DNA from: an uncultured bacterium
Lineage (GTDB): Bacteria; Desulfobacterota; Deferrimicrobia; J040
Assembly: GCA_964429585.1 (NCBI GenBank)
Contig: CAYSCN010000001.1
Span: forward strand, 49,809 to 113,808
Length of the DNA stretch: 64,000 bases
Direction: 5' to 3'
The translations under genes were made by a program, and so were the position numbers. Under the pieces are notes generated by a model that saw only the letters and a program-made list of their open reading frames with translations, did no database searches and was not told the origin of the DNA. The number at the start of each line of letters is the position of its first letter. The first letter of the stretch is position 1. Positions 1 to 64,000 of this stretch are shown piece after piece.

Positions 1-43
1 GAGTGTGAGAAGGAGCGAAGAAGGGACTGATGTAAGAGGGGAG

Positions 44-69
44 CGGGGAGACCTGCACGGTCTCCCCGT
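44..69 (-). terminator. GC-rich hairpin just downstream of norB
   Basis: CGGGGAGACC-tgcac-GGTCTCCCCG, perfect 10-bp stem 5 nt past the norB stop. Confidence 0.55.
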
Positions 70-74
70 AGACA

Positions 75-1439
75 TCAGTAGGCGCCTTCTTCCGAGAGAG
101 TTCCGTATGCCGCTGCTTTTTCTTCCGCCGGTCTTATCGTGAGAAGGTCGTAGACGGTAATTATTACTCCCGCCAGGAATGCTATCCCGAAGAAGAATGC
201 TATCGCCATCCAGAGCCTCATGTAGCTTTGTGCCGTCATGTAGCCCAGGCCGAGCATCCTCTCTACGTAAGACTGGATCACGCCTGCCACGCCGAAAGCG
301 AGTCCGATTCCAAGCATGGAAATGGTCATGGTCCAGAAACCTATCTTTCCCAGTTTTTCGTCGAATACCTCTATCCCCTTTAGTTTTGGGAGCATGAAAT
401 ACGCCGCTGTCAGGTTGAGCAACACGTAGGCTCCGAAGAACGCCAGGTGTCCGTGGGACACCGTTACCTGTGACCCGTGCGTGTAATAGTTGATTTGCGG
501 CAGCGTGTGGGCTATCCCCCAGACTCCAGCTCCGAGAAGGTGGTAAACTGCATTGCCCACGGCGTACGTGACCAGTAACCGGTTCTTTATCTCGCCCCTG
601 CGGTGTTTGACGTGGTTCAGGGTGTCGAAGACCATGAATATGATGGGGAGAGGCTCGAGGGCGCTGAAGATTCCGCCCACCCAGAGCCAGTATCTCGGAG
701 CTCCGAGCCAGTAATAATGATGTCCTGTTCCGGCTATCCCGGTGAACAGAAAGAGTCCTATCTCCACGTAGAGCCACTTTTCAACCACTTCTCTGTCGAC
801 ACCGGTCATTTTCAATAGGATGAATGCAATTATCGCTCCCGTCACCAACTCCCAGGCGCCTTCGACCCAGAGGTGGATGACCCACCACCAGTAATACCAG
901 TCGATGGAAGCGTTCTTGTAGAAAGGAACGCCAAAGAGATAGAGGAGTGCCAGAAACACGAGCCCGCCCAGAAGAGTTCCCTGGATAGCGGTCCATCTGT
1001 TCGCTTTGATCATGGTTATACCGATGTTGAACAGGAATATGAGTGCGCCGATTACCACGAGCATATCCAGCGGTCTTGGGATTTCGAGCAGGGGTCTTCC
1101 CTGTGTCCATCCGAACAAAAACCCTATTATTGCCGCCACTCCCGTGAGAACGAGTATCACGAGCTGTATGTAGGCGAGCTTGGTGGAATAGATTTCGCTT
1201 TCGGTTTCTTCCGGGACTATGTAGTAGGCTCCCCCCATGAACCCGAGCAGAAGCCACAGCACGAGCAGATTCGTGTGAATGGCTCTGGCTGTGGCGAATG
1301 GGAACGCATTCACCACCGATTGTGGAATTGTTATGAAATAGTTGAGCGCCAGGTAGAGGCCCACTATGACCTGAAGGACGAACAGTGGCAGAGCCACCAT
1401 GAAATAGACCTTGGCGATTTGCTGTGATTTGTACTTCAT
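75..1439 (-). CDS. norB: Nitric oxide reductase large subunit (cNOR, heme-copper oxidase superfamily)
   Basis: 454 aa, multi-TM. HLWVEGAWE (non-heme Fe His/Glu motif typical of NOR rather than O2 reductases), GTGHHYYW and HGHLAFFG; adjacent to norC. Confidence 0.92.
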   Translation of the reverse strand: MKYKSQQIAKVYFMVALPLFVLQVIVGLYLALNYFITIPQSVVNAFPFATARAIHTNLLVLWLLLGFMGGAYYIVPEETESEIYSTKLAYIQLVILVLTGVAAIIGFLFGWTQGRPLLEIPRPLDMLVVIGALIFLFNIGITMIKANRWTAIQGTLLGGLVFLALLYLFGVPFYKNASIDWYYWWWVIHLWVEGAWELVTGAIIAFILLKMTGVDREVVEKWLYVEIGLFLFTGIAGTGHHYYWLGAPRYWLWVGGIFSALEPLPIIFMVFDTLNHVKHRRGEIKNRLLVTYAVGNAVYHLLGAGVWGIAHTLPQINYYTHGSQVTVSHGHLAFFGAYVLLNLTAAYFMLPKLKGIEVFDEKLGKIGFWTMTISMLGIGLAFGVAGVIQSYVERMLGLGYMTAQSYMRLWMAIAFFFGIAFLAGVIITVYDLLTIRPAEEKAAAYGTLSEEGAY

Positions 1440-1455
1440 CTCATTTCCTCCCTTT

Positions 1456-2160
1456 TCATTTGAGGTTCGACAGGAAGTCGGCCAGCGCTTCGAGTTCGTC
1501 TTCGGAGAGCTGACTCTGTGGGGGCATGGTCGCTCCGGGCCGGACTGACTGCGGGTTTCTGACGAACCTGACGAAGAAGTTCCTGTCGTAACTTGCCCCT
1601 ACTCCGTCCAGCTCTGGCCCCACGTCCCCTCCGACTCCTTCGATGGAGTGACACTGAATGCAGCCCCTGGTTTTAAAGATTGCTGCTCCTTTGGACATTC
1701 CGACTGCCCCCGCCAGGCGGTAGGTGGCCCTTTTCGCCCTGTCCAGGCTGTCCTGTGGCGGCCAGTCGTTGTTGTCGATTTCGCTGATCCACTTCAGAAA
1801 CGCAATCAGATTGCTCACTTCTTCATCGCTCAGATGCTGGTTTGGCATTTTCCTCCACGAATTGGCGAATGCTTTTTCGGGGCTCTTCACTACAAAGGCA
1901 ATCCCTTCTGCTCCCAGCCTGCGGTAGACTTTGGTCATATCCGGAGCGTAGTAGCCGCCGAAGCCCAGAATAGTGTGGCAATCGTTACAGTTGTACTTCT
2001 CCCATACCTTCTTCCCCGCCACGACTTTCGCGTCGAGCCTGTCGGCGTGAGTCAGAACGTGTATCTGCCTCTGAGTGTCGAATGTGAGATAGAGAAACAG
2101 GACCGCCGACGAAAGCGTTCCCACGAGGAAGATCCAGAATGCGGTTTTCTTCGACATCAC
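1456..2160 (-). CDS. norC: Nitric oxide reductase cytochrome c subunit with an extra C-terminal cytochrome c domain
   Basis: N-terminal TM helix, CNDCH...GGYYAPDMT (NorC-like), then a second class I cyt c domain CIQCH...GPEL...MPP. Confidence 0.85.
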   Translation of the reverse strand: MMSKKTAFWIFLVGTLSSAVLFLYLTFDTQRQIHVLTHADRLDAKVVAGKKVWEKYNCNDCHTILGFGGYYAPDMTKVYRRLGAEGIAFVVKSPEKAFANSWRKMPNQHLSDEEVSNLIAFLKWISEIDNNDWPPQDSLDRAKRATYRLAGAVGMSKGAAIFKTRGCIQCHSIEGVGGDVGPELDGVGASYDRNFFVRFVRNPQSVRPGATMPPQSQLSEDELEALADFLSNLK

Positions 2161-2224
2161 CTTTCCCCCTTTCTAAAATTGGTCTCGGTAGCGATAATTA
2201 TATTTGTGGGGGGATTCGAGGTTA

Positions 2225-2238
2225 TTGACCGAAGTCAA
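2225..2238. promoter_or_regulatory. CRP/FNR-family (HcpR/Dnr-like) palindrome 1
   Basis: TTGAC-CGAA-GTCAA in the norC/hao divergent intergenic region. Confidence 0.75.
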
Positions 2239-2271
2239 GCGGTTGGATTTATTGGATGGGTTTTCTCAAAT

Positions 2272-2285
2272 TTGACTTACGTCAA
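2272..2285. promoter_or_regulatory. CRP/FNR-family (HcpR/Dnr-like) palindrome 2
   Basis: TTGAC-TTAC-GTCAA, second perfect copy starting 47 nt after the first. Confidence 0.75.
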
Positions 2286-2375
2286 TTACAGGCGAAAATC
2301 CTCGAAATATCCTTCGGCAGGATAATGTCGGAAGGTGCAGTGAACCAGCCAAACAGAATTGAGGGAGGTGGTGAG

Positions 2376-3695
2376 ATGCACCGTAAAATTGCCTTCTTTG
2401 TACCCGCAGTCCTGCTGTTAACCGTAATTTTTGCCTTCACCGCGGGCCGCTCAGTTGCGTCTACGGTGGGGGTTCCAAAGGGAAGTAAGGCGTGTGTTTC
2501 GTGCCACACCAGGAAGAAAGTCGGCGTGGCCGCCATAGGCGAGTGGCGCCAGTCCACCCACGCGAAGGAGGGAGTTGGGTGTTATGACTGTCATCAGGCG
2601 AAGAAGGGTGAGCCGGATGCGTTCAAGCATTATGGAAAGTACATTGCGATCATCGTGTCGCCCAAGGATTGTGCTGAATGTCATGAGGAGGAAGCGACCC
2701 AGTTTCAGAAATCTCACCACGCGAGAGGAGGCGAGATTCTCGGATCGCTCGACAACTTTTTGGGAGAAGTTGTGGAGGGACCACCGGCTGTCATCAACGG
2801 GTGCAAGCAGTGCCACGGCTCTTACGTGAAGGTGACCAAGGACGGTATGCTTGACCCTTCGACCTGGCCTAACACGGGGATCGGAAGGATAAATCCCGAT
2901 GGTTCAAAAGGTTCCTGCACCGCCTGCCATTCCAGACACTACTTCAGCGCCAAGGTGGCGAGGAGACCCGAGTCCTGCGGAAAGTGCCATCTGGGACCGG
3001 ATCATCCTCAGAAGGAGATCTACGACGAGTCCAAGCACGGCATAGCCTTCTACTCAAACGTGGACAGGATGAACCTGGACAGCGACTCGTGGGTGGTGGG
3101 AGTCGACTACACCGCTGCTCCGACCTGCGCAACCTGCCATATGAGCGCCACGCCGGATATGGAGGCCACGCACGATCCGGGCGAGAGGATCTCCTGGACG
3201 CTCAGACCCGTGGTTTCCAAACACATGGAAAACTGGCAGGAGAAAAGGGAAAACATGAAGAAGGTGTGCATCAACTGTCACAACAGGAGGTATGTGGACG
3301 CTTTCTTCACCCAGTATGATCTATCCATAGAGCTTTACAACGAGAAGTTCGCTAAGCCCGCAAAGGAAATAATGTCGAGGCTCAGAAAAGCCGGCAAGCT
3401 CACGCCCACTCCGTTCGACGAGAAGATCGAGTGGACGTTCTTCTACCTCTGGCACCACGAGGGTAGAAGGGCCAGGCACGGAGCGGCCATGATGGGACCC
3501 GACTACACGCAGTGGCACGGGTTCTTCGAGGTTGCAGAGAGATTCTACTTCGAGCTGGTTCCTGAAGCCGAGGAGCTTCTTCCCGGAGTCACGAAGGACA
3601 TAATCGCTCAGGACCAGCACAAGTGGCTTAAGGGTATAAGCAAGGAGGAGAGAGAGAAGATAATGAAGTTCTATGAGAAGAGGTATGGAGAGTAG
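2376..3695 (+). CDS. Octaheme cytochrome c of the hydroxylamine oxidoreductase (HAO) family, probably reductive type
   Basis: Start moved to ATG 2376 (GGAGG SD, signal peptide). Eight CxxCH motifs (CVSCH, CYDCH, CAECH, CKQCH, CTACH, CGKCH, CATCH, CINCH), GPDHPQ and MGPDYTQWHG. Confidence 0.85.
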   Translation: MHRKIAFFVPAVLLLTVIFAFTAGRSVASTVGVPKGSKACVSCHTRKKVGVAAIGEWRQSTHAKEGVGCYDCHQAKKGEPDAFKHYGKYIAIIVSPKDCAECHEEEATQFQKSHHARGGEILGSLDNFLGEVVEGPPAVINGCKQCHGSYVKVTKDGMLDPSTWPNTGIGRINPDGSKGSCTACHSRHYFSAKVARRPESCGKCHLGPDHPQKEIYDESKHGIAFYSNVDRMNLDSDSWVVGVDYTAAPTCATCHMSATPDMEATHDPGERISWTLRPVVSKHMENWQEKRENMKKVCINCHNRRYVDAFFTQYDLSIELYNEKFAKPAKEIMSRLRKAGKLTPTPFDEKIEWTFFYLWHHEGRRARHGAAMMGPDYTQWHGFFEVAERFYFELVPEAEELLPGVTKDIIAQDQHKWLKGISKEEREKIMKFYEKRYGE

Positions 3696-3901
3696 AGAGG
3701 TGTGGATGCCGGGCCGGTGCTCCATATGGTCCGGCGTCTCCTCTGCATCATCGGGCGCTTCCCCATAACTTCGGGGAGAGGTGGTTGCCTCTCCCCTTTC
3801 TGCTATCGGGATGATATTTTCTCGTTCGGCTTGGCCGGCGGTTTGGCGTCCAGCGTCGTTTATTTTCATGTTGACAGAGGCGGGGAAGCATGGTTATATA
3901 C

Positions 3902-3920
3902 TTTAGAAAGTTCGAAACTA
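3902..3920. promoter_or_regulatory. Putative ArsR operator, copy 1
   Basis: TTTAGAAAGTTCGAAACTA; 16/19 identical to the reverse complement of 4309-4327; lies just upstream of the arsR start. Confidence 0.5.
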
Positions 3921-3930
3921 AGGAACTAAA

Positions 3931-4281
3931 GTGAAAATAGACAATAAGCAGATATACGAGATTCACGCGGAGTTCTGCAAGGTAATAGCCAACGCCAAGA
4001 GACTGATGATAATAGCTCTCCTGGAAGAGGGGGAGATGAGCGTGGGCGATATGGCGGAGGCGATGGGCATCTCCATTTCGAACGTCAGCCAGCACCTGAG
4101 GGTCTTAAGGTCTCAGAACATCGTTCAGGTGAGAAAAGAAGGGCAGGTCGTTTATTACAGGCTCACCGAACCCAGGCTTCCCAAACTGTGCAAGGAGATT
4201 AGGGCTCTTCTGCTAAAAATGATGACCAATCAGGGAAAAGTGGCCGAGGGATTCGAGAGCGAGGTTAAGGAGAAAGGCTGA
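3931..4281 (+). CDS. ArsR/SmtB-family transcriptional repressor
   Basis: wHTH motif SNVSQHLRVLR...VRKEGQVVYY; Cys16 and Cys87. Confidence 0.88.
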   Translation: MKIDNKQIYEIHAEFCKVIANAKRLMIIALLEEGEMSVGDMAEAMGISISNVSQHLRVLRSQNIVQVRKEGQVVYYRLTEPRLPKLCKEIRALLLKMMTNQGKVAEGFESEVKEKG

Positions 4282-4308
4282 AATTTTTTTTTTCGTTTTT
4301 TTATTTAC

Positions 4309-4327
4309 TACTTTCGAAGCTTCTAAA
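4309..4327. promoter_or_regulatory. Putative ArsR operator, copy 2 (upstream of tusA operon)
   Basis: TACTTTCGAAGCTTCTAAA, inverted near-copy of 3902-3920. Confidence 0.5.
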
Positions 4328-4361
4328 TTTATCATATTGACAAAGAAAGAGGAGGTGGATC

Positions 4362-4616
4362 ATGACTTCCGAGGAATTGAAGGAACTGAAGGTTGACAAG
4401 GTGGTAGATGCGAGGGGAACAGCGTGCCCGGGGCCTCTTCTCGAGGCGAAAAGGGGAATAGCTTCTGTTCCCAAAGAAGGGGTGATGGAGGTTCTTTCAT
4501 CTGACGAGGCGACGACCGAGGACATTCCGCTATGGTGCAAAAAGGTGGGTCACGAATTCCTCGGAGTTGTTGAGGAACCAGGGTACTGGCGCGTTTTCGT
4601 CCGGAGAAAGAAGTGA
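4362..4616 (+). CDS. tusA: TusA/SirA-family sulfur carrier
   Basis: 84 aa, VDARGTACPGP motif and SSDEATTEDIPLWC; GGAGG SD. Confidence 0.9.
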   Translation: MTSEELKELKVDKVVDARGTACPGPLLEAKRGIASVPKEGVMEVLSSDEATTEDIPLWCKKVGHEFLGVVEEPGYWRVFVRRKK

Positions 4617-5008
4617 CGGGAAAAAGCAGGGGAAAGCCCAGGATCCTCGTGTTCTCGACGGTGAGCATCTCCGATCCGGGCATCGACATGGCGGGTTCCG
4701 CCCACATGGATTACCCGTCTACCGTCGAGGTGATATCACTTCCGTGCTCGAGCTCCATCAGGCCGGATTGGATACTTTACGCTCTCGAGAAGGGGTTCGA
4801 CGGAGTTTTCATCGCTGCCGATGGAGGGGACTGCCCGTATCACCCGGATTGCACGACCCTGACTGGAAAGATCGTCCAGAGGGCCCAGGAGATGATGAGG
4901 GAGAAGGGGGTCGATCCGGGAAGGCTCAAGATGGCGGCGATATGCTCGGTTTGCTCCGAGGCTTTCGTTTCCCACGTGAAAAAGCTCTCGGAGCAACTCG
5001 AAAACTGA
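4613..5008 (+). CDS. mvhD: MvhD/FlpD-like [2Fe-2S] subunit, atypical
   Basis: LPCSSSIRPDWILYALEKGFDGVF..GDC..GVDPGRL; GTGA overlap with tusA. Confidence 0.75.
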   Translation: MTGKSRGKPRILVFSTVSISDPGIDMAGSAHMDYPSTVEVISLPCSSSIRPDWILYALEKGFDGVFIAADGGDCPYHPDCTTLTGKIVQRAQEMMREKGVDPGRLKMAAICSVCSEAFVSHVKKLSEQLEN

Positions 5009-5029
5009 ATTTCAGGGAGGATTCAGGCG

Positions 5030-7765
5030 GTGGATTACGACGCCCTCGTTGTTGGAGCCGGAATAGCCGGGATGGAGTCTGCCCTAACCCTGGGCGATAT
5101 GGGATTTCGGGTTCTTCTCGTCGAGAAGGAGCCGAGTGTGGGTGGGAAGATGATACTTTTGAGCAAGGTGTTTCCGACTCTTGACTGCGCGAGTTGCATT
5201 TCCACCCCGAAGATGGCTGCTGTGGCACATCACCCGAATGTAAAACTCCTCAACTACAGCGAGGTGGAGAGAATTTCGAGGAATGGAGATGGAACGTTCG
5301 ATGTGGTTGTTAAGAGGAAAGCGGCGTTCGTTGACCCCGCCAGGTGCACGGGTTGCGGGGACTGCGAGAAAGCGTGTACGGTCCCGGTTCCGGACAGGTT
5401 CAACTTCGGGCTCGTGGCTCATCGCGCGGCTCACATCCCCTTCCCCCAGGCTGTTCCCAAAAAAGCGGTGATAACCAGGGAAGGAACGTCTCCCTGCACC
5501 TACAGTTGTCCGGCAGGTGTGAAGGCTCACGGATACATAGCCCTGGTGAGGGCCGGCAGATACGACGAGGCGTTCAGACTTCACATGGAAGATGCTCCTC
5601 TTCCTGGAGTCCTGTCGCGGGCGTGTTACGCTCCGTGCGAAGCCGCGTGCACGAGGGGTGAACTGGACGGGAGCCTTCGAATCAGAATGATCAAACGATT
5701 CATGGTCGACAGGTATTACGAGGAACATCCCGAACCCGAATATGCCCCCCCTGAGAAGTCGAGAGAGCAAAAAGTGGCGGTTGTGGGGTCCGGACCGGCG
5801 GGCCTCGCTGCTGCCTATTTTCTCGCCAGGGAAGGCTTCAGAGTCAAGGTTTTCGAGGCGATGGAGGAACCGGGAGGCATGTTGAGATACGGGATTCCCC
5901 CGTACAGGCTCCCCAGGGAGGTTCTGGACAGAGACTTGAGGAACATCACTGCCCTGGGCGTCGAGATCGAGACGTGCCACAGGGTGAAGTCTATAAAAAA
6001 ACTGAAAGAGGAGTTCGATGCGGTTTTCATTTCCGTCGGGACGTTTTCCCCGATCGAGCTCGGTATAGAAGGTGAGAATTTCGAAGGGGTGATGAATTCG
6101 ATTGAGTTCTTGAAGAGGGCGTTTTCCGAAAGGGGCCGATTCCTCGCTGGCAAAAAGGTGCTGGTTGTGGGAGGTGGAAACGTGGCGATAGACTCCGCCA
6201 GGACAGCGCTCAGGCTTGGGGCGAGGGAAGTGGAAATAGTCTACCGCAGGACCAGAGACGAAATGCCCGCTCACAGGTGGGAAGTGGAAGCGGCGCTTGA
6301 AGAGGGAGTGAAAATCAGGGAGCTTGCCGCCCCCGTCAGATTCGAGGGGACTTCAGGTGAGTTGACCGGCGCAGTCGTTGTAAGAATGAGGCTCGGAGAG
6401 CTTGACGAAAGCGGCAGGAGAAGGCCGATTCCCATCGAGGGGAGCGAGTTTTCGATTCCCGCAGACGCAATAATACTCGCAGTGGGATTGAAGCCCGAGA
6501 CGTCGGTGTTCGCCGACGAGCTCGAGCTGAACGAAGATGGGACGGTGAAAGTCGATCCTGGAACGCTCGAGACGTCGTTGAGTGGGGTGTTCGCCGGGGG
6601 AGACGCGGTTACTGGACCGTCGATGATAATCCAGGCCATAGGGCAGGGGAAGAGGGCGGCGTTTTTCATTTCCCGATATCTGGAAAATGGAGAAACCAGC
6701 GGATTGGAGTTTCCCGAGCTTCTCCCGCCGGTTGAGAAGGAGAAAGTGTTGAGGGGCGGGTCCGGCTTTTCACGGGACGGCAATGGGAAACCGACCCCGA
6801 AGAGTCGTGTCCTGGTCAGGGAAATTCCCCCGGAGAAAAGGACGCGGTCGATGGAGGAGGTGGAACAGCCGTTTTCCGAGGAAGAAGCTCTTCGAAGCGC
6901 GGGCAGGTGCCTCGATTGCGCCGTCTGCTCGCTCTGCGGAGAGTGCGTGAGAGTCTGCCCCTCGGGGGCGATCGATTTTTCGATGAGAGAGATCGTTGAG
7001 GAGTACAGGGTTGGTTCCGTGATCTTCTCCACGGGGTTTAGACTCTACGATCCCGGTTTGAAAGAGCAGTACGGTTTCGGGAAGTTTCCGAACGTTATCA
7101 CCGCGATGCAGATGGACAGGCTTCTTGCGCCGACCAGGCCTTTCAACAGCGTTCTCAGGCCATCAGACGGGAAAGTTCCCGACAACATCGCTTACGTTCT
7201 CTGCGTCGGGTCCCGTGATAGAACTGCGGACAACCCCTACTGTTCCCGCGTCTGCTGCATGTACTCGATCAAGCAGGCCCAGCTCATTCTCGGCGCTGTG
7301 CCACTTGCTGACGTGACCATTTACTACATGGACATCAGAGCTTTCGGAAAAGGGTACGAGGAATTCTTCGAGCAGGCGAAGGCAATGGGCATCTACTTTG
7401 TGAAGGGCAGGGTCGCGAGGGTAGAGGAGAAAGCGGACGGGAACCTGCTTGTTTACTACGAGGATATAGAGGGTTCCGGAAGAGTGGAGGTGGCGGAGCA
7501 CGATCTGGTGGTTCTTTCGGTCGGACTTCTCCCCGGGAGCGATCTGTCAGGAATGATAGAAGGGGAATCTCTGGAACTTTCGGAGCTCATGTTCGCGAGG
7601 GAGAGGGATGAGATTCTCGATCCGGGAAGGACGAATCTGGAAGGGGTGTTCGTGGCCGGAGCGGCTGTGGGTCCCAGGGATATTCCGGACACGGTGCTTC
7701 ACTCGGGGGCAGTGGCGGCGCAGGTCGCTGCTCGTCTGATGAAAATGAGGAGCGTCAGGACATGA
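5030..7765 (+). CDS. hdrA: HdrA/QmoA-like flavoprotein with inserted GltD/NfnB-like NAD(P)H module (HdrL type)
   Basis: VVGAGIAG FAD site, FPTLDCASC, ferredoxin motifs; insert CTYSCPA...RACYAPCEAAC, GSGPAG, GGGNVA, YRR; C-terminal LCVGSR...CSRVCCMYSIK. Confidence 0.88.
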   Translation: MDYDALVVGAGIAGMESALTLGDMGFRVLLVEKEPSVGGKMILLSKVFPTLDCASCISTPKMAAVAHHPNVKLLNYSEVERISRNGDGTFDVVVKRKAAFVDPARCTGCGDCEKACTVPVPDRFNFGLVAHRAAHIPFPQAVPKKAVITREGTSPCTYSCPAGVKAHGYIALVRAGRYDEAFRLHMEDAPLPGVLSRACYAPCEAACTRGELDGSLRIRMIKRFMVDRYYEEHPEPEYAPPEKSREQKVAVVGSGPAGLAAAYFLAREGFRVKVFEAMEEPGGMLRYGIPPYRLPREVLDRDLRNITALGVEIETCHRVKSIKKLKEEFDAVFISVGTFSPIELGIEGENFEGVMNSIEFLKRAFSERGRFLAGKKVLVVGGGNVAIDSARTALRLGAREVEIVYRRTRDEMPAHRWEVEAALEEGVKIRELAAPVRFEGTSGELTGAVVVRMRLGELDESGRRRPIPIEGSEFSIPADAIILAVGLKPETSVFADELELNEDGTVKVDPGTLETSLSGVFAGGDAVTGPSMIIQAIGQGKRAAFFISRYLENGETSGLEFPELLPPVEKEKVLRGGSGFSRDGNGKPTPKSRVLVREIPPEKRTRSMEEVEQPFSEEEALRSAGRCLDCAVCSLCGECVRVCPSGAIDFSMREIVEEYRVGSVIFSTGFRLYDPGLKEQYGFGKFPNVITAMQMDRLLAPTRPFNSVLRPSDGKVPDNIAYVLCVGSRDRTADNPYCSRVCCMYSIKQAQLILGAVPLADVTIYYMDIRAFGKGYEEFFEQAKAMGIYFVKGRVARVEEKADGNLLVYYEDIEGSGRVEVAEHDLVVLSVGLLPGSDLSGMIEGESLELSELMFARERDEILDPGRTNLEGVFVAGAAVGPRDIPDTVLHSGAVAAQVAARLMKMRSVRT

Positions 7766-9489
7766 AAAGACTGGGAATCTTCATATGCCACTGCGGCGGA
7801 AACATATCCGATTACATCGACGTGGAGAAAGTGAGGGAGGCGGTCTCCAGGCTGCCCGGTGTGGAAGTTGCGAAAACGACGATGTTTGCCTGTTCCGAGG
7901 CGGCGCAGGAAGAAATGGTGGCGGCGGTGAAGGAAGCAAAGCTGGAGGGGATGGTCGTGGCATCCTGCTCTCCCAGGCTTCACCTTCACACTTTCAGGAA
8001 GGTGGCGGAAATGGCGGGGCTCAACCCTTACGCCTACGTTCACGTGAACGTGAGGGAACAGTGCTCGTGGGCTCACAGGAAGGACCCTGATGGAGCCACC
8101 AGAAAGGCTGTGAAGCTGATCGAGGCGGGGGCTGCGAAGGCAGCGCTCTCCGAACCGCTTGTGAGGTTCAGGGTTGAGACGAGACCTGCGGTCCTTGTGG
8201 TGGGGGCGGGGATAGCTGGATTGAGAGCGGCTCTCTCCCTGTCGGATATGGGTTTGTCCGTGTTCGTTGTGGAGAAGGAACACAAGCTCGGTGGGTGGGT
8301 TGGCTCCTTGAGGAAGATGTACCCGGGAAACAGGGACGGGGAGAAGCTTGTGGAGGATCTCCTGGAGAAGCTCTTTGAAAGGGACAATGTGACGATTTTC
8401 ACCGGGGCGGAGCTCCTGGAAAAGTCGGGGACCGTGGGTGATTTCACGGTGAAGGTCAGGGTGAGGGCGGGGGAGACGTTGTCTCTTAATGTGGGCGCCA
8501 TAGTGGTGGCTACGGGGTTCTCTCCTTACGTCCCGGTCGATGGCGAGTTCGGTTTCGGGAGCGACCGCGTGATGACGCTTCCGGATTTCTATAGATTACT
8601 TAGCGAATCGGATGGAGCTATTTTCGTGGATGGGAAGAGGGTGCGCGTAATCGCCTACATATATTGCGTTGGGAGCAGGGGAACCAGGGGATCTGAAAAC
8701 TCGTGTGCCAGGGAATACTGTTCCAGGTATTGCTGTGCTGCGGCGGTCCACGCCTCGATAACGGCGGGTGAAATGGACGGCGAGCTGGCTCAATACCACT
8801 TTTTCAGGGATGTGAGGACTTACGGGAAGCTCGAGGAGATGTACGAGAGGTCCGGAAGGATGGGCTCTGTCTTCGTGAGGTTCGATGGAGATGAACCGCC
8901 GATTGTGGAGGATTTCGGAGATGGGATCCTCGTTAGAGCGAGGGATACTCTGGCAGGGGGAGAAGAAGTGGAACTCGTGGCTGATCTGGTGGTTCTCGTC
9001 ACCGGGATGGTTCCCAGGGAAAACCAGCAACTTGCCTCTGTTCTCAAATTGCCCGTTGGAACCGACGGTTTCTACGGCGAGATACACCCCAAATTGAGGC
9101 CGGTTGAGACGGTACTGGACGGGATTTACATAGTCGGCGCGTCCCAGGGACCGAAGACGGCGCCGGAGGCGGTGGCTTCTGCCCTAGCTGGAGTTGCCAG
9201 GTGCGCAGCCACCTTGCTGAAGGGGTACGTGGAGCTGGAACCGTTCGTGGCAGAAGTGAATGAGGAAAATTGCGAGTGGTGCGGCGAGTGCGAGAAAGTT
9301 TGCCCGTACGGGGCGATCCAGAAGGTGTCCATAGATGGGAGGGAGGTGGCAAAAGTGATCGAAACCCTCTGCAAGGGCGGCGGAGCTTGCGCCCCCGTTT
9401 GTCCAAAAAGCGCGATAGATCTTAAAGGTTACAGGGACGCGCAGATAAGAGCGATGATAGAAGCCATGTGCGGGGAGGTAGGATCGTGA
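7762..9489 (+). CDS. hdrA: HdrA/QmoB-like flavoprotein (no fused MvhD)
   Basis: GIFICHCGGNI, ASCSP, NVREQCSWAH, VGAGIAG, CVGSR...CSRYCC, two C-terminal 4Fe-4S motifs. Confidence 0.88.
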   Translation: MKRLGIFICHCGGNISDYIDVEKVREAVSRLPGVEVAKTTMFACSEAAQEEMVAAVKEAKLEGMVVASCSPRLHLHTFRKVAEMAGLNPYAYVHVNVREQCSWAHRKDPDGATRKAVKLIEAGAAKAALSEPLVRFRVETRPAVLVVGAGIAGLRAALSLSDMGLSVFVVEKEHKLGGWVGSLRKMYPGNRDGEKLVEDLLEKLFERDNVTIFTGAELLEKSGTVGDFTVKVRVRAGETLSLNVGAIVVATGFSPYVPVDGEFGFGSDRVMTLPDFYRLLSESDGAIFVDGKRVRVIAYIYCVGSRGTRGSENSCAREYCSRYCCAAAVHASITAGEMDGELAQYHFFRDVRTYGKLEEMYERSGRMGSVFVRFDGDEPPIVEDFGDGILVRARDTLAGGEEVELVADLVVLVTGMVPRENQQLASVLKLPVGTDGFYGEIHPKLRPVETVLDGIYIVGASQGPKTAPEAVASALAGVARCAATLLKGYVELEPFVAEVNEENCEWCGECEKVCPYGAIQKVSIDGREVAKVIETLCKGGGACAPVCPKSAIDLKGYRDAQIRAMIEAMCGEVGS

Positions 9490-9731
9490 TGGCGGCCGGT
9501 TCGAAGCGGGTCGAGGAGTCCATGAGGGAAGAGATGCTGATGAGGAGGAAAATAGCCACGCTCCTCGCGGAGGGCCCTCTAACAATTCCGCAGATTGCGG
9601 AAAGGCTCGGCGCTCCCGTGAGGGAAGTGACGCTGTGGGTGATGGGGATGTGGCGATACGGCCTTGTAGAAGAAACCGGAAAGAGCGATGACGAGGGGTA
9701 CTTCAGCTACAGGCTGAAGGATGGAGGGTGA
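9486..9731 (+). CDS. Small winged-helix protein inside the hdr/qmo operon
   Basis: GPLTIPQIAERLGAPVREVTLWVMGMWRYGLV wHTH pattern; start overlaps the hdrA stop. Confidence 0.7.
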   Translation: MMAAGSKRVEESMREEMLMRRKIATLLAEGPLTIPQIAERLGAPVREVTLWVMGMWRYGLVEETGKSDDEGYFSYRLKDGG

Positions 9732-9732
9732 G

Positions 9733-10857
9733 ATGACTCGAAGACTCGATCCGGGGTTGCGAAGAGAACTGGTGAATTATGGTGCGGGGGATCTCACGGC
9801 GTGCTTCAGCTGCGGCACATGCACCGCGATTTGTCCTCTTTCCGCTGAAGGGCCGTCGTTCCCGAGGAGGATCATTCACCTCATGCAGCTGGGACACAGG
9901 GAGGCTCTTCTCTCCTCACCAGAGCCCTGGCTCTGTTACTACTGCGGGGAGTGTTCCAGGTCCTGCCCCAGAGAAGCCAACCCGGGCGAGACGATGATGT
10001 CCGCCAGGAGATGGCTGATAGCTTCTTATGACAGGACCGGGATATCCGGGAAGATATATTCTTCCAGGCTCTGGGAGTGGGGACTTGTGCTTTTATCTTC
10101 TGCAATTGTAATTATCCTTTTCGCTCTCTTTCACGGCCCCATCGTTCTGGACAGGGTCGAACTGAACACGTTCGCTCCCGTCGAATGGATCTCCCTCGCC
10201 GACCACCTGGGAGCTGCATTTGCCGTGACTGTTCTTCTCGTCAACGCTCTCACGATGGCACGTTACATAATGGATGGCGAGAGAGTTCCATTAAGTGCCT
10301 ACGTAAAAGGTGTTCCCACTTTTTTCTCTCACTTCTTCACTCAGAAGAGGTGGAAAGAGTGCGGAGAGGACAGATCGAAGTGGTTCAGACACTTCATTCT
10401 CGTTAGCGGATACGTGACCATGATGATCATTATAATTTTCTTCCTCGATTGGTTCCAGACGGACAGGGTGTATCCGCTCCTTCACCCTCAGAGGCTGCTC
10501 GGTTACTACGTCACTTTCGCTCTGATTTACGGGACGGTTGGTTTCGCCTGGGGCAGGATCAGGAGGGATGACGAAATGCACCGCTTCACGCATCCAACAG
10601 ACTGGACCTTCCTGATCCTCCTGTTTCTGATAGCTCTGACCGGCATTCTCGTTCACGTTTTCAGGTTAACGGGCATGCCGCGACTCACGTACTACACGTA
10701 CGTAGTCCACATGGCGGTAGACGCTCCGTGGCTTCTCGTGATCATCCCATTCGGGAAGTGGACACATCTGCTTTACAGACCCTTTGCTCTTTATCTCCTC
10801 GACGTGAAGGAGAGGGCACGAAACGCGGAAGGAGTTCGTGAAGGGGCGGCGGCGTGA
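9733..10857 (+). CDS. qmoC: QmoC-like protein (HdrC 2x[4Fe-4S] fused to heme b membrane domain)
   Basis: CFSCGTCTAICP and CYYCGECSRSCP followed by several TM helices with His residues (RHF, VHM, WTHL). Confidence 0.82.
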   Translation: MTRRLDPGLRRELVNYGAGDLTACFSCGTCTAICPLSAEGPSFPRRIIHLMQLGHREALLSSPEPWLCYYCGECSRSCPREANPGETMMSARRWLIASYDRTGISGKIYSSRLWEWGLVLLSSAIVIILFALFHGPIVLDRVELNTFAPVEWISLADHLGAAFAVTVLLVNALTMARYIMDGERVPLSAYVKGVPTFFSHFFTQKRWKECGEDRSKWFRHFILVSGYVTMMIIIIFFLDWFQTDRVYPLLHPQRLLGYYVTFALIYGTVGFAWGRIRRDDEMHRFTHPTDWTFLILLFLIALTGILVHVFRLTGMPRLTYYTYVVHMAVDAPWLLVIIPFGKWTHLLYRPFALYLLDVKERARNAEGVREGAAA

Positions 10858-10915
10858 AGGGAGTTTTGATCCCGATTCTATAGGGATGCGGGAAATACAT
10901 GAAGGAGGGAAAACG

Positions 10916-11290
10916 ATGTCGAACGAAAACGGCGAAAAACTCGTTGTGATCGGGACTCACGGGGTGGAGGATCCCGAGAGAGCCATCCTGCCTTTCGTGG
11001 CGGCCAATACGGCTCTGACGATGGACGTGAAAGCGGTCGTGATACTTCAGGGAGATGGCGTTACGATCGCGAGGAAGGGCGCTGCGGAGCAGGTTTCCGT
11101 TCCCGGCTTCCCGCCTCTGGGTGAGTTGCTGAAAAACGTCACGGAGATGGGAGGGGAGATTTTGCTCTGCACCCCGTGCGTCGAGACGAGAGGTATTCCA
11201 AAGGAAGAGCTCGTGGATGGGGCGGTCCTCATCAAGGCGGGCAGGGTGATGGCGGAAGTCCTCGAGGCGAAAAACGTGCTCACGTATTGA
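10916..11290 (+). CDS. DsrE/DsrF-family sulfur-relay protein
   Basis: THGVEDPERA, LQGDGV, LLCTPC; start moved to ATG 10916 (GGAGG SD). Confidence 0.82.
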   Translation: MSNENGEKLVVIGTHGVEDPERAILPFVAANTALTMDVKAVVILQGDGVTIARKGAAEQVSVPGFPPLGELLKNVTEMGGEILLCTPCVETRGIPKEELVDGAVLIKAGRVMAEVLEAKNVLTY

Positions 11291-11398
11291 TTTCACGAAG
11301 AGGGCACACAGGAGGCGATCAGATCATGCGGGCGCGGTGCGCTTCCCTTTCGGACCGCTGACGTGGTGTGTTTCTTCACCAGCCGAAGAGGAGGAAGG

Positions 11399-11420
11399 GG
11401 AGAGGGGAGCGCCCCTCTCC
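11399..11420. terminator. Hairpin between convergent genes
   Basis: GGAGAGGGG-agcg-CCCCTCTCC, perfect 9-bp stem. Confidence 0.55.
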
Positions 11421-11431
11421 GATGTGATCGC

Positions 11432-12202
11432 TCACTTGACCACTACGGTTGTTTTGTCTACGCCGGTGTTTCCGGTGACTTCATCGTAAGCGTAAACGGT
11501 TATCTCGTAGACCCCCTTTTTCGAGGTTTTGAGGGTTCCCTGGAAGATGCTCGTCTTGCCGGAAAAGGAGAGGGGGATTTCCTCAATCTTTTCCCCATTT
11601 CTCTTCACAATGGCTTTCACTTCATATTTGTTCGCGTCCCATATGAAATTTTCCTTGATGGGACACCCGCACATCATTGTAACGTTGGCTCTGATCGGAA
11701 TCTCGAGGGAATCGCCCTTGAGCTTCACTATTTTGTGAGCTCTGGGCTTAAGGACGTCGACGACGAAGCCGGGGATTTCGATAATTACTCCGTCCCCTTC
11801 GATGTTCTTTCCCGGAATCAACCATATTTGGGTCGATGCCTTGATCGCAGATTGAGCCTGAGCGTACGGAGCCAGGACTTCGATCGTGACGAGAGTCGGT
11901 TCGTTGATGTCGATTGTGGTTTCGAATTTCGCGGCTTTGTCGTCGGAGAGCCTCTTTCCCCTGATGTGGGGGGCTTTCATCAGGATTTTGGTGTTTCCCG
12001 TCGTGCCGAAAGTGAATCCTTTCGCGAGGATTTCGCCGGTTTGCGCGTCTCTCACCACCACGAGTGCTCCTCCCATAGAAGTTCCGATGAATTTGGCGTC
12101 TTTGGCCCGGGCTCTGACCACGAGCCTGGTTTCCACTGCGCTGGACGTGCCTGCAAAAAGTAAAAGTAAACCCGTCAAAAAAACAACAAGTCCTTTTTTC
12201 AT
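11432..12202 (-). CDS. Secreted beta-rich hypothetical protein with MMCGCP motif (putative metal binding)
   Basis: Signal peptide MKKGLVVFLTGLLLLFAGTSSA; NVTMMCGCP; own sigma54 promoter. Confidence 0.7.
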   Translation of the reverse strand: MKKGLVVFLTGLLLLFAGTSSAVETRLVVRARAKDAKFIGTSMGGALVVVRDAQTGEILAKGFTFGTTGNTKILMKAPHIRGKRLSDDKAAKFETTIDINEPTLVTIEVLAPYAQAQSAIKASTQIWLIPGKNIEGDGVIIEIPGFVVDVLKPRAHKIVKLKGDSLEIPIRANVTMMCGCPIKENFIWDANKYEVKAIVKRNGEKIEEIPLSFSGKTSIFQGTLKTSKKGVYEITVYAYDEVTGNTGVDKTTVVVK

Positions 12203-12270
12203 TTCTCGACCTCCCTGTGTGACTGGTGTTGTCGACTCGACGACCGTATGGCTTGATGTGATGTATAAAA

Positions 12271-12286
12271 AGCAACCTTCGTTCCA
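12271..12286 (-). promoter_or_regulatory. sigma54 -24/-12 promoter
   Basis: Minus strand TGGAAC-GAAGG-TTGCT, about 70 nt upstream of the 12202 ATG. Confidence 0.7.
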
Positions 12287-12498
12287 GGCGGACCGAATAT
12301 ACGGGGATATTTTTCATTCGTAAATACAGGGCATTACGTGGAAGTAAAACTTATTGTATTTCCAGCGATTCCAAGTGTTGCTGAAAGATGCAGCGGATGA
12401 AACGTTTTGAGGTAAACTGTTGCCGTTTAGCATTGCAGGCCTTTATTGGGGCGATTTCTGGAGAAAAAACTGTTTTTCTACGACCTGTAAATTTTGGG

Positions 12499-12527
12499 TT
12501 GACTGTCCCTCGATGTTGTTTTACACT
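12499..12527 (+). promoter_or_regulatory. sigma70-type promoter of the 79-aa gene
   Basis: TTGACT-17 nt-TACACT. Confidence 0.55.
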
Positions 12528-12555
12528 ATGTAAAAAACACCCAGGAGGTTGAGCC

Positions 12556-12795
12556 ATGAAGAAACTGGCAGCTCTCGCGCTTGGCATTTTCATCGCTGCT
12601 GCGGTATCGATCGCCATGGTTCCGCATCTCGTAACCGCAGGGGAAGTCAAGGCGAAGGAGGTCGTGGTTAAGGGCGAGAAATACGTTGTCCCTCCCTGCT
12701 GTGACAGGGTTACTCTGGACTGCTCCAAAAAGAGCAACGTGGAAAAGAAGAGCGATTTCGACGATGAGTCGTGGCTCGACAAAGGCGGCGCCTGA
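12556..12795 (+). CDS. Small exported protein with PPCC...C motif
   Basis: 79 aa, signal peptide, GGAGG SD, own promoter and terminator. Confidence 0.7.
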   Translation: MKKLAALALGIFIAAAVSIAMVPHLVTAGEVKAKEVVVKGEKYVVPPCCDRVTLDCSKKSNVEKKSDFDDESWLDKGGA

Positions 12796-12832
12796 TTTCG
12801 CTTGATTCCAGCTTCCCCTCACCCCCCCCAGG

Positions 12833-12861
12833 AGAGGCCCCTTCAAAGGGGCCTCTTTTTT
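12833..12861 (+). terminator. Rho-independent terminator
   Basis: AGAGGCCCCT-tcaa-AGGGGCCTCT followed by a T-run. Confidence 0.8.
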
Positions 12862-12921
12862 CTTTCGTGCGATGCCCCTTAAATATTATTAAAATGGTTT
12901 CAAGGGGATATCGGATATTTC

Positions 12922-14568
12922 ATGAAGAGGGGTAGGAGAAATCTATACATACCGGCAGTGAGCATCATAATGGTGATGCTCACTCTTCTGGTCATACTCG
13001 TGGTTTCGACTCAGAAGAGCCTGACGAGACAGAGAAACATTCTCATGTCGTCTCTTGTGGAAAAGGGAAGGCTTCTGATGGAGTCGATCGGCGTTTTGCT
13101 GGACGATGCGGTTGCGTCGGGGGAGTCTCCGCGGGACAAGGTGTTTCCCCTTATAACTCATCTGTCTGAAAAACTAGAAATACGGCACATCTTCGTCGCA
13201 GATTCGAGAGGAGACGTGGTGATACACACGCACGGCGGGGCAATCCGTGAAAGCTGGATACACAGGAATATGTTCGAGAGGGTGTTGAAGGAGGGAGACG
13301 TCACGATAGTCGACGAGGGGGAAAAACTGCTCAACATGGGAAAGAGGTTTGGAGATTTCGTCGTTGTGCTTGGTATCGATCTTTCCGGGTTCTACGAGGC
13401 CAGAAAAGGTGATATTCGACATGCCCTGCTTATGGGTTTCATCCTACTCGCTCTCGGTTCCGCCTCAATTTACTTCATATTCCTGGCTCAAAACTACTAC
13501 CTGGTGGAGAGAAGCCTGAGGATTGTCAGCTCATTTGCCGATAACGTGGTAGAGTCGATGCCCGACGGGCTGGTTTCAGCCGATTCCAGCGGGAAGGTTG
13601 TGCTGGTCAACAGGGAGGCTCAAAGGATTTTCGGATTGCCGCAAAGTGCCTGGTGGAGGAAGCGAGTGGAGCAGCTTCTACCCCTTCCGGTTGATGCCCG
13701 TGCCAGGCTGGAAGGTGACGGGGTGAAAGTTCCCGTCAAGTACGAAGCCGTGGTGGTGAACGCTGGAACAGGCGAGAGGATACCCGTTCTGATAAGCGGA
13801 AACAGGATGCTCGACGAGGAGGGGAAAAATCTTGGGACGGTTTTCGTCATAAGGGATTTGAGGGAAATAAGGGCATTGCAGGAGAAACTCGTTCGCTCGG
13901 AGAAGCTCGCCCTTGCGGGCAGCCTCGCCGCCGGTCTGGCTCACGAGATAAGGAATCCGTTGAGTTCCATCAGGGGGTTTGCTCACCTGTTCAAGAAGCG
14001 TTTTCCGGAAGGAACTGATGAGGCCAGATATCTGGAAATCATGATCTCCGAGATAGACAGGGTGGACGGGATAATATCCGACCTTTTGAACCTGACCGGG
14101 CAGAAAGGCCCCCGCCTGGAAGAAGGAGATATAGGAAGAGCCCTCGAGAAGGCGCGCTCGGTCGTCGAGGCGAAAGCCAAGGAGAAGGGAGTGTCCATCA
14201 GAGTGGAATGCTCCATCGAGAGGCCGATTCGCTTTGATTCTGAGCAGCTCCACCAGATACTTCTGAATCTTCTTCTCAACTCTCTCGACGCGACGGATGA
14301 AGGGGGCGAAATAACGATGCGGGCGTGGGAAGAGGGGGGTGTTTCGTATCTGCAGGTTTCGGATACGGGACGTGGAATCAGGAAGGAAATAATAAACAGA
14401 ATATTCGATCCGTTTTTCACGGACAGAGCCACGGGCACCGGCCTTGGACTCGCTCTCGTGCAGTCTTTCGTCGATGCCCACGGTTGGGAGATATCCGTGG
14501 AGAGCAGGGAGGGGGAAGGCTCTTCCTTCACGATAAGGATACCGCCCGATAAAGGAGGAACAGGGTGA
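12922..14568 (+). CDS. Membrane sensor histidine kinase with PAS domain (ZraS/HydH-like)
   Basis: Two TMs, PAS (ESMPDGLV), H-box AHEIRNPL, N-box NLLLNS, G boxes DTGRG and GTGLGL. Confidence 0.9.
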   Translation: MKRGRRNLYIPAVSIIMVMLTLLVILVVSTQKSLTRQRNILMSSLVEKGRLLMESIGVLLDDAVASGESPRDKVFPLITHLSEKLEIRHIFVADSRGDVVIHTHGGAIRESWIHRNMFERVLKEGDVTIVDEGEKLLNMGKRFGDFVVVLGIDLSGFYEARKGDIRHALLMGFILLALGSASIYFIFLAQNYYLVERSLRIVSSFADNVVESMPDGLVSADSSGKVVLVNREAQRIFGLPQSAWWRKRVEQLLPLPVDARARLEGDGVKVPVKYEAVVVNAGTGERIPVLISGNRMLDEEGKNLGTVFVIRDLREIRALQEKLVRSEKLALAGSLAAGLAHEIRNPLSSIRGFAHLFKKRFPEGTDEARYLEIMISEIDRVDGIISDLLNLTGQKGPRLEEGDIGRALEKARSVVEAKAKEKGVSIRVECSIERPIRFDSEQLHQILLNLLLNSLDATDEGGEITMRAWEEGGVSYLQVSDTGRGIRKEIINRIFDPFFTDRATGTGLGLALVQSFVDAHGWEISVESREGEGSSFTIRIPPDKGGTG

Positions 14569-15944
14569 TGGGTGACAGTAAGGGTGGTTTCAAAGTTCTC
14601 GTCGTGGACGATGAGCCGGGACACAGGCTGATGCTCAGGGCGAATCTGGAAACGGAGGGGTTTCAGGTGAGCGAGGCAGAAGACGGACTCAAGGCGCTCG
14701 CTCTTCTCGAGAAAGAACCTTTCGACTGCGTTTTGATGGACGTGCGCATGCCCAGGCTGGGGGGGCTGGAAGCGCTCAGGGAACTCAGGGAGAGGTTTCC
14801 CGACCTTCCTGTGATAATGATGACTGCATATGCTTCGGTGAGGTCTGCAGTCGAGTGCCTCAAGGCGGGCGCGGAAGATTATCTGATGAAGCCGCTTAAC
14901 GTGGAGGAACTGTTGCTTAAGGTGAAAAAGGTGATGGAGGTGAGAAAGCTTCTCAGGGAAAATGAGGAGTTCAGGCAGCGTCTCGACGAGAAATTCGGAT
15001 TCGAGCGGATAGTGGGAAACAGCGAAGCGATGAGGGAGGTTTTCGAGATAGTTTCGATGGTGGCTCCCACCGACGCGACGGTTTTGGTAACCGGTGAGAG
15101 CGGAACGGGGAAAGAACTCGTGGCGAACGCGATTCACCAGAGGAGTCCCAGGAGACGAAGGCCCTTCGTCAAGATAAACTGCGCGGCGCTTCCCGACAAC
15201 CTGCTGGAATCCGAGCTTTTCGGGCACGAGAAGGGAGCGTTTACCGGGGCGGTTTCCAGGAGAGAAGGAAAGTTCGCTTACGCGGACGGCGGTACCATAT
15301 TCCTCGACGAAATCACGGAGATGAGCCCTGGCACGCAGGCGAAAATTCTCCGGGTTCTCCAGGAGAAGGAGTTCGAGCCTCTTGGGACCAACACCACCGT
15401 GAAGGTTGACGTCAGGGTCATTGCGGCCACCAACAGGAATCTGGAAGAAGAGGTCGAAAATGGTAGATTCAGGGAAGATCTGTATTATCGCCTGAATGTC
15501 GTCCAAATAAGGGTGCCCCCGTTGAGGGAGAGGAAAGATGACATCCCTCTTCTCGCCGATTATTTCCTCAGGAGGAACTGCGAGAAGCTGGGGAAGAAGA
15601 TATTGGGTTTCAGCCGGGAGGCACTCGACGCCCTGATCGAATACAGATGGCCCGGCAACGTGAGGGAACTGGAAAATGCGGTGGAGAGAGCCGCAATCCT
15701 TTGCAAGGGAGACGAAATAACCCTCTCTCTTTTGCCGGACCCGGTTAGAATGAGGAGGGAGGGAGAGTCGGAGGGCCACGCGCCGGCGATAAGAGTTGGA
15801 ATTTCTCTTAGGGAGGCCGAGCGCAGGTTGATCATATGGACGCTCGAGAATACGGGTGGTAACAGAACTAAAGCCGCGGAGATGCTCGGCATTTCCAGGA
15901 AAACTCTCCAGAACAAAATCAAGGAATACGGCATAGACCTCTAA
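14565..15944 (+). CDS. sigma54-dependent response regulator (ZraR/NtrC family)
   Basis: REC (VDDE, MDVRMP), GESGTGKE, GAFTGA, WPGNVREL, Fis-type HTH. Confidence 0.95.
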   Translation: MMGDSKGGFKVLVVDDEPGHRLMLRANLETEGFQVSEAEDGLKALALLEKEPFDCVLMDVRMPRLGGLEALRELRERFPDLPVIMMTAYASVRSAVECLKAGAEDYLMKPLNVEELLLKVKKVMEVRKLLRENEEFRQRLDEKFGFERIVGNSEAMREVFEIVSMVAPTDATVLVTGESGTGKELVANAIHQRSPRRRRPFVKINCAALPDNLLESELFGHEKGAFTGAVSRREGKFAYADGGTIFLDEITEMSPGTQAKILRVLQEKEFEPLGTNTTVKVDVRVIAATNRNLEEEVENGRFREDLYYRLNVVQIRVPPLRERKDDIPLLADYFLRRNCEKLGKKILGFSREALDALIEYRWPGNVRELENAVERAAILCKGDEITLSLLPDPVRMRREGESEGHAPAIRVGISLREAERRLIIWTLENTGGNRTKAAEMLGISRKTLQNKIKEYGIDL

Positions 15945-16001
15945 TCTCATCCAGTACCCCATTTTTGGGCACTTCCCTTGCACTTGTTAGTAGTCAGAGA
16001 A

Positions 16002-16220
16002 ATGACAGGTCAGGGGAGTCAGACCGTGAAAAGCGTTCCAGGAAAATATTATGGTAAAAGATTCGTGTGGAGCTCCCTCTGCCTGATTTTGTGCGTTGCT
16101 CTCGTTGTGTCGGTGGTGGCGCTCTACTTTGCCGGTTTGATTGGAGATTACGTTCTGCTTTTGTTGCTTCTTCTGTTTCCGGCCCTGCATTTCATTATTC
16201 TCGCGAGGAGAAAGCGGTGA
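16002..16220 (+). CDS. Small membrane protein (hypothetical)
   Basis: Two hydrophobic helices and a basic C-terminus; start uncertain. Confidence 0.4.
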   Translation: MTGQGSQTVKSVPGKYYGKRFVWSSLCLILCVALVVSVVALYFAGLIGDYVLLLLLLLFPALHFIILARRKR

Positions 16221-16415
16221 GTTCGAGAGTGTTCCATGCTCGGGTGACGGGCTTCAACATGGTGGGAAGAAAGTTCGCAATCAGAAAGTGCCCTGCGAAA
16301 ATAATTCTCTCACGTGCATTTCGCGGATTGGGTCTGTTCAGTGAACAAGCGTCGAAAATGCTGAAAAAACCGCAGGGTTCACGAATCCGAAATTCATATC
16401 ATATTGGATAGCGCG

Positions 16416-16431
16416 TGGCACGAGGTATGCA
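16416..16431 (+). promoter_or_regulatory. sigma54 promoter of copA
   Basis: TGGCAC-GAGGT-ATGCA. Confidence 0.65.
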
Positions 16432-16532
16432 CAATATTAAAGATAAAGCGTCATGTGGCCGATTATAGTGAAAAAAATCAGAGAAGTTCAATTTCCCCCG
16501 CGACTTGTGGGGGAGAAAGGGGAGAAGGAAAA

Positions 16533-19409
16533 ATGAAGAAGTTCAAGGATCCAGTATGCGGTATGGATGTAGAGATAACCGAAACGACGCTCTCGCATGA
16601 GCACGACGGGAAAAAATATTATTTTTGCAACCCGTCGTGCCTGAAAGAATTTCAGGAATCGCCAGAGTCGTTTATCGGTGAGAGCCCGGCGAGCGCAGAG
16701 GGTGAGGGTGTCCCGGACGGGCCGCCGGTCGATCCGGTGTGCGGCATGAAGGTGGAGGTTGGTGAGGGGACGCTCTCGCACCAGCACGAAGGGGTGACGT
16801 ATTATTTCTGCAGTGAAGCGTGCTTGAATGATTTCAAGGGATCCCCCGAGAGTTTCACCGGGAAAGAGCATTCGGATGGAGGGGGCTCGGCCTCTCACGC
16901 GGCTCACGCCGAGGAAGAAGTCGATGTGGAAAAGCGTGAGCTGGATGTGGAAAAGGGAGAATCCGTGTCCCTGGGGATATCCGGCATGACCTGCGCGTCC
17001 TGCGTGGCGAGGATTGAAAAAGCCTTGAAAGGCGTTCCCGGCGTCATTGATGCTTCGGTGAATTTCGCCACGAACGATGCTCTCGTTGTTTACCAGAAAG
17101 GCAAGGTAACCGTCGGTGACCTGATAAAAGCGGTGAAAGGTGCCGGATATGACGTGGTGACGGAAAAGCTCGACTTCCCCATCAAGGGTATGACCTGCGC
17201 GTCCTGCGTGGAGAAGATCGAAAAAGCTCTCAAAAAGATTCCCCAGGTGATAGACGCTTCCGTGAATCTGGCGACGGGGGCAGGGAGAGTGGAGTACGTC
17301 GCTGGAGACGTGGACATAAGAAGCGCCGTGAGGGAAGCGGTGGCGTCTGTTGGCTACGAGGTTGAGGAGATATCAGAAGAGGAAGATCCGCTTGCTGCCA
17401 AAGAGAGGAGGGAGAAGGAGGAGATCCGGATACTGAGGAAGAAGTTCCTCGTCGGTCTCGTGCTGGTGATTCCCACGTTTTTGCTGGTTTACTGGGATGT
17501 TATCGGTCTTGACAAGATACTTCCCATACCCAAGAGAATAAGTTTCATACTTCAGTTGATACTCATCACCCCTGTTCAGTTCTGGGCTGGATCGCAGTTT
17601 TACAAGGGAGCTATAGCTGCTGCCAAGCACAAAACAACCAACATGAACACGTTGATCGCAGTGGGTACCACTGCCGCTTACATTTACAGCTTGATGGCGA
17701 CCTTCTTCCCGTCTTTCTTCGAGGCGAGCGGCTACGGTGCCGAAGTTTACTACGACACCGCAGGGGCGATCATAGTCCTGATTCTGCTCGGCAGATACTT
17801 CGAAGCGATAGCAAAGGGCAGGACCGGAGATGCGGTGAAGAAGCTTATCGGGCTCAAGCCTAAAACCGCCAGAGTGAAAAGAGGCGATGAGTTCGTGGAT
17901 ATACCAATCGATGACGTGAAACCCGGTGACCTGATCCAGGTCAGGCCGGGCGAGAAAATACCAGTCGACGGTGAGGTCGTGGAAGGCAATTCGATTGTCG
18001 ACGAGTCGATGCTCACTGGAGAACCCATGCCGGTCAGCAAAGGTCCTGGAGACAAGGTGGTAGGCGCCACTGTCAACCAGACGGGAACTTTCGTGCTGAA
18101 GGCAACGGGCGTCGGAAAAGACATGGTGATATCCAGGATAATAAAGTTGATTCAGGAGGCGCAGGGGTCCAAGCCACCCATCGCCAGGCTGGCAGACCAG
18201 ATATCCAGCTATTTCGTGCCCGTGGTTATTGTCATATCGATTATCACCTTCGCAATATGGTATGCGATAGGGCCGGAGCCCAAACTTACCTACGCTCTCC
18301 TCACTTTCATCTCGGTTCTCATCATCGCGTGCCCGTGCGCGCTCGGTCTCGCCACTCCGACTTCGATAATGGTAGCGACCGGAAAAGGCGCTCAGCACGG
18401 GATCCTCATAAAGAGCGGGCTCGCCCTCGAGACGGCTCACAAGATAGATACCATAGTTCTTGACAAGACCGGAACCCTAACGAAGGGGAAACCCGAAGTG
18501 ACGGATATAGTCGTCCCCGGGAAGAACAATCCGCTCACGGAGGAAGAACTCCTGAAGTATGCCGCCTCCATCGAGGTCGGTTCGGAGCATCCTCTGGCGA
18601 CTGCTATAGTGCAGAAGGCGGAGCAGCTCGGTGTCAAGGTCGACAAGGCAGAGGAGTTCGAGGCGGTTCCCGGACACGGAGTCAGAGCGAGCGTGTCAGG
18701 AAGGACGGTTATTCTCGGGAACGAGAAGTTTATGAAGGACAACGGAGTCGACGTGGAGCCGTTACGGGAGAAGGAAAAACAGCTCTCAGGTGACGGAAAG
18801 ACCCCGATATTCGTGGCAGTCGACGGGAAGCTCGGCGGGATAATAGCGGTGGCTGATACCCTCAAGGAAAATTCCAAGAAGGTGGTTACGGAGCTCAAGA
18901 AGAGGGGTTTGACCGTGGTCATGCTGACAGGTGACAACTGGAGGACTGCTGAAGCGATAGGGAAGCTGGTCGGTGTGGACAGGGTTATAGCCGAGGTATT
19001 GCCGGAAGACAAGGCGGATGCCGTAAAGTCTCTCCAGGCCGAAGGAAGGACGGTTGCGATGGTCGGTGACGGTATAAACGACGCTCCCGCACTTGCTCAG
19101 GCGGATGTGGGTATAGCCATAGGCACGGGCACGGACATCGCCATAGAGTCTGGTGACATAATCCTGATGAGCGGTGAACTGGACGGGATAATAGTGGCAA
19201 TCGAGCTCTCCCATGCTACGATAAGGAACATCAAGCAGAACCTCTTCTGGGCGTTTGCATACAACACGGCTCTCATCCCGGTAGCGGCGGGTGTTCTCTA
19301 TCCCTTCTTCCACGTTCTTCTCAATCCGATTTTTGCCGCGGCAGCCATGGGTTTGTCTTCGGTGACGGTTGTCGGAAATGCCCTGAGGCTCACGAGGTTC
19401 AAAATCTGA
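16533..19409 (+). CDS. copA: Cu(I)-translocating P1B-1 ATPase with 2 YHS and 2 HMA domains
   Basis: DPVCGM...YFC x2, GMTCASC x2, CPC, DKTGT, HP, GDGIND, YN and MxxSS; start moved to ATG 16533. Confidence 0.95.
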
Positions 19410-19428
19410 GGGACACTGGTCCGAAGTA

Positions 19429-19470
19429 ATTCTACTTTCGGTAGAACTTTAATTCTACATATTGTAAAAT
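19429..19470. promoter_or_regulatory. Tandem ATTCTAC-N5-GTAGAAT operator sites
   Basis: ATTCTAC-TTTCG-GTAGAAC (19429-19447) and ATTCTAC-ATATT-GTAAAAT (19452-19470). Confidence 0.6.
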
Positions 19471-19539
19471 ATAGTCGGGTGGGGCTCTCTGGAGCCCCAA
19501 GCCGGCTTTTTATCAAGATACTTCAAAAAAGGAGGAATC

Positions 19540-20442
19540 ATGAAGAGGGTCAAGCCTGCAGTGAAATACACGGCGGTCATGGGAATAGTGATTTTGCTCG
19601 TCGTGGGTCTGTACCTGTATCTGGTCGAGAGCAAGAAAAGTAAGACGGTCGAGAAGGAAGGTCCCCCTAAGAGCGAGGCGACCGTGAAAGCCTCGTCGGA
19701 GTATCTCAAACTGTATGGGAATGTTCCCGATGTGGGGATGATAAAATGTGAAGCGTTTGTCGCTTATTACCCATCCATAGACGGAAAGGAATATTTGCCC
19801 TTTCCGTTCTTCATAACGTCGCCCGAGAAGAGGGACACGCTCGTTGCCAGAACCCTGCTTGCCGGTCTTCCAACGAAGGCTCTGTCTAAAGTTGCAAGCC
19901 CCCTTCTTTCGGGGAAGTGGGAACTCGTGAGCGTCGACAGGAAAGAAAGGACTCTGACTTTTCTGGTCAAAGGAAACGCGGAAAAGAGCTCTCAGGGACT
20001 CGAAAAGGCGGCAGGCGCCCTTTTCCTGACTTATTCGCAGTTTTACCCTGACCTTGCGGAGGTGAGGCTCAAAGTCGAAGGCGGAAACGAGGCCGTTTCC
20101 CGGGGTGAAGGATTGAAAGTCCGTGACCCCGGCGCTCCCGCGCTGCTCGACGCATTCCTGGTGAAGAAGGGAGAAGACGAAAAACCTGGAGAGCTCAGAG
20201 TGATATTCGACAGGCCGGTGATGATACTCGATTTCGAGGTGAAAAGGCCGGGTGGTGAGAAGGTGCCGGGAAAGGTCTATTTAGCCGAATTTTCGATGGC
20301 GGCGATTCTGGATTTGGACGAAGGAGGTTCCGTGAGAGAAGGGGAGAACCTCGTGATATCTTACGGGATTCACGATTATCTTGGCAGGGTTTCCCGCGGG
20401 GAGAAGAGTTTTCCGATGAGAGTGGAAGTTCACTCGAAATGA
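19540..20442 (+). CDS. Membrane-anchored periplasmic hypothetical protein (possibly GerMN-like)
   Basis: N-terminal TM anchor, GGAGG SD, normal codon usage; domain call tentative. Confidence 0.6.
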   Translation: MKRVKPAVKYTAVMGIVILLVVGLYLYLVESKKSKTVEKEGPPKSEATVKASSEYLKLYGNVPDVGMIKCEAFVAYYPSIDGKEYLPFPFFITSPEKRDTLVARTLLAGLPTKALSKVASPLLSGKWELVSVDRKERTLTFLVKGNAEKSSQGLEKAAGALFLTYSQFYPDLAEVRLKVEGGNEAVSRGEGLKVRDPGAPALLDAFLVKKGEDEKPGELRVIFDRPVMILDFEVKRPGGEKVPGKVYLAEFSMAAILDLDEGGSVREGENLVISYGIHDYLGRVSRGEKSFPMRVEVHSK

Positions 20443-20448
20443 GGCGCA

Positions 20449-20498
20449 TCGGTAATATTTACGCACTCCCACGTTCCGATCAGAGTAAATTTTTCTCA
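20449..20498. promoter_or_regulatory. Putative enhancer (UAS) pair for a sigma54 activator
   Basis: TCGGTAAT-A-TTTACGCA (20449-20465) and AGAGTAAA-T-TTTTCTCA (20482-20498), about 90-140 nt upstream of the -24 box; similar site at 51297-51313. Confidence 0.5.
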
Positions 20499-20590
20499 TT
20501 CGCGGCGGGAGAGGTTTCCGAGATGAGGTCTGGGGTTTTAAAATCCTTGGTTTTCAGGGAGATATGAATTGCAGATGCCGCCTCTTTTTC

Positions 20591-20606
20591 TGGCATGGTT
20601 GGTGCA
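20591..20606 (+). promoter_or_regulatory. sigma54 promoter (cassette copy 1)
   Basis: TGGCAT-GGTTG-GTGCA, followed by SD and ATG 20639. Confidence 0.55.
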
Positions 20607-20638
20607 ATGATGGATGGTGAAGAAAGGAGGTGGTTCAG

Positions 20639-20806
20639 ATGTTGGGAGGATGGCTAGGACTGATAATCATAGGCGGGCTGATTTTCCTGATGTTCCGCGG
20701 AGGTGGTTGTTGCGGTGGAGGCGGTAAGGGTTCTGATGTCTCGGGGAGCTCTCACCACGGGGGCGTAACCTCCGATGGAAGCGGCTCGAAGAAAGGGTGT
20801 CATTGA
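20639..20806 (+). CDS. 55-aa single-TM Gly/His/Cys-rich protein (below the ORF-track cutoff)
   Basis: MLGGWLGLIIIGGLIFLMFRGGGCCGGGGKGSDVSGSSHHGGVTSDGSGSKKGCH; GGAGG SD; paralog at 50934-51116. Confidence 0.8.
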   Translation: MLGGWLGLIIIGGLIFLMFRGGGCCGGGGKGSDVSGSSHHGGVTSDGSGSKKGCH

Positions 20807-20847
20807 ATTCTTAAAATGGGGAGATCAAAAGCAAGGAGGTGATGGAA

Positions 20848-20901
20848 ATGAAGAGATTCATGGTTCCAAGAGTGGCACATTGCCAGGAAGGACACATCTG
20901 A
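20848..20901 (+). CDS. 17-aa micropeptide MKRFMVPRVAHCQEGHI
   Basis: GGAGGT SD 7 nt upstream; paralog at 50817-50897 differs mostly by synonymous changes. Confidence 0.65.
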   Translation: MKRFMVPRVAHCQEGHI

Positions 20902-20928
20902 GGTCCTGGACATGACCTAAAACTGTCC
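20901..20928 (+). ncRNA. Putative 28-nt H-type pseudoknot, copy 1
   Basis: AGGTC-CT-GGACA-T-GACCT-AAAAC-TGTCC; two 5-bp stems; 25/28 identical to 50810-50837. Confidence 0.5.
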
Positions 20929-20955
20929 GCCTTTTTATATAGGTTGAAATATAAT

Positions 20956-20984
20956 TTGAAAGAAAATTTTAAGAAATATAGAAT
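20956..20984 (+). promoter_or_regulatory. sigma70-type promoter
   Basis: TTGAAA-17 nt-TAGAAT in an AT-rich stretch upstream of the 21000 gene. Confidence 0.55.
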
Positions 20985-20999
20985 AAAAAGGAGAAAACG

Positions 21000-21188
21000 A
21001 TGAACTGTCCGAAGTGCAATGGGCTTATGCTCTTCGAGAGGTTCGTTGACGGAACCGAGCATTTCTTCGGGTGGAGGTGTCTCCTCTGCGGCCTGATAGT
21101 CGACGAGGTGGTGCTGAAAAACAGGAGGGCGGAGCTCGGCAATCCAAATGAATTGAAAACAGTCGGAGCAAAAGGAGGTTTGAAATGA
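21000..21188 (+). CDS. Small zinc-ribbon-type protein
   Basis: 62 aa, CPKC...CLLCG; AGGAG SD; ATGA overlap with the next gene. Confidence 0.7.
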   Translation: MNCPKCNGLMLFERFVDGTEHFFGWRCLLCGLIVDEVVLKNRRAELGNPNELKTVGAKGGLK

Positions 21189-21883
21189 TGGAGATGAAAA
21201 GGAAGTCTTTGACCGTCACGGCTCTCATCGTGATGTTTCTGTTTTCGGCTTCGCTCGTCATGGCGCAGGCCGGTGGGCAGATGAAACACCACGGAGCTAC
21301 ACAGGGAAAAGAGAAGTCGGAAAAAGGCGGCGGAGCGATGATGGGCTCAGGCGGTCAGGGCGGCATGATGGGAATGATGAGCAAAATGATGAGTGGGATG
21401 AGTGGAATGATGAGCATGATGAGCAGTCGCGGCGGGTGCGGCATGATGAGCATGATGGACATGGAAAGCAAATTCCAGGAACACTTCGCTCTCTGCCTCA
21501 AGAACGCCGACAAACTGGGTCTCACCGAGGAACAGATCGGGCAGCTGAAGAAGATTCACAACGAGCAGCTCAAGAAATTGATAATGCTTAAAGCCGAGGT
21601 AAAGGTGATAGATGTGGACCTCTCAGCGGAGCTGGAAAAGGACGTTCCGAATCTCGATAGGGTGGAGAAGCTGCTCAAGAAGCAGGAAGAGCTGAAGACG
21701 AAGTACCGCCTCGAACTTGTGAGGGCAAAAGTAGAGTCCTCCAAGATTCTTACCAAGGAGCAGAGAAAGAAGCTCAAGACTCTCATGAAAGGCGGAATGA
21801 TGGGAGGAATGAAGGGCGGTAAAAAAGGCGGCATGAAAGGTGGAATGCAAGGGTCTTCAGGTGGCTCCATGATGAAAAAATAA
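21185..21883 (+). CDS. Spy/CpxP-family (LTxxQ) Met-rich periplasmic protein
   Basis: Signal peptide, LGLTEEQ and LTKEQ motifs, two Met/Gly-rich tracts. Confidence 0.8.
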   Translation: MMEMKRKSLTVTALIVMFLFSASLVMAQAGGQMKHHGATQGKEKSEKGGGAMMGSGGQGGMMGMMSKMMSGMSGMMSMMSSRGGCGMMSMMDMESKFQEHFALCLKNADKLGLTEEQIGQLKKIHNEQLKKLIMLKAEVKVIDVDLSAELEKDVPNLDRVEKLLKKQEELKTKYRLELVRAKVESSKILTKEQRKKLKTLMKGGMMGGMKGGKKGGMKGGMQGSSGGSMMKK

Positions 21884-21912
21884 CCCATGCTTTCGACGTG
21901 AAAAGCAGTATG

Positions 21913-21944
21913 AAGGGGTCTTCTTATCCGAAGGCCCCTTTTTT
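21913..21944 (+). terminator. Rho-independent terminator
   Basis: AAGGGGTCTT...AAGGCCCCTT followed by a T-run. Confidence 0.7.
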
Positions 21945-22111
21945 GAGTATTTATTTACCTCCGGGTGCGTAATGTTTACCCGAGCCTGCTGGACCCAGGT
22001 GTCGTTTCATTTCCCAACTGGTTGAGAAAGAACGTTTTTTGGCAATGACTGCCCTTGGTATGGATGATGCATCATATTCTCGTGCAGGGAAAAATGGATC
22101 AGGAGGCGGTC

Positions 22112-22435
22112 ATGTTTCACGATAGTCAGATAATAAGGTTTTTGTGGGGCTCTATTGTTTTGTCCGCTGGATTTGCTCTGTACTATTTTAGTGTGATGTA
22201 TCTGAATTGGAGGTTCCCGCTGGAGAAGTCATCCGTGAAGGCCGAAGGGGGCCTCGAGCTCTGCTTCGACCCGGTTTGCGGCGAACTCCTCGAGGGAGGC
22301 GCAGGAGTTTACTGGTTGAAACTCGAAGAAAAGAGGTTCGGATTCTGTTCTAAGGAGTGCAGGGATACTTTCAGGGAAAACGCTGAGCTCGTTATGAATT
22401 ATCGCAGGATGAACGGGAGGAGAATTCTGCTGTGA
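22112..22435 (+). CDS. Membrane-anchored YHS/TRASH-domain protein
   Basis: TM helix then DPVCG...FGFCSKEC; GGAGG SD before ATG 22112. Confidence 0.7.
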   Translation: MFHDSQIIRFLWGSIVLSAGFALYYFSVMYLNWRFPLEKSSVKAEGGLELCFDPVCGELLEGGAGVYWLKLEEKRFGFCSKECRDTFRENAELVMNYRRMNGRRILL

Positions 22436-22944
22436 GGAAAGTGGCGATCCTCGTTCTCATTGTTTTTTCTCTCGGGGTGTTTCTCGCTAGTTACGTCTGG
22501 GGAGAGCGTTTACCCGCAGGTCTTGTTGTGAAAGATTTCGAGGGAAGGGAGTTCGACTTCGAGGCATTGAGGGGAAGGAGAGTCGTTCTGGTGGTATTTG
22601 CCTCCTCGATGCCGGATTGCAGAAAGTCCATGCTTAAATTGGCGGAGCTCTCGAGGAAGTGGAAAGGCCCAGAGACGTTGTTTCTGGCCGTGGATGTGAG
22701 TCCCCCCAGGATGGCGTCCGACTCACCTTTTGGTCCCTGGGAGTCCGAAAAGGTGATCGTCCTCAGAGACGAGAGGGGGGATTTCGCGAGGAAACTATCC
22801 ATCAAGTTGATCCCGACCACGCTTATAATCTCCCGGGACGGTTCGGTGCTCGATAAGCTGGAAGCGTTTACTGACTGGGGATCACTCCAGTTCATGAATA
22901 AGTTGCTCTCGCTCTTCGGTGAGGGTGAGCGTACTGGTGGCTGA
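22432..22944 (+). CDS. TlpA/redoxin-like thioredoxin-fold protein with MxxC instead of CxxC
   Basis: Signal/anchor, DFEGREFDFEALRGRRVVLVVFASSMPDC, IPTTLIISRDG. Confidence 0.7.
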   Translation: MRKVAILVLIVFSLGVFLASYVWGERLPAGLVVKDFEGREFDFEALRGRRVVLVVFASSMPDCRKSMLKLAELSRKWKGPETLFLAVDVSPPRMASDSPFGPWESEKVIVLRDERGDFARKLSIKLIPTTLIISRDGSVLDKLEAFTDWGSLQFMNKLLSLFGEGERTGG

Positions 22945-22985
22945 AGAATGTGAGCGAGCCGGTTCATCGGAGCCTGCGGAATTCA

Positions 22986-23786
22986 TCAGGATCCCGAGAC
23001 CAAGATCTCGTAGTCGGGGAAATAACTTCCGACCGTTTCCAGGGCTTTTTCCCTCAGCTCTTCTTCGACGTCGAAGAAGTGAACTGCTACCTTGTTTTCT
23101 CCTGTAACTTCGAGGGATATCAGGCTCGGGTCTATCCCGAGCTTGAGGTGAAACCTGTTCGCTGACGCGACGATTCCGAACTTTTCGTTCAGGAATTTTC
23201 TCCCTACTTCTTCGAAGCGCTCCTCGAGACGAACTGCGTTTGCTGCGCTTCTAAGGATTTCAACGCTTTCTGATATCCCCATCATCAGCGGGTTCAGGCT
23301 GATGTGGAAATCCGCCGGGTCGGGCCACTTTTTCTCGAAGAAATACGCTATGAACCCCTCCCTTTCCCTGTCAACTCTCTTCACTTTTTCCTCTGCGTGG
23401 AAGAGCTCTATTTTTTCTTTGTCTGCCAGCCGCTTCACCCTGGAAGCGATGTCTGAGACGGCGAGGACGTTCAGAACTCCCGGCGGAGAACCCACGATCT
23501 CGAATCCTCCCCTGCCGAGTATGATGACTTTACCCTCTTTGGCGAAAGAAAGGATACTCTCACTCAGGAGATTTCTGGAGAGCCTGGTGTCGAACGCGTA
23601 ACGCTCTAGAAGCCCGGGGCTCTTCTCTTTCACTATTTCTCCAGGGGTGGTCGTTCCAGTGATCTCTCTTATCCTCTTTTCAATCTCCTTCCTGCCGATT
23701 ACCGCGTAGCCGTATTTCTCCGCGAACGTTCGGGCGAATTCTCCCGCCCCAGCGCTGAACTGTCTCGAAATCGTTATTACGCCCAT
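22986..23786 (-). CDS. Cytidylate kinase-like family protein
   Basis: ITISRQFSAGAGE, VIILGRGG, FHISLN pattern. Confidence 0.7.
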   Translation of the reverse strand: MGVITISRQFSAGAGEFARTFAEKYGYAVIGRKEIEKRIREITGTTTPGEIVKEKSPGLLERYAFDTRLSRNLLSESILSFAKEGKVIILGRGGFEIVGSPPGVLNVLAVSDIASRVKRLADKEKIELFHAEEKVKRVDREREGFIAYFFEKKWPDPADFHISLNPLMMGISESVEILRSAANAVRLEERFEEVGRKFLNEKFGIVASANRFHLKLGIDPSLISLEVTGENKVAVHFFDVEEELREKALETVGSYFPDYEILVSGS

Positions 23787-23816
23787 TTTTTTCCTCCATG
23801 GCGTGTGGTCATTATA

Positions 23817-23835
23817 ATTCTACAAAATGTAGAAT
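23817..23835. promoter_or_regulatory. Perfect ATTCTAC-N5-GTAGAAT palindrome overlapping a sigma70 promoter
   Basis: ATTCTAC-AAAAT-GTAGAAT; on the minus strand it overlaps TTGACT-17-TAGAAT driving the 23786 gene. Confidence 0.6.
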
Positions 23836-23876
23836 ATGCAGTCAACAGATTTCCGTAAAATTACGGGTTCGCAGAT

Positions 23877-24308
23877 TCATATGACCCAGATTTTGTCGAT
23901 ACCTATAATGTGCACCACCTTCCATCCCCTGTAAAAGAGAGCTTTCCCCACGTGGAGGCGATGGCATTTCCAGGGGAGTGCTTCTGCGCAGACAATAACA
24001 GTGGTGGCCTGGAGAGCTTCGGTTTCCAGTAGTTCTATTCCGCGTTTGAACGTTTCTGTGCGGGAAAACGATTCATAGCCCTCGTCTCGAAAACCACCGA
24101 GTTCTTTTCCCAGGTATACGTACCTGATTCCTACGTCTTGCAACCCTTTTTGCAGTTTTTCCCTGCGGAAATGATCGAGTCTGCTGATGGGGAACCTCCT
24201 GACGTCCACCAGAGTGGATATCGAGAACGCGTTGAGCAGGGAAGTGAACTCTTCCCAGCTTCTCGTGCTGGTTCCGACCGTGTATACGATTTTCCCCGAT
24301 TCAGTCAT
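23877..24308 (-). CDS. DUF488-family protein
   Basis: YTVGTSTR, LVDVRRFP, CAEALPWKCHR. Confidence 0.8.
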   Translation of the reverse strand: MTESGKIVYTVGTSTRSWEEFTSLLNAFSISTLVDVRRFPISRLDHFRREKLQKGLQDVGIRYVYLGKELGGFRDEGYESFSRTETFKRGIELLETEALQATTVIVCAEALPWKCHRLHVGKALFYRGWKVVHIIGIDKIWVI

Positions 24309-24316
24309 CTAATTTT

Positions 24317-24556
24317 TCATCTATCTTTCTCTGTAATTCCTATTTTATACCTCAGTAGCTCAAGCTTCATGATCAGCGCTGGTATTCGATCTTCCAAAAC
24401 GACGAATCCGTATACGAGTGCCGCGAATATGATCGGGATTCCCAGAAGCGGCAGGTCGCTTTCCAGCCGGTTTGAGAGACCGATACATGCGACGACGGAT
24501 GTCAGTAGAATCGACCAGAATAGGAGACAGATTATGGCTTCGACGAGCCGATACAC
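24317..24556 (-). CDS. Small two-TM hypothetical protein
   Basis: Hydrophobic 3' part of the 186-aa ORF; GTG start with GAGGGG upstream is assumed. Confidence 0.35.
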   Translation of the reverse strand: MYRLVEAIICLLFWSILLTSVVACIGLSNRLESDLPLLGIPIIFAALVYGFVVLEDRIPALIMKLELLRYKIGITEKDR

Positions 24557-24696
24557 GCAGATTCCCCCTCTTTGCTTTTCCCGTCGAGAATATTTTACTC
24601 CGCTTGCATCCTGCCGGCGAACTGATAAAGTAAGGTTTCCGTCTGGCCAGTTGTCTGGAAAAGGTGCTTTACCTTCATGGAACTCCGTGATAGCAT

Positions 24697-24712
24697 AAAC
24701 AAACGTTTGTTT
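24697..24712. promoter_or_regulatory. TetR-type operator of the RND operon
   Basis: Perfect 16-bp palindrome AAACAAACGTTTGTTT just upstream of the TetR gene. Confidence 0.75.
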
Positions 24713-24740
24713 GAATTTCAGACTGCGAGGTGGAGATCCG

Positions 24741-25391
24741 GTGTCCGAAAAAAGGAGAAAGAGCAGTAGAGATAGAATACTCGCTGTCGCGGAGAGGCTC
24801 TTTGCCGAGAGAGGGTACAGGATGGTGAGCGTGAGAGACATCACGAAAGCGGCTGGCTGCAACGTGGCGGCTGTCAACTATTACTTCGGAAGCAAAGAAA
24901 ATCTTTACCTGGAGGTGATTAAAACCAGGATAGTTCCGAGAGCTCGCAAGATAAGGGAGCATTTCGTTTCGATGCTCTCAGGCAGAAGCGATCCCGGACC
25001 GCACGAGGTGGTGAGGGCGCTTTGTCTCGCCTTTTTCAAGAGTCCCATCCCGGAGAAAGAGAGGAGGGTCCATCAGCATTTCATGGCGAGGGAAATGTCT
25101 CATCCCACGATGGGATTCCACATAATCGCCGAAGAGGTGGTAAAACCGATGCACACTCTGCTCGTCGACTACCTCGAACCCCATTTTCCGGAAGGCACCA
25201 AAAGGAGCGAGATTGTGCTGTTTGCGCTTTCTGTCTTCGCGCAGGTGGCCCATTTCAATTATGCGAGGCATATGGTCTCGGCTCTGACGGACAGGGAATT
25301 CGACGAATCTTTCGTAGAGACTCTCGTGGAACACGTGACCCGGTTTTCCACGGCGGCTATTCCCGGGTCTGGGAGAGAAAACGGTGATTGA
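24741..25391 (+). CDS. TetR/AcrR-family regulator (CecR-like C-terminal domain)
   Basis: RILAVAERLFAERGY..VSVRDITKAAGCNVAAVNYYFGSKENLY. Confidence 0.9.
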   Translation: MSEKRRKSSRDRILAVAERLFAERGYRMVSVRDITKAAGCNVAAVNYYFGSKENLYLEVIKTRIVPRARKIREHFVSMLSGRSDPGPHEVVRALCLAFFKSPIPEKERRVHQHFMAREMSHPTMGFHIIAEEVVKPMHTLLVDYLEPHFPEGTKRSEIVLFALSVFAQVAHFNYARHMVSALTDREFDESFVETLVEHVTRFSTAAIPGSGRENGD

Positions 25392-26796
25392 GAGAATCAG
25401 GTTGTTGGCGCTGCTTTCGCTGATTTTTCTGGTTTCCTGTGCTCCGAGGGTGAAATTGCCAGAGCCCTCTGATATCGGGATTGCAGTTCCAGAGAAATTT
25501 GAGAGCGACAGGTCCGCCTTGTCCGGTGTGTCTTTTGACGATGCGTGGTGGAAGGATTTCGGCTTGCCGGAAATAGATGATCTCGCCTCGAAAGTGATGG
25601 AAGGAAACTTTGACGTGAAAGAGGCCGAAGCGAAGGTGGAGGAGATGAAGGTTCTTCTGGGTGTGGCATCGGCTGAGTGGTACCCGGAATTGAACCTTGA
25701 AGGAAAAGGTTCGAGAAGCAAAATCGTTTACAGAGGGTTAGGTGGGGGGGATATATCGGCGATAATCGAGAATTACGAAGTGGATCTCGTGCCTTCTTAC
25801 GAGCTCGATCTTTGGGGGAGGAAGAAAAACACTGTGAGAGCATCATTATACGAGTATCTCTCCGCTGTCGAGAAGAAGCGGGCGGCTGTACACAGCGTCC
25901 TTTCAGATGCGATCAACCTCGCTTTCGAAGAGGCGTTCCTGGAGCAACAACTCGAGCTGTCTCGTAAGAGGGTTGAGACTGCAAAAGCCCTCGTCGATGC
26001 GGTTGAGAGGAGATACAGGGCCGGTATGAGCACTCTGAATGACGTGCTCGGGGCGAGACGTTCTCTTCACGCAGCAAGCGCGGTCATACCCGACCTGGAG
26101 AGGAGCCTGGACGAGGCGAGGCGAAAGTTATCTGCGCTTGTGGGAGAATACCCTTCCGGAAAAAAACGTGGATTTGCGGGAGTTGTGAATGTCGAAGATC
26201 TTCCTGTGATTCCGCCGGGTCTGCCTTCCGATCTGCTTCGGAGAAGACCCGACATCAGGGCCGCGGAATCGGCCATGAGAGCTCAGTATGAAAGAGTGTT
26301 TCAGGCCTGGAAAAACAGGTTTCCGAGGATCACTCTCACTGGTTCTCTCGGCTACTCGAGCGATGAGCTTAGGGAGCTTTTCTCGAGGGGGAACGAGATC
26401 TGGAATCTTGCCCTTGGTATTGCATCTCCTGTTTTCGACGGAGGGAGGTTGAAGGGACTTCAGAAGGCAGAGGAGGCGCGTTTCAGGGAGTTCATCGCTC
26501 TTTACGCCAAAACGGTCCTTCAGGCGTTCTATGAGGTGGAGGTGGGCTTGACGGGCGAGAGGGAGCTCGTGAGGAAAAGGAGATTGCTGGCACGTGAGGT
26601 TGAGGAGGCGAAACGGATTCTCGATCTAGTTGAAGACAGGTACAAAAGAGGGCTTTCGGAATTCACGGAGATTTTGACCGCCAGAAACGAATATTACGGT
26701 GCGAAACAGGAGCTTTTGAAGGTGGACCTTGCGATATTGAAAAACAGGGTTTTCATCTACCGGGCACTCGGCGGTGTCAGGTTCGGAAGAAAGTAG
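25384..26796 (+). CDS. TolC/NodT-family outer-membrane efflux lipoprotein
   Basis: Lipobox LVSC, WWKDF, YELDLWG, LLRRRPDIRAAE. Confidence 0.88.
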   Translation: MIERIRLLALLSLIFLVSCAPRVKLPEPSDIGIAVPEKFESDRSALSGVSFDDAWWKDFGLPEIDDLASKVMEGNFDVKEAEAKVEEMKVLLGVASAEWYPELNLEGKGSRSKIVYRGLGGGDISAIIENYEVDLVPSYELDLWGRKKNTVRASLYEYLSAVEKKRAAVHSVLSDAINLAFEEAFLEQQLELSRKRVETAKALVDAVERRYRAGMSTLNDVLGARRSLHAASAVIPDLERSLDEARRKLSALVGEYPSGKKRGFAGVVNVEDLPVIPPGLPSDLLRRRPDIRAAESAMRAQYERVFQAWKNRFPRITLTGSLGYSSDELRELFSRGNEIWNLALGIASPVFDGGRLKGLQKAEEARFREFIALYAKTVLQAFYEVEVGLTGERELVRKRRLLAREVEEAKRILDLVEDRYKRGLSEFTEILTARNEYYGAKQELLKVDLAILKNRVFIYRALGGVRFGRK

Positions 26797-26819
26797 AATT
26801 TTCGAATGGGAGAGCTGAG

Positions 26820-27998
26820 ATGGGAATAAAGGGAAGGCTTCTGCCGCAGGTTGTGGCGGGATTGGTGATAATTTTGATTGGGGTGGCGGGTACCGTTGCT
26901 CTCGTCAGGTCGAAGCCCAAGGTGAAAAAGGTCAGAAGCGAGGTGAAGCCCCCCCTGGTGACCGTGATAAAGGTCGATCCGTCTTCCATTCCGGTTTGGG
27001 TCAGAGGGGAGGGAACTGTCAGGCCTCTCCACGAGGCGGAAATATCATCTCAGGTCTCGGGCAGGGTCGTGGAGGTTTCCCCCTTTTTCGTCAAAGGGGG
27101 GAGAGTGAAGAAGGGAGAAGTGCTCCTGTCCGTCGAACGAAAAGATTACGAAGTTGCCGTCGCGCTGGCCGAAGCGAAGCTTCGCCAGGCAGAAGCACGG
27201 CTTCAGGAACTGCTCGAAGAGTCCCGCATCTCGAGGGAAGAATGGGAGAGGTACTTTTCTCCGGACGAGAATCCTCCATCTCTGCTGGTGAAGGAACCTC
27301 AGATAAAGGCTGCCAGGGCTGAGCTCGACGCGGCAAGGGCTCAGCTCGAAAAGGCGAAACTCGATCTGGATAGAACGAGGGTCAGGGCGCCGTTCGATGG
27401 AGTGGTGGTGGAGAAGAAGGCCGATCTGGGCGATTTCCTAACACCAGGGAAAACGGTTGGGAGGGTTTATGCGGCTTCCGCGGCGGAGATCGAAGTCTAT
27501 CTGAGCGAGTCCGAGATCGATCTCATATCCGTTCCAGGTTTCAACACTCGGGAACGGAGCGGTTCTCAGGCCAGGGTGATTTTGTCGGCCGGAGAGCGGG
27601 AGGTCGTCTGGGGCGGAACTGTTGTGAGGACTTCCGGACAGGTGGACGAGAAAACCCGGATGATTCCAATCGTCGTCAGGGTGAGCGACCCGTTCAGCAA
27701 GACTCCTCCTCTCATGTCCGGTGCCTTCGTTCGTGTGGAAATACTTGGAAAGAAGCTCGATAAAGGCGTGGTGCTTCCCGACTACGCGATCAGGTGGGGG
27801 GAAGGCGGCGAAACCCTTCTCTGGGTCGTGGATGGGAACAATCGTCTCCGTTTCAGAAAGGTCGAAGTCGCCCTTTTCGATGAGGGAAAGGTTTTCATCG
27901 AGCGGGGGCTTGAAGCGGGTGACCTCGTCATCACTACCCCTCTCAGGGCCGTGACCGATGGCATGCCGGTCAGAGTGAAGCTGGAGGACGCCAGATGA
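26820..27998 (+). CDS. RND periplasmic adaptor (membrane fusion protein)
   Basis: N-terminal TM, SSQVSGRV, RAPFDGVV. Confidence 0.9.
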   Translation: MGIKGRLLPQVVAGLVIILIGVAGTVALVRSKPKVKKVRSEVKPPLVTVIKVDPSSIPVWVRGEGTVRPLHEAEISSQVSGRVVEVSPFFVKGGRVKKGEVLLSVERKDYEVAVALAEAKLRQAEARLQELLEESRISREEWERYFSPDENPPSLLVKEPQIKAARAELDAARAQLEKAKLDLDRTRVRAPFDGVVVEKKADLGDFLTPGKTVGRVYAASAAEIEVYLSESEIDLISVPGFNTRERSGSQARVILSAGEREVVWGGTVVRTSGQVDEKTRMIPIVVRVSDPFSKTPPLMSGAFVRVEILGKKLDKGVVLPDYAIRWGEGGETLLWVVDGNNRLRFRKVEVALFDEGKVFIERGLEAGDLVITTPLRAVTDGMPVRVKLEDAR

Positions 27999-30900
27999 AA
28001 AAGTGGATAGAGTGGTTCGCCGACAATCACGTGGCGTCCAATCTTCTCATGGCGTTTCTCCTCGTCGCGGGTGTCGTGATGATAATCACGGCCAAAGTCG
28101 AGGTGTTTCCCGAAACATCTCCCAACTTCATAACCATAAAGGTGGTGTATCCAGGGGCCTCTCCTTCTGAGGTGGAGGAGTCGGTGACAAGGCGCATCGA
28201 GGAGAGGATTGCCGGGGTGAGCGGGATAAAGAAGATAGAGTCTTACTCTTCGGAAGGTCTTTCTCTAATAGTAGTCGAGGTGCTCGACGGGTGGGACGTG
28301 AAGGACGTGCTGGATGACATCGACTCGGAGGTCTCTCGAATCACTTCTCTGCCCGAAGAGTCGGAGAGACCAATCGTCTCTCGAGTCGTGCTGAAGAGAC
28401 AGGTCATAAATGTCGTAGTATACGGCGATGTTCCCGAGCTCACTCTCAGAGAGGTGGCGAAAAATATCAAGGACAGGCTCACGCTGATTCAGGGAATAAC
28501 CGAGGCTGAATTGAAGGCGCTGAGGGAGCCGGAGGTTCACGTAGAGGTGTCAGAGGAGACGCTCAGAAAGTATGGTCTTTCGCTGGAGGAAATAGCGGCG
28601 ATCATAAGGAGTGAGAGCCTGGATCTTCCGGCGGGTAGCATAAAGACCAGAGGGAACGAGATACTCGTCAGGACTCTGGGGAAGAAATATTACGCCAGAG
28701 ATTTCATGAAGATCCCTGTGATCGTGGGACCTGGCGGATCCAAGCTCACGCTCGGGGAAATAGCGAAGGTTTCGGACGGCGTGGAAGAGGTGGATCTCTT
28801 TGCCAGATACAGGGGAAAGAGAGCCGCGATAATTCAGGTGTTCAGAGTGGGAGACCAGAACGCTCTCACGGTTTCCAGAAAGGTCAGGGAGTTCGTCAAG
28901 GAGATCGCCCCCACTCTTCCCGATGGGATATACGTGGACACGTTCCAGGACAGGTCCGAGGTTTTGAGGAGCAGGATAAGGCTTCTACTCAAGAACATGG
29001 CTTACGGAATGGTGCTCGTGATCACGGTCCTTGGACTTTTCACGAACCTGAAGCTAGCCTTCTGGATTGCGCTGGGGATACCGATTTCTTTCTCCTTCTG
29101 TTTCTGGCTTCTGCCCCAGTTCGACGTTTCCATAAACATGATCTCCCTTTTCGCATTCGTGATGGTCCTTGGAATGGTTGTGGACGACGCGATAGTGATA
29201 GGGGAGAACGTCTTCAGGAAGCGAGAAGAAGGTTTACCACCGCTTAAGGCTTCCGTAGAGGGGACCTTCGAGGTTGGTAGAGCGGTCATTTTCTCGGTGT
29301 TGACCACCATGGCGGCGTTCTGGCCTCTTTTGCTGGGAACCGGCGTGATGGGGAAGTTCATAAGGAACATCCCCATAGTCGTCATACTGGTGCTGGCAGG
29401 GTCTCTGACGGAGTCGCTCTTCGTGCTTCCATCTCATCTGGCGATCACCCGTTTCAGAAAAGAGGATCGAAAGGAGAACCATTCCAGGAAGTGGCTGAGA
29501 AAGTTCATAGAGGGACCCTATTCGGGATTTCTCTCACTTTCTCTCAAATACAGGTACGTAACGGTTTCGATTGCTGTGGTGCTGCTTCTTTTCATGCTGG
29601 GTCTCTGGTTTGGGGGAAGGTTGTCCCTGGTGTTTCTCCCTCGTGTTGAGAGCGACAACATGATAGCTGAGGTGACGATGCCGGCTGGGACTCCGGCGTC
29701 GAGAACGGTGGAGGTCGTGGAACGGCTCGAAAAGACCGCGGAAGAGGTTGTGAAAGAGGCAGAGAAAAACAGGAAGAATGATGGTGAGCCTCTGCTTAGG
29801 TCGATCATATCGATGGTGGGCGTGAAACTCAGAATCAGCGGGCACGAGGAAGGCGTTTCCGGGATAGGTGGAAACCTCGGCCAGGTCGTTGTCCAGTTGA
29901 TAGGGGCTGAAAAGAGAGAGGACATAAGCACCAAGGACTTGGTGAAGAGATGGCGGCAGAAGATGGGCGAGGTGCCCGGAGCGGAGTCACTCACATATCA
30001 GAGCGAGCTTTTCAGTGCCGGGAGTCCCATTCAGGTGAACCTGTTCTCCGACGACGACGAGAAGCTTGCAAGGGCGGTGGAGGAGCTGAAGAAGATCCTG
30101 AGAGGATACAGGGGTGTGTTCGACATTGCCGATAGCTCCATTCCAGGCAAAGATGAGCTGAGAGTCAGGCTCAACGAGGAGGCGGAATCCCTGGGAGTCA
30201 CTCTCGACGACGTGGCGAGGGCACTCAGGCACGCTTATTACGGCGCTGAGGCGATGAGGTTTCAGAGAGGCGAAGACGAAGTCAAGGTTCTCGTCCGCTA
30301 TCCGGAGAAAGAGAGGAAGAGTCTCTCCTCCATAGCTTCGATGAGGATACGCTTGAGAGACGGGAGGATGGTTCCCCTTTCGCAGGTGGCCGAGATAACC
30401 CACAAACAGGGATATGTTTCTCTCAGGAGGTATCAGAGGGGAAGGGTCATCTCGGTGACCGCAGACGTGGACGAGACGGTTACCAATGCCTCCAAGATAA
30501 GGAGGGAATTGAAGGAGAAGGTTCTGCCGGCGCTGGTGGAGAAGTACGGGAACGTTTCGTTCTCCTTCGAGGGAGAGGGGAAGGAAGAAGAGGAGGCTTT
30601 CACCGACATATTTCAGGGATTCGCCCTGGCGCTGTTTCTGATATACACGCTGCTCGCCATTCCACTTCGGTCTTTCTCGCAACCTCTGATCATAATGACG
30701 GCGATACCATTTGGGATTGTTGGTGCTTTCCTGGGTCATATAATCCTGGGACTCAACCTGAGCATACTTAGTATGTTCGGAATAGTGGGGCTCGCCGGCG
30801 TGGTCGTGAACGATTCACTCGTCCTCGTCGACGCGATAAACAGGTTGAGAAAGGCTGGAGTCGGCCTTAGAGAGGCTGTGATGAAGGGGGGCAAGCTAAG

Positions 30901-31114
30901 ATTCAGACCCATTATCTTGACGACTGTCACGACGTTTGCTGGACTTGCTCCGATGATGGCCGAGAGATCGCTTCAGGCGAGATTTTTGATTCCCATGGCG
31001 GTGAGTCTGGCTTTCGGGGTTCTGTTTTCCACCCTTATAACCCTCGTTCTCGTTCCCTGCGGGTATCTGATTCTAGAGGATGTGAAGGGGATTTTTTCGA
31101 GGAAGGATACCTGA
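27995..31114 (+). CDS. RND efflux permease (AcrB/AcrD/AcrF family)
   Basis: 1039 aa, GMVVDDAIVIGE, RFRPIILT. Confidence 0.93.
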   Translation: MKKWIEWFADNHVASNLLMAFLLVAGVVMIITAKVEVFPETSPNFITIKVVYPGASPSEVEESVTRRIEERIAGVSGIKKIESYSSEGLSLIVVEVLDGWDVKDVLDDIDSEVSRITSLPEESERPIVSRVVLKRQVINVVVYGDVPELTLREVAKNIKDRLTLIQGITEAELKALREPEVHVEVSEETLRKYGLSLEEIAAIIRSESLDLPAGSIKTRGNEILVRTLGKKYYARDFMKIPVIVGPGGSKLTLGEIAKVSDGVEEVDLFARYRGKRAAIIQVFRVGDQNALTVSRKVREFVKEIAPTLPDGIYVDTFQDRSEVLRSRIRLLLKNMAYGMVLVITVLGLFTNLKLAFWIALGIPISFSFCFWLLPQFDVSINMISLFAFVMVLGMVVDDAIVIGENVFRKREEGLPPLKASVEGTFEVGRAVIFSVLTTMAAFWPLLLGTGVMGKFIRNIPIVVILVLAGSLTESLFVLPSHLAITRFRKEDRKENHSRKWLRKFIEGPYSGFLSLSLKYRYVTVSIAVVLLLFMLGLWFGGRLSLVFLPRVESDNMIAEVTMPAGTPASRTVEVVERLEKTAEEVVKEAEKNRKNDGEPLLRSIISMVGVKLRISGHEEGVSGIGGNLGQVVVQLIGAEKREDISTKDLVKRWRQKMGEVPGAESLTYQSELFSAGSPIQVNLFSDDDEKLARAVEELKKILRGYRGVFDIADSSIPGKDELRVRLNEEAESLGVTLDDVARALRHAYYGAEAMRFQRGEDEVKVLVRYPEKERKSLSSIASMRIRLRDGRMVPLSQVAEITHKQGYVSLRRYQRGRVISVTADVDETVTNASKIRRELKEKVLPALVEKYGNVSFSFEGEGKEEEEAFTDIFQGFALALFLIYTLLAIPLRSFSQPLIIMTAIPFGIVGAFLGHIILGLNLSILSMFGIVGLAGVVVNDSLVLVDAINRLRKAGVGLREAVMKGGKLRFRPIILTTVTTFAGLAPMMAERSLQARFLIPMAVSLAFGVLFSTLITLVLVPCGYLILEDVKGIFSRKDT

Positions 31115-31115
31115 T

Positions 31116-31243
31116 CACGAACCACCGAACCACCGAACCGCCGAGGCTCCGAACATCTGGTCCGTAATTATCGTGGTTGTGTGGTTGTGTGGTTGGGTAT
31201 TTATCTCAGATACGCAACTACGGTAATTACGTAACCACGAACC
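31116..31243. repeat. Octamer-periodic repeat/palindrome cluster
   Basis: (c)accgaac tandem units; gtggttgt units opposed by cgcaacta/gtaaccac; same family as 46357-46727. Confidence 0.6.
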
Positions 31244-31386
31244 AGTTGTTTTAAGTGGAGAAGAGGGGGTTTCAGGGGGAGAATCCCCCTGAAGTGAAGC
31301 TGGTGGTTATAAGCAATGCCCGGGGAATGAGAAGGTTTTTTTGGAGGATAAAAACAGGCTCTGACGTTCTGCAGGTAGAAGAGCCT

Positions 31387-31411
31387 GTAGGGGCGGGATT
31401 TATTCCCGCCC
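31387..31411 (+). repeat. REP-like element (GTAG plus hairpin)
   Basis: GTAG-GGGCGGG-atttatt-CCCGCCC. Confidence 0.65.
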
Positions 31412-31538
31412 GGTTTACGATTCAACGTGTTAGTCGGCAGTCGAAATCCGGTAGTCGATAGTCGGAGAAGGAAAAAACGGAAGTCGTGAGAAAATCGGCC
31501 CGGTGATGATATGATTTTCTCATTCCCGAATACGTGAG

Positions 31539-32462
31539 GTGGAAGCCTTGAACGTGGTGATCCTCGGAGGAGCGAGTTATTTCTGCAGGCAGGTTCTTGG
31601 ACGTATCGTGGACGCCCTTCCCTCGAACTGCCGGTACGTTCTCGCCGATTATGAGTATCGCACTGTCAGAAAGATGGCGAAGAAGCTGGGAGAGAGATTT
31701 CAGGGCAGGATGGTCGATGTCACCGACCAGGTTGCGATGGGCGAGCTCCTGGATGACGCAGATATTGTTCTTTCATTCGTGGGCCCCTGGTACCGTTTCG
31801 GGGAGTTCGTTGTCCGTTCATGTCTGGATGCGGGCGTCCCGCTTGTGGCTGCCAATCCCCGTTCGACCCTGGAACCCTGGAGTGAACGTGGAAAGGGAGA
31901 TCCGCCGATCATTCTGGGTGCCGCTTTCTTTCCTGCGGGTTTCAAGCTGGCTGCTATGTTCCTCGCTGATAGGGGAGTTTCACTCGAAGAATTGAAGGGG
32001 GTCGTGAGCGTCGATTTCGGTTCATATGGTGGATTGGGTGGGCTGCGGGAATTCCACAGGTTTCTCGCCGTCGAAAAAGGCAGAATTCGTAAGGGCGATG
32101 TGACTCCCGTAGACGTGGAGGTTCTTCCCTCGGGGGTCCTGCAGAAGCTGGCTCGTTCTGGAATCTTTGGGAGGTCCGGGATTAAGGGGGAGTTCCTCTC
32201 TGCTCTGCAAGAGATGAGGAGGAGATCTGTTGGTCTTCCCGAACCAGGATCGGTGACGATTTCCTTCGTTGCTGGAGAAAACGAGGAGCTTCGTCTTTAC
32301 TGGGATCAGGTGAGGGACATATCCGCTTGCCTGATGGCAACTGCAGCTCGCTTTATAATAGAAGGAAAGAATCTGGGGGGAATCGAAGAACTGGTATCTC
32401 TGGAGGAAGTCAGAGTCCCTGTATTCGAGATAATAAAAGGATGTGAGATGAGTAAAAAATAG
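31539..32462 (+). CDS. Saccharopine dehydrogenase-like NAD(P)-binding protein
   Basis: ILGGASYFCR, DVTD, SFVGPWYRFG..VVRSCLDAGVP. Confidence 0.6.
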   Translation: MEALNVVILGGASYFCRQVLGRIVDALPSNCRYVLADYEYRTVRKMAKKLGERFQGRMVDVTDQVAMGELLDDADIVLSFVGPWYRFGEFVVRSCLDAGVPLVAANPRSTLEPWSERGKGDPPIILGAAFFPAGFKLAAMFLADRGVSLEELKGVVSVDFGSYGGLGGLREFHRFLAVEKGRIRKGDVTPVDVEVLPSGVLQKLARSGIFGRSGIKGEFLSALQEMRRRSVGLPEPGSVTISFVAGENEELRLYWDQVRDISACLMATAARFIIEGKNLGGIEELVSLEEVRVPVFEIIKGCEMSKK

Positions 32463-32473
32463 GAGGTGGAACC

Positions 32474-32977
32474 ATGAGGGAGATGACGAAGGAAAACCTG
32501 AAGGCTGCTTTTGCCGGGGAGAGTCAGGCGCACATGAAGTATATGATATTCGCCGAGCGCGCCGAGAAAGAGGGTTTCAAGAACATAGCGCGTCTCTTCA
32601 CGGCCATCGCTTATGCCGAGCTTGTTCACGCCAGGAACCACCTGGAAGTTCTGGGAGGCGTGAGCGAGACGGGTGATAACCTTCAGGTTGCAATAGACGG
32701 GGAGACGTTCGAAGTGGAGGAGATGTATCCAGCTTACAGAAGCGTAGCGGAGCTTCAGAACGAGAAAGGAGCTCAGCGGTCGATACACTTCGCGGAGGAG
32801 GCAGAGAAGATCCACGCTTCTCTTTACAATGAGGCGAAGGAGTCGGTGAAGGCGGGGCGGGATATAGAGATAGGGGACATCTACATTTGCCCGGTCTGCG
32901 GTTACACGGTGATCGGAACGGCTCCAGACAGGTGCCCCGTCTGCAGCGTGACGAAAGACAGATTCAGGACTTTTTGA
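32474..32977 (+). CDS. rbr: Rubrerythrin
   Basis: AFAGESQA, ELVHA, EVEEMYP, EKIH and a C-terminal CPVC...CPVC rubredoxin domain. Confidence 0.93.
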   Translation: MREMTKENLKAAFAGESQAHMKYMIFAERAEKEGFKNIARLFTAIAYAELVHARNHLEVLGGVSETGDNLQVAIDGETFEVEEMYPAYRSVAELQNEKGAQRSIHFAEEAEKIHASLYNEAKESVKAGRDIEIGDIYICPVCGYTVIGTAPDRCPVCSVTKDRFRTF

Positions 32978-33003
32978 GGGGAGCCCTTCGACTCCCCTTT
33001 TCT

Positions 33004-33858
33004 TCAGCCAATGAAGATGGGAAGTAGAGATTCTATTCTCTCCTTCGCCGTTTCCGCTGCTTTTTCTGCGACCTCTGAGGTGAGGTTCAGACGCGCCACC
33101 GATTCGCACGATGGGCACATCTTCAGGCGAACGCCTGTGAGTCCAATATCGCACACGTAGCAGAGCGCGTTTGCGACGTGGACCAGATCGATCATCAGTT
33201 GCGTTTCCACGCCTCTGTCGGGCTGGTGGTGCCACCTGACGACTTCCACAACAGATGGCGGAAGATTCCAGTTTTCCAGGAGTATGGCACCGCTCTCCGC
33301 GTGATCGATTCCCAGCACCTGCTGTTCCGCTATGTCGATGGAGATGCGTTCCCTGAGTGCCATCCCGAGAATCGGCTCCGGGTCGATTTCGAGGCAAGAG
33401 CCGAGCACGATCTTCCCCACGTCGTGGAGCAGCCCTGCGGTGTAAGTGTGAGCGGGCTCGACAGTTCCAAGTTTTCGGGCTATTTCTTCGGAAGTGATTG
33501 CTACAGCGACGGAGTGCTTCCAGAGCATCTCAGGAGGGAGGTCGTAGGAACGGGCCTGTTTCGCTATCAGCGGGTTGAATCCGGTGGCGATGACCATTTT
33601 GAGAACGGTCTCCGTTCCGAGCCTCATGATGGCATCCTTGATTGAGACTATCTCACCGTATCTTCTGGCGTATGCCGAGTTGGCAAGTCTCAGGACCGAG
33701 GATGCGAGACTCGGTTCGTGCTCAATTATCGTCTTCAACTCGGTGATGTCCACTTCGGGCTTTGAGAGAAGAGATATCACCCGTCCCGTCACCGGGGGCA
33801 GATGAAAGGTTTTCTTTATTCGTTCGATTACCTGGTCTCTCAAGTCGGCAGGATTCAC
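33004..33858 (-). CDS. HDOD-domain signalling protein
   Basis: LPPVT..VI, EPSLASSVLRLANS, GLLHDVGK, DHAESG..WNLP..HH. Confidence 0.85.
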   Translation of the reverse strand: MNPADLRDQVIERIKKTFHLPPVTGRVISLLSKPEVDITELKTIIEHEPSLASSVLRLANSAYARRYGEIVSIKDAIMRLGTETVLKMVIATGFNPLIAKQARSYDLPPEMLWKHSVAVAITSEEIARKLGTVEPAHTYTAGLLHDVGKIVLGSCLEIDPEPILGMALRERISIDIAEQQVLGIDHAESGAILLENWNLPPSVVEVVRWHHQPDRGVETQLMIDLVHVANALCYVCDIGLTGVRLKMCPSCESVARLNLTSEVAEKAAETAKERIESLLPIFIG

Positions 33859-33948
33859 GGTTCCTCCACGAGAGAAAACGCACTTTTCTCCTATTGATAA
33901 TTATCGAAAGGTCGTGAACATTCTTGAGGATAAATGCGAACGTTTGCC

Positions 33949-34833
33949 TCAGAATCCGTGCCACAGAGCCGAGGTGAGGAGAGTTTTCCACTCTCTCTCC
34001 ACGTTTGCCTTTATGTGTTCAACTTCTTCCCGGGTGAGCGAGGAGAATCTGCCCTGTCTCGACAGGTATTCCGATACGTCTATCCCTTTCGGCTCGTGGG
34101 TGATGTGAATCTTTTCTCCGTCGAATATTTCCAGAAGCGGGAAGACCCTGGATTCCACTGCGAGGCGGGAAATCTTTATCGTATCGCTTGAGGGAAACTT
34201 CCACCCTGGAGGGCAGGGAGACAAAATGTGTATGAACGACATCCCGTCTATTTTCTTCGCTTTTTCGAATTTTTCAATGAAATCGTCGGGGAATGCGGGT
34301 GTTGCGGTTGCAACGTATGGGATTCTGTGAGCAACTGCTATCTTGACGATGTCTTTTTTAGGACGCTTTTTGAGGCGGCCCACGGGGGTTGTAGTGGTCC
34401 AGGCTCCCCAGGGGGTTGCCGAGGATCTCTGGATTCCCGTGTTCATGTAAGCTTCGTTGTCGTAACAGGCGTAGATTATTTTTTCGTTTCTCTCGGCAGC
34501 GCCCGACAGTGCCTGAAGTCCTATATCGAATGTGCCCCCATCTCCCGCGAATGCGAGGACGCTTGTGTCTTTTTTCCCGATAGCGTCCAGCCCTGCTCTT
34601 ATCCCGGTTGCCGCTGCGGCGGCAGTTTCAAAGGCCGTGTGAAACACGGGGACCCTGATGGCGGAGTGAGGGTATGGACCGCAGATTACCGAGAAGCAGG
34701 ATGCAGGTATCACGACGGCGGTGTTTTTCCCGAGCGCTCTCAAGGCGAGCCGCATGGCGATGGCCGCGCCGCATCCCTGACACGCCAGATGTCCGCCAGT
34801 GAGGAGTTCCTCTCTGGTGATTTCTGGGTTCAT
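33949..34833 (-). CDS. porB: 2-oxoacid:ferredoxin oxidoreductase beta subunit
   Basis: GHLACQGCG, GDGGTFDIG, YDNEAYMNTG TPP motif, SPCP; start moved to ATG 34833. Confidence 0.88.
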   Translation of the reverse strand: MNPEITREELLTGGHLACQGCGAAIAMRLALRALGKNTAVVIPASCFSVICGPYPHSAIRVPVFHTAFETAAAAATGIRAGLDAIGKKDTSVLAFAGDGGTFDIGLQALSGAAERNEKIIYACYDNEAYMNTGIQRSSATPWGAWTTTTPVGRLKKRPKKDIVKIAVAHRIPYVATATPAFPDDFIEKFEKAKKIDGMSFIHILSPCPPGWKFPSSDTIKISRLAVESRVFPLLEIFDGEKIHITHEPKGIDVSEYLSRQGRFSSLTREEVEHIKANVEREWKTLLTSALWHGF

Positions 34834-35990
34834 GATGCCTCCTTCAGCATCTCGTGCAGGAAAAGCACGTTTTCTGTTCGTTCGGATTTCACTATTCTCT
34901 CCACGACTCTCACGATGTCGTCCGGCGTGACGTCGAGCCCTCCTATGCCGGCTATCAGGTTCACGAGATTCTTCCCGGCGAGTGCCCGGGAACAGGCGCT
35001 CGATATTTCCGAGCACAGGATGCCTTTTCCACCTGGGGAAATGTTCCTTTCGATGACGATGATCGTTTCCGCTTCTTTTGCGAGTTCCTCCAGTCTGTGA
35101 GAGGCGAGAGGTCTTATGAGTTTCAGGTCTGCGAGCGTTGTGGGGATCCCTTTTTCAGCCAGGATTTCCACAGCCGTTTCGAGGTTTCCCGCGAGGCTTC
35201 CGGAGGTCACGAGGAGTATTCCATTTCCGGGCTTGAGGACTTCGACCGGGGCGTATTTCCTTCCGAAAGCCTCTGCGAAATGTTCGAAGGACTTTTCGAA
35301 CCCCTCGATCGAGGAGATGAGGGAGCGGTGCAGCGATTCTCTGAATTGGACGTAATCTTCGGGCATCGTGAGGCTCCCTATACCCCGGGGATTGTCGAAG
35401 TCGATGTATCCTGTGAACCTGGAAGGACCTAGGAACTCGTCTGCCCTCTCCTGAGAGGGCAGGTCGACGACTTCCTGTGTGTGTGAAATGTAGAAGGCGT
35501 CGTAGCATACCATTATCGGTATTCTGTATTCTTCGGCGACGCGGTATGAGACGAGAATGAAGTCGAGAGCTTCCTGGGGAGAGGAGCAGTGAACCTGTGC
35601 CCATCCAGTGTCGCGCTGAGAAAGGGAATCCGTCTGGTCGGCCCATATATTCCATCCGGGTGCGACGGCTCTGTTGACGTTGACCATCACGATGGGAAGC
35701 CTCGCTCCTGCGACCCAGTGGAGAATTTCGTGCATGAGAAGAAGTCCCTGCGAGGAGGTGGCCGTGAAGGCTCTGGCGCCTGCGGCTTGCGCCCCCATTA
35801 CACACGCGAGAGCGGAGTGCTCCGACTCCACCATTATGAACCTCGCGTCTAGAACACCCTCTGCGCACATCTTCGAGAGCTCCTCGACGATGCTCGTCTG
35901 GGGAGTTATGGGATACGCTGCGATTACCTGGACCCTCGAGAGCTTTGCTCCCCATGATGCCGCGCTGTTTCCCGTTAGAAGAGTTTTCAC
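34830..35990 (-). CDS. porA: 2-oxoacid:ferredoxin oxidoreductase alpha subunit
   Basis: AAYPITPQT, VESEHSA, ATSSQG. Confidence 0.88.
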   Translation of the reverse strand: MKTLLTGNSAASWGAKLSRVQVIAAYPITPQTSIVEELSKMCAEGVLDARFIMVESEHSALACVMGAQAAGARAFTATSSQGLLLMHEILHWVAGARLPIVMVNVNRAVAPGWNIWADQTDSLSQRDTGWAQVHCSSPQEALDFILVSYRVAEEYRIPIMVCYDAFYISHTQEVVDLPSQERADEFLGPSRFTGYIDFDNPRGIGSLTMPEDYVQFRESLHRSLISSIEGFEKSFEHFAEAFGRKYAPVEVLKPGNGILLVTSGSLAGNLETAVEILAEKGIPTTLADLKLIRPLASHRLEELAKEAETIIVIERNISPGGKGILCSEISSACSRALAGKNLVNLIAGIGGLDVTPDDIVRVVERIVKSERTENVLFLHEMLKEAS

Positions 35991-35991
35991 C

Positions 35992-37599
35992 TCAGTCCTC
36001 CTCGTATCTCATTGCCCCTCTGGGACATTCCGTCCAGCATATTCCGCACCCCTTGCAATGGTCGTAGTCCAGGACGATGGAGTCGTTCTCCCTGACAGCG
36101 GCCCCGTCGGGACAGAAGATGACGCAATTTTCACACAGGTTGCAGACGCCGCAGGACATACACCTTTGAGATTCCCTCATCGCCTCTAGAGGGGTGAGTG
36201 TTCTGTATATTTCTTCGAAAGACTTTGCCCGCTCGTGGATCGGCAGGATCTTTACCCTGATCCTTTCGGAAAGCTTCACGTAATCGGGGTTCAGGCATTC
36301 GGGGCCAGCCAGTGGGGGATTCTCAGGTGAAGTCGAGACGTTTACGAGCCCCCACTCGGCGAGAAGGGCGAAAGCTTCTTCTCTCCCGCTTCCAATGGCG
36401 TGCGTGACGGTCTTGGCGGTTCCGTGGGCGGCATCTCCGGCGAAGACGATTTTTTCCGAACCAGCGAAGTCGCTATCCGTGAACATGGGTCGTCCTCCAG
36501 TGGCTAGGATTACTATACTGCAGGGGACGAAGTGGTCCGTTCCCTCCAGGGGAACGACCTGCCCTCTTCCGCCGGCTTCGTCTTTACGGATTTCCGTTTT
36601 TCTGAGAACAAGACCCTCCAGATTACCTTTCCCGTCGTATACGGGGCGGATGGGAGTAACCCTGAAGACGAAATTCACTCCTTCTTTCACTGCCTCCTCG
36701 TATTCCTCCCTGTAGGCGGGCATTTCTGACTCCGTTCTCCTGTAGTAGACGCTCACGTCCGCTCCGAGACGCCATGCGACTCTCGCGCTGTCCACGGCAC
36801 TGTTGCCTCCTCCCACCACTGCCACCGCCAGGCCCGATAAATCCGGGAGTTTTCTCTTCGCTTTTTCGAGAAAATCGTGCGCGAAAAGAACCCGGTTCCC
36901 GTCGGGGAGGAGTTCTCCCGTTTCCGGAGGCGTCCATGCTCCGGTGGCTACCAGGACCGCGTCGTATTCGTTTTCGAGTTTCTCGAGTTCAGAACGGTTG
37001 ATTTCTTTCTGGACGAACCTAACTCCCCAATCGAGCAGGCGGGAGATTTCTCCCCTGACCACCCTGGCGGGGAGCCTGTATTCCGGGATCACGTGGAGCA
37101 GCATGCCGCCTGGTTGTCGTTTCGCATCAAAGACGGTGACGCTGAACCCGTGGAGGGTCATCTGATATGCGAATGAGAGCCCCGCGGGGCCGCTGCCGAC
37201 CACGCAGACTTTTCCTTCCGAGCTTTTTTTCTTTTCCAGAAGCCCGTAGCGTTCGGAAAGGGCCGTATCTCCGATGAATCGTTCGAGGAAGTTCACGGCG
37301 ACTGCTCTGTCGAAGTGTTCCCTGTTGCACTCCCTCTCGCAGAACCGGTAGCACACTCTTCCCGTGGTTGCGGGAAATGGATTCACCCTGACCAGTTCGC
37401 GGAAGGCTTCCTCTATGTTTCCTCTTTTGAGGTGGTCGATGAAAATTTCCGGCCTGGCTCCGGCGGGACAGGCTTTTCTGCAGGGAGATAAGAGTGTTGC
37501 GAGTGCCGGTTTGAGATGACGCCAGGCGGAGGTGGTATTGTTTAGAGTGGACTTCCAGGCAAGAGGTGGAATCAGCTTGTCTTCAGCCAGCATCTTCAT
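35992..37599 (-). CDS. Fusion of PorD-like delta ferredoxin with a GltD/NfnB-like FAD/NAD(P) oxidoreductase
   Basis: N-terminal TSAWR (PorD-like), CRKACPAG, GRVCYRFCEREC, GSGPAG, GGGNSA, YRR; C-terminal CVIFCPD...CKGCGICWTECP. Confidence 0.8.
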   Translation of the reverse strand: MKMLAEDKLIPPLAWKSTLNNTTSAWRHLKPALATLLSPCRKACPAGARPEIFIDHLKRGNIEEAFRELVRVNPFPATTGRVCYRFCERECNREHFDRAVAVNFLERFIGDTALSERYGLLEKKKSSEGKVCVVGSGPAGLSFAYQMTLHGFSVTVFDAKRQPGGMLLHVIPEYRLPARVVRGEISRLLDWGVRFVQKEINRSELEKLENEYDAVLVATGAWTPPETGELLPDGNRVLFAHDFLEKAKRKLPDLSGLAVAVVGGGNSAVDSARVAWRLGADVSVYYRRTESEMPAYREEYEEAVKEGVNFVFRVTPIRPVYDGKGNLEGLVLRKTEIRKDEAGGRGQVVPLEGTDHFVPCSIVILATGGRPMFTDSDFAGSEKIVFAGDAAHGTAKTVTHAIGSGREEAFALLAEWGLVNVSTSPENPPLAGPECLNPDYVKLSERIRVKILPIHERAKSFEEIYRTLTPLEAMRESQRCMSCGVCNLCENCVIFCPDGAAVRENDSIVLDYDHCKGCGICWTECPRGAMRYEED

Positions 37600-38162
37600 C
37601 GCGATGTCTCCATTATCCTGACGAGGCGATACGCTTTCTTCATTGCCTCGATGTCTTTTTCGTGACCTTTTCCCAGGACTTTCTCGATTCCGAACGCCAG
37701 ATCGTCGATGGAAAGAAGCTCCGAAGCTTTCCCGAATGCTCCCACCATGACCGTGTTGACTATGGGGCTTGTGGGTGTTCCCAGGCCGTGCTCTATCGCG
37801 ATGCCACTGCCATTGACGGAGAAGATTCTGACTCCGCGGATTTCATCTCCCGCCGGCAGGCAGTCGGTGTCGCTGTTTACGACTGCGAACCCGCCATCCG
37901 GGATTCCTGAGAATACAGTGGGTTCGTGGGAGAGGTGTGGGTCGAGGACCAGAATCGCCCCGGGTTTTTTTATCATACAGCGGACCTTGATTGGCGAATC
38001 GCTTACCCTCGTGCACGCGTAAACGGGCGCTCCCCGCCTCTCCACGCCGAAGAAGGGGAATGATTGAACGAACTTGCCCCGTTTGAAGAATGCCCAGGCG
38101 AGGATTCGAGATGCCAGGACCGCACCCTGACCTCCTCTGCCGTGTATGCGTATCTCGAGCAT
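37596..38162 (-). CDS. porC: 2-oxoacid:ferredoxin oxidoreductase gamma subunit
   Basis: IRIHGRGGQG, FGVERRGAPV, IVNTVMVGAF. Confidence 0.9.
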   Translation of the reverse strand: MLEIRIHGRGGQGAVLASRILAWAFFKRGKFVQSFPFFGVERRGAPVYACTRVSDSPIKVRCMIKKPGAILVLDPHLSHEPTVFSGIPDGGFAVVNSDTDCLPAGDEIRGVRIFSVNGSGIAIEHGLGTPTSPIVNTVMVGAFGKASELLSIDDLAFGIEKVLGKGHEKDIEAMKKAYRLVRIMETSR

Positions 38163-38165
38163 GTT

Positions 38166-38756
38166 CTACCCCGTGAACAGGACAACGATCGCCCTGGCTT
38201 TCTTCTTTCCTATGCCCCTGAACGCATGAGGTATCTGGGAGTCGAAATAGAGGGAATCTCCCGGTTGAAGTTTTATGACTCCCTCGCTGGTTCTGAACTC
38301 CAGTTCTCCTTCAAGAAGGTAGAGAAACTCCTCTCCTCCATGTGAGAGGGTGGGGACGTCCTCGTCTATGTCCGAATCGAACTCGACCAGGAATGGCTCC
38401 ATGTGCTTCTCCGATTTCCGGAAGGATAGGGACTCGTATGAGTAGGAGAGAGGGTCCTTACCTCGTGGGAAACGCCGCTTCACCTTTTTCCTTTCCTCTT
38501 TCCTCACGACTTCTATTTTCGGTTCTTCCTCGTCTTCCTGGAAGAAGTAACCTATGTGAACGTCGAGGGCTCTGGATATCTTGAGAAGCGTGGCCACCGG
38601 CGGTATAACAACTTCGTTCTCGATTTGGGATATGAGCGCTTTTGAAAGGCCGGTTACATTGGCGACGTCCTGGATGGTGAAGCCCCTCTTTAACCTCAAC
38701 GACCGGATCTTTTCTCCGAGCTTAAGTTCCTTGAGCTCGTTCTTCTCCTCATTCAT
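38166..38756 (-). CDS. XRE-HTH plus cupin transcriptional regulator
   Basis: LGEKIRSLR...SQIEN and HGGEEFLYLLEG...GDSLYFDS..H. Confidence 0.9.
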   Translation of the reverse strand: MNEEKNELKELKLGEKIRSLRLKRGFTIQDVANVTGLSKALISQIENEVVIPPVATLLKISRALDVHIGYFFQEDEEEPKIEVVRKEERKKVKRRFPRGKDPLSYSYESLSFRKSEKHMEPFLVEFDSDIDEDVPTLSHGGEEFLYLLEGELEFRTSEGVIKLQPGDSLYFDSQIPHAFRGIGKKKARAIVVLFTG

Positions 38757-38905
38757 GATCCCCTCCGTGAAGATCGTCTACTTTATTTATTCATTTCCCG
38801 AAGGATGATGTCAATGAAAAATTTAGTATGGTTGAAATTAGTTTGATAGCATTAAACGTCTCGTGTTTCCAGGCAGTTTCGCAAAAGGGTCATTAAAGAT
38901 TTTCA

Positions 38906-40129
38906 ATGGGTTTCCGAAGAGTAAAAAAAATAGCTTCAATGAGTTCATTCTGGAGTGAATTGATGGAAGACACTCTTTTCTACTCGCAGCTTCTGCACAT
39001 TCAAAAGATGGAGGCTCTGGGCAAGCTCTCCAGCGGCGTCATCCACGAGATCAACAATTATCTGGCGACGATAATGGGTAACTGCGAGATAGTGAAGATG
39101 AAGCTGGGAAATGAAACCGAGATAGTGAGCAGGCTGGAGGCCGTCATAGAAACCTCTTTCAAGGCATCCAAGCTCTTGCGGGAACTTCTCGCTTTTTCGA
39201 AATCGGGACCCGAGGCGACGGAGATAGTCAATATAAATGAGATAGTCATGCGGATGAAGGAGATGGTGGATGGGCTCATAGGAGAGCACATAAGGCTGGA
39301 GCTGGTGCTCGAGGACCAGCTCGCGAATGTGAAGGCCGACCCAACGAAGATCGAGCAGGTGATACTCAACCTGGTGATAAATTCCAAGGATGCGATGCCC
39401 ACGGGAGGCGTCATCACGATAGAGACGGCTAACGTGGAGTTTACTCCCGAGTTTATGAAGAAGCACCACGTCATGAGTCCTGGGGATTACGTGATGCTCG
39501 CCGTCACCGATACGGGAATAGGTATCCCGGACGAGATAAAGGACAAGGTTTTCAAGCCGTTCTTCACAACAAAGGACGTGGGAAAGGGTTCGGGGCTCGG
39601 GTTGTCCACTGTTTACGGCATAGTGAAGGGTTATCAGGGTTACGTCTGGCTTTACAGCGAAGTGGGTAAGGGCACCACGATGAAGGTTTACCTCCCCGCG
39701 GTGGGTGAGGTGAAGAGGGAGAAGAAGAAATCCGGTGGAGTCTCTTTCGAGGATGTGAAAGGCACTGGCAGGGTTCTGGTGATAGAGGACAACGAGGGTA
39801 TAAGAGAGACGACCAAAGAGGTTCTCGAGACGGCCGGGTATGAGGTCGTGACCGCTTCGACGGGTGAAGAGGCGCTGGAGCTTTTCGAGAAGGACTCGAA
39901 TTTCGACCTTTTGTTGACAGATGTCATCCTGCCGGGAATGAACGGAAGAGAAGTGATGGAGCGCTTGAGGGAGAAGAAGGAAGGTCTCAAGGTCATATTC
40001 ATGTCCGGGTACACGGACGGGGTGCTTTTTTGCAACGGCATCCTCTATAAAGGGTTGAATTTCATTCAGAAACCTTTCACCAGCGTGGATCTGCTGAAGA
40101 CTGTGAGGGACGTTCTCGAGGAGGGGTGA
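38906..40129 (+). CDS. Hybrid histidine kinase (HisKA-HATPase-REC) with no recognisable input domain
   Basis: HEINN H-box near the N-terminus, NLVINSKDAM, GSGLGL, REC (IEDN, TDVILP); start uncertain. Confidence 0.85.
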   Translation: MGFRRVKKIASMSSFWSELMEDTLFYSQLLHIQKMEALGKLSSGVIHEINNYLATIMGNCEIVKMKLGNETEIVSRLEAVIETSFKASKLLRELLAFSKSGPEATEIVNINEIVMRMKEMVDGLIGEHIRLELVLEDQLANVKADPTKIEQVILNLVINSKDAMPTGGVITIETANVEFTPEFMKKHHVMSPGDYVMLAVTDTGIGIPDEIKDKVFKPFFTTKDVGKGSGLGLSTVYGIVKGYQGYVWLYSEVGKGTTMKVYLPAVGEVKREKKKSGGVSFEDVKGTGRVLVIEDNEGIRETTKEVLETAGYEVVTASTGEEALELFEKDSNFDLLLTDVILPGMNGREVMERLREKKEGLKVIFMSGYTDGVLFCNGILYKGLNFIQKPFTSVDLLKTVRDVLEEG

Positions 40130-40177
40130 TTCTTCCGTTTGCTCTCCCTGGGACTCTGACGCTTTTGCAAATCCCTT

Positions 40178-41299
40178 TCAGGAGATGGTTCTTAAAAGTG
40201 CTTCAGAGAAGTTTTCCACCAGTTCCGGGTTGAACTCTTTTCCGGCGTTGCTCTTCATGAGAGAGAGTATTTCTCCGACTTTCCAGTCTTTTTTGTAGGG
40301 TCTTCTGCTTCGGAGAGCATCGAAGAAATCGGATATCTGGACTATCTGACTGATCAGGTTCTGTTTTTTGCGATATTTTCTCCCGTAAGGGTATCCTTCT
40401 CCGTCGTAGCGCATGTGGTGCTCGTATGCCACGATAGGGGCTAGCTGCGTCAATCCTTCCACCTGGGAGAGATATTGCGCTCCGTAGACCGTGTGGTTGG
40501 TTATCATTTTGAATTCTTCGTCTGTGAGTCTGCCCTTCTTCTCGAGAATTTCACCGGGAATGAAGAGTTTCCCCACGTCGTGGAGCAGAGCCGCTATGCC
40601 TATTTCGTGGAGGAAACGACCGCCTATTCCCAGGGATTGCGCCTGGAACAGAGTCAGTATGGCGACGTTCGTGGCGTGGGTGTATGTGAATTCGCTGTAG
40701 CTTCTCACCGGAGTCAGGAGTTTGAGGACGGAGGCCTCTCTCTTGAACGAGAGAATGAAATTCACCACGAGTTCTTCCAGGCCGTGGACGTTCATTTTCT
40801 GGAAGGGGGAGATCGAACCGAGCGATTCCTTAACCAGGGTCAGGAGTTTTCTTCTCGATTGCGCTTGGGCTGCTGACTCTTCCCCTTCAGGGCTCTTTTC
40901 TTCGTCGGGTCTGAACGCAACGGTGGTTTTTCCTATCTTTATGTGTGGCGATTTCAGAGGCTTCTCGATCGGCGACGAGAGAGTCTCTGCGAGGTCGAGT
41001 AATTCTCGCGTGGTTACTTCGGGATGTATCACTATGCCGGATATCCCCCTTCTTTTCATTTTTTTCATGAGATTCGTTCCGTGAATGCCCGGGTCTCTCA
41101 CCATTGCTTCGTTGACTATCAGGTCGTCTTCGACCAGCATTATTTTCGTTGGTCGATTTCTGTTTTTCTCGATTATGCTCCTGAGTTTTTCGGCCGATTC
41201 CAGGGCGAATTGATGTTTCCTGGAGTAGAGACTGCACGTATTGACCGTGGAGGCAAGAAGAGCCAGAATTCTGCCAGTTTCTCTTTTGTGGTCGCTCAT
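40178..41299 (-). CDS. HD-GYP domain phosphodiesterase
   Basis: HDVGK, HH..YDGEGYP, RRPYK; start moved to ATG 41299. Confidence 0.87.
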   Translation of the reverse strand: MSDHKRETGRILALLASTVNTCSLYSRKHQFALESAEKLRSIIEKNRNRPTKIMLVEDDLIVNEAMVRDPGIHGTNLMKKMKRRGISGIVIHPEVTTRELLDLAETLSSPIEKPLKSPHIKIGKTTVAFRPDEEKSPEGEESAAQAQSRRKLLTLVKESLGSISPFQKMNVHGLEELVVNFILSFKREASVLKLLTPVRSYSEFTYTHATNVAILTLFQAQSLGIGGRFLHEIGIAALLHDVGKLFIPGEILEKKGRLTDEEFKMITNHTVYGAQYLSQVEGLTQLAPIVAYEHHMRYDGEGYPYGRKYRKKQNLISQIVQISDFFDALRSRRPYKKDWKVGEILSLMKSNAGKEFNPELVENFSEALLRTIS

Positions 41300-43452
41300 C
41301 CTTTCTCTCCGCCTTCTTTTTTCAGCATTCTGGCACATTCTCTGCGAACCGTTTCGCTTCTGCTCTTCAGACCCCATGTGACCATTTCTCTGACCTGCTC
41401 GAAAGGAAAATATTTGAGGTGCAGGAAAACTGTCTCCTTGAGAGAGTCCAGGGACCCCTTGAACAGGATGCTCTTTTCCTTCAGAATCTCGCGGTAGGCG
41501 CGGATTGCGCCCGGATACCCGATTTCGGCCAGCGCTCTCACGGCGATCTTTTTGGCTTCGAAGTCGCTTCCGGTGGTGGCTTTTTTGAGGAGAAAAGAGC
41601 ATATTTCTTCTGCTGCCTCTGTTACCCTGAACTTTCCCGCCAGGTCCATCGCATGATGGAAGAACGCCTCCCGGGGGGTTCTCAGGTGCTCAATGAGCTT
41701 TCGCTTCGCCTCCGGATCTCCGTGTTTCAAAAGGCACCTGAACGCTTCGACCTTTACTCTGTCGTCTGGGTGTTCCAGAAACGGTTTCACCGCTTCTACC
41801 TGCTCCCTGCTGCCGCAGGTGTAAATCAGGTGGAGCATGTTTCGAACGACGAACCACCTCGTGTCATCGAGACGTTTTGCCGCCTCACTGGCGACTCTCT
41901 CTCCGAGTGTGGAAAGGAGGTCTATGAGAAACCTCCTGACCGCGCTGTCTTCTTCCTCTGAGAGGGCGTCCAGCAGGTCTGGAATCAGCTTATCTCCCAG
42001 CATCGTCACGAGTTTCAATGAACTATCGCGCTCTCGCCTACCCACGAGACGGAGGGTGTTGACAAGGGCCGCTGGAAAATTCCCTTTGGCGAGTTTTTCC
42101 ATCTTCCCCTCTGCTATTTCGGGAAATTTTCCCTTCTGCGATTCGTTCATAAGAAACTCTATCCCCTCGAGTACGCCTCTTAAGTCGCCCGCTTCGTTCA
42201 GGCTCAGAATTCTCGACGTGATAGATGCGATCAGATTCCTGTAGGATTCCTCGTCCCCGTCGGAGCCTGCTATAAGCTCGAGCAAAATCTCGAGGTGGTC
42301 CCGTTCGATTTCTTCTTCGGAGGGTAATGGCCCGGTTTTCTCTCTCGCGGTTGATTCTTGCGGCGGCTGGAACTCGAGAATCTTTTTTATCTCCCGGTCG
42401 TAATCATCGGTTACGAAGTCGTGAAAGCGTCCCTTTTCGAGGAGAACAGCCATTTCTTCTTTGAGAAGGAGATCGTCGAGGAGGAATTTGTCGTCGATGA
42501 AGCCCAACTCGTTCAGGGACTCGTCTACCTGCGAGAATTTGGATATCAGGTTTTTCAGGGTATCCGGTATGTGGGCAGACTGAGTTTCCAGAAGGGATAT
42601 GAACCGTTCCACCTCTTCGGGAGAGAGATCCTTAAGTGCCCTCTCTAGCTCTTCTCCTCGTTGGGGGAAGTTCTGGACGGTCATCGAGAGGAAATGGGTT
42701 TTTAGTTCCGGGCTCAGCGAATTGATGAGCATAACCATTTTTTTCACGTCTTCAGATGCGAGATCCCTTCCTGAAGACCTGTGGAGATAAGAGGTGATCA
42801 CTTTCTCGTAGTTTTTTTCGCTGAAAGAGCCCTTTTCGCTCGCTTCGTTCAGTATTTTCGCCAGCGTGGTCGGGGGAATCACGGTTATGACGGGTTCCGC
42901 TTCCTCGGGGGCGAGGGTGCCGCTCAAAAGTCCGTAAATGTATCTGTCCCAGAGTCCTTCCCCGGTTTCTGTTTCTGCTACTTCGCCGGTTTCGACGCGG
43001 AGCAGGTCGAAGTCTATGAGCCCCACTTCCACGTGCTTCAATTCTTTCTTCAGATTTTCCAGCTCGGCGCGTGTCAGTGTGTCCTCTCGCTTGCTCCTGG
43101 AGAGTATCTTCTCGTTGAAGCGGAGAAGCTCGTCACCTGTTATTCCTTTTTTGAAGGTTATGTGCGAGATGCCGAGACCGTGGAGGTGGGATGCGAATTC
43201 CTTCAGGACGGCGTTTTTTTCGTCCAGCCGCTGGCCGTCGACCACGAGGGCGTCGCCGGATACAGCAAGGGTTATATGTTTTCTGAGGGAGAAGACGTTA
43301 TCGAGCTTTTCAAGCGCGCGTTTGATTGAGCCTTCGATGGCGGGATGACCGGGGGGGTAGATTGACACGTTTCTCCGGGCGATGTTAAGCTCTATGATTG
43401 CTTCGCTCAAAAGCCTGGCGTCGACGGGGATGTTGTTTTCACGGTTTTCCAT
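41296..43452 (-). CDS. HEAT-repeat protein coupled to the HD-GYP gene
   Basis: YPPGHP at the N-terminus; C-terminal repeats LDDTRWFVVRN, HPDDRVKVEA; 4-bp overlap with HD-GYP. Confidence 0.7.
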   Translation of the reverse strand: MENRENNIPVDARLLSEAIIELNIARRNVSIYPPGHPAIEGSIKRALEKLDNVFSLRKHITLAVSGDALVVDGQRLDEKNAVLKEFASHLHGLGISHITFKKGITGDELLRFNEKILSRSKREDTLTRAELENLKKELKHVEVGLIDFDLLRVETGEVAETETGEGLWDRYIYGLLSGTLAPEEAEPVITVIPPTTLAKILNEASEKGSFSEKNYEKVITSYLHRSSGRDLASEDVKKMVMLINSLSPELKTHFLSMTVQNFPQRGEELERALKDLSPEEVERFISLLETQSAHIPDTLKNLISKFSQVDESLNELGFIDDKFLLDDLLLKEEMAVLLEKGRFHDFVTDDYDREIKKILEFQPPQESTAREKTGPLPSEEEIERDHLEILLELIAGSDGDEESYRNLIASITSRILSLNEAGDLRGVLEGIEFLMNESQKGKFPEIAEGKMEKLAKGNFPAALVNTLRLVGRRERDSSLKLVTMLGDKLIPDLLDALSEEEDSAVRRFLIDLLSTLGERVASEAAKRLDDTRWFVVRNMLHLIYTCGSREQVEAVKPFLEHPDDRVKVEAFRCLLKHGDPEAKRKLIEHLRTPREAFFHHAMDLAGKFRVTEAAEEICSFLLKKATTGSDFEAKKIAVRALAEIGYPGAIRAYREILKEKSILFKGSLDSLKETVFLHLKYFPFEQVREMVTWGLKSRSETVRRECARMLKKEGGEKG

Positions 43453-43627
43453 TATAACTAAAATTATTAGAATTATTATGGGAAATCAACAGGATTTGAA
43501 ATGTTTAAAAATTCATATTTATTGGAACAATTATTTATATTAGGATATCTACCCAAAGTAAAATCCAGTCGCTTTTAACCCGCTATTCCCGTCCATCGGG
43601 AAACTGGCATTTTCGGGGAAAAGGGCA

Positions 43628-52864: not shown

Positions 52865-54655
52865 TCACCGGCTTGTATTCAGCTCCTCTATGAGAGATTC
52901 GATTTTTTCGAGAGCTCGAGTCAGTTTCTCTTCTTCGCTTTTCGTTACCTCTGCCCGCTCGAGTCTTTTTTTCATTGCCGCATCCATTGCTCCCCGGGTC
53001 GATTTGAGTGCCTCTTCCATCCTGCTTGCGAGAGCTGAGGTGAACTTTCTGAAGGTGTTGTCGATGTTTTGCAGCGTGACCCATCTTAGGTTTTCCACGT
53101 TGTGAAGAACCAGTTCTTCCACGTGTTTCATCATTCTCTTTTTGACCCTTCCTTTTCTGATACCCGGTGGCAGAAGCGCGTCTGCAGCCCCTTCTGGGAC
53201 GAAGGATAGGCTGGCGCTCCATTTGTGGGTAACCCAGTAAGGCTCCTTTTCTACGACGAATCTGGAAGCTCCTTCGAGAGTTCTATATGGGATGTCGAAG
53301 AGTTCTGCGGCTGTTTTTCTTATCGAGCCTATGAGCTCGTCGGCTTTCTGTTCAAATGGGGTGAGGGCTTCTGTTATTCGGTCTTCCATCTTTCGGGACA
53401 TCTCTCCCAAGAGTCTCTCGAAATATCCCGGAATTGACTCAGATATGGCATCTCTTACCCTTTTATCGAGGTTTTTCTCGCTTCCGCACCTTGCAATCGT
53501 TTCGTCCACGACTCTTTCGAGGAACTCCCTCGCTTCGCTCCTCAGCGATTCGGCCTGTTTTTCGAGGAACTCCACGGTCCTTTTTCTTTCTCCGCTGATC
53601 ATGTCGTCGAAGGTTATCTTTTGCCTTTCGATTTCTTTGAGTTTTTCGTCGAAGATTCTGGTTTTTTCCTCCAGCTCTTCTATCGGAAGGAGATACGATT
53701 TGATGAGGAGATTCAGCCTCATCTGAATGTCCAGCATGACGTCGTGCGCTTTCCTCGAAATGGCTTCCACGAAAACACGTTCCTTCTCGCGCGCGAGGAA
53801 TTCTACCAGGAAGCTCTCAACGATTCCCATTCCGCTTTTTTCCCACAGAATTTCGTCCCCTGCCTGTCTGGCTTTGAGCCCGTCTCTCGCCGAGGTCAGG
53901 AAGATCTGGACGTCGGAGACACCAGCCTGATCGCGCAAAACGTCGGTTATGAACTCTTTGATCTGAGATCGTTCATCTTCATCAAGGTAGTCCACCTTGT
54001 TTATCACGAAAAAGAGCCTCGAAACCTTCTTTTTGACTTCCTTGAGGAATTCTATTTCCACTTCGGTTATTGGAGGATCGGCTGATACCATGAAGAGTGC
54101 CGCATCGCACTCGGCGAGGAAGTTCAGAGTCGCTTCTGTGTTGTGCTTGAAAGTGGAACCGATTCCTGGAGTGTCGATCAACACCACGCTCCTTCCGAGT
54201 ATCGAGGAAGGGATCGCTACTTCCACCTGAGAGACGGCTTTTTCGTTTTTAGGGTTTTTCTCTTCCGTGACGTATTCTTCGAGAACCTGCCTGGCTTCGT
54301 CGGGGGAAGATGCGTCGATTCTTTCCGTTTTCCCGTTCTGAAATGTGACAGAGATTTCCAGGCGGTCCGAGGTCTTGAGAAAAGTGGGGATGGCTGTGAG
54401 CGGCACGACTGATGACGGGAGGACCTTTGCACCTATGAGAGCGTTCAAGAACGTGCTTTTCCCTCTTTTGAACTGACCGAGGACGGCCAGGTGAAACCTC
54501 TCATTCTCGAGACGGGTTTTGAGAGAATCGAGCATCTTTCTTGTGCCTTCCAGTTCATCCCCGAAGATGGTCGCGAGAGCCACGCCTTCCTCTATTATTT
54601 CTTTCAGCTTTTCGCCGGTCAGACCGGGTGAACTTTTCAGTCTCGTCTCGCTCAT
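52865..54655 (-). CDS. Bacterial dynamin-like GTPase
   Basis: G1 GQFKRGKST, G3 DTPG, G4 NKVD, long helical C-terminal region. Confidence 0.85.
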   Translation of the reverse strand: MSETRLKSSPGLTGEKLKEIIEEGVALATIFGDELEGTRKMLDSLKTRLENERFHLAVLGQFKRGKSTFLNALIGAKVLPSSVVPLTAIPTFLKTSDRLEISVTFQNGKTERIDASSPDEARQVLEEYVTEEKNPKNEKAVSQVEVAIPSSILGRSVVLIDTPGIGSTFKHNTEATLNFLAECDAALFMVSADPPITEVEIEFLKEVKKKVSRLFFVINKVDYLDEDERSQIKEFITDVLRDQAGVSDVQIFLTSARDGLKARQAGDEILWEKSGMGIVESFLVEFLAREKERVFVEAISRKAHDVMLDIQMRLNLLIKSYLLPIEELEEKTRIFDEKLKEIERQKITFDDMISGERKRTVEFLEKQAESLRSEAREFLERVVDETIARCGSEKNLDKRVRDAISESIPGYFERLLGEMSRKMEDRITEALTPFEQKADELIGSIRKTAAELFDIPYRTLEGASRFVVEKEPYWVTHKWSASLSFVPEGAADALLPPGIRKGRVKKRMMKHVEELVLHNVENLRWVTLQNIDNTFRKFTSALASRMEEALKSTRGAMDAAMKKRLERAEVTKSEEEKLTRALEKIESLIEELNTSR

Positions 54656-54664
54656 TTTTACTCC

Positions 54665-55090
54665 TCACTCGGATAAACCCTCGAAAATTCGAATCACCTT
54701 TTCCGCCCATTCCTCCTGGTTCGGGATGAGGTTTTCGTCGGGAGGCCTCGGGAACCAGTGGGGACATCCCCCGCATAGCTTCCAGGTTTCTTTTATTACT
54801 TTTTTCCCGGTCAATTTGAAGAACCACCGGCATGAGAACGTGTATATAGGATGGGAGTTGCTGCGGAACCTGACCGGTATTAAATACAGGCAAGGTCTTT
54901 TTTCGGTGGATAGTTCGTCTGGGATCGAGCAGGGAGAACACCAGCGATCGATAAGTTCTCCGGGATCTGGTGACGAATCCAGATGCCTGGGGCCGGCTGC
55001 CTTGCAGTGGAGATTCCAGATGGTTCCATTGCTCCATATTTCTCCGAAGGGGCAGCTGATATGGGTGAGTTCATCGTTTTTGAGGAGCAT
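54665..55090 (-). CDS. Cys-rich hypothetical protein, first gene under the fluoride riboswitch
   Basis: 141 aa, 8 Cys including CSPC and CGGC; AGGAG SD lies in the terminator stem; 9 bp from the dynamin start. Confidence 0.7.
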   Translation of the reverse strand: MLLKNDELTHISCPFGEIWSNGTIWNLHCKAAGPRHLDSSPDPGELIDRWCSPCSIPDELSTEKRPCLYLIPVRFRSNSHPIYTFSCRWFFKLTGKKVIKETWKLCGGCPHWFPRPPDENLIPNQEEWAEKVIRIFEGLSE

Positions 55091-55124
55091 AAAAAAACTC
55101 CTGCCACTGCAAAAGTGCAGGAGT
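55091..55124 (-). terminator. Riboswitch expression platform (intrinsic terminator)
   Basis: ACTCCTG-CAC...GTG-G-CAGGAGT then TTTTTT directly before the ATG. Confidence 0.85.
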
Positions 55125-55164
55125 CATCAGCCCTGCCGGGCGGTTAGAGGCGGACTCCATCGCC
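55117..55164 (-). ncRNA. Fluoride (crcB) riboswitch aptamer
   Basis: GGCGATGGAGTCCGCC-TCTAACC-GCCC-GGCA-GGGC-TGATGACTCCTGC: P1 GGCG/CGCC, pseudoknot GGAGU/ACUCC, conserved GAUG and UGAUG. Confidence 0.92.
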
Positions 55165-55173
55165 TTTTGAAAA

Positions 55174-55203
55174 ATTATATGGACGGGTGCACTTTTGAGT
55201 CAA
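55174..55203 (-). promoter_or_regulatory. sigma70 promoter feeding the riboswitch
   Basis: TTGACT-18 nt-TATAAT; predicted TSS a few nt before the aptamer. Confidence 0.75.
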
Positions 55204-55291
55204 GATGAAACGCCGTGTGAAACCCGGAAGTTTTTTCAAGGATTCGTCGTTTCGGCCGTATGTGTTTGGCATCTCGTCGGAGGCAATAGGG

Positions 55292-57715
55292 TCATTTGCC
55301 TCGTGAAGGACCTGCTTTCTCCATGCTCGGGACGATCGCCAGGTGATTGGTGAAGTTGGACCTTTCGTCGATGTCGAGCGTGACGTTTCTGTATTCTCCC
55401 TTCAGCCACAGTGGGAACTGATCCCTGTAGTGCTCCTCGAAGTAGTATCCCGATTGACCGGTGGTTATCACGACTCTGGCTCTGTCCGCCTGCGCTGGTG
55501 ATACGACGAGCCTGAACGAAGGACCCACGGCGGCGGTGAAGTCGCTCCCGTGAGCAAACTCCATCTTCCATACGGTTCTTCCGCTCCCCGGCGCTTTTGC
55601 TGGACCTATGTTGAAGAACTTCCGAAAATACCATTTCTTGCCGAACGGGTGCCTCATCACCACCCGGTGGAGCTCTCCCCACTTCCAGGAGCTGAGGTCG
55701 TCCCCGAACTTTTCCCTGAGGAAGTCGATGGTTTCTGCGAAGCTCTTTTTCACCACGTCCTCGATGGTTTCCCGCCTGTCCCTGGTGTTTACGTCGTCGA
55801 ACCACCGGGAGTCGGGTTTGTCGAACATCAGGCGAGTCAGGGAGAGCACCGGCACCCTGAGAGTTCGGCTGAATATCCGGTAACCATCGGGGCCCAGTTC
55901 ATCGCCGAAGGTGTTTTTCAGGACTTCTTCGTAGAGAACCTCGAATATCGTCGCGCCGATGCTGTCTACGCTGAAGTCGCCATTCCATTTCTCGAGCTGC
56001 TTCAGAGCTTCGCTCCAGAGAGGGTTCTTGGGTTCTGTCCCCTCGAGGAGTTTCAAGAATAGGGCAACCTCTCTTTCCGCGCCGGCCATCTTCGTGTCGG
56101 TCTGGAGATCGATGAGCTCATCCAGGGAAAATTTTTCTTTCGATTCGAGGAAGGAGATTATTCTCTTTCCCCTTGCCGGGGGTTCGTAAACAGAGGAGAT
56201 GTAAGGCTTGCTTCCGGGCGGCAAAGGTGGAAAATTGGCTGTGACGATGAAACCTTCCGGTGGGTCGATGGTTCGAGGGTTCTCTCTGAAGGGGAGATAT
56301 CCTTTCCAGTCGTATTTACCGGTTTCCCCTGGAACGGGAATGGGGGGGTGGTTTTTTTCTCTTACCGGTATCCTGCCTGCGAGAACGTAGCCTATGTGTC
56401 CGTCTGCCGTGGCAAACACGACGTTCTGCGCAGGAAACTGGAAATAGGAAAGCGCCTTCACCACATCGGAGACGCTCTTTGCTGAGTTGAGCAGCAAAAA
56501 CGAGCGAAGGTGGTCGCCTGTGGCGTCAAACCCCGTCCATCTGACTGCGAATTCGCCATCAATTCCGCTGAATATCGGAGTCATGATGGGACCGTGAACC
56601 GTCTTTCTGAGGATCAATGATTCCTCGGTGCCGCCTCTGACCGGTATGGTCGATTCTTTCGATTCCACGTTGAGCTTCTTTACACCGTGTCGGTAAGTTC
56701 CATCGCTGGATATCTTTTCCAGGTAAAGATCCAGGTCGTCCATCATGACGTTGGTGAAACCCCAAGCCACGTAGCGGTTGAAGCCTATTATTACGAACGG
56801 TGCTCCAGGAAAGGAGAATCCGTAGACGTCCAGTTCGGGCGAGACCAGGTGATTTTCGAACCAGACGGATGGAGCGGTGAGAGGAAGGTGCGGATCGTTG
56901 AAAAGATATGGTTTTCCGTCATCGACCCTGGAACCGGATATGACCCATGAATTGGAGCCTCCAGATATCGGGAAAAATGGAAATGAGAGAACTACATCGA
57001 GAATGTTTCTCAGTTTTGATAAGGAGTTTTTCGAAAGCCGCGGGACGGTCCCTTCACGCAGGATCGAGATCCCGTATATATCCTTCCCGTATGGGTTGAT
57101 GTCCCGGAAGAGTTTCTCTCCCGCTTTTGCGAGAACTGTGTAATACGCGAGCTCCTCCAACCACTGCGCGAGGCCGAAGCCTTTGAGGAGTGAAAGCAGC
57201 ATGATGTCTTTCCCGGTGAACGGTTCTGGTTTGTAGAAAAGTATCCTCGCCTCTGGCGGTGGTTTTTTCATCGCCTTCATTGCATCGTTTACCCCCGCGA
57301 CGTATCGGTCGACGAGAATTTTGAGATCGGGGGCGAGCTGGAGATACATTTCTTCCGCCTTTTCGACGAACGCGAGGGATCGGAAGAACCGATCGATTGG
57401 AAGAGCGTCTCCCCCGTATATCTCGGAGAGCCTGCCAGAGGCGAGCCGTCTTTCCGTATCCATCTGAAAGAGTCGTTCCTGAGCGTGCACGTATCCCTGG
57501 GAGTATATGAGGTCTCCCATGTTTTCGGCCACGATGTGGACGACTCCCCACCTGTCTCTGTATATGTGCACTGGAGCCTCGACGCGGCCTATCACCGCTC
57601 CTTCTCTTTTGGGAAGGCTCGATCGAAAAATGCTGGAGCATTGTACGAGCAACAGACTCGTTAAGGTGAAGAAAAGAATTATCCCCGTAACTCGTCGTTT
57701 TGCGGAAGAGATCAC
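55292..57715 (-). CDS. Penicillin acylase family Ntn-hydrolase
   Basis: N-terminal TM, IYRDRWGVVHI, QERLFQMD, GGSNSW (catalytic Ser), NDPHL. Confidence 0.9.
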   Translation of the reverse strand: MISSAKRRVTGIILFFTLTSLLLVQCSSIFRSSLPKREGAVIGRVEAPVHIYRDRWGVVHIVAENMGDLIYSQGYVHAQERLFQMDTERRLASGRLSEIYGGDALPIDRFFRSLAFVEKAEEMYLQLAPDLKILVDRYVAGVNDAMKAMKKPPPEARILFYKPEPFTGKDIMLLSLLKGFGLAQWLEELAYYTVLAKAGEKLFRDINPYGKDIYGISILREGTVPRLSKNSLSKLRNILDVVLSFPFFPISGGSNSWVISGSRVDDGKPYLFNDPHLPLTAPSVWFENHLVSPELDVYGFSFPGAPFVIIGFNRYVAWGFTNVMMDDLDLYLEKISSDGTYRHGVKKLNVESKESTIPVRGGTEESLILRKTVHGPIMTPIFSGIDGEFAVRWTGFDATGDHLRSFLLLNSAKSVSDVVKALSYFQFPAQNVVFATADGHIGYVLAGRIPVREKNHPPIPVPGETGKYDWKGYLPFRENPRTIDPPEGFIVTANFPPLPPGSKPYISSVYEPPARGKRIISFLESKEKFSLDELIDLQTDTKMAGAEREVALFLKLLEGTEPKNPLWSEALKQLEKWNGDFSVDSIGATIFEVLYEEVLKNTFGDELGPDGYRIFSRTLRVPVLSLTRLMFDKPDSRWFDDVNTRDRRETIEDVVKKSFAETIDFLREKFGDDLSSWKWGELHRVVMRHPFGKKWYFRKFFNIGPAKAPGSGRTVWKMEFAHGSDFTAAVGPSFRLVVSPAQADRARVVITTGQSGYYFEEHYRDQFPLWLKGEYRNVTLDIDERSNFTNHLAIVPSMEKAGPSRGK

Positions 57716-58794
57716 TTAGGCTGGGCTTCCCCCTTCTTTTTGAAGATCTTCGACTTCACCTTCGAGAGGACCAGCTCGAAGGGTTCTCCTGTATATTCCC
57801 TGATGAGCCTCTTCATTTCCGAGAGGTACCGCTCTATGTGAGGCCACTTTTCCTTTATTTTTTCCATCTGGTTATTGTATGCTTCTTCGTATTTCTTCTT
57901 TATTTTCTCCGATAGCTGTTTCCTTTTTTTCGAATCGCTCGGGTAAACTTTGCGGGGAATGAAATCGTATATGGGCTCGTGGATTTTCACGTCTGTGGAA
58001 TCCAGGTGAAAAATTTCTATGTTGTCGATCGTGTAGACTTTTCCGTCTTCCGTCGCCATGTAATGGCCGAATCTGAGAGCGCAACCTATGGCGTCTCCAA
58101 GAGCATCGCATCTGGCGACTCCCTCTGCTATCCACTCCCAGTTCTTCAGGAAGTAGTCGGGATCAAGCGAATCGTCCAGGTATATGTTGATCCCTCTTTC
58201 GATCGGTTTTATCAGGATTTCCTCTCCCTGTGGGGTTGTGTGCAGGTATACCGGCTGGGAAGGGATGTCCAGGATGGGGGGGAGGCCGCTGAATATGTAT
58301 TCGCCAGTGCACCCGAACCGGGAAATGTAGAGATCGAACTTTTCTCCGTCGTCGGTCACCACGGATATCTTCGTGTCCTTGTGTATCTTGTCCACCAGCT
58401 GGACGTCATCCACGTAGAAATCCTTTGGTTTCTTGCCTTTCAGCTTTCCGAGGAGCTCGAGGATTGCTTTTTTGAGGCCCGTAAGCTTGAGCTTTGAGCT
58501 GAATATTTTCACTCTCGACTCTTTCGGTAGAGAGCGAATTGCTCCCCTCACCCAGTTCACGTAGGAGTGCCCGATGCTTATCGGTAACATGTCCGTGCTG
58601 GACGGGTCGAGGAGCTCGTCTATCCTCGCCTGCCAGAGCGGTATGTGCATGTTGAGGAATTCCTGAGGATTTTCGACTCCCAGAATTGTCAACAATTTTT
58701 CCCTGTCTTTCTGTTTTCTCTCGGATGCCGGTATGCTGAAAAATCTTCTGAGTGCCCGTTCATACCTTTGCAACTCTTTCTTCAAAGGGTTCAT
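57712..58794 (-). CDS. Hypothetical protein, possible degenerate kinase-like fold
   Basis: 360 aa; GDAIGCALRFGHYMATEDGKVYTIDN resembles PI3K/HipA-like catalytic spacing; GTGA overlap with the acylase. Confidence 0.6.
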   Translation of the reverse strand: MNPLKKELQRYERALRRFFSIPASERKQKDREKLLTILGVENPQEFLNMHIPLWQARIDELLDPSSTDMLPISIGHSYVNWVRGAIRSLPKESRVKIFSSKLKLTGLKKAILELLGKLKGKKPKDFYVDDVQLVDKIHKDTKISVVTDDGEKFDLYISRFGCTGEYIFSGLPPILDIPSQPVYLHTTPQGEEILIKPIERGINIYLDDSLDPDYFLKNWEWIAEGVARCDALGDAIGCALRFGHYMATEDGKVYTIDNIEIFHLDSTDVKIHEPIYDFIPRKVYPSDSKKRKQLSEKIKKKYEEAYNNQMEKIKEKWPHIERYLSEMKRLIREYTGEPFELVLSKVKSKIFKKKGEAQPK

Positions 58795-58993
58795 ATTTCA
58801 CCACCTATTCGGTTAACTATTCCCATTTTAGCATTAAAGTTGCACGGGTAAAACTTTTCCCTCACTGGCAGCGGTCTCGCAGAGCATGTTCCCGGCAATT
58901 TGCTGAGTCGTATGTGTTGTCCGCAGGGGAGTTCATCGGACGCCGCTGTGTTTTCACAGGATGTATAATGTTTAGAAAAAGCCGGGGGAGAAA

Positions 58994-59458
58994 ATGAATC
59001 TCAGGGAAGTGATGGAGAAATCGCTCATGATGGAGTTTGCCTCGATGCTCGTGTATCAGGAACTCGCCGGGAAGGTAATCGATGATGACGCGAGAGAAGT
59101 TCTCAGGTTCCTGGCGAGGGGCGAAGAGAGCCACGTGGCTAGGCTCGTCGACGTCTTTTCCTCCCGCCTGCGGGAGGGGGGTGAACGGCTCGAAGAGATC
59201 GGCATCATAAAAGCCCACAGAAGCCAGGCACGTGATGTGCTCGAGCGCGCCCTTCGCGAGCGGGGGGTGGGCGAAGACTCGCCGGTTCTCGATATACTCG
59301 AGTTTGCCAGGGAAGCTGAGAGGCATGCTTTTGATTACTACATGAAACTGGCGGAAATCGCGGAAGACGAGGAGCTTTCTCACCTTTTCAGGGACCTGGC
59401 AGAAGAAGAAAAGAACCATGAAGTAAGCGTGATAAGACTCAAAGACCTTTTTTCATGA
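58994..59458 (+). CDS. Ferritin/rubrerythrin-like di-iron protein
   Basis: E...Y...EESH and E...Y...EKNH repeats. Confidence 0.8.
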   Translation: MNLREVMEKSLMMEFASMLVYQELAGKVIDDDAREVLRFLARGEESHVARLVDVFSSRLREGGERLEEIGIIKAHRSQARDVLERALRERGVGEDSPVLDILEFAREAERHAFDYYMKLAEIAEDEELSHLFRDLAEEEKNHEVSVIRLKDLFS

Positions 59459-59499
59459 GGGATCGCTGCCCTTTGTCCCCTGACGGGTTCCGGAGCGCG

Positions 59500-60825
59500 T
59501 CACCTTTCCTTTTTCCTTCCCCAGAGCTTTTCGATGAATTCTTTGATGATTTTTTCATGGCCCCTGTCTGTGGGGTGGTAGAAACGGACCTTTTTGAGAG
59601 ATTCCGGGAAGTAGTTTTCTTCCACGAATCCATCGTCGAAGTCGTGAGGATAACGATAGTTTCTCCCGTAACCGAGTTCGTCCATGAGCTTTGTCGGCGA
59701 GTTCCTGAGGTGCATCGGAACCGGATGATATCCGGTTTCGTCCACGAACTTCCGGGCCCGCGCAAACGCGGTGTAGACCCTGTTGCTCTTGGGGGCGGCG
59801 GCGAGGTAAATGGCAGCTTGAGCTATGGCCAGTTCGCCTTCGGGGGATCCGAGTATGGTGAATGCCTGGTGAGCGGATAGAGCGACCGTCAGCGCGCCGG
59901 GGTCGGCGTTTCCCACGTCTTCGGAGGCGAATCGAATCATCCTTCTGGCTATGTAGAGAGGGTCTTCGCCGCTATTGAGCATTCTTACGAGCCAGTATAA
60001 GGCGGCGTCAGGGTCGGATCCTCTCAGAGACTTGTGGAAGGCGCTGATCAGGTTGTAATGCTCTTCCCCGCTTTTGTCGTAAAGGAGTGCTTTCCTGCGA
60101 AGGGCCTCCTCAGCTACCTGGAGGTCGATTTTCTTTTTGCCTCTGGACGCGGCGATAAACGTGGATGCTTCCACTGCGTTTATGAGGGATCTCGCGTCCC
60201 CGTGCGAGCTTCTGATCAGATGCTTTTTCGCCTCTTCCGTGAAGCTGTATCCTTCCCTGGCCACTCCGTGTTCAGGATGGTTCAGCGCCCTTTCGAATAT
60301 CTTCTCCATGTCGGCATCGGTCAGGCTTTCGAGCACGAGGACTCTCAGGCGAGATAAAAGAGCTCCGCGAATCTCGAACGATGGGTTCTCCGTCGTGGTT
60401 CCAATGAGGGTGACCGTGCCGTCTTCAACGAAGGGGAGAAGGGCATCCTGCTGTGACTTGTTGAAGCGGTGGATTTCGTCGATGAAGAGGATGATCGGTT
60501 TATCGGATTTGAGCTTCCTGCTTGAGGCTTCCCTGATGGTGTCTTTTATTTCTTTGATTCCCGAGAGGACCGCAGAAAAAGTTAGAAACGTGGCTCCCAG
60601 TTCCCTGGCTATTATCCTGGCCAGGGTGGTCTTTCCGGAACCTGGAGGCCCCCAGAAAATCAGGGATGGGAGGCGTTTTTCCTTGATGGCGGATGAGAGG
60701 AACTTCCCTTCTCCGAGTATGTGTTCCTGCCCCACGAACTCGGATAGGCTCTTAGGCCTCAGCCTGTCGGCCAGGGGAGCGTTTTTCTTCCTCTCCCTCT
60801 CGTATATCTTTTCGAAGAGGTCCAT
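59500..60825 (-). CDS. rarA: Replication-associated recombination protein A
   Basis: PLADRLRP, WGPPGSGKT, DEIHRFNK, SAFHKSLRGSD, SEDVGNADP. Confidence 0.95.
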   Translation of the reverse strand: MDLFEKIYERERKKNAPLADRLRPKSLSEFVGQEHILGEGKFLSSAIKEKRLPSLIFWGPPGSGKTTLARIIARELGATFLTFSAVLSGIKEIKDTIREASSRKLKSDKPIILFIDEIHRFNKSQQDALLPFVEDGTVTLIGTTTENPSFEIRGALLSRLRVLVLESLTDADMEKIFERALNHPEHGVAREGYSFTEEAKKHLIRSSHGDARSLINAVEASTFIAASRGKKKIDLQVAEEALRRKALLYDKSGEEHYNLISAFHKSLRGSDPDAALYWLVRMLNSGEDPLYIARRMIRFASEDVGNADPGALTVALSAHQAFTILGSPEGELAIAQAAIYLAAAPKSNRVYTAFARARKFVDETGYHPVPMHLRNSPTKLMDELGYGRNYRYPHDFDDGFVEENYFPESLKKVRFYHPTDRGHEKIIKEFIEKLWGRKKER

Positions 60826-60951
60826 AAACTATCTTTATTTTATGATACTTGTGAAAAACCAATTCTGATAAAATTCTCAACAATAAAATTCTACCCGCAT
60901 AATTGCGGCTCCGAAAGTGGGGGAGTGAACCTTTCGAGAGAAGAGGGACCC

Positions 60952-61806
60952 GTGGAGCGTTTCGGCATCATCGCAAAGCACACGGAAGAGGAAGCCGTAG
61001 CAGTCGTCAGCGAACTCGCCGGGTGGCTTAAGGAGAGAGGAAAGGAAGTTTTCCTCGACAGGGAAACGGCGATAGTGATGAGAGAAGAGGCGGGAGTTCT
61101 TCGTTCCCGCCTTCCGGAAGTTGCTGACATCCTGATATCCATAGGCGGCGATGGGACGCTCCTTTCCGCCGCCCGCGTTGTGGGGACGTCCGGTATTCCG
61201 ATTCTGGCGGTCAACATGGGGAGTCTCGGCTTCATCACTGCAATAACGCTCGAGGAGCTGTATCCTGTCATGGATATGCTCATAGGCGGGAAGGCGGAAT
61301 ACGACGAGAGGATGATGCTCGTTTGTCACGTGCACAGGATGGGAGAGCGGGTTGCGAATTACACGGTGCTCAACGACGTGGTCATAAACAAGGGGGCTCT
61401 GGCTAAGATAATAGACATAGAGACCTGGGTGAACGAGCATTATCTGACCACTTTCAAGGCAGACGGGTTGATAATTTCCACGCCTACCGGCTCCACTGCA
61501 TATTCTCTTTCCGCCGGTGGGCCGATAGTCTTCCCCAGTCTCGAATGCATACTCATAACCCCTATATGTCCCCATACTCTTACAAATAGACCCATCGTTT
61601 TGTCCCAGGACGTGGTGGTGAGGGCGAGGCTGAAGAGCAAGGAGACGGATGTTCTGCTCACGCTCGACGGTCAGGTGGGATTCGGTTTGAAAGAAGAGGA
61701 CATCATAGAAGTAAGAAGATCCGAGAAGCCTCTCAAGCTGGTTCGCTCGCCGTTCAAGGATTATTTCAGCGTTCTTCGAGCAAAACTCAAGTGGGGAGAG
61801 AGGTGA
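60952..61806 (+). CDS. nadK: NAD kinase
   Basis: GGDGT, GSLGF, LND, DGLIISTPTGSTAY; start could be 60925. Confidence 0.95.
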   Translation: MERFGIIAKHTEEEAVAVVSELAGWLKERGKEVFLDRETAIVMREEAGVLRSRLPEVADILISIGGDGTLLSAARVVGTSGIPILAVNMGSLGFITAITLEELYPVMDMLIGGKAEYDERMMLVCHVHRMGERVANYTVLNDVVINKGALAKIIDIETWVNEHYLTTFKADGLIISTPTGSTAYSLSAGGPIVFPSLECILITPICPHTLTNRPIVLSQDVVVRARLKSKETDVLLTLDGQVGFGLKEEDIIEVRRSEKPLKLVRSPFKDYFSVLRAKLKWGER

Positions 61807-61812
61807 TGCCAG

Positions 61813-63483
61813 GTGCTCCGTGAGATCAGGGTGAAAAACGTGGCTCTCCTCCAGGATGTGAGGGTTGAGTTCGAAGAAGGATTCAACGTGATAACTGGTG
61901 AGACCGGAGCGGGGAAATCCATCCTGATCGAGTCGCTCAAGCTCGCTCTAGGAGAGAGAGTGCCGCCTTCGCTCGTTCCGAAGGAGGGAGCCGCCACGGT
62001 GGAGATGGTATACGAAATGGGAGAAGACGTTGATGAGTTCAGGGTGCTGCTCGAGAATGCGGGTGTGGAGTACGGAGATGACCTGATTCTCAGGAGAGTG
62101 GTCAATCCCACCGGGAGGAGCAGGTGTTTCGTGAACGACTCAGCTGTGACGGGCAAGTTGCTGTCCGAGCTCACCTCGTCTCTTGTGAACGTTCTGGGTC
62201 AGCACGCCCTTCAGAAACTGTTCGGCGCCAGAACCGCCGCAGCGATTCTCGATGAATACGCCGGCTGTGGGTCACTCCTCTCGGAATACGGCAGAAATTT
62301 CAGGGAATGGAGGAGGGTTCGCAGGGAAATTGAAGCCTTGCGACGCGAGTTGCCGCACCTCGAGGAGAGGGTCGCCTGGTTCGACGAAGCCATAGCAGAG
62401 CTAGAAAAGGCGGGGGTCTATCCCGGAGAAGAGGAAGAGATAGAGAAGGAACTCCCGGTCTTGAAGAACGCGGCTAAGATAAGGGACGCGCTTCAGAAAG
62501 CCTACGGTCTGATAAGCCAGAATGACGTCAACTGTCTTTCTCTCCTGAAGGAGGCATCGGATGTCCTCGAAGGGGTTGCGGAGTTCGACGTTAAATTGAA
62601 GGAATTTCTCGAGCTGTTGAATGGGCATCTGTACGGGCTTTCTGATTTGTCTCACGATCTGATTTCCAGGGCTTCTTCGGTTCCACTCGACGACGAGAGG
62701 TTCGACCGACTCACCGAGCGACTTTCTCTGATCAGGAAGCTTTCCAGGAAATACAGCGTTTTCCCGGACGAGCTCGAGGGAAAGCTCGTGGAGTTGAAGA
62801 GAGAGAGGGAAAAGTTGAAGGGGATTTCCGGTGAGCTGGAGGTGCTCCTGGAGAAGGAGAGAGAATTGAAAGAGAAAGTCCGGGCTCTGGGAAAGGAACT
62901 GTCCCGAAAGAGGAGCGATGCCATCCGTAATCTCGAGAAGGATGTTATGAAAGAGCTCGAAGACCTGGAGCTTGCCGGCGCCCGGTTCAAGGTCAACCTG
63001 GTGAAGAACGAAAACGGGGAGCCGGCGGCCTGGGGACTAGAGAGAGCGGAATTTCTCTTTTCTTCCACCGAAGATGTGGAGCCCGGCCCACTGGTGAGTA
63101 TCGCTTCGGGGGGAGAGCTCTCCAGAGTGATGCTGGCGATACACAATGCAGTCGCCGGGAAGGGGAAATTCAGGACTCTCATATTCGACGAGGTGGATTC
63201 GGGGATAGGAGGAAAGGTTGCCGAGAAAGTGGGTGAGAAACTCAAGTCTCTTTCTTCTTCCGCACAGGTGATATGCATAACTCACCTTCCGCAGATAGCA
63301 GCTCTGGCTAACCATCACGTAAAAGTGTTCAAGGAGGAAGCGGAGGGCAGGGTTAAGACGAGAGTGAAAATTCTCGGCCCAAGGGATAGGGTGGATGAGA
63401 TAGCGAGGATGGTGTCCGGGGTGAAAATCAGCGCCGAGGCGGTCAAGTATGCGGAGAATCTCCTTAAAAGGGGTGCTGGATGA
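61813..63483 (+). CDS. recN: DNA repair protein RecN
   Basis: TGETGAGKS, ASGGELSR, FDEVD, ITHLPQ. Confidence 0.95.
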   Translation: MLREIRVKNVALLQDVRVEFEEGFNVITGETGAGKSILIESLKLALGERVPPSLVPKEGAATVEMVYEMGEDVDEFRVLLENAGVEYGDDLILRRVVNPTGRSRCFVNDSAVTGKLLSELTSSLVNVLGQHALQKLFGARTAAAILDEYAGCGSLLSEYGRNFREWRRVRREIEALRRELPHLEERVAWFDEAIAELEKAGVYPGEEEEIEKELPVLKNAAKIRDALQKAYGLISQNDVNCLSLLKEASDVLEGVAEFDVKLKEFLELLNGHLYGLSDLSHDLISRASSVPLDDERFDRLTERLSLIRKLSRKYSVFPDELEGKLVELKREREKLKGISGELEVLLEKERELKEKVRALGKELSRKRSDAIRNLEKDVMKELEDLELAGARFKVNLVKNENGEPAAWGLERAEFLFSSTEDVEPGPLVSIASGGELSRVMLAIHNAVAGKGKFRTLIFDEVDSGIGGKVAEKVGEKLKSLSSSAQVICITHLPQIAALANHHVKVFKEEAEGRVKTRVKILGPRDRVDEIARMVSGVKISAEAVKYAENLLKRGAG

Positions 63484-63968
63484 AGATAAGGAGAGCCAAG
63501 ATAGCGGATGCGAAGGACATCCAGAAGCTCGTGAATACCTTTGCCGCCAGGGGGGAAATGCTTCCCAGGTCGTTGAGCGAGATTTACGAGAATATAAGAG
63601 ATTATTTCGTTTGCGAAAACGAAGATGGCGAAGTCGTCGGAGTGGCTGCTCTCCACGTCATGTGGGAGGACCTCGCTGAAATACGTTCACTGGCCGTGGC
63701 GGAAAGTGCGGCGGGCAGCGGCGTGGGCACCAGGCTGGCTCGCGCTTGTCTCAGAGAAGCCAGAGGCCTAGGAGTTAAAATGGTATTCGCCCTCACTTAC
63801 AGGGTCGGTTTCTTCCTGAAACTCGGTTTCGAAGAGGTGGACAAGGCCACCCTTCCGCAGAAGATATGGACGGATTGTCTCAAATGCTCGAAGTTCCCGG
63901 ACTGCGACGAGTCGGCGGTTGTCTACCGGCTCGAGAACAGGAAGAAGGGAGAGAAAGTTGATAGCTAG
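63480..63968 (+). CDS. argA: Short GNAT amino-acid N-acetyltransferase
   Basis: MLPRSLSEIYENIRDY, LAEIRSLAV, KIWTDCLKC. Confidence 0.8.
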   Translation: MKIRRAKIADAKDIQKLVNTFAARGEMLPRSLSEIYENIRDYFVCENEDGEVVGVAALHVMWEDLAEIRSLAVAESAAGSGVGTRLARACLREARGLGVKMVFALTYRVGFFLKLGFEEVDKATLPQKIWTDCLKCSKFPDCDESAVVYRLENRKKGEKVDS

Positions 63969-64000
63969 GATTGAAAGGCTTCTCGCAGGCGGAGGTTTGG
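63958..64000 (+). CDS. Partial CDS at window edge, possibly TRAM/RlmD-like RNA methyltransferase
   Basis: TTG start overlapping the argA end; MIARIERLLAGGGL; only 14 codons visible. Confidence 0.3.
   Translation, partial: MIARIERLLAGGGL

Follow-up and report, generated by a model that had tools for sequence, protein, structure and literature searches.

The usual account of the fluoride response has two parts, export of the ion by CrcB or CLC-F and the provision of spare copies of fluoride-sensitive enzymes. The dynamin-like proteins (DLPs) of bacteria and archaea have roles that are, to our knowledge, largely unknown, and a defined physiological trigger can be named for few of them. Among the described DLPs that most resemble the one considered here, IniA of mycobacteria acts in membrane fission and in drug tolerance, and we know of no report that BDLP of Nostoc punctiforme or DLP1/DLP2 of C. 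jejuni is regulated by fluoride. The fluoride riboswitch aptamer, or crcB motif, has been described (PMC2864571, PMC7266159), and a canonical gene arrangement behind it is the FRM operon of E. cloacae, in which ppaC-uspA-eno-gpmA-crcB follow a fluoride riboswitch (PMC5533749). The locus presented here, on the minus strand of a 64-kb window (the whole stretch of DNA that was analysed), brings the aptamer and the GTPase together: the sole fluoride riboswitch of a 100%-complete genome lies directly ahead of a gene for a cysteine-rich protein and a gene for a DLP.

The leader begins with a sigma70-like promoter (55174..55203, minus strand) comprising a TTGACT −35 hexamer (55203-55198), an 18-nt spacer and a TATAAT −10 hexamer (55179-55174), which together match the consensus at 11 of 12 positions. 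Because promoter-like sites occur in the region at the level expected from shuffled sequence (3 found versus 3.0 expected), it is only the position and quality of this site that argue for it; transcription would be expected to start immediately 5′ of aptamer helix P1. The aptamer itself (55111..55173, minus strand) is built of two helices, P1 and P3, together with a pseudoknot (GGAGU/ACUCC), and it aligns with Rfam family RF01734 over the full length of the model (1-64 of 64) at 63.4 bits (E = 3e-15), well clear of the gathering score of 34, so that it passes the covariance-model check that the initial annotation had proposed; our own model (R1) gives 69.6 bits. All of the highly conserved (upper-case) positions of RF01734 are matched but one, in the P1 loop, which reads GUCCG here and GUUCG in the consensus, and the helices, the pseudoknot and the unpaired nucleotides of the ion-binding core that define membership of the family are all in place. 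Across 35 members from the organism's class, 13 base pairs of the aptamer are paired in 96.9% of cells, a value reached by none of 500 shuffles, and compensatory changes are found in four pairs, one of them within the pseudoknot.

The aptamer runs into an expression platform whose minimum free energy structure is an intrinsic terminator hairpin (55091..55125, minus strand), with a 5′ arm at 55125-55114, a loop, a 3′ arm at 55108-55096 and a U-run at 55097-55091. The pseudoknot strand ACUCC (55124-55120) is part of the 5′ arm of this terminator, the Shine-Dalgarno sequence of the first gene (AGGAG, 55098..55102, minus strand) lies within its 3′ arm 7 nt before the start codon, and the U-run abuts the ATG at 55090. 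The same design, a U-tract followed at once by ATG, is repeated in all six homologous leaders (6/6). The initial annotation had described just such an assembly, a sigma70 promoter leading into a canonical crcB aptamer and a terminator that shares ACUCC and buries the Shine-Dalgarno sequence, and every element of it is found at these positions. The arrangement supports the view that the element is a complete and canonical fluoride ON-switch in which aptamer and platform compete for the same strand, and induction of the operon by fluoride is well supported, the response in vivo being what such a leader would be predicted to produce.

Downstream of the switch are the two genes that had been reported there, 9 nt apart. 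The first (54665..55090, minus strand) encodes a 141-aa protein with eight cysteines, hereafter p141, for which the evidence is the open reading frame itself together with conserved motifs and homologues. Directly after its stop codon, inside the 9-nt gap, is a GGAG Shine-Dalgarno sequence (54661..54664, minus strand) for the second gene (52865..54655, minus strand), a 596-aa open reading frame with a Dynamin_N match. The gene after it, across a junction at 52769-52864, is hgcA of hgcAB. The claim that the switch controls these genes and not an exporter also holds: there is no crcB or CLC gene within the window, nor does the transcription unit under riboswitch control include an exporter, and all of the genome's copies are on other contigs. 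Its one crcB gene, a crcB-DUF190 pair on contig C30, has no aptamer upstream, degenerate forms included, even when the search filters are switched off. Its two CLC genes, on contigs C38 and C3, encode CBS-type proteins of about 600 aa and were rejected as riboswitch-linked CLC-F on the grounds of location, length and CBS domains.

Membership of the second protein in the dynamin superfamily is secure. Residues 56-220 match Dynamin_N at 107 bits (cut-off 27), and the G motifs are intact, with G1 GQFKRGKS at aa 60-67, G3 DTPG at aa 161-164 and G4 NKVD at aa 219-222, all three of them invariant in our DLP alignment. After the GTPase domain comes a long C-terminal part that is probably helical; no transmembrane helix was found in the protein, and the sequence offers one tentative candidate for a membrane paddle in the aromatic stretch EPYWVTHKWSASLSF (aa ~471-485). 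Among proteins of solved structure, sequence profiles place it nearest to Nostoc BDLP, C. jejuni DLP1/2, IniA and the mitofusins, with matches that extend to residue 437 for C. jejuni DLP1 and to residue 329 for IniA. It falls in no named NCBIfam DLP family, scoring 81.8 bits against a threshold of 1600 for DynA (NF052648) and 24.5 against 325 for LeoA/HP0731 (NF041922).

The question of whether the pairing of riboswitch and DLP extends beyond a single genome was addressed within the organism's class, where 78 genomes were surveyed and linkage meant a Dynamin_N open reading frame on the riboswitch's own strand and within 3 kb downstream of it. A riboswitch is present in 55 of the 78, and in 50 of these 55 it is linked to a DLP; seen from the other side, 51 of 61 strong DLP matches in the class are riboswitch-linked. 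Presence of the DLP follows presence of the riboswitch closely (53 with and 2 without a DLP among riboswitch carriers, versus 4 and 19 among the rest; p = 2.4e-12), such that the DLP is wholly absent in 19 of the 23 genomes that have no riboswitch. Presence of CrcB does not (23 and 32 versus 8 and 15; p = 0.62), and CrcB went undetected in 32 of the 50 riboswitch-DLP genomes. A wider survey took the 80 DLPs from GTDB species that are most closely related to this one; they come from many phyla, Methanomicrobia included, and an aptamer lies no more than 400 nt upstream in 64 cases and 470-3260 nt upstream in 10 more (74/80 in total). A metagenome-assembled genome labelled Leptospira biflexa likewise has the riboswitch-DLP arrangement. 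Rfam confirmed the aptamer calls on a subset of 18 loci that included two archaeal loci and four negatives, and a Dehalococcoidia branch of the DLP family has no riboswitch.

These counts reject chance adjacency, both in the class and across the 80 loci from different phyla. The initial annotation had suggested counting riboswitch-dynamin pairs across genomes and had allowed that the association might be unique to this one; the pairs recur, and they do so across phyla. In these genomes the widespread DLP subfamily of ~550-620 aa is a near-obligate member of the fluoride-riboswitch regulon, both in Methanomicrobia and across many phyla of bacteria, and the presence of the same GTPase family behind fluoride switches in most relatives suggests that it is a component of the fluoride response with a broad distribution. 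In keeping with such a role, the neighbours of riboswitch-linked DLPs are Na+/H+ antiporters, USP, CrcB-DUF190, MutS-like ATPases, enolase (which follows the DLP in five loci) and membrane pyrophosphatase; for example, one complete genome (G024), from a lineage without CrcB, has the order riboswitch, DLP, H+-PPase. Within the searchable full-text literature no link between fluoride riboswitches or crcB and dynamins or dynamin-like GTPases was found, and the initial annotation's view of such a response as undescribed is borne out to that extent.

The 141-aa protein had been labelled an orphan, and this proved to be wrong: p141 represents a small conserved family of 76 cluster representatives which is itself tied to fluoride operons. 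Its homologues among the relatives all lie directly behind a fluoride aptamer and ahead of a DLP, and in three relatives a 4-nt overlap joins the p141 stop to the DLP start. Among 51 diverse members, each of the eight cysteines is kept in 90% or more, and the conserved motifs are C-x2-C-x-I-P, PCLYLVPxR, FSCRWF and C-G-G-C-P-H-W-F-P-R-P-P. The conservation of homologues, cysteines, motifs and leader design together rules against an orphan or spurious reading frame. There is no matching Pfam or NCBIfam family, and none of the 51 members has any Pfam match at E <= 0.01. Two more specific identifications were tried and rejected, a known zinc finger, to which there is no sequence match, and DUF6062 (PF19538), for which hhalign against a DUF6062-like alignment gave a probability of 0.2%, again with no Pfam match. 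An AlphaFold2 model built from 51 sequences reached a pLDDT of 90.2 (an earlier one from 7 sequences was poor, at 52.8), and Foldseek with the p141 model returned no structural match in PDB or BFVD. The p141 family is undescribed, without a sequence or structural relative in PDB, BFVD, Pfam or NCBIfam, and p141 is probably a two-site metal-binding protein. Most DLP loci have no p141, and in other lineages the partners are DUF6062, HEAT or TPR proteins; it follows that p141 is not essential to the core function of the DLP.

Several steps can be envisioned by which this operon would act. When fluoride is absent, the strand ACUCCUGC would pair with GCAGGAGU, and the resulting hairpin would both end transcription at the U-tract and mask the Shine-Dalgarno sequence. 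When fluoride is present in the cytoplasm, the pseudoknot of the aptamer would take ACUCC and the terminator could not form, such that p141 and the DLP would be transcribed and translated as a fluoride-activated bicistronic operon. The DLP would then serve as a dedicated, stress-induced GTPase of membrane maintenance or remodelling that guards or mends the cytoplasmic membrane or envelope while fluoride poisons phosphoryl-transfer metabolism; its nearest analogue would be IniA/IniC, which isoniazid induces in mycobacteria. A function at the membrane is suggested only by homology to other bacterial DLPs, and we know of no mechanism by which fluoride damages membranes directly. In this scheme p141 would be a lineage-specific accessory of the DLP that may bind metal, as Zn or Fe-S. 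As a whole, this explanation, in which a widespread DLP of the fluoride regulon carries out IniA-like membrane maintenance with p141 as its accessory, seems to us to have somewhat better than an even chance of being correct.

A different reading of the same genes places the fluoride response in the protein as well as in the RNA. AlF4-, BeF3- and MgF3- are mimics of the gamma-phosphate in GDP-bound GTPases, and the G-domain dimers of the dynamin superfamily are stabilised by GDP-AlF4-; it can be imagined that GDP-MgF3- or GDP-AlF4- locks the G-domain dimer of this DLP, which would turn it into a tether or seal for membranes that fluoride sets off, or into an effector of fluoride at the level of protein. 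The DLP family divides into two deep clades, both riboswitch-linked, which share the invariant residues VTE-x2-NP-x-N-x-K and DTPG-x-GS-x3-HNT beyond the classical motifs, and these extra G-domain residues, together with the many riboswitch-DLP genomes in which CrcB was not detected, speak in favour of such a reading. However, nothing at the level of individual residues ties the shared motifs to fluoride, and since any P-loop GTPase can be trapped by metal fluorides, the chemistry marks out nothing specific to the riboswitch-linked family. In addition, aluminium and beryllium are scarce in the cytoplasm and trapping by MgF3- needs millimolar fluoride. For these reasons we consider direct gating of the GTPase unlikely.

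The genes found next to the DLP raise the possibility of a role that involves membranes but not the repair of the bilayer. Depending on the genus, the DLP shares an operon with Na_H_Exchanger-Usp, CrcB-DUF190 or H_PPase, and it could assist the antiporter, the membrane pyrophosphatase or CrcB, as membrane-bound members of the fluoride response, in their insertion, clustering or turnover; or, as LeoA-type DLPs are linked to vesicle release, it could shed damaged membrane as vesicles. This would be easier to accept if there were a single conserved membrane partner, but there is none, and both here and in many other genomes the DLP either has no partner or has one that is soluble. Such a supporting or shedding role strikes us as quite unlikely.

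The initial annotation had also raised compensation, whereby an extra GTPase would replace a housekeeping dynamin or another GTPase inhibited by fluoride. There is precedent in the spare copies of fluoride-sensitive enzymes that fluoride regulons carry (enolase and pyrophosphatase, PMC5533749), an enolase gene being the one that follows the DLP in the five loci noted above, and the genome does have a second DLP pair, on contig C35 and unlinked to the riboswitch. Yet that pair is extremely distant in the DLP tree, and nearly all DLP-carrying genomes of the class have no strong Dynamin_N match other than the DLP under riboswitch control, with riboswitch-less genomes for the most part having no DLP at all. 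Since almost all carriers thus have no constitutive copy to be compensated for, this explanation is disfavoured and we judge it improbable. Finally, an anti-phage module of the Eleos/LeoABC kind with the riboswitch placed incidentally is hardly credible and was rejected, since the matches of the DLP to the PADLOC models LeoBC (71.6 bits) and LeoA (60.3 bits) reflect general DLP homology, the locus has a single DLP gene where Eleos has a LeoA and LeoBC pair, p141 matches no defence model, and the linkage to the riboswitch is kept across phyla among genes of the fluoride regulon, not defence islands.

The linkage of riboswitch and DLP carries some wider implications. For one large DLP subfamily the riboswitch names the trigger, cytoplasmic fluoride, and in doing so makes DLP function directly testable. 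Within the class, the riboswitch keeps company with the DLP much more closely than with CrcB, which was not detected in most carriers; it would therefore seem that the current account of the response is incomplete. To this the first gene of the operon adds a conserved eight-cysteine family with a confidently predicted fold and no relative in the libraries searched. One could go further and propose that the ~550-620-aa riboswitch-linked DLPs form a dedicated, exporter-independent effector arm of the fluoride response common to bacteria and archaea, that in lineages without CrcB they are the main riboswitch-controlled defence, whether by themselves or accompanied by a membrane pyrophosphatase or antiporter, that their GTPase cycle may be gated by metal fluorides, and that p141 is a metalloprotein of new fold which adapts the DLP machine in one lineage; we offer this larger proposal as speculation and consider it unlikely.

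Compared with canonical fluoride operons (crcB/Fluc, eriC-F/CLC-F and the E. cloacae FRM operon), the present locus has the same aptamer family, the same ON logic and a terminator that overlaps the 3′ part of the aptamer, and relatives of its DLP adjoin the same genes (antiporter, USP, CrcB-DUF190, MutS-like, enolase and pyrophosphatase). It differs in that the only riboswitch of the genome drives a DLP and a cysteine-rich protein, neither of them an exporter or a fluoride-sensitive enzyme, in that crcB is not under riboswitch control, and in that, over the class as a whole, it is the DLP and not CrcB whose presence goes with that of the riboswitch. The partner gene also has counterparts: although p141 is unrelated to DUF6062, as the hhalign result indicates, the DUF6062, HEAT_2 and TPR proteins of other lineages are likewise small, often cysteine-rich, and encoded beside members of this DLP family downstream of fluoride riboswitches. 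Among solved structures, those closest in sequence to the GTPase are BDLP of N. punctiforme (2J68/2W6D; E = 3e-29) and DLP1/DLP2 of C. jejuni (5OWV; E = 8e-25), which have the same type of G domain and whose helical neck and trunk would have a counterpart in the C-terminal part here; C. jejuni has a pair of DLPs where this locus has a single DLP and p141. Overall, it is IniA/IniC of Mycobacterium (PDB 6J72/6J73) that would offer the nearest functional likeness: they are bacterial DLPs induced by stress, about 600 aa long and devoid of a transmembrane helix, as the present DLP would be too if its predicted induction holds, although the sequence relationship is distant (IniA profile, E = 1e-20, residues 38-329). 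The putative partner at this locus is p141 in place of an IniB-like protein, and whereas IniA/IniC are induced by cell-wall inhibitors through protein regulators, the DLP described here would answer to a riboswitch that senses fluoride.

The leader of the operon lies on the minus strand, where a sigma70-like promoter (55203-55174; TTGACT, an 18-nt spacer and TATAAT, 11/12 matches) is followed by a full-length fluoride aptamer (55173-55111) that scores 63.4 bits with the Rfam crcB model RF01734 (gathering score 34; E = 3e-15) and is a textbook fluoride riboswitch. In the minimum-free-energy fold, an intrinsic terminator is built from a 5′ arm, GACUCCUGCACU (55125-55114), and a 3′ arm (55108-55096) that holds AGGAG (55102-55098), with a U-run (55097-55091) that abuts the ATG at 55090, an abutment kept in 6/6 homologous leaders of the first gene. 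The 5′ arm contains ACUCC (55124-55120), the 3′ strand of the aptamer pseudoknot, and aptamer and terminator are therefore mutually exclusive. The leader is an ON switch for transcription and translation together, and every part of the complete switch proposed in the initial annotation (promoter, full-length aptamer, terminator sharing ACUCC, buried SD) is located on this strand. Fluoride would stabilise the pseudoknot and, with the pseudoknot held, the terminator would not form and both downstream genes would be expressed; this fluoride-dependent switching on of the two genes is well supported and, in our judgement, highly probable.

The two minus-strand genes are found as they had been described: an ORF for a 141-aa protein with eight Cys (p141; 55090-54665) and, after a 9-nt gap containing GGAG (54664-54661), an ORF for a 596-aa dynamin-like protein (DLP; 54655-52865), a bona fide bacterial DLP that matches Dynamin_N with 107 bits (cut-off 27). 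The assembly (2.34 Mb, 68 contigs, 52% GC, rated 100% complete) contains exactly one RF01734 match, that at 55173-55111. Its sole CRCB-family gene is on another contig, C30, followed by a DUF190 gene, and has no aptamer upstream, even in an unfiltered search with a class-derived covariance model; nor is there an aptamer near the two CLC genes (contigs C38 and C3), whose products of ~600 aa appear, from their length and C-terminal extension, to fit the CBS-domain type. The genome's only fluoride sensor therefore controls p141 and the DLP and not an exporter, in agreement with the initial annotation.

Immediately after the DLP gene, in the same orientation, come hgcA and hgcB (51403-52768). The hgcA gene is intact, encodes 350 aa with the cap-helix motif NVWCSAGK and scores 431 bits with NCBIfam HgcA_corrinoid (cut-off 275); hgcB encodes 97 aa and scores 119.5 bits (cut-off 99). 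The DLP stop and the hgcA start are 96 nt apart (52769-52864), and in this gap no terminator is predicted; it carries a promoter-like site (52807-52778), TCGACT-18-TAAAAT, that is TG-extended. Transcription of the fluoride-controlled operon may read through into hgcAB. No match to hgcA or hgcB was found in the relatives' loci examined, the contigs of the three closest relatives extending only ~0-2 kb past the DLP. After hgcB, a minus-strand ORF of 126 aa (50934-51314), without a Pfam match, has a hydrophobic segment and a tail rich in Gly and His (GGGGCGGHGKGGGHGSGGGHTGEHTGEH); its product may bind metal. On the upstream side, a minus-strand gene for an 807-aa penicillin amidase family protein (55292-57715; 685 bits) stops 89 nt short of the -35 box and appears unrelated to the operon.

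The link between riboswitch and DLP extends across the organism's GTDB class, which comprises 78 species genomes; ORFs in the relatives were called by a simple script. At least one fluoride aptamer is present in 55/78 genomes (76 aptamers in total), and for 51 of the 61 strong Pfam Dynamin_N matches an aptamer is found no more than 2.7 kb upstream, on the contig and strand of the DLP; the unlinked DLPs are mostly at contig ends. The arrangement of aptamer and then DLP recurs in 50 of the 55 riboswitch-bearing genomes, as well as in most of the best cross-phylum relatives, and is thus not unique to one genome. A DLP is present in 53 genomes with a riboswitch and absent from 2, and present in 4 without one and absent from 19 (Fisher p 2.4e-12); the corresponding numbers for CrcB are 23 and 32, and 8 and 15 (p 0.62). 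Across the class, the riboswitch tracks the DLP, not CrcB. CrcB was not detected in 32/50 riboswitch-DLP genomes, the single-contig genome G024 among them, such absences being of lower confidence because most genomes are MAGs, with one complete genome and several at least 98% complete in the set. A CrcB gene occurs in only 31/78 genomes, eight of which have no fluoride riboswitch; seven of these eight also have no DLP, and the other (G047) has one.

Gene order within these operons differs by genus. The riboswitch may be followed by the DLP and an H+-pyrophosphatase, by CrcB, DUF190 and the DLP, by a Na+/H+ exchanger, USP, in some cases a p141-like gene, and the DLP, or, in the window's own family and G014, G020, G028, G048 and G051, by p141 and the DLP. 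The first order is seen at L057 (G024:C1:1979700-1985200; H_PPase 605 bits) and in other genomes of the same genus, g7, where a fluoride-induced membrane PPase may replace a fluoride-sensitive soluble PPase. G014 and G020 carry "fluoride islands" with four or five aptamers: L042 (G014:C15:1-18000) and L044 (G020:C1:1-18000) each hold four within ~10 kb, and G020 has a fifth on another contig. Under the control of the island aptamers are genes for two MutS-like ATPases, a HAD hydrolase and an MFS protein, a gene for a small TPR protein that has an aptamer to itself, a Na+/H+ exchanger-USP-CrcB-DUF190 series and finally p141-DLP. L044 also encodes a third riboswitch-linked DLP type (3089-4867; 592 aa), with a Cys-rich C-terminal half (CPICGE..., CKACQ) and a long branch outside both main DLP clades.

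The description of p141 as an orphan does not hold: a word-based search of 5.8 billion proteins returned seven clusters, and when the family profile was run by HMMER over the full set of 1.84 billion cluster representatives, 76 matched. All eight Cys and His111 are invariant in close members; among 51 members (23-53% identity), five Cys (C51, C54, C67, C87, C109) are invariant and the other three (C13, C29, C106) are kept in at least 90%, a pattern of conservation which suggests that the protein has two metal sites of the Cys4 type, for Zn or Fe-S. An AlphaFold2 model from the 51-sequence alignment (pLDDT 90.2, pTM 0.82) found nothing by Foldseek in the PDB (best E = 1, TM ≤0.2) or BFVD, the profile matched no PDB sequence, and no member matches Pfam or NCBIfam. 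DUF6062, the Cys-rich DLP partner of other lineages, is unrelated. Every genomic context of p141 is a fluoride operon: within the class the gene stands immediately 3′ of the aptamer and 5′ of the DLP (with a 4-nt overlap of p141 stop and DLP start in G014, G020 and G028), in Syntrophaceae it sits behind a second aptamer, and its metagenomic relatives follow an exchanger-USP pair or a DLP plus aptamer.

Beyond the class, a search of 185,579 GTDB species with A1, the alignment of riboswitch-linked DLPs, gave at least 574 confirmed relatives, of which the best 80 (39-60% identity over nearly full length) were retained. These 80 come from Bacillota (Moorellaceae, Peptococcaceae), Atribacterota, Planctomycetota (including Scalindua), Acidobacteriota, Spirochaetota (Leptospira), Nitrospirota, Omnitrophota, Binatota, Chloroflexota and several Thermodesulfobacteriota, and 13 are from Methanomicrobia archaea. 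With a covariance model made from 35 class aptamers, and positions taken from the estimated DLP start, a coding-strand aptamer was found within 400 nt upstream in 64 of these best 80 loci and at 470-3260 nt, with the DLP as a later operon gene, in 10; six had none (four Dehalococcoidia, one Chloroflexia and one at a contig end). The Rfam model confirmed the calls in an 18-locus subset that included two archaeal loci, a weak Scalindua match and four negatives; L107 and L097 are weak class-model matches below the Rfam gathering score. The neighbours in the best 80 loci are again fluoride-regulon genes: Na+/H+ exchanger (15), DUF190 (8), a MutS-like pair (7), CrcB (6), USP (6) and, immediately 3′ of the DLP in five loci, enolase; other loci have genes for DUF6062, HEAT_2, small TPR or prenyltransferase-like proteins near the DLP. 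The four Dehalococcoidia DLPs (L114, L132, L141, L147) form a monophyletic branch without an upstream aptamer; that of L114 adjoins a MutS-like pair in divergent orientation, and a ~245-aa Cys-rich protein (motif WGFCQRH) follows the DLP in both L114 and L141.

In a FastTree phylogeny with SH-like support, the window DLP falls with all cross-phylum relatives in an 81-sequence clade (support 96), and the other class DLP family forms a second clade of 18 sequences (support 100); both are riboswitch-linked. Very distant from both is a second, adjacent DLP pair of the same genome (C35:4967-9994; 1075 and 599 aa), canonical-looking and with no fluoride aptamer. G1 (GQFKRGKS), G3 (DTPG) and G4 (NKVD), together with VTE-x2-NP-x-N and DTPG-x-GS-x3-HNT, are invariant in A1, and no transmembrane helix is predicted in the DLP. 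Among proteins of solved structure, a profile search places it closest to Nostoc BDLP (2J68, E = 3e-29), C. jejuni DLP1/DLP2 (5OWV), M. smegmatis IniA (6J72) and mitofusins. It reaches the cut-off of no NCBIfam DLP subfamily, with 81.8 against 1600 for DynA and 24.5 against 325 for LeoA.

What the DLP does under fluoride can be approached through its distribution. The riboswitch-controlled DLP is the sole DLP in nearly all carriers and riboswitch-less genomes mostly have none, and it therefore has the look of an effector dedicated to the fluoride response, not of a spare. The most economical reading by homology, offered tentatively and at somewhat less than an even chance, is that the DLP would be a stress-induced membrane-maintenance GTPase with p141 as a lineage-specific metal-binding accessory. 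Metal-fluoride complexes might instead directly gate the GTPase, or the DLP might support co-operonic membrane transporters or act in vesiculation. Of the two functions first proposed, a membrane role is kept on homology, and compensation for a fluoride-inhibited GTPase loses ground because a carrier's only DLP is no spare copy. A role in phage defence is very unlikely; PADLOC reports only generic LeoA and LeoBC similarity.

The window thus adds the p141 family and a genome whose sole riboswitch serves a DLP while crcB is unregulated, and the class adds a riboswitch that follows the DLP rather than CrcB. No link between fluoride riboswitches and dynamins was found in the searchable literature; the gene list of Baker et al. 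2012 lies outside it, and a prior listing there is possible. In the 2010 description of the crcB motif, the genes linked to it are mutS, formate hydrogen lyase and those for transport of K+ or Cl-. Among known proteins, it is to IniA that the role proposed here, that of a stress-induced membrane-maintenance GTPase, may be likened.
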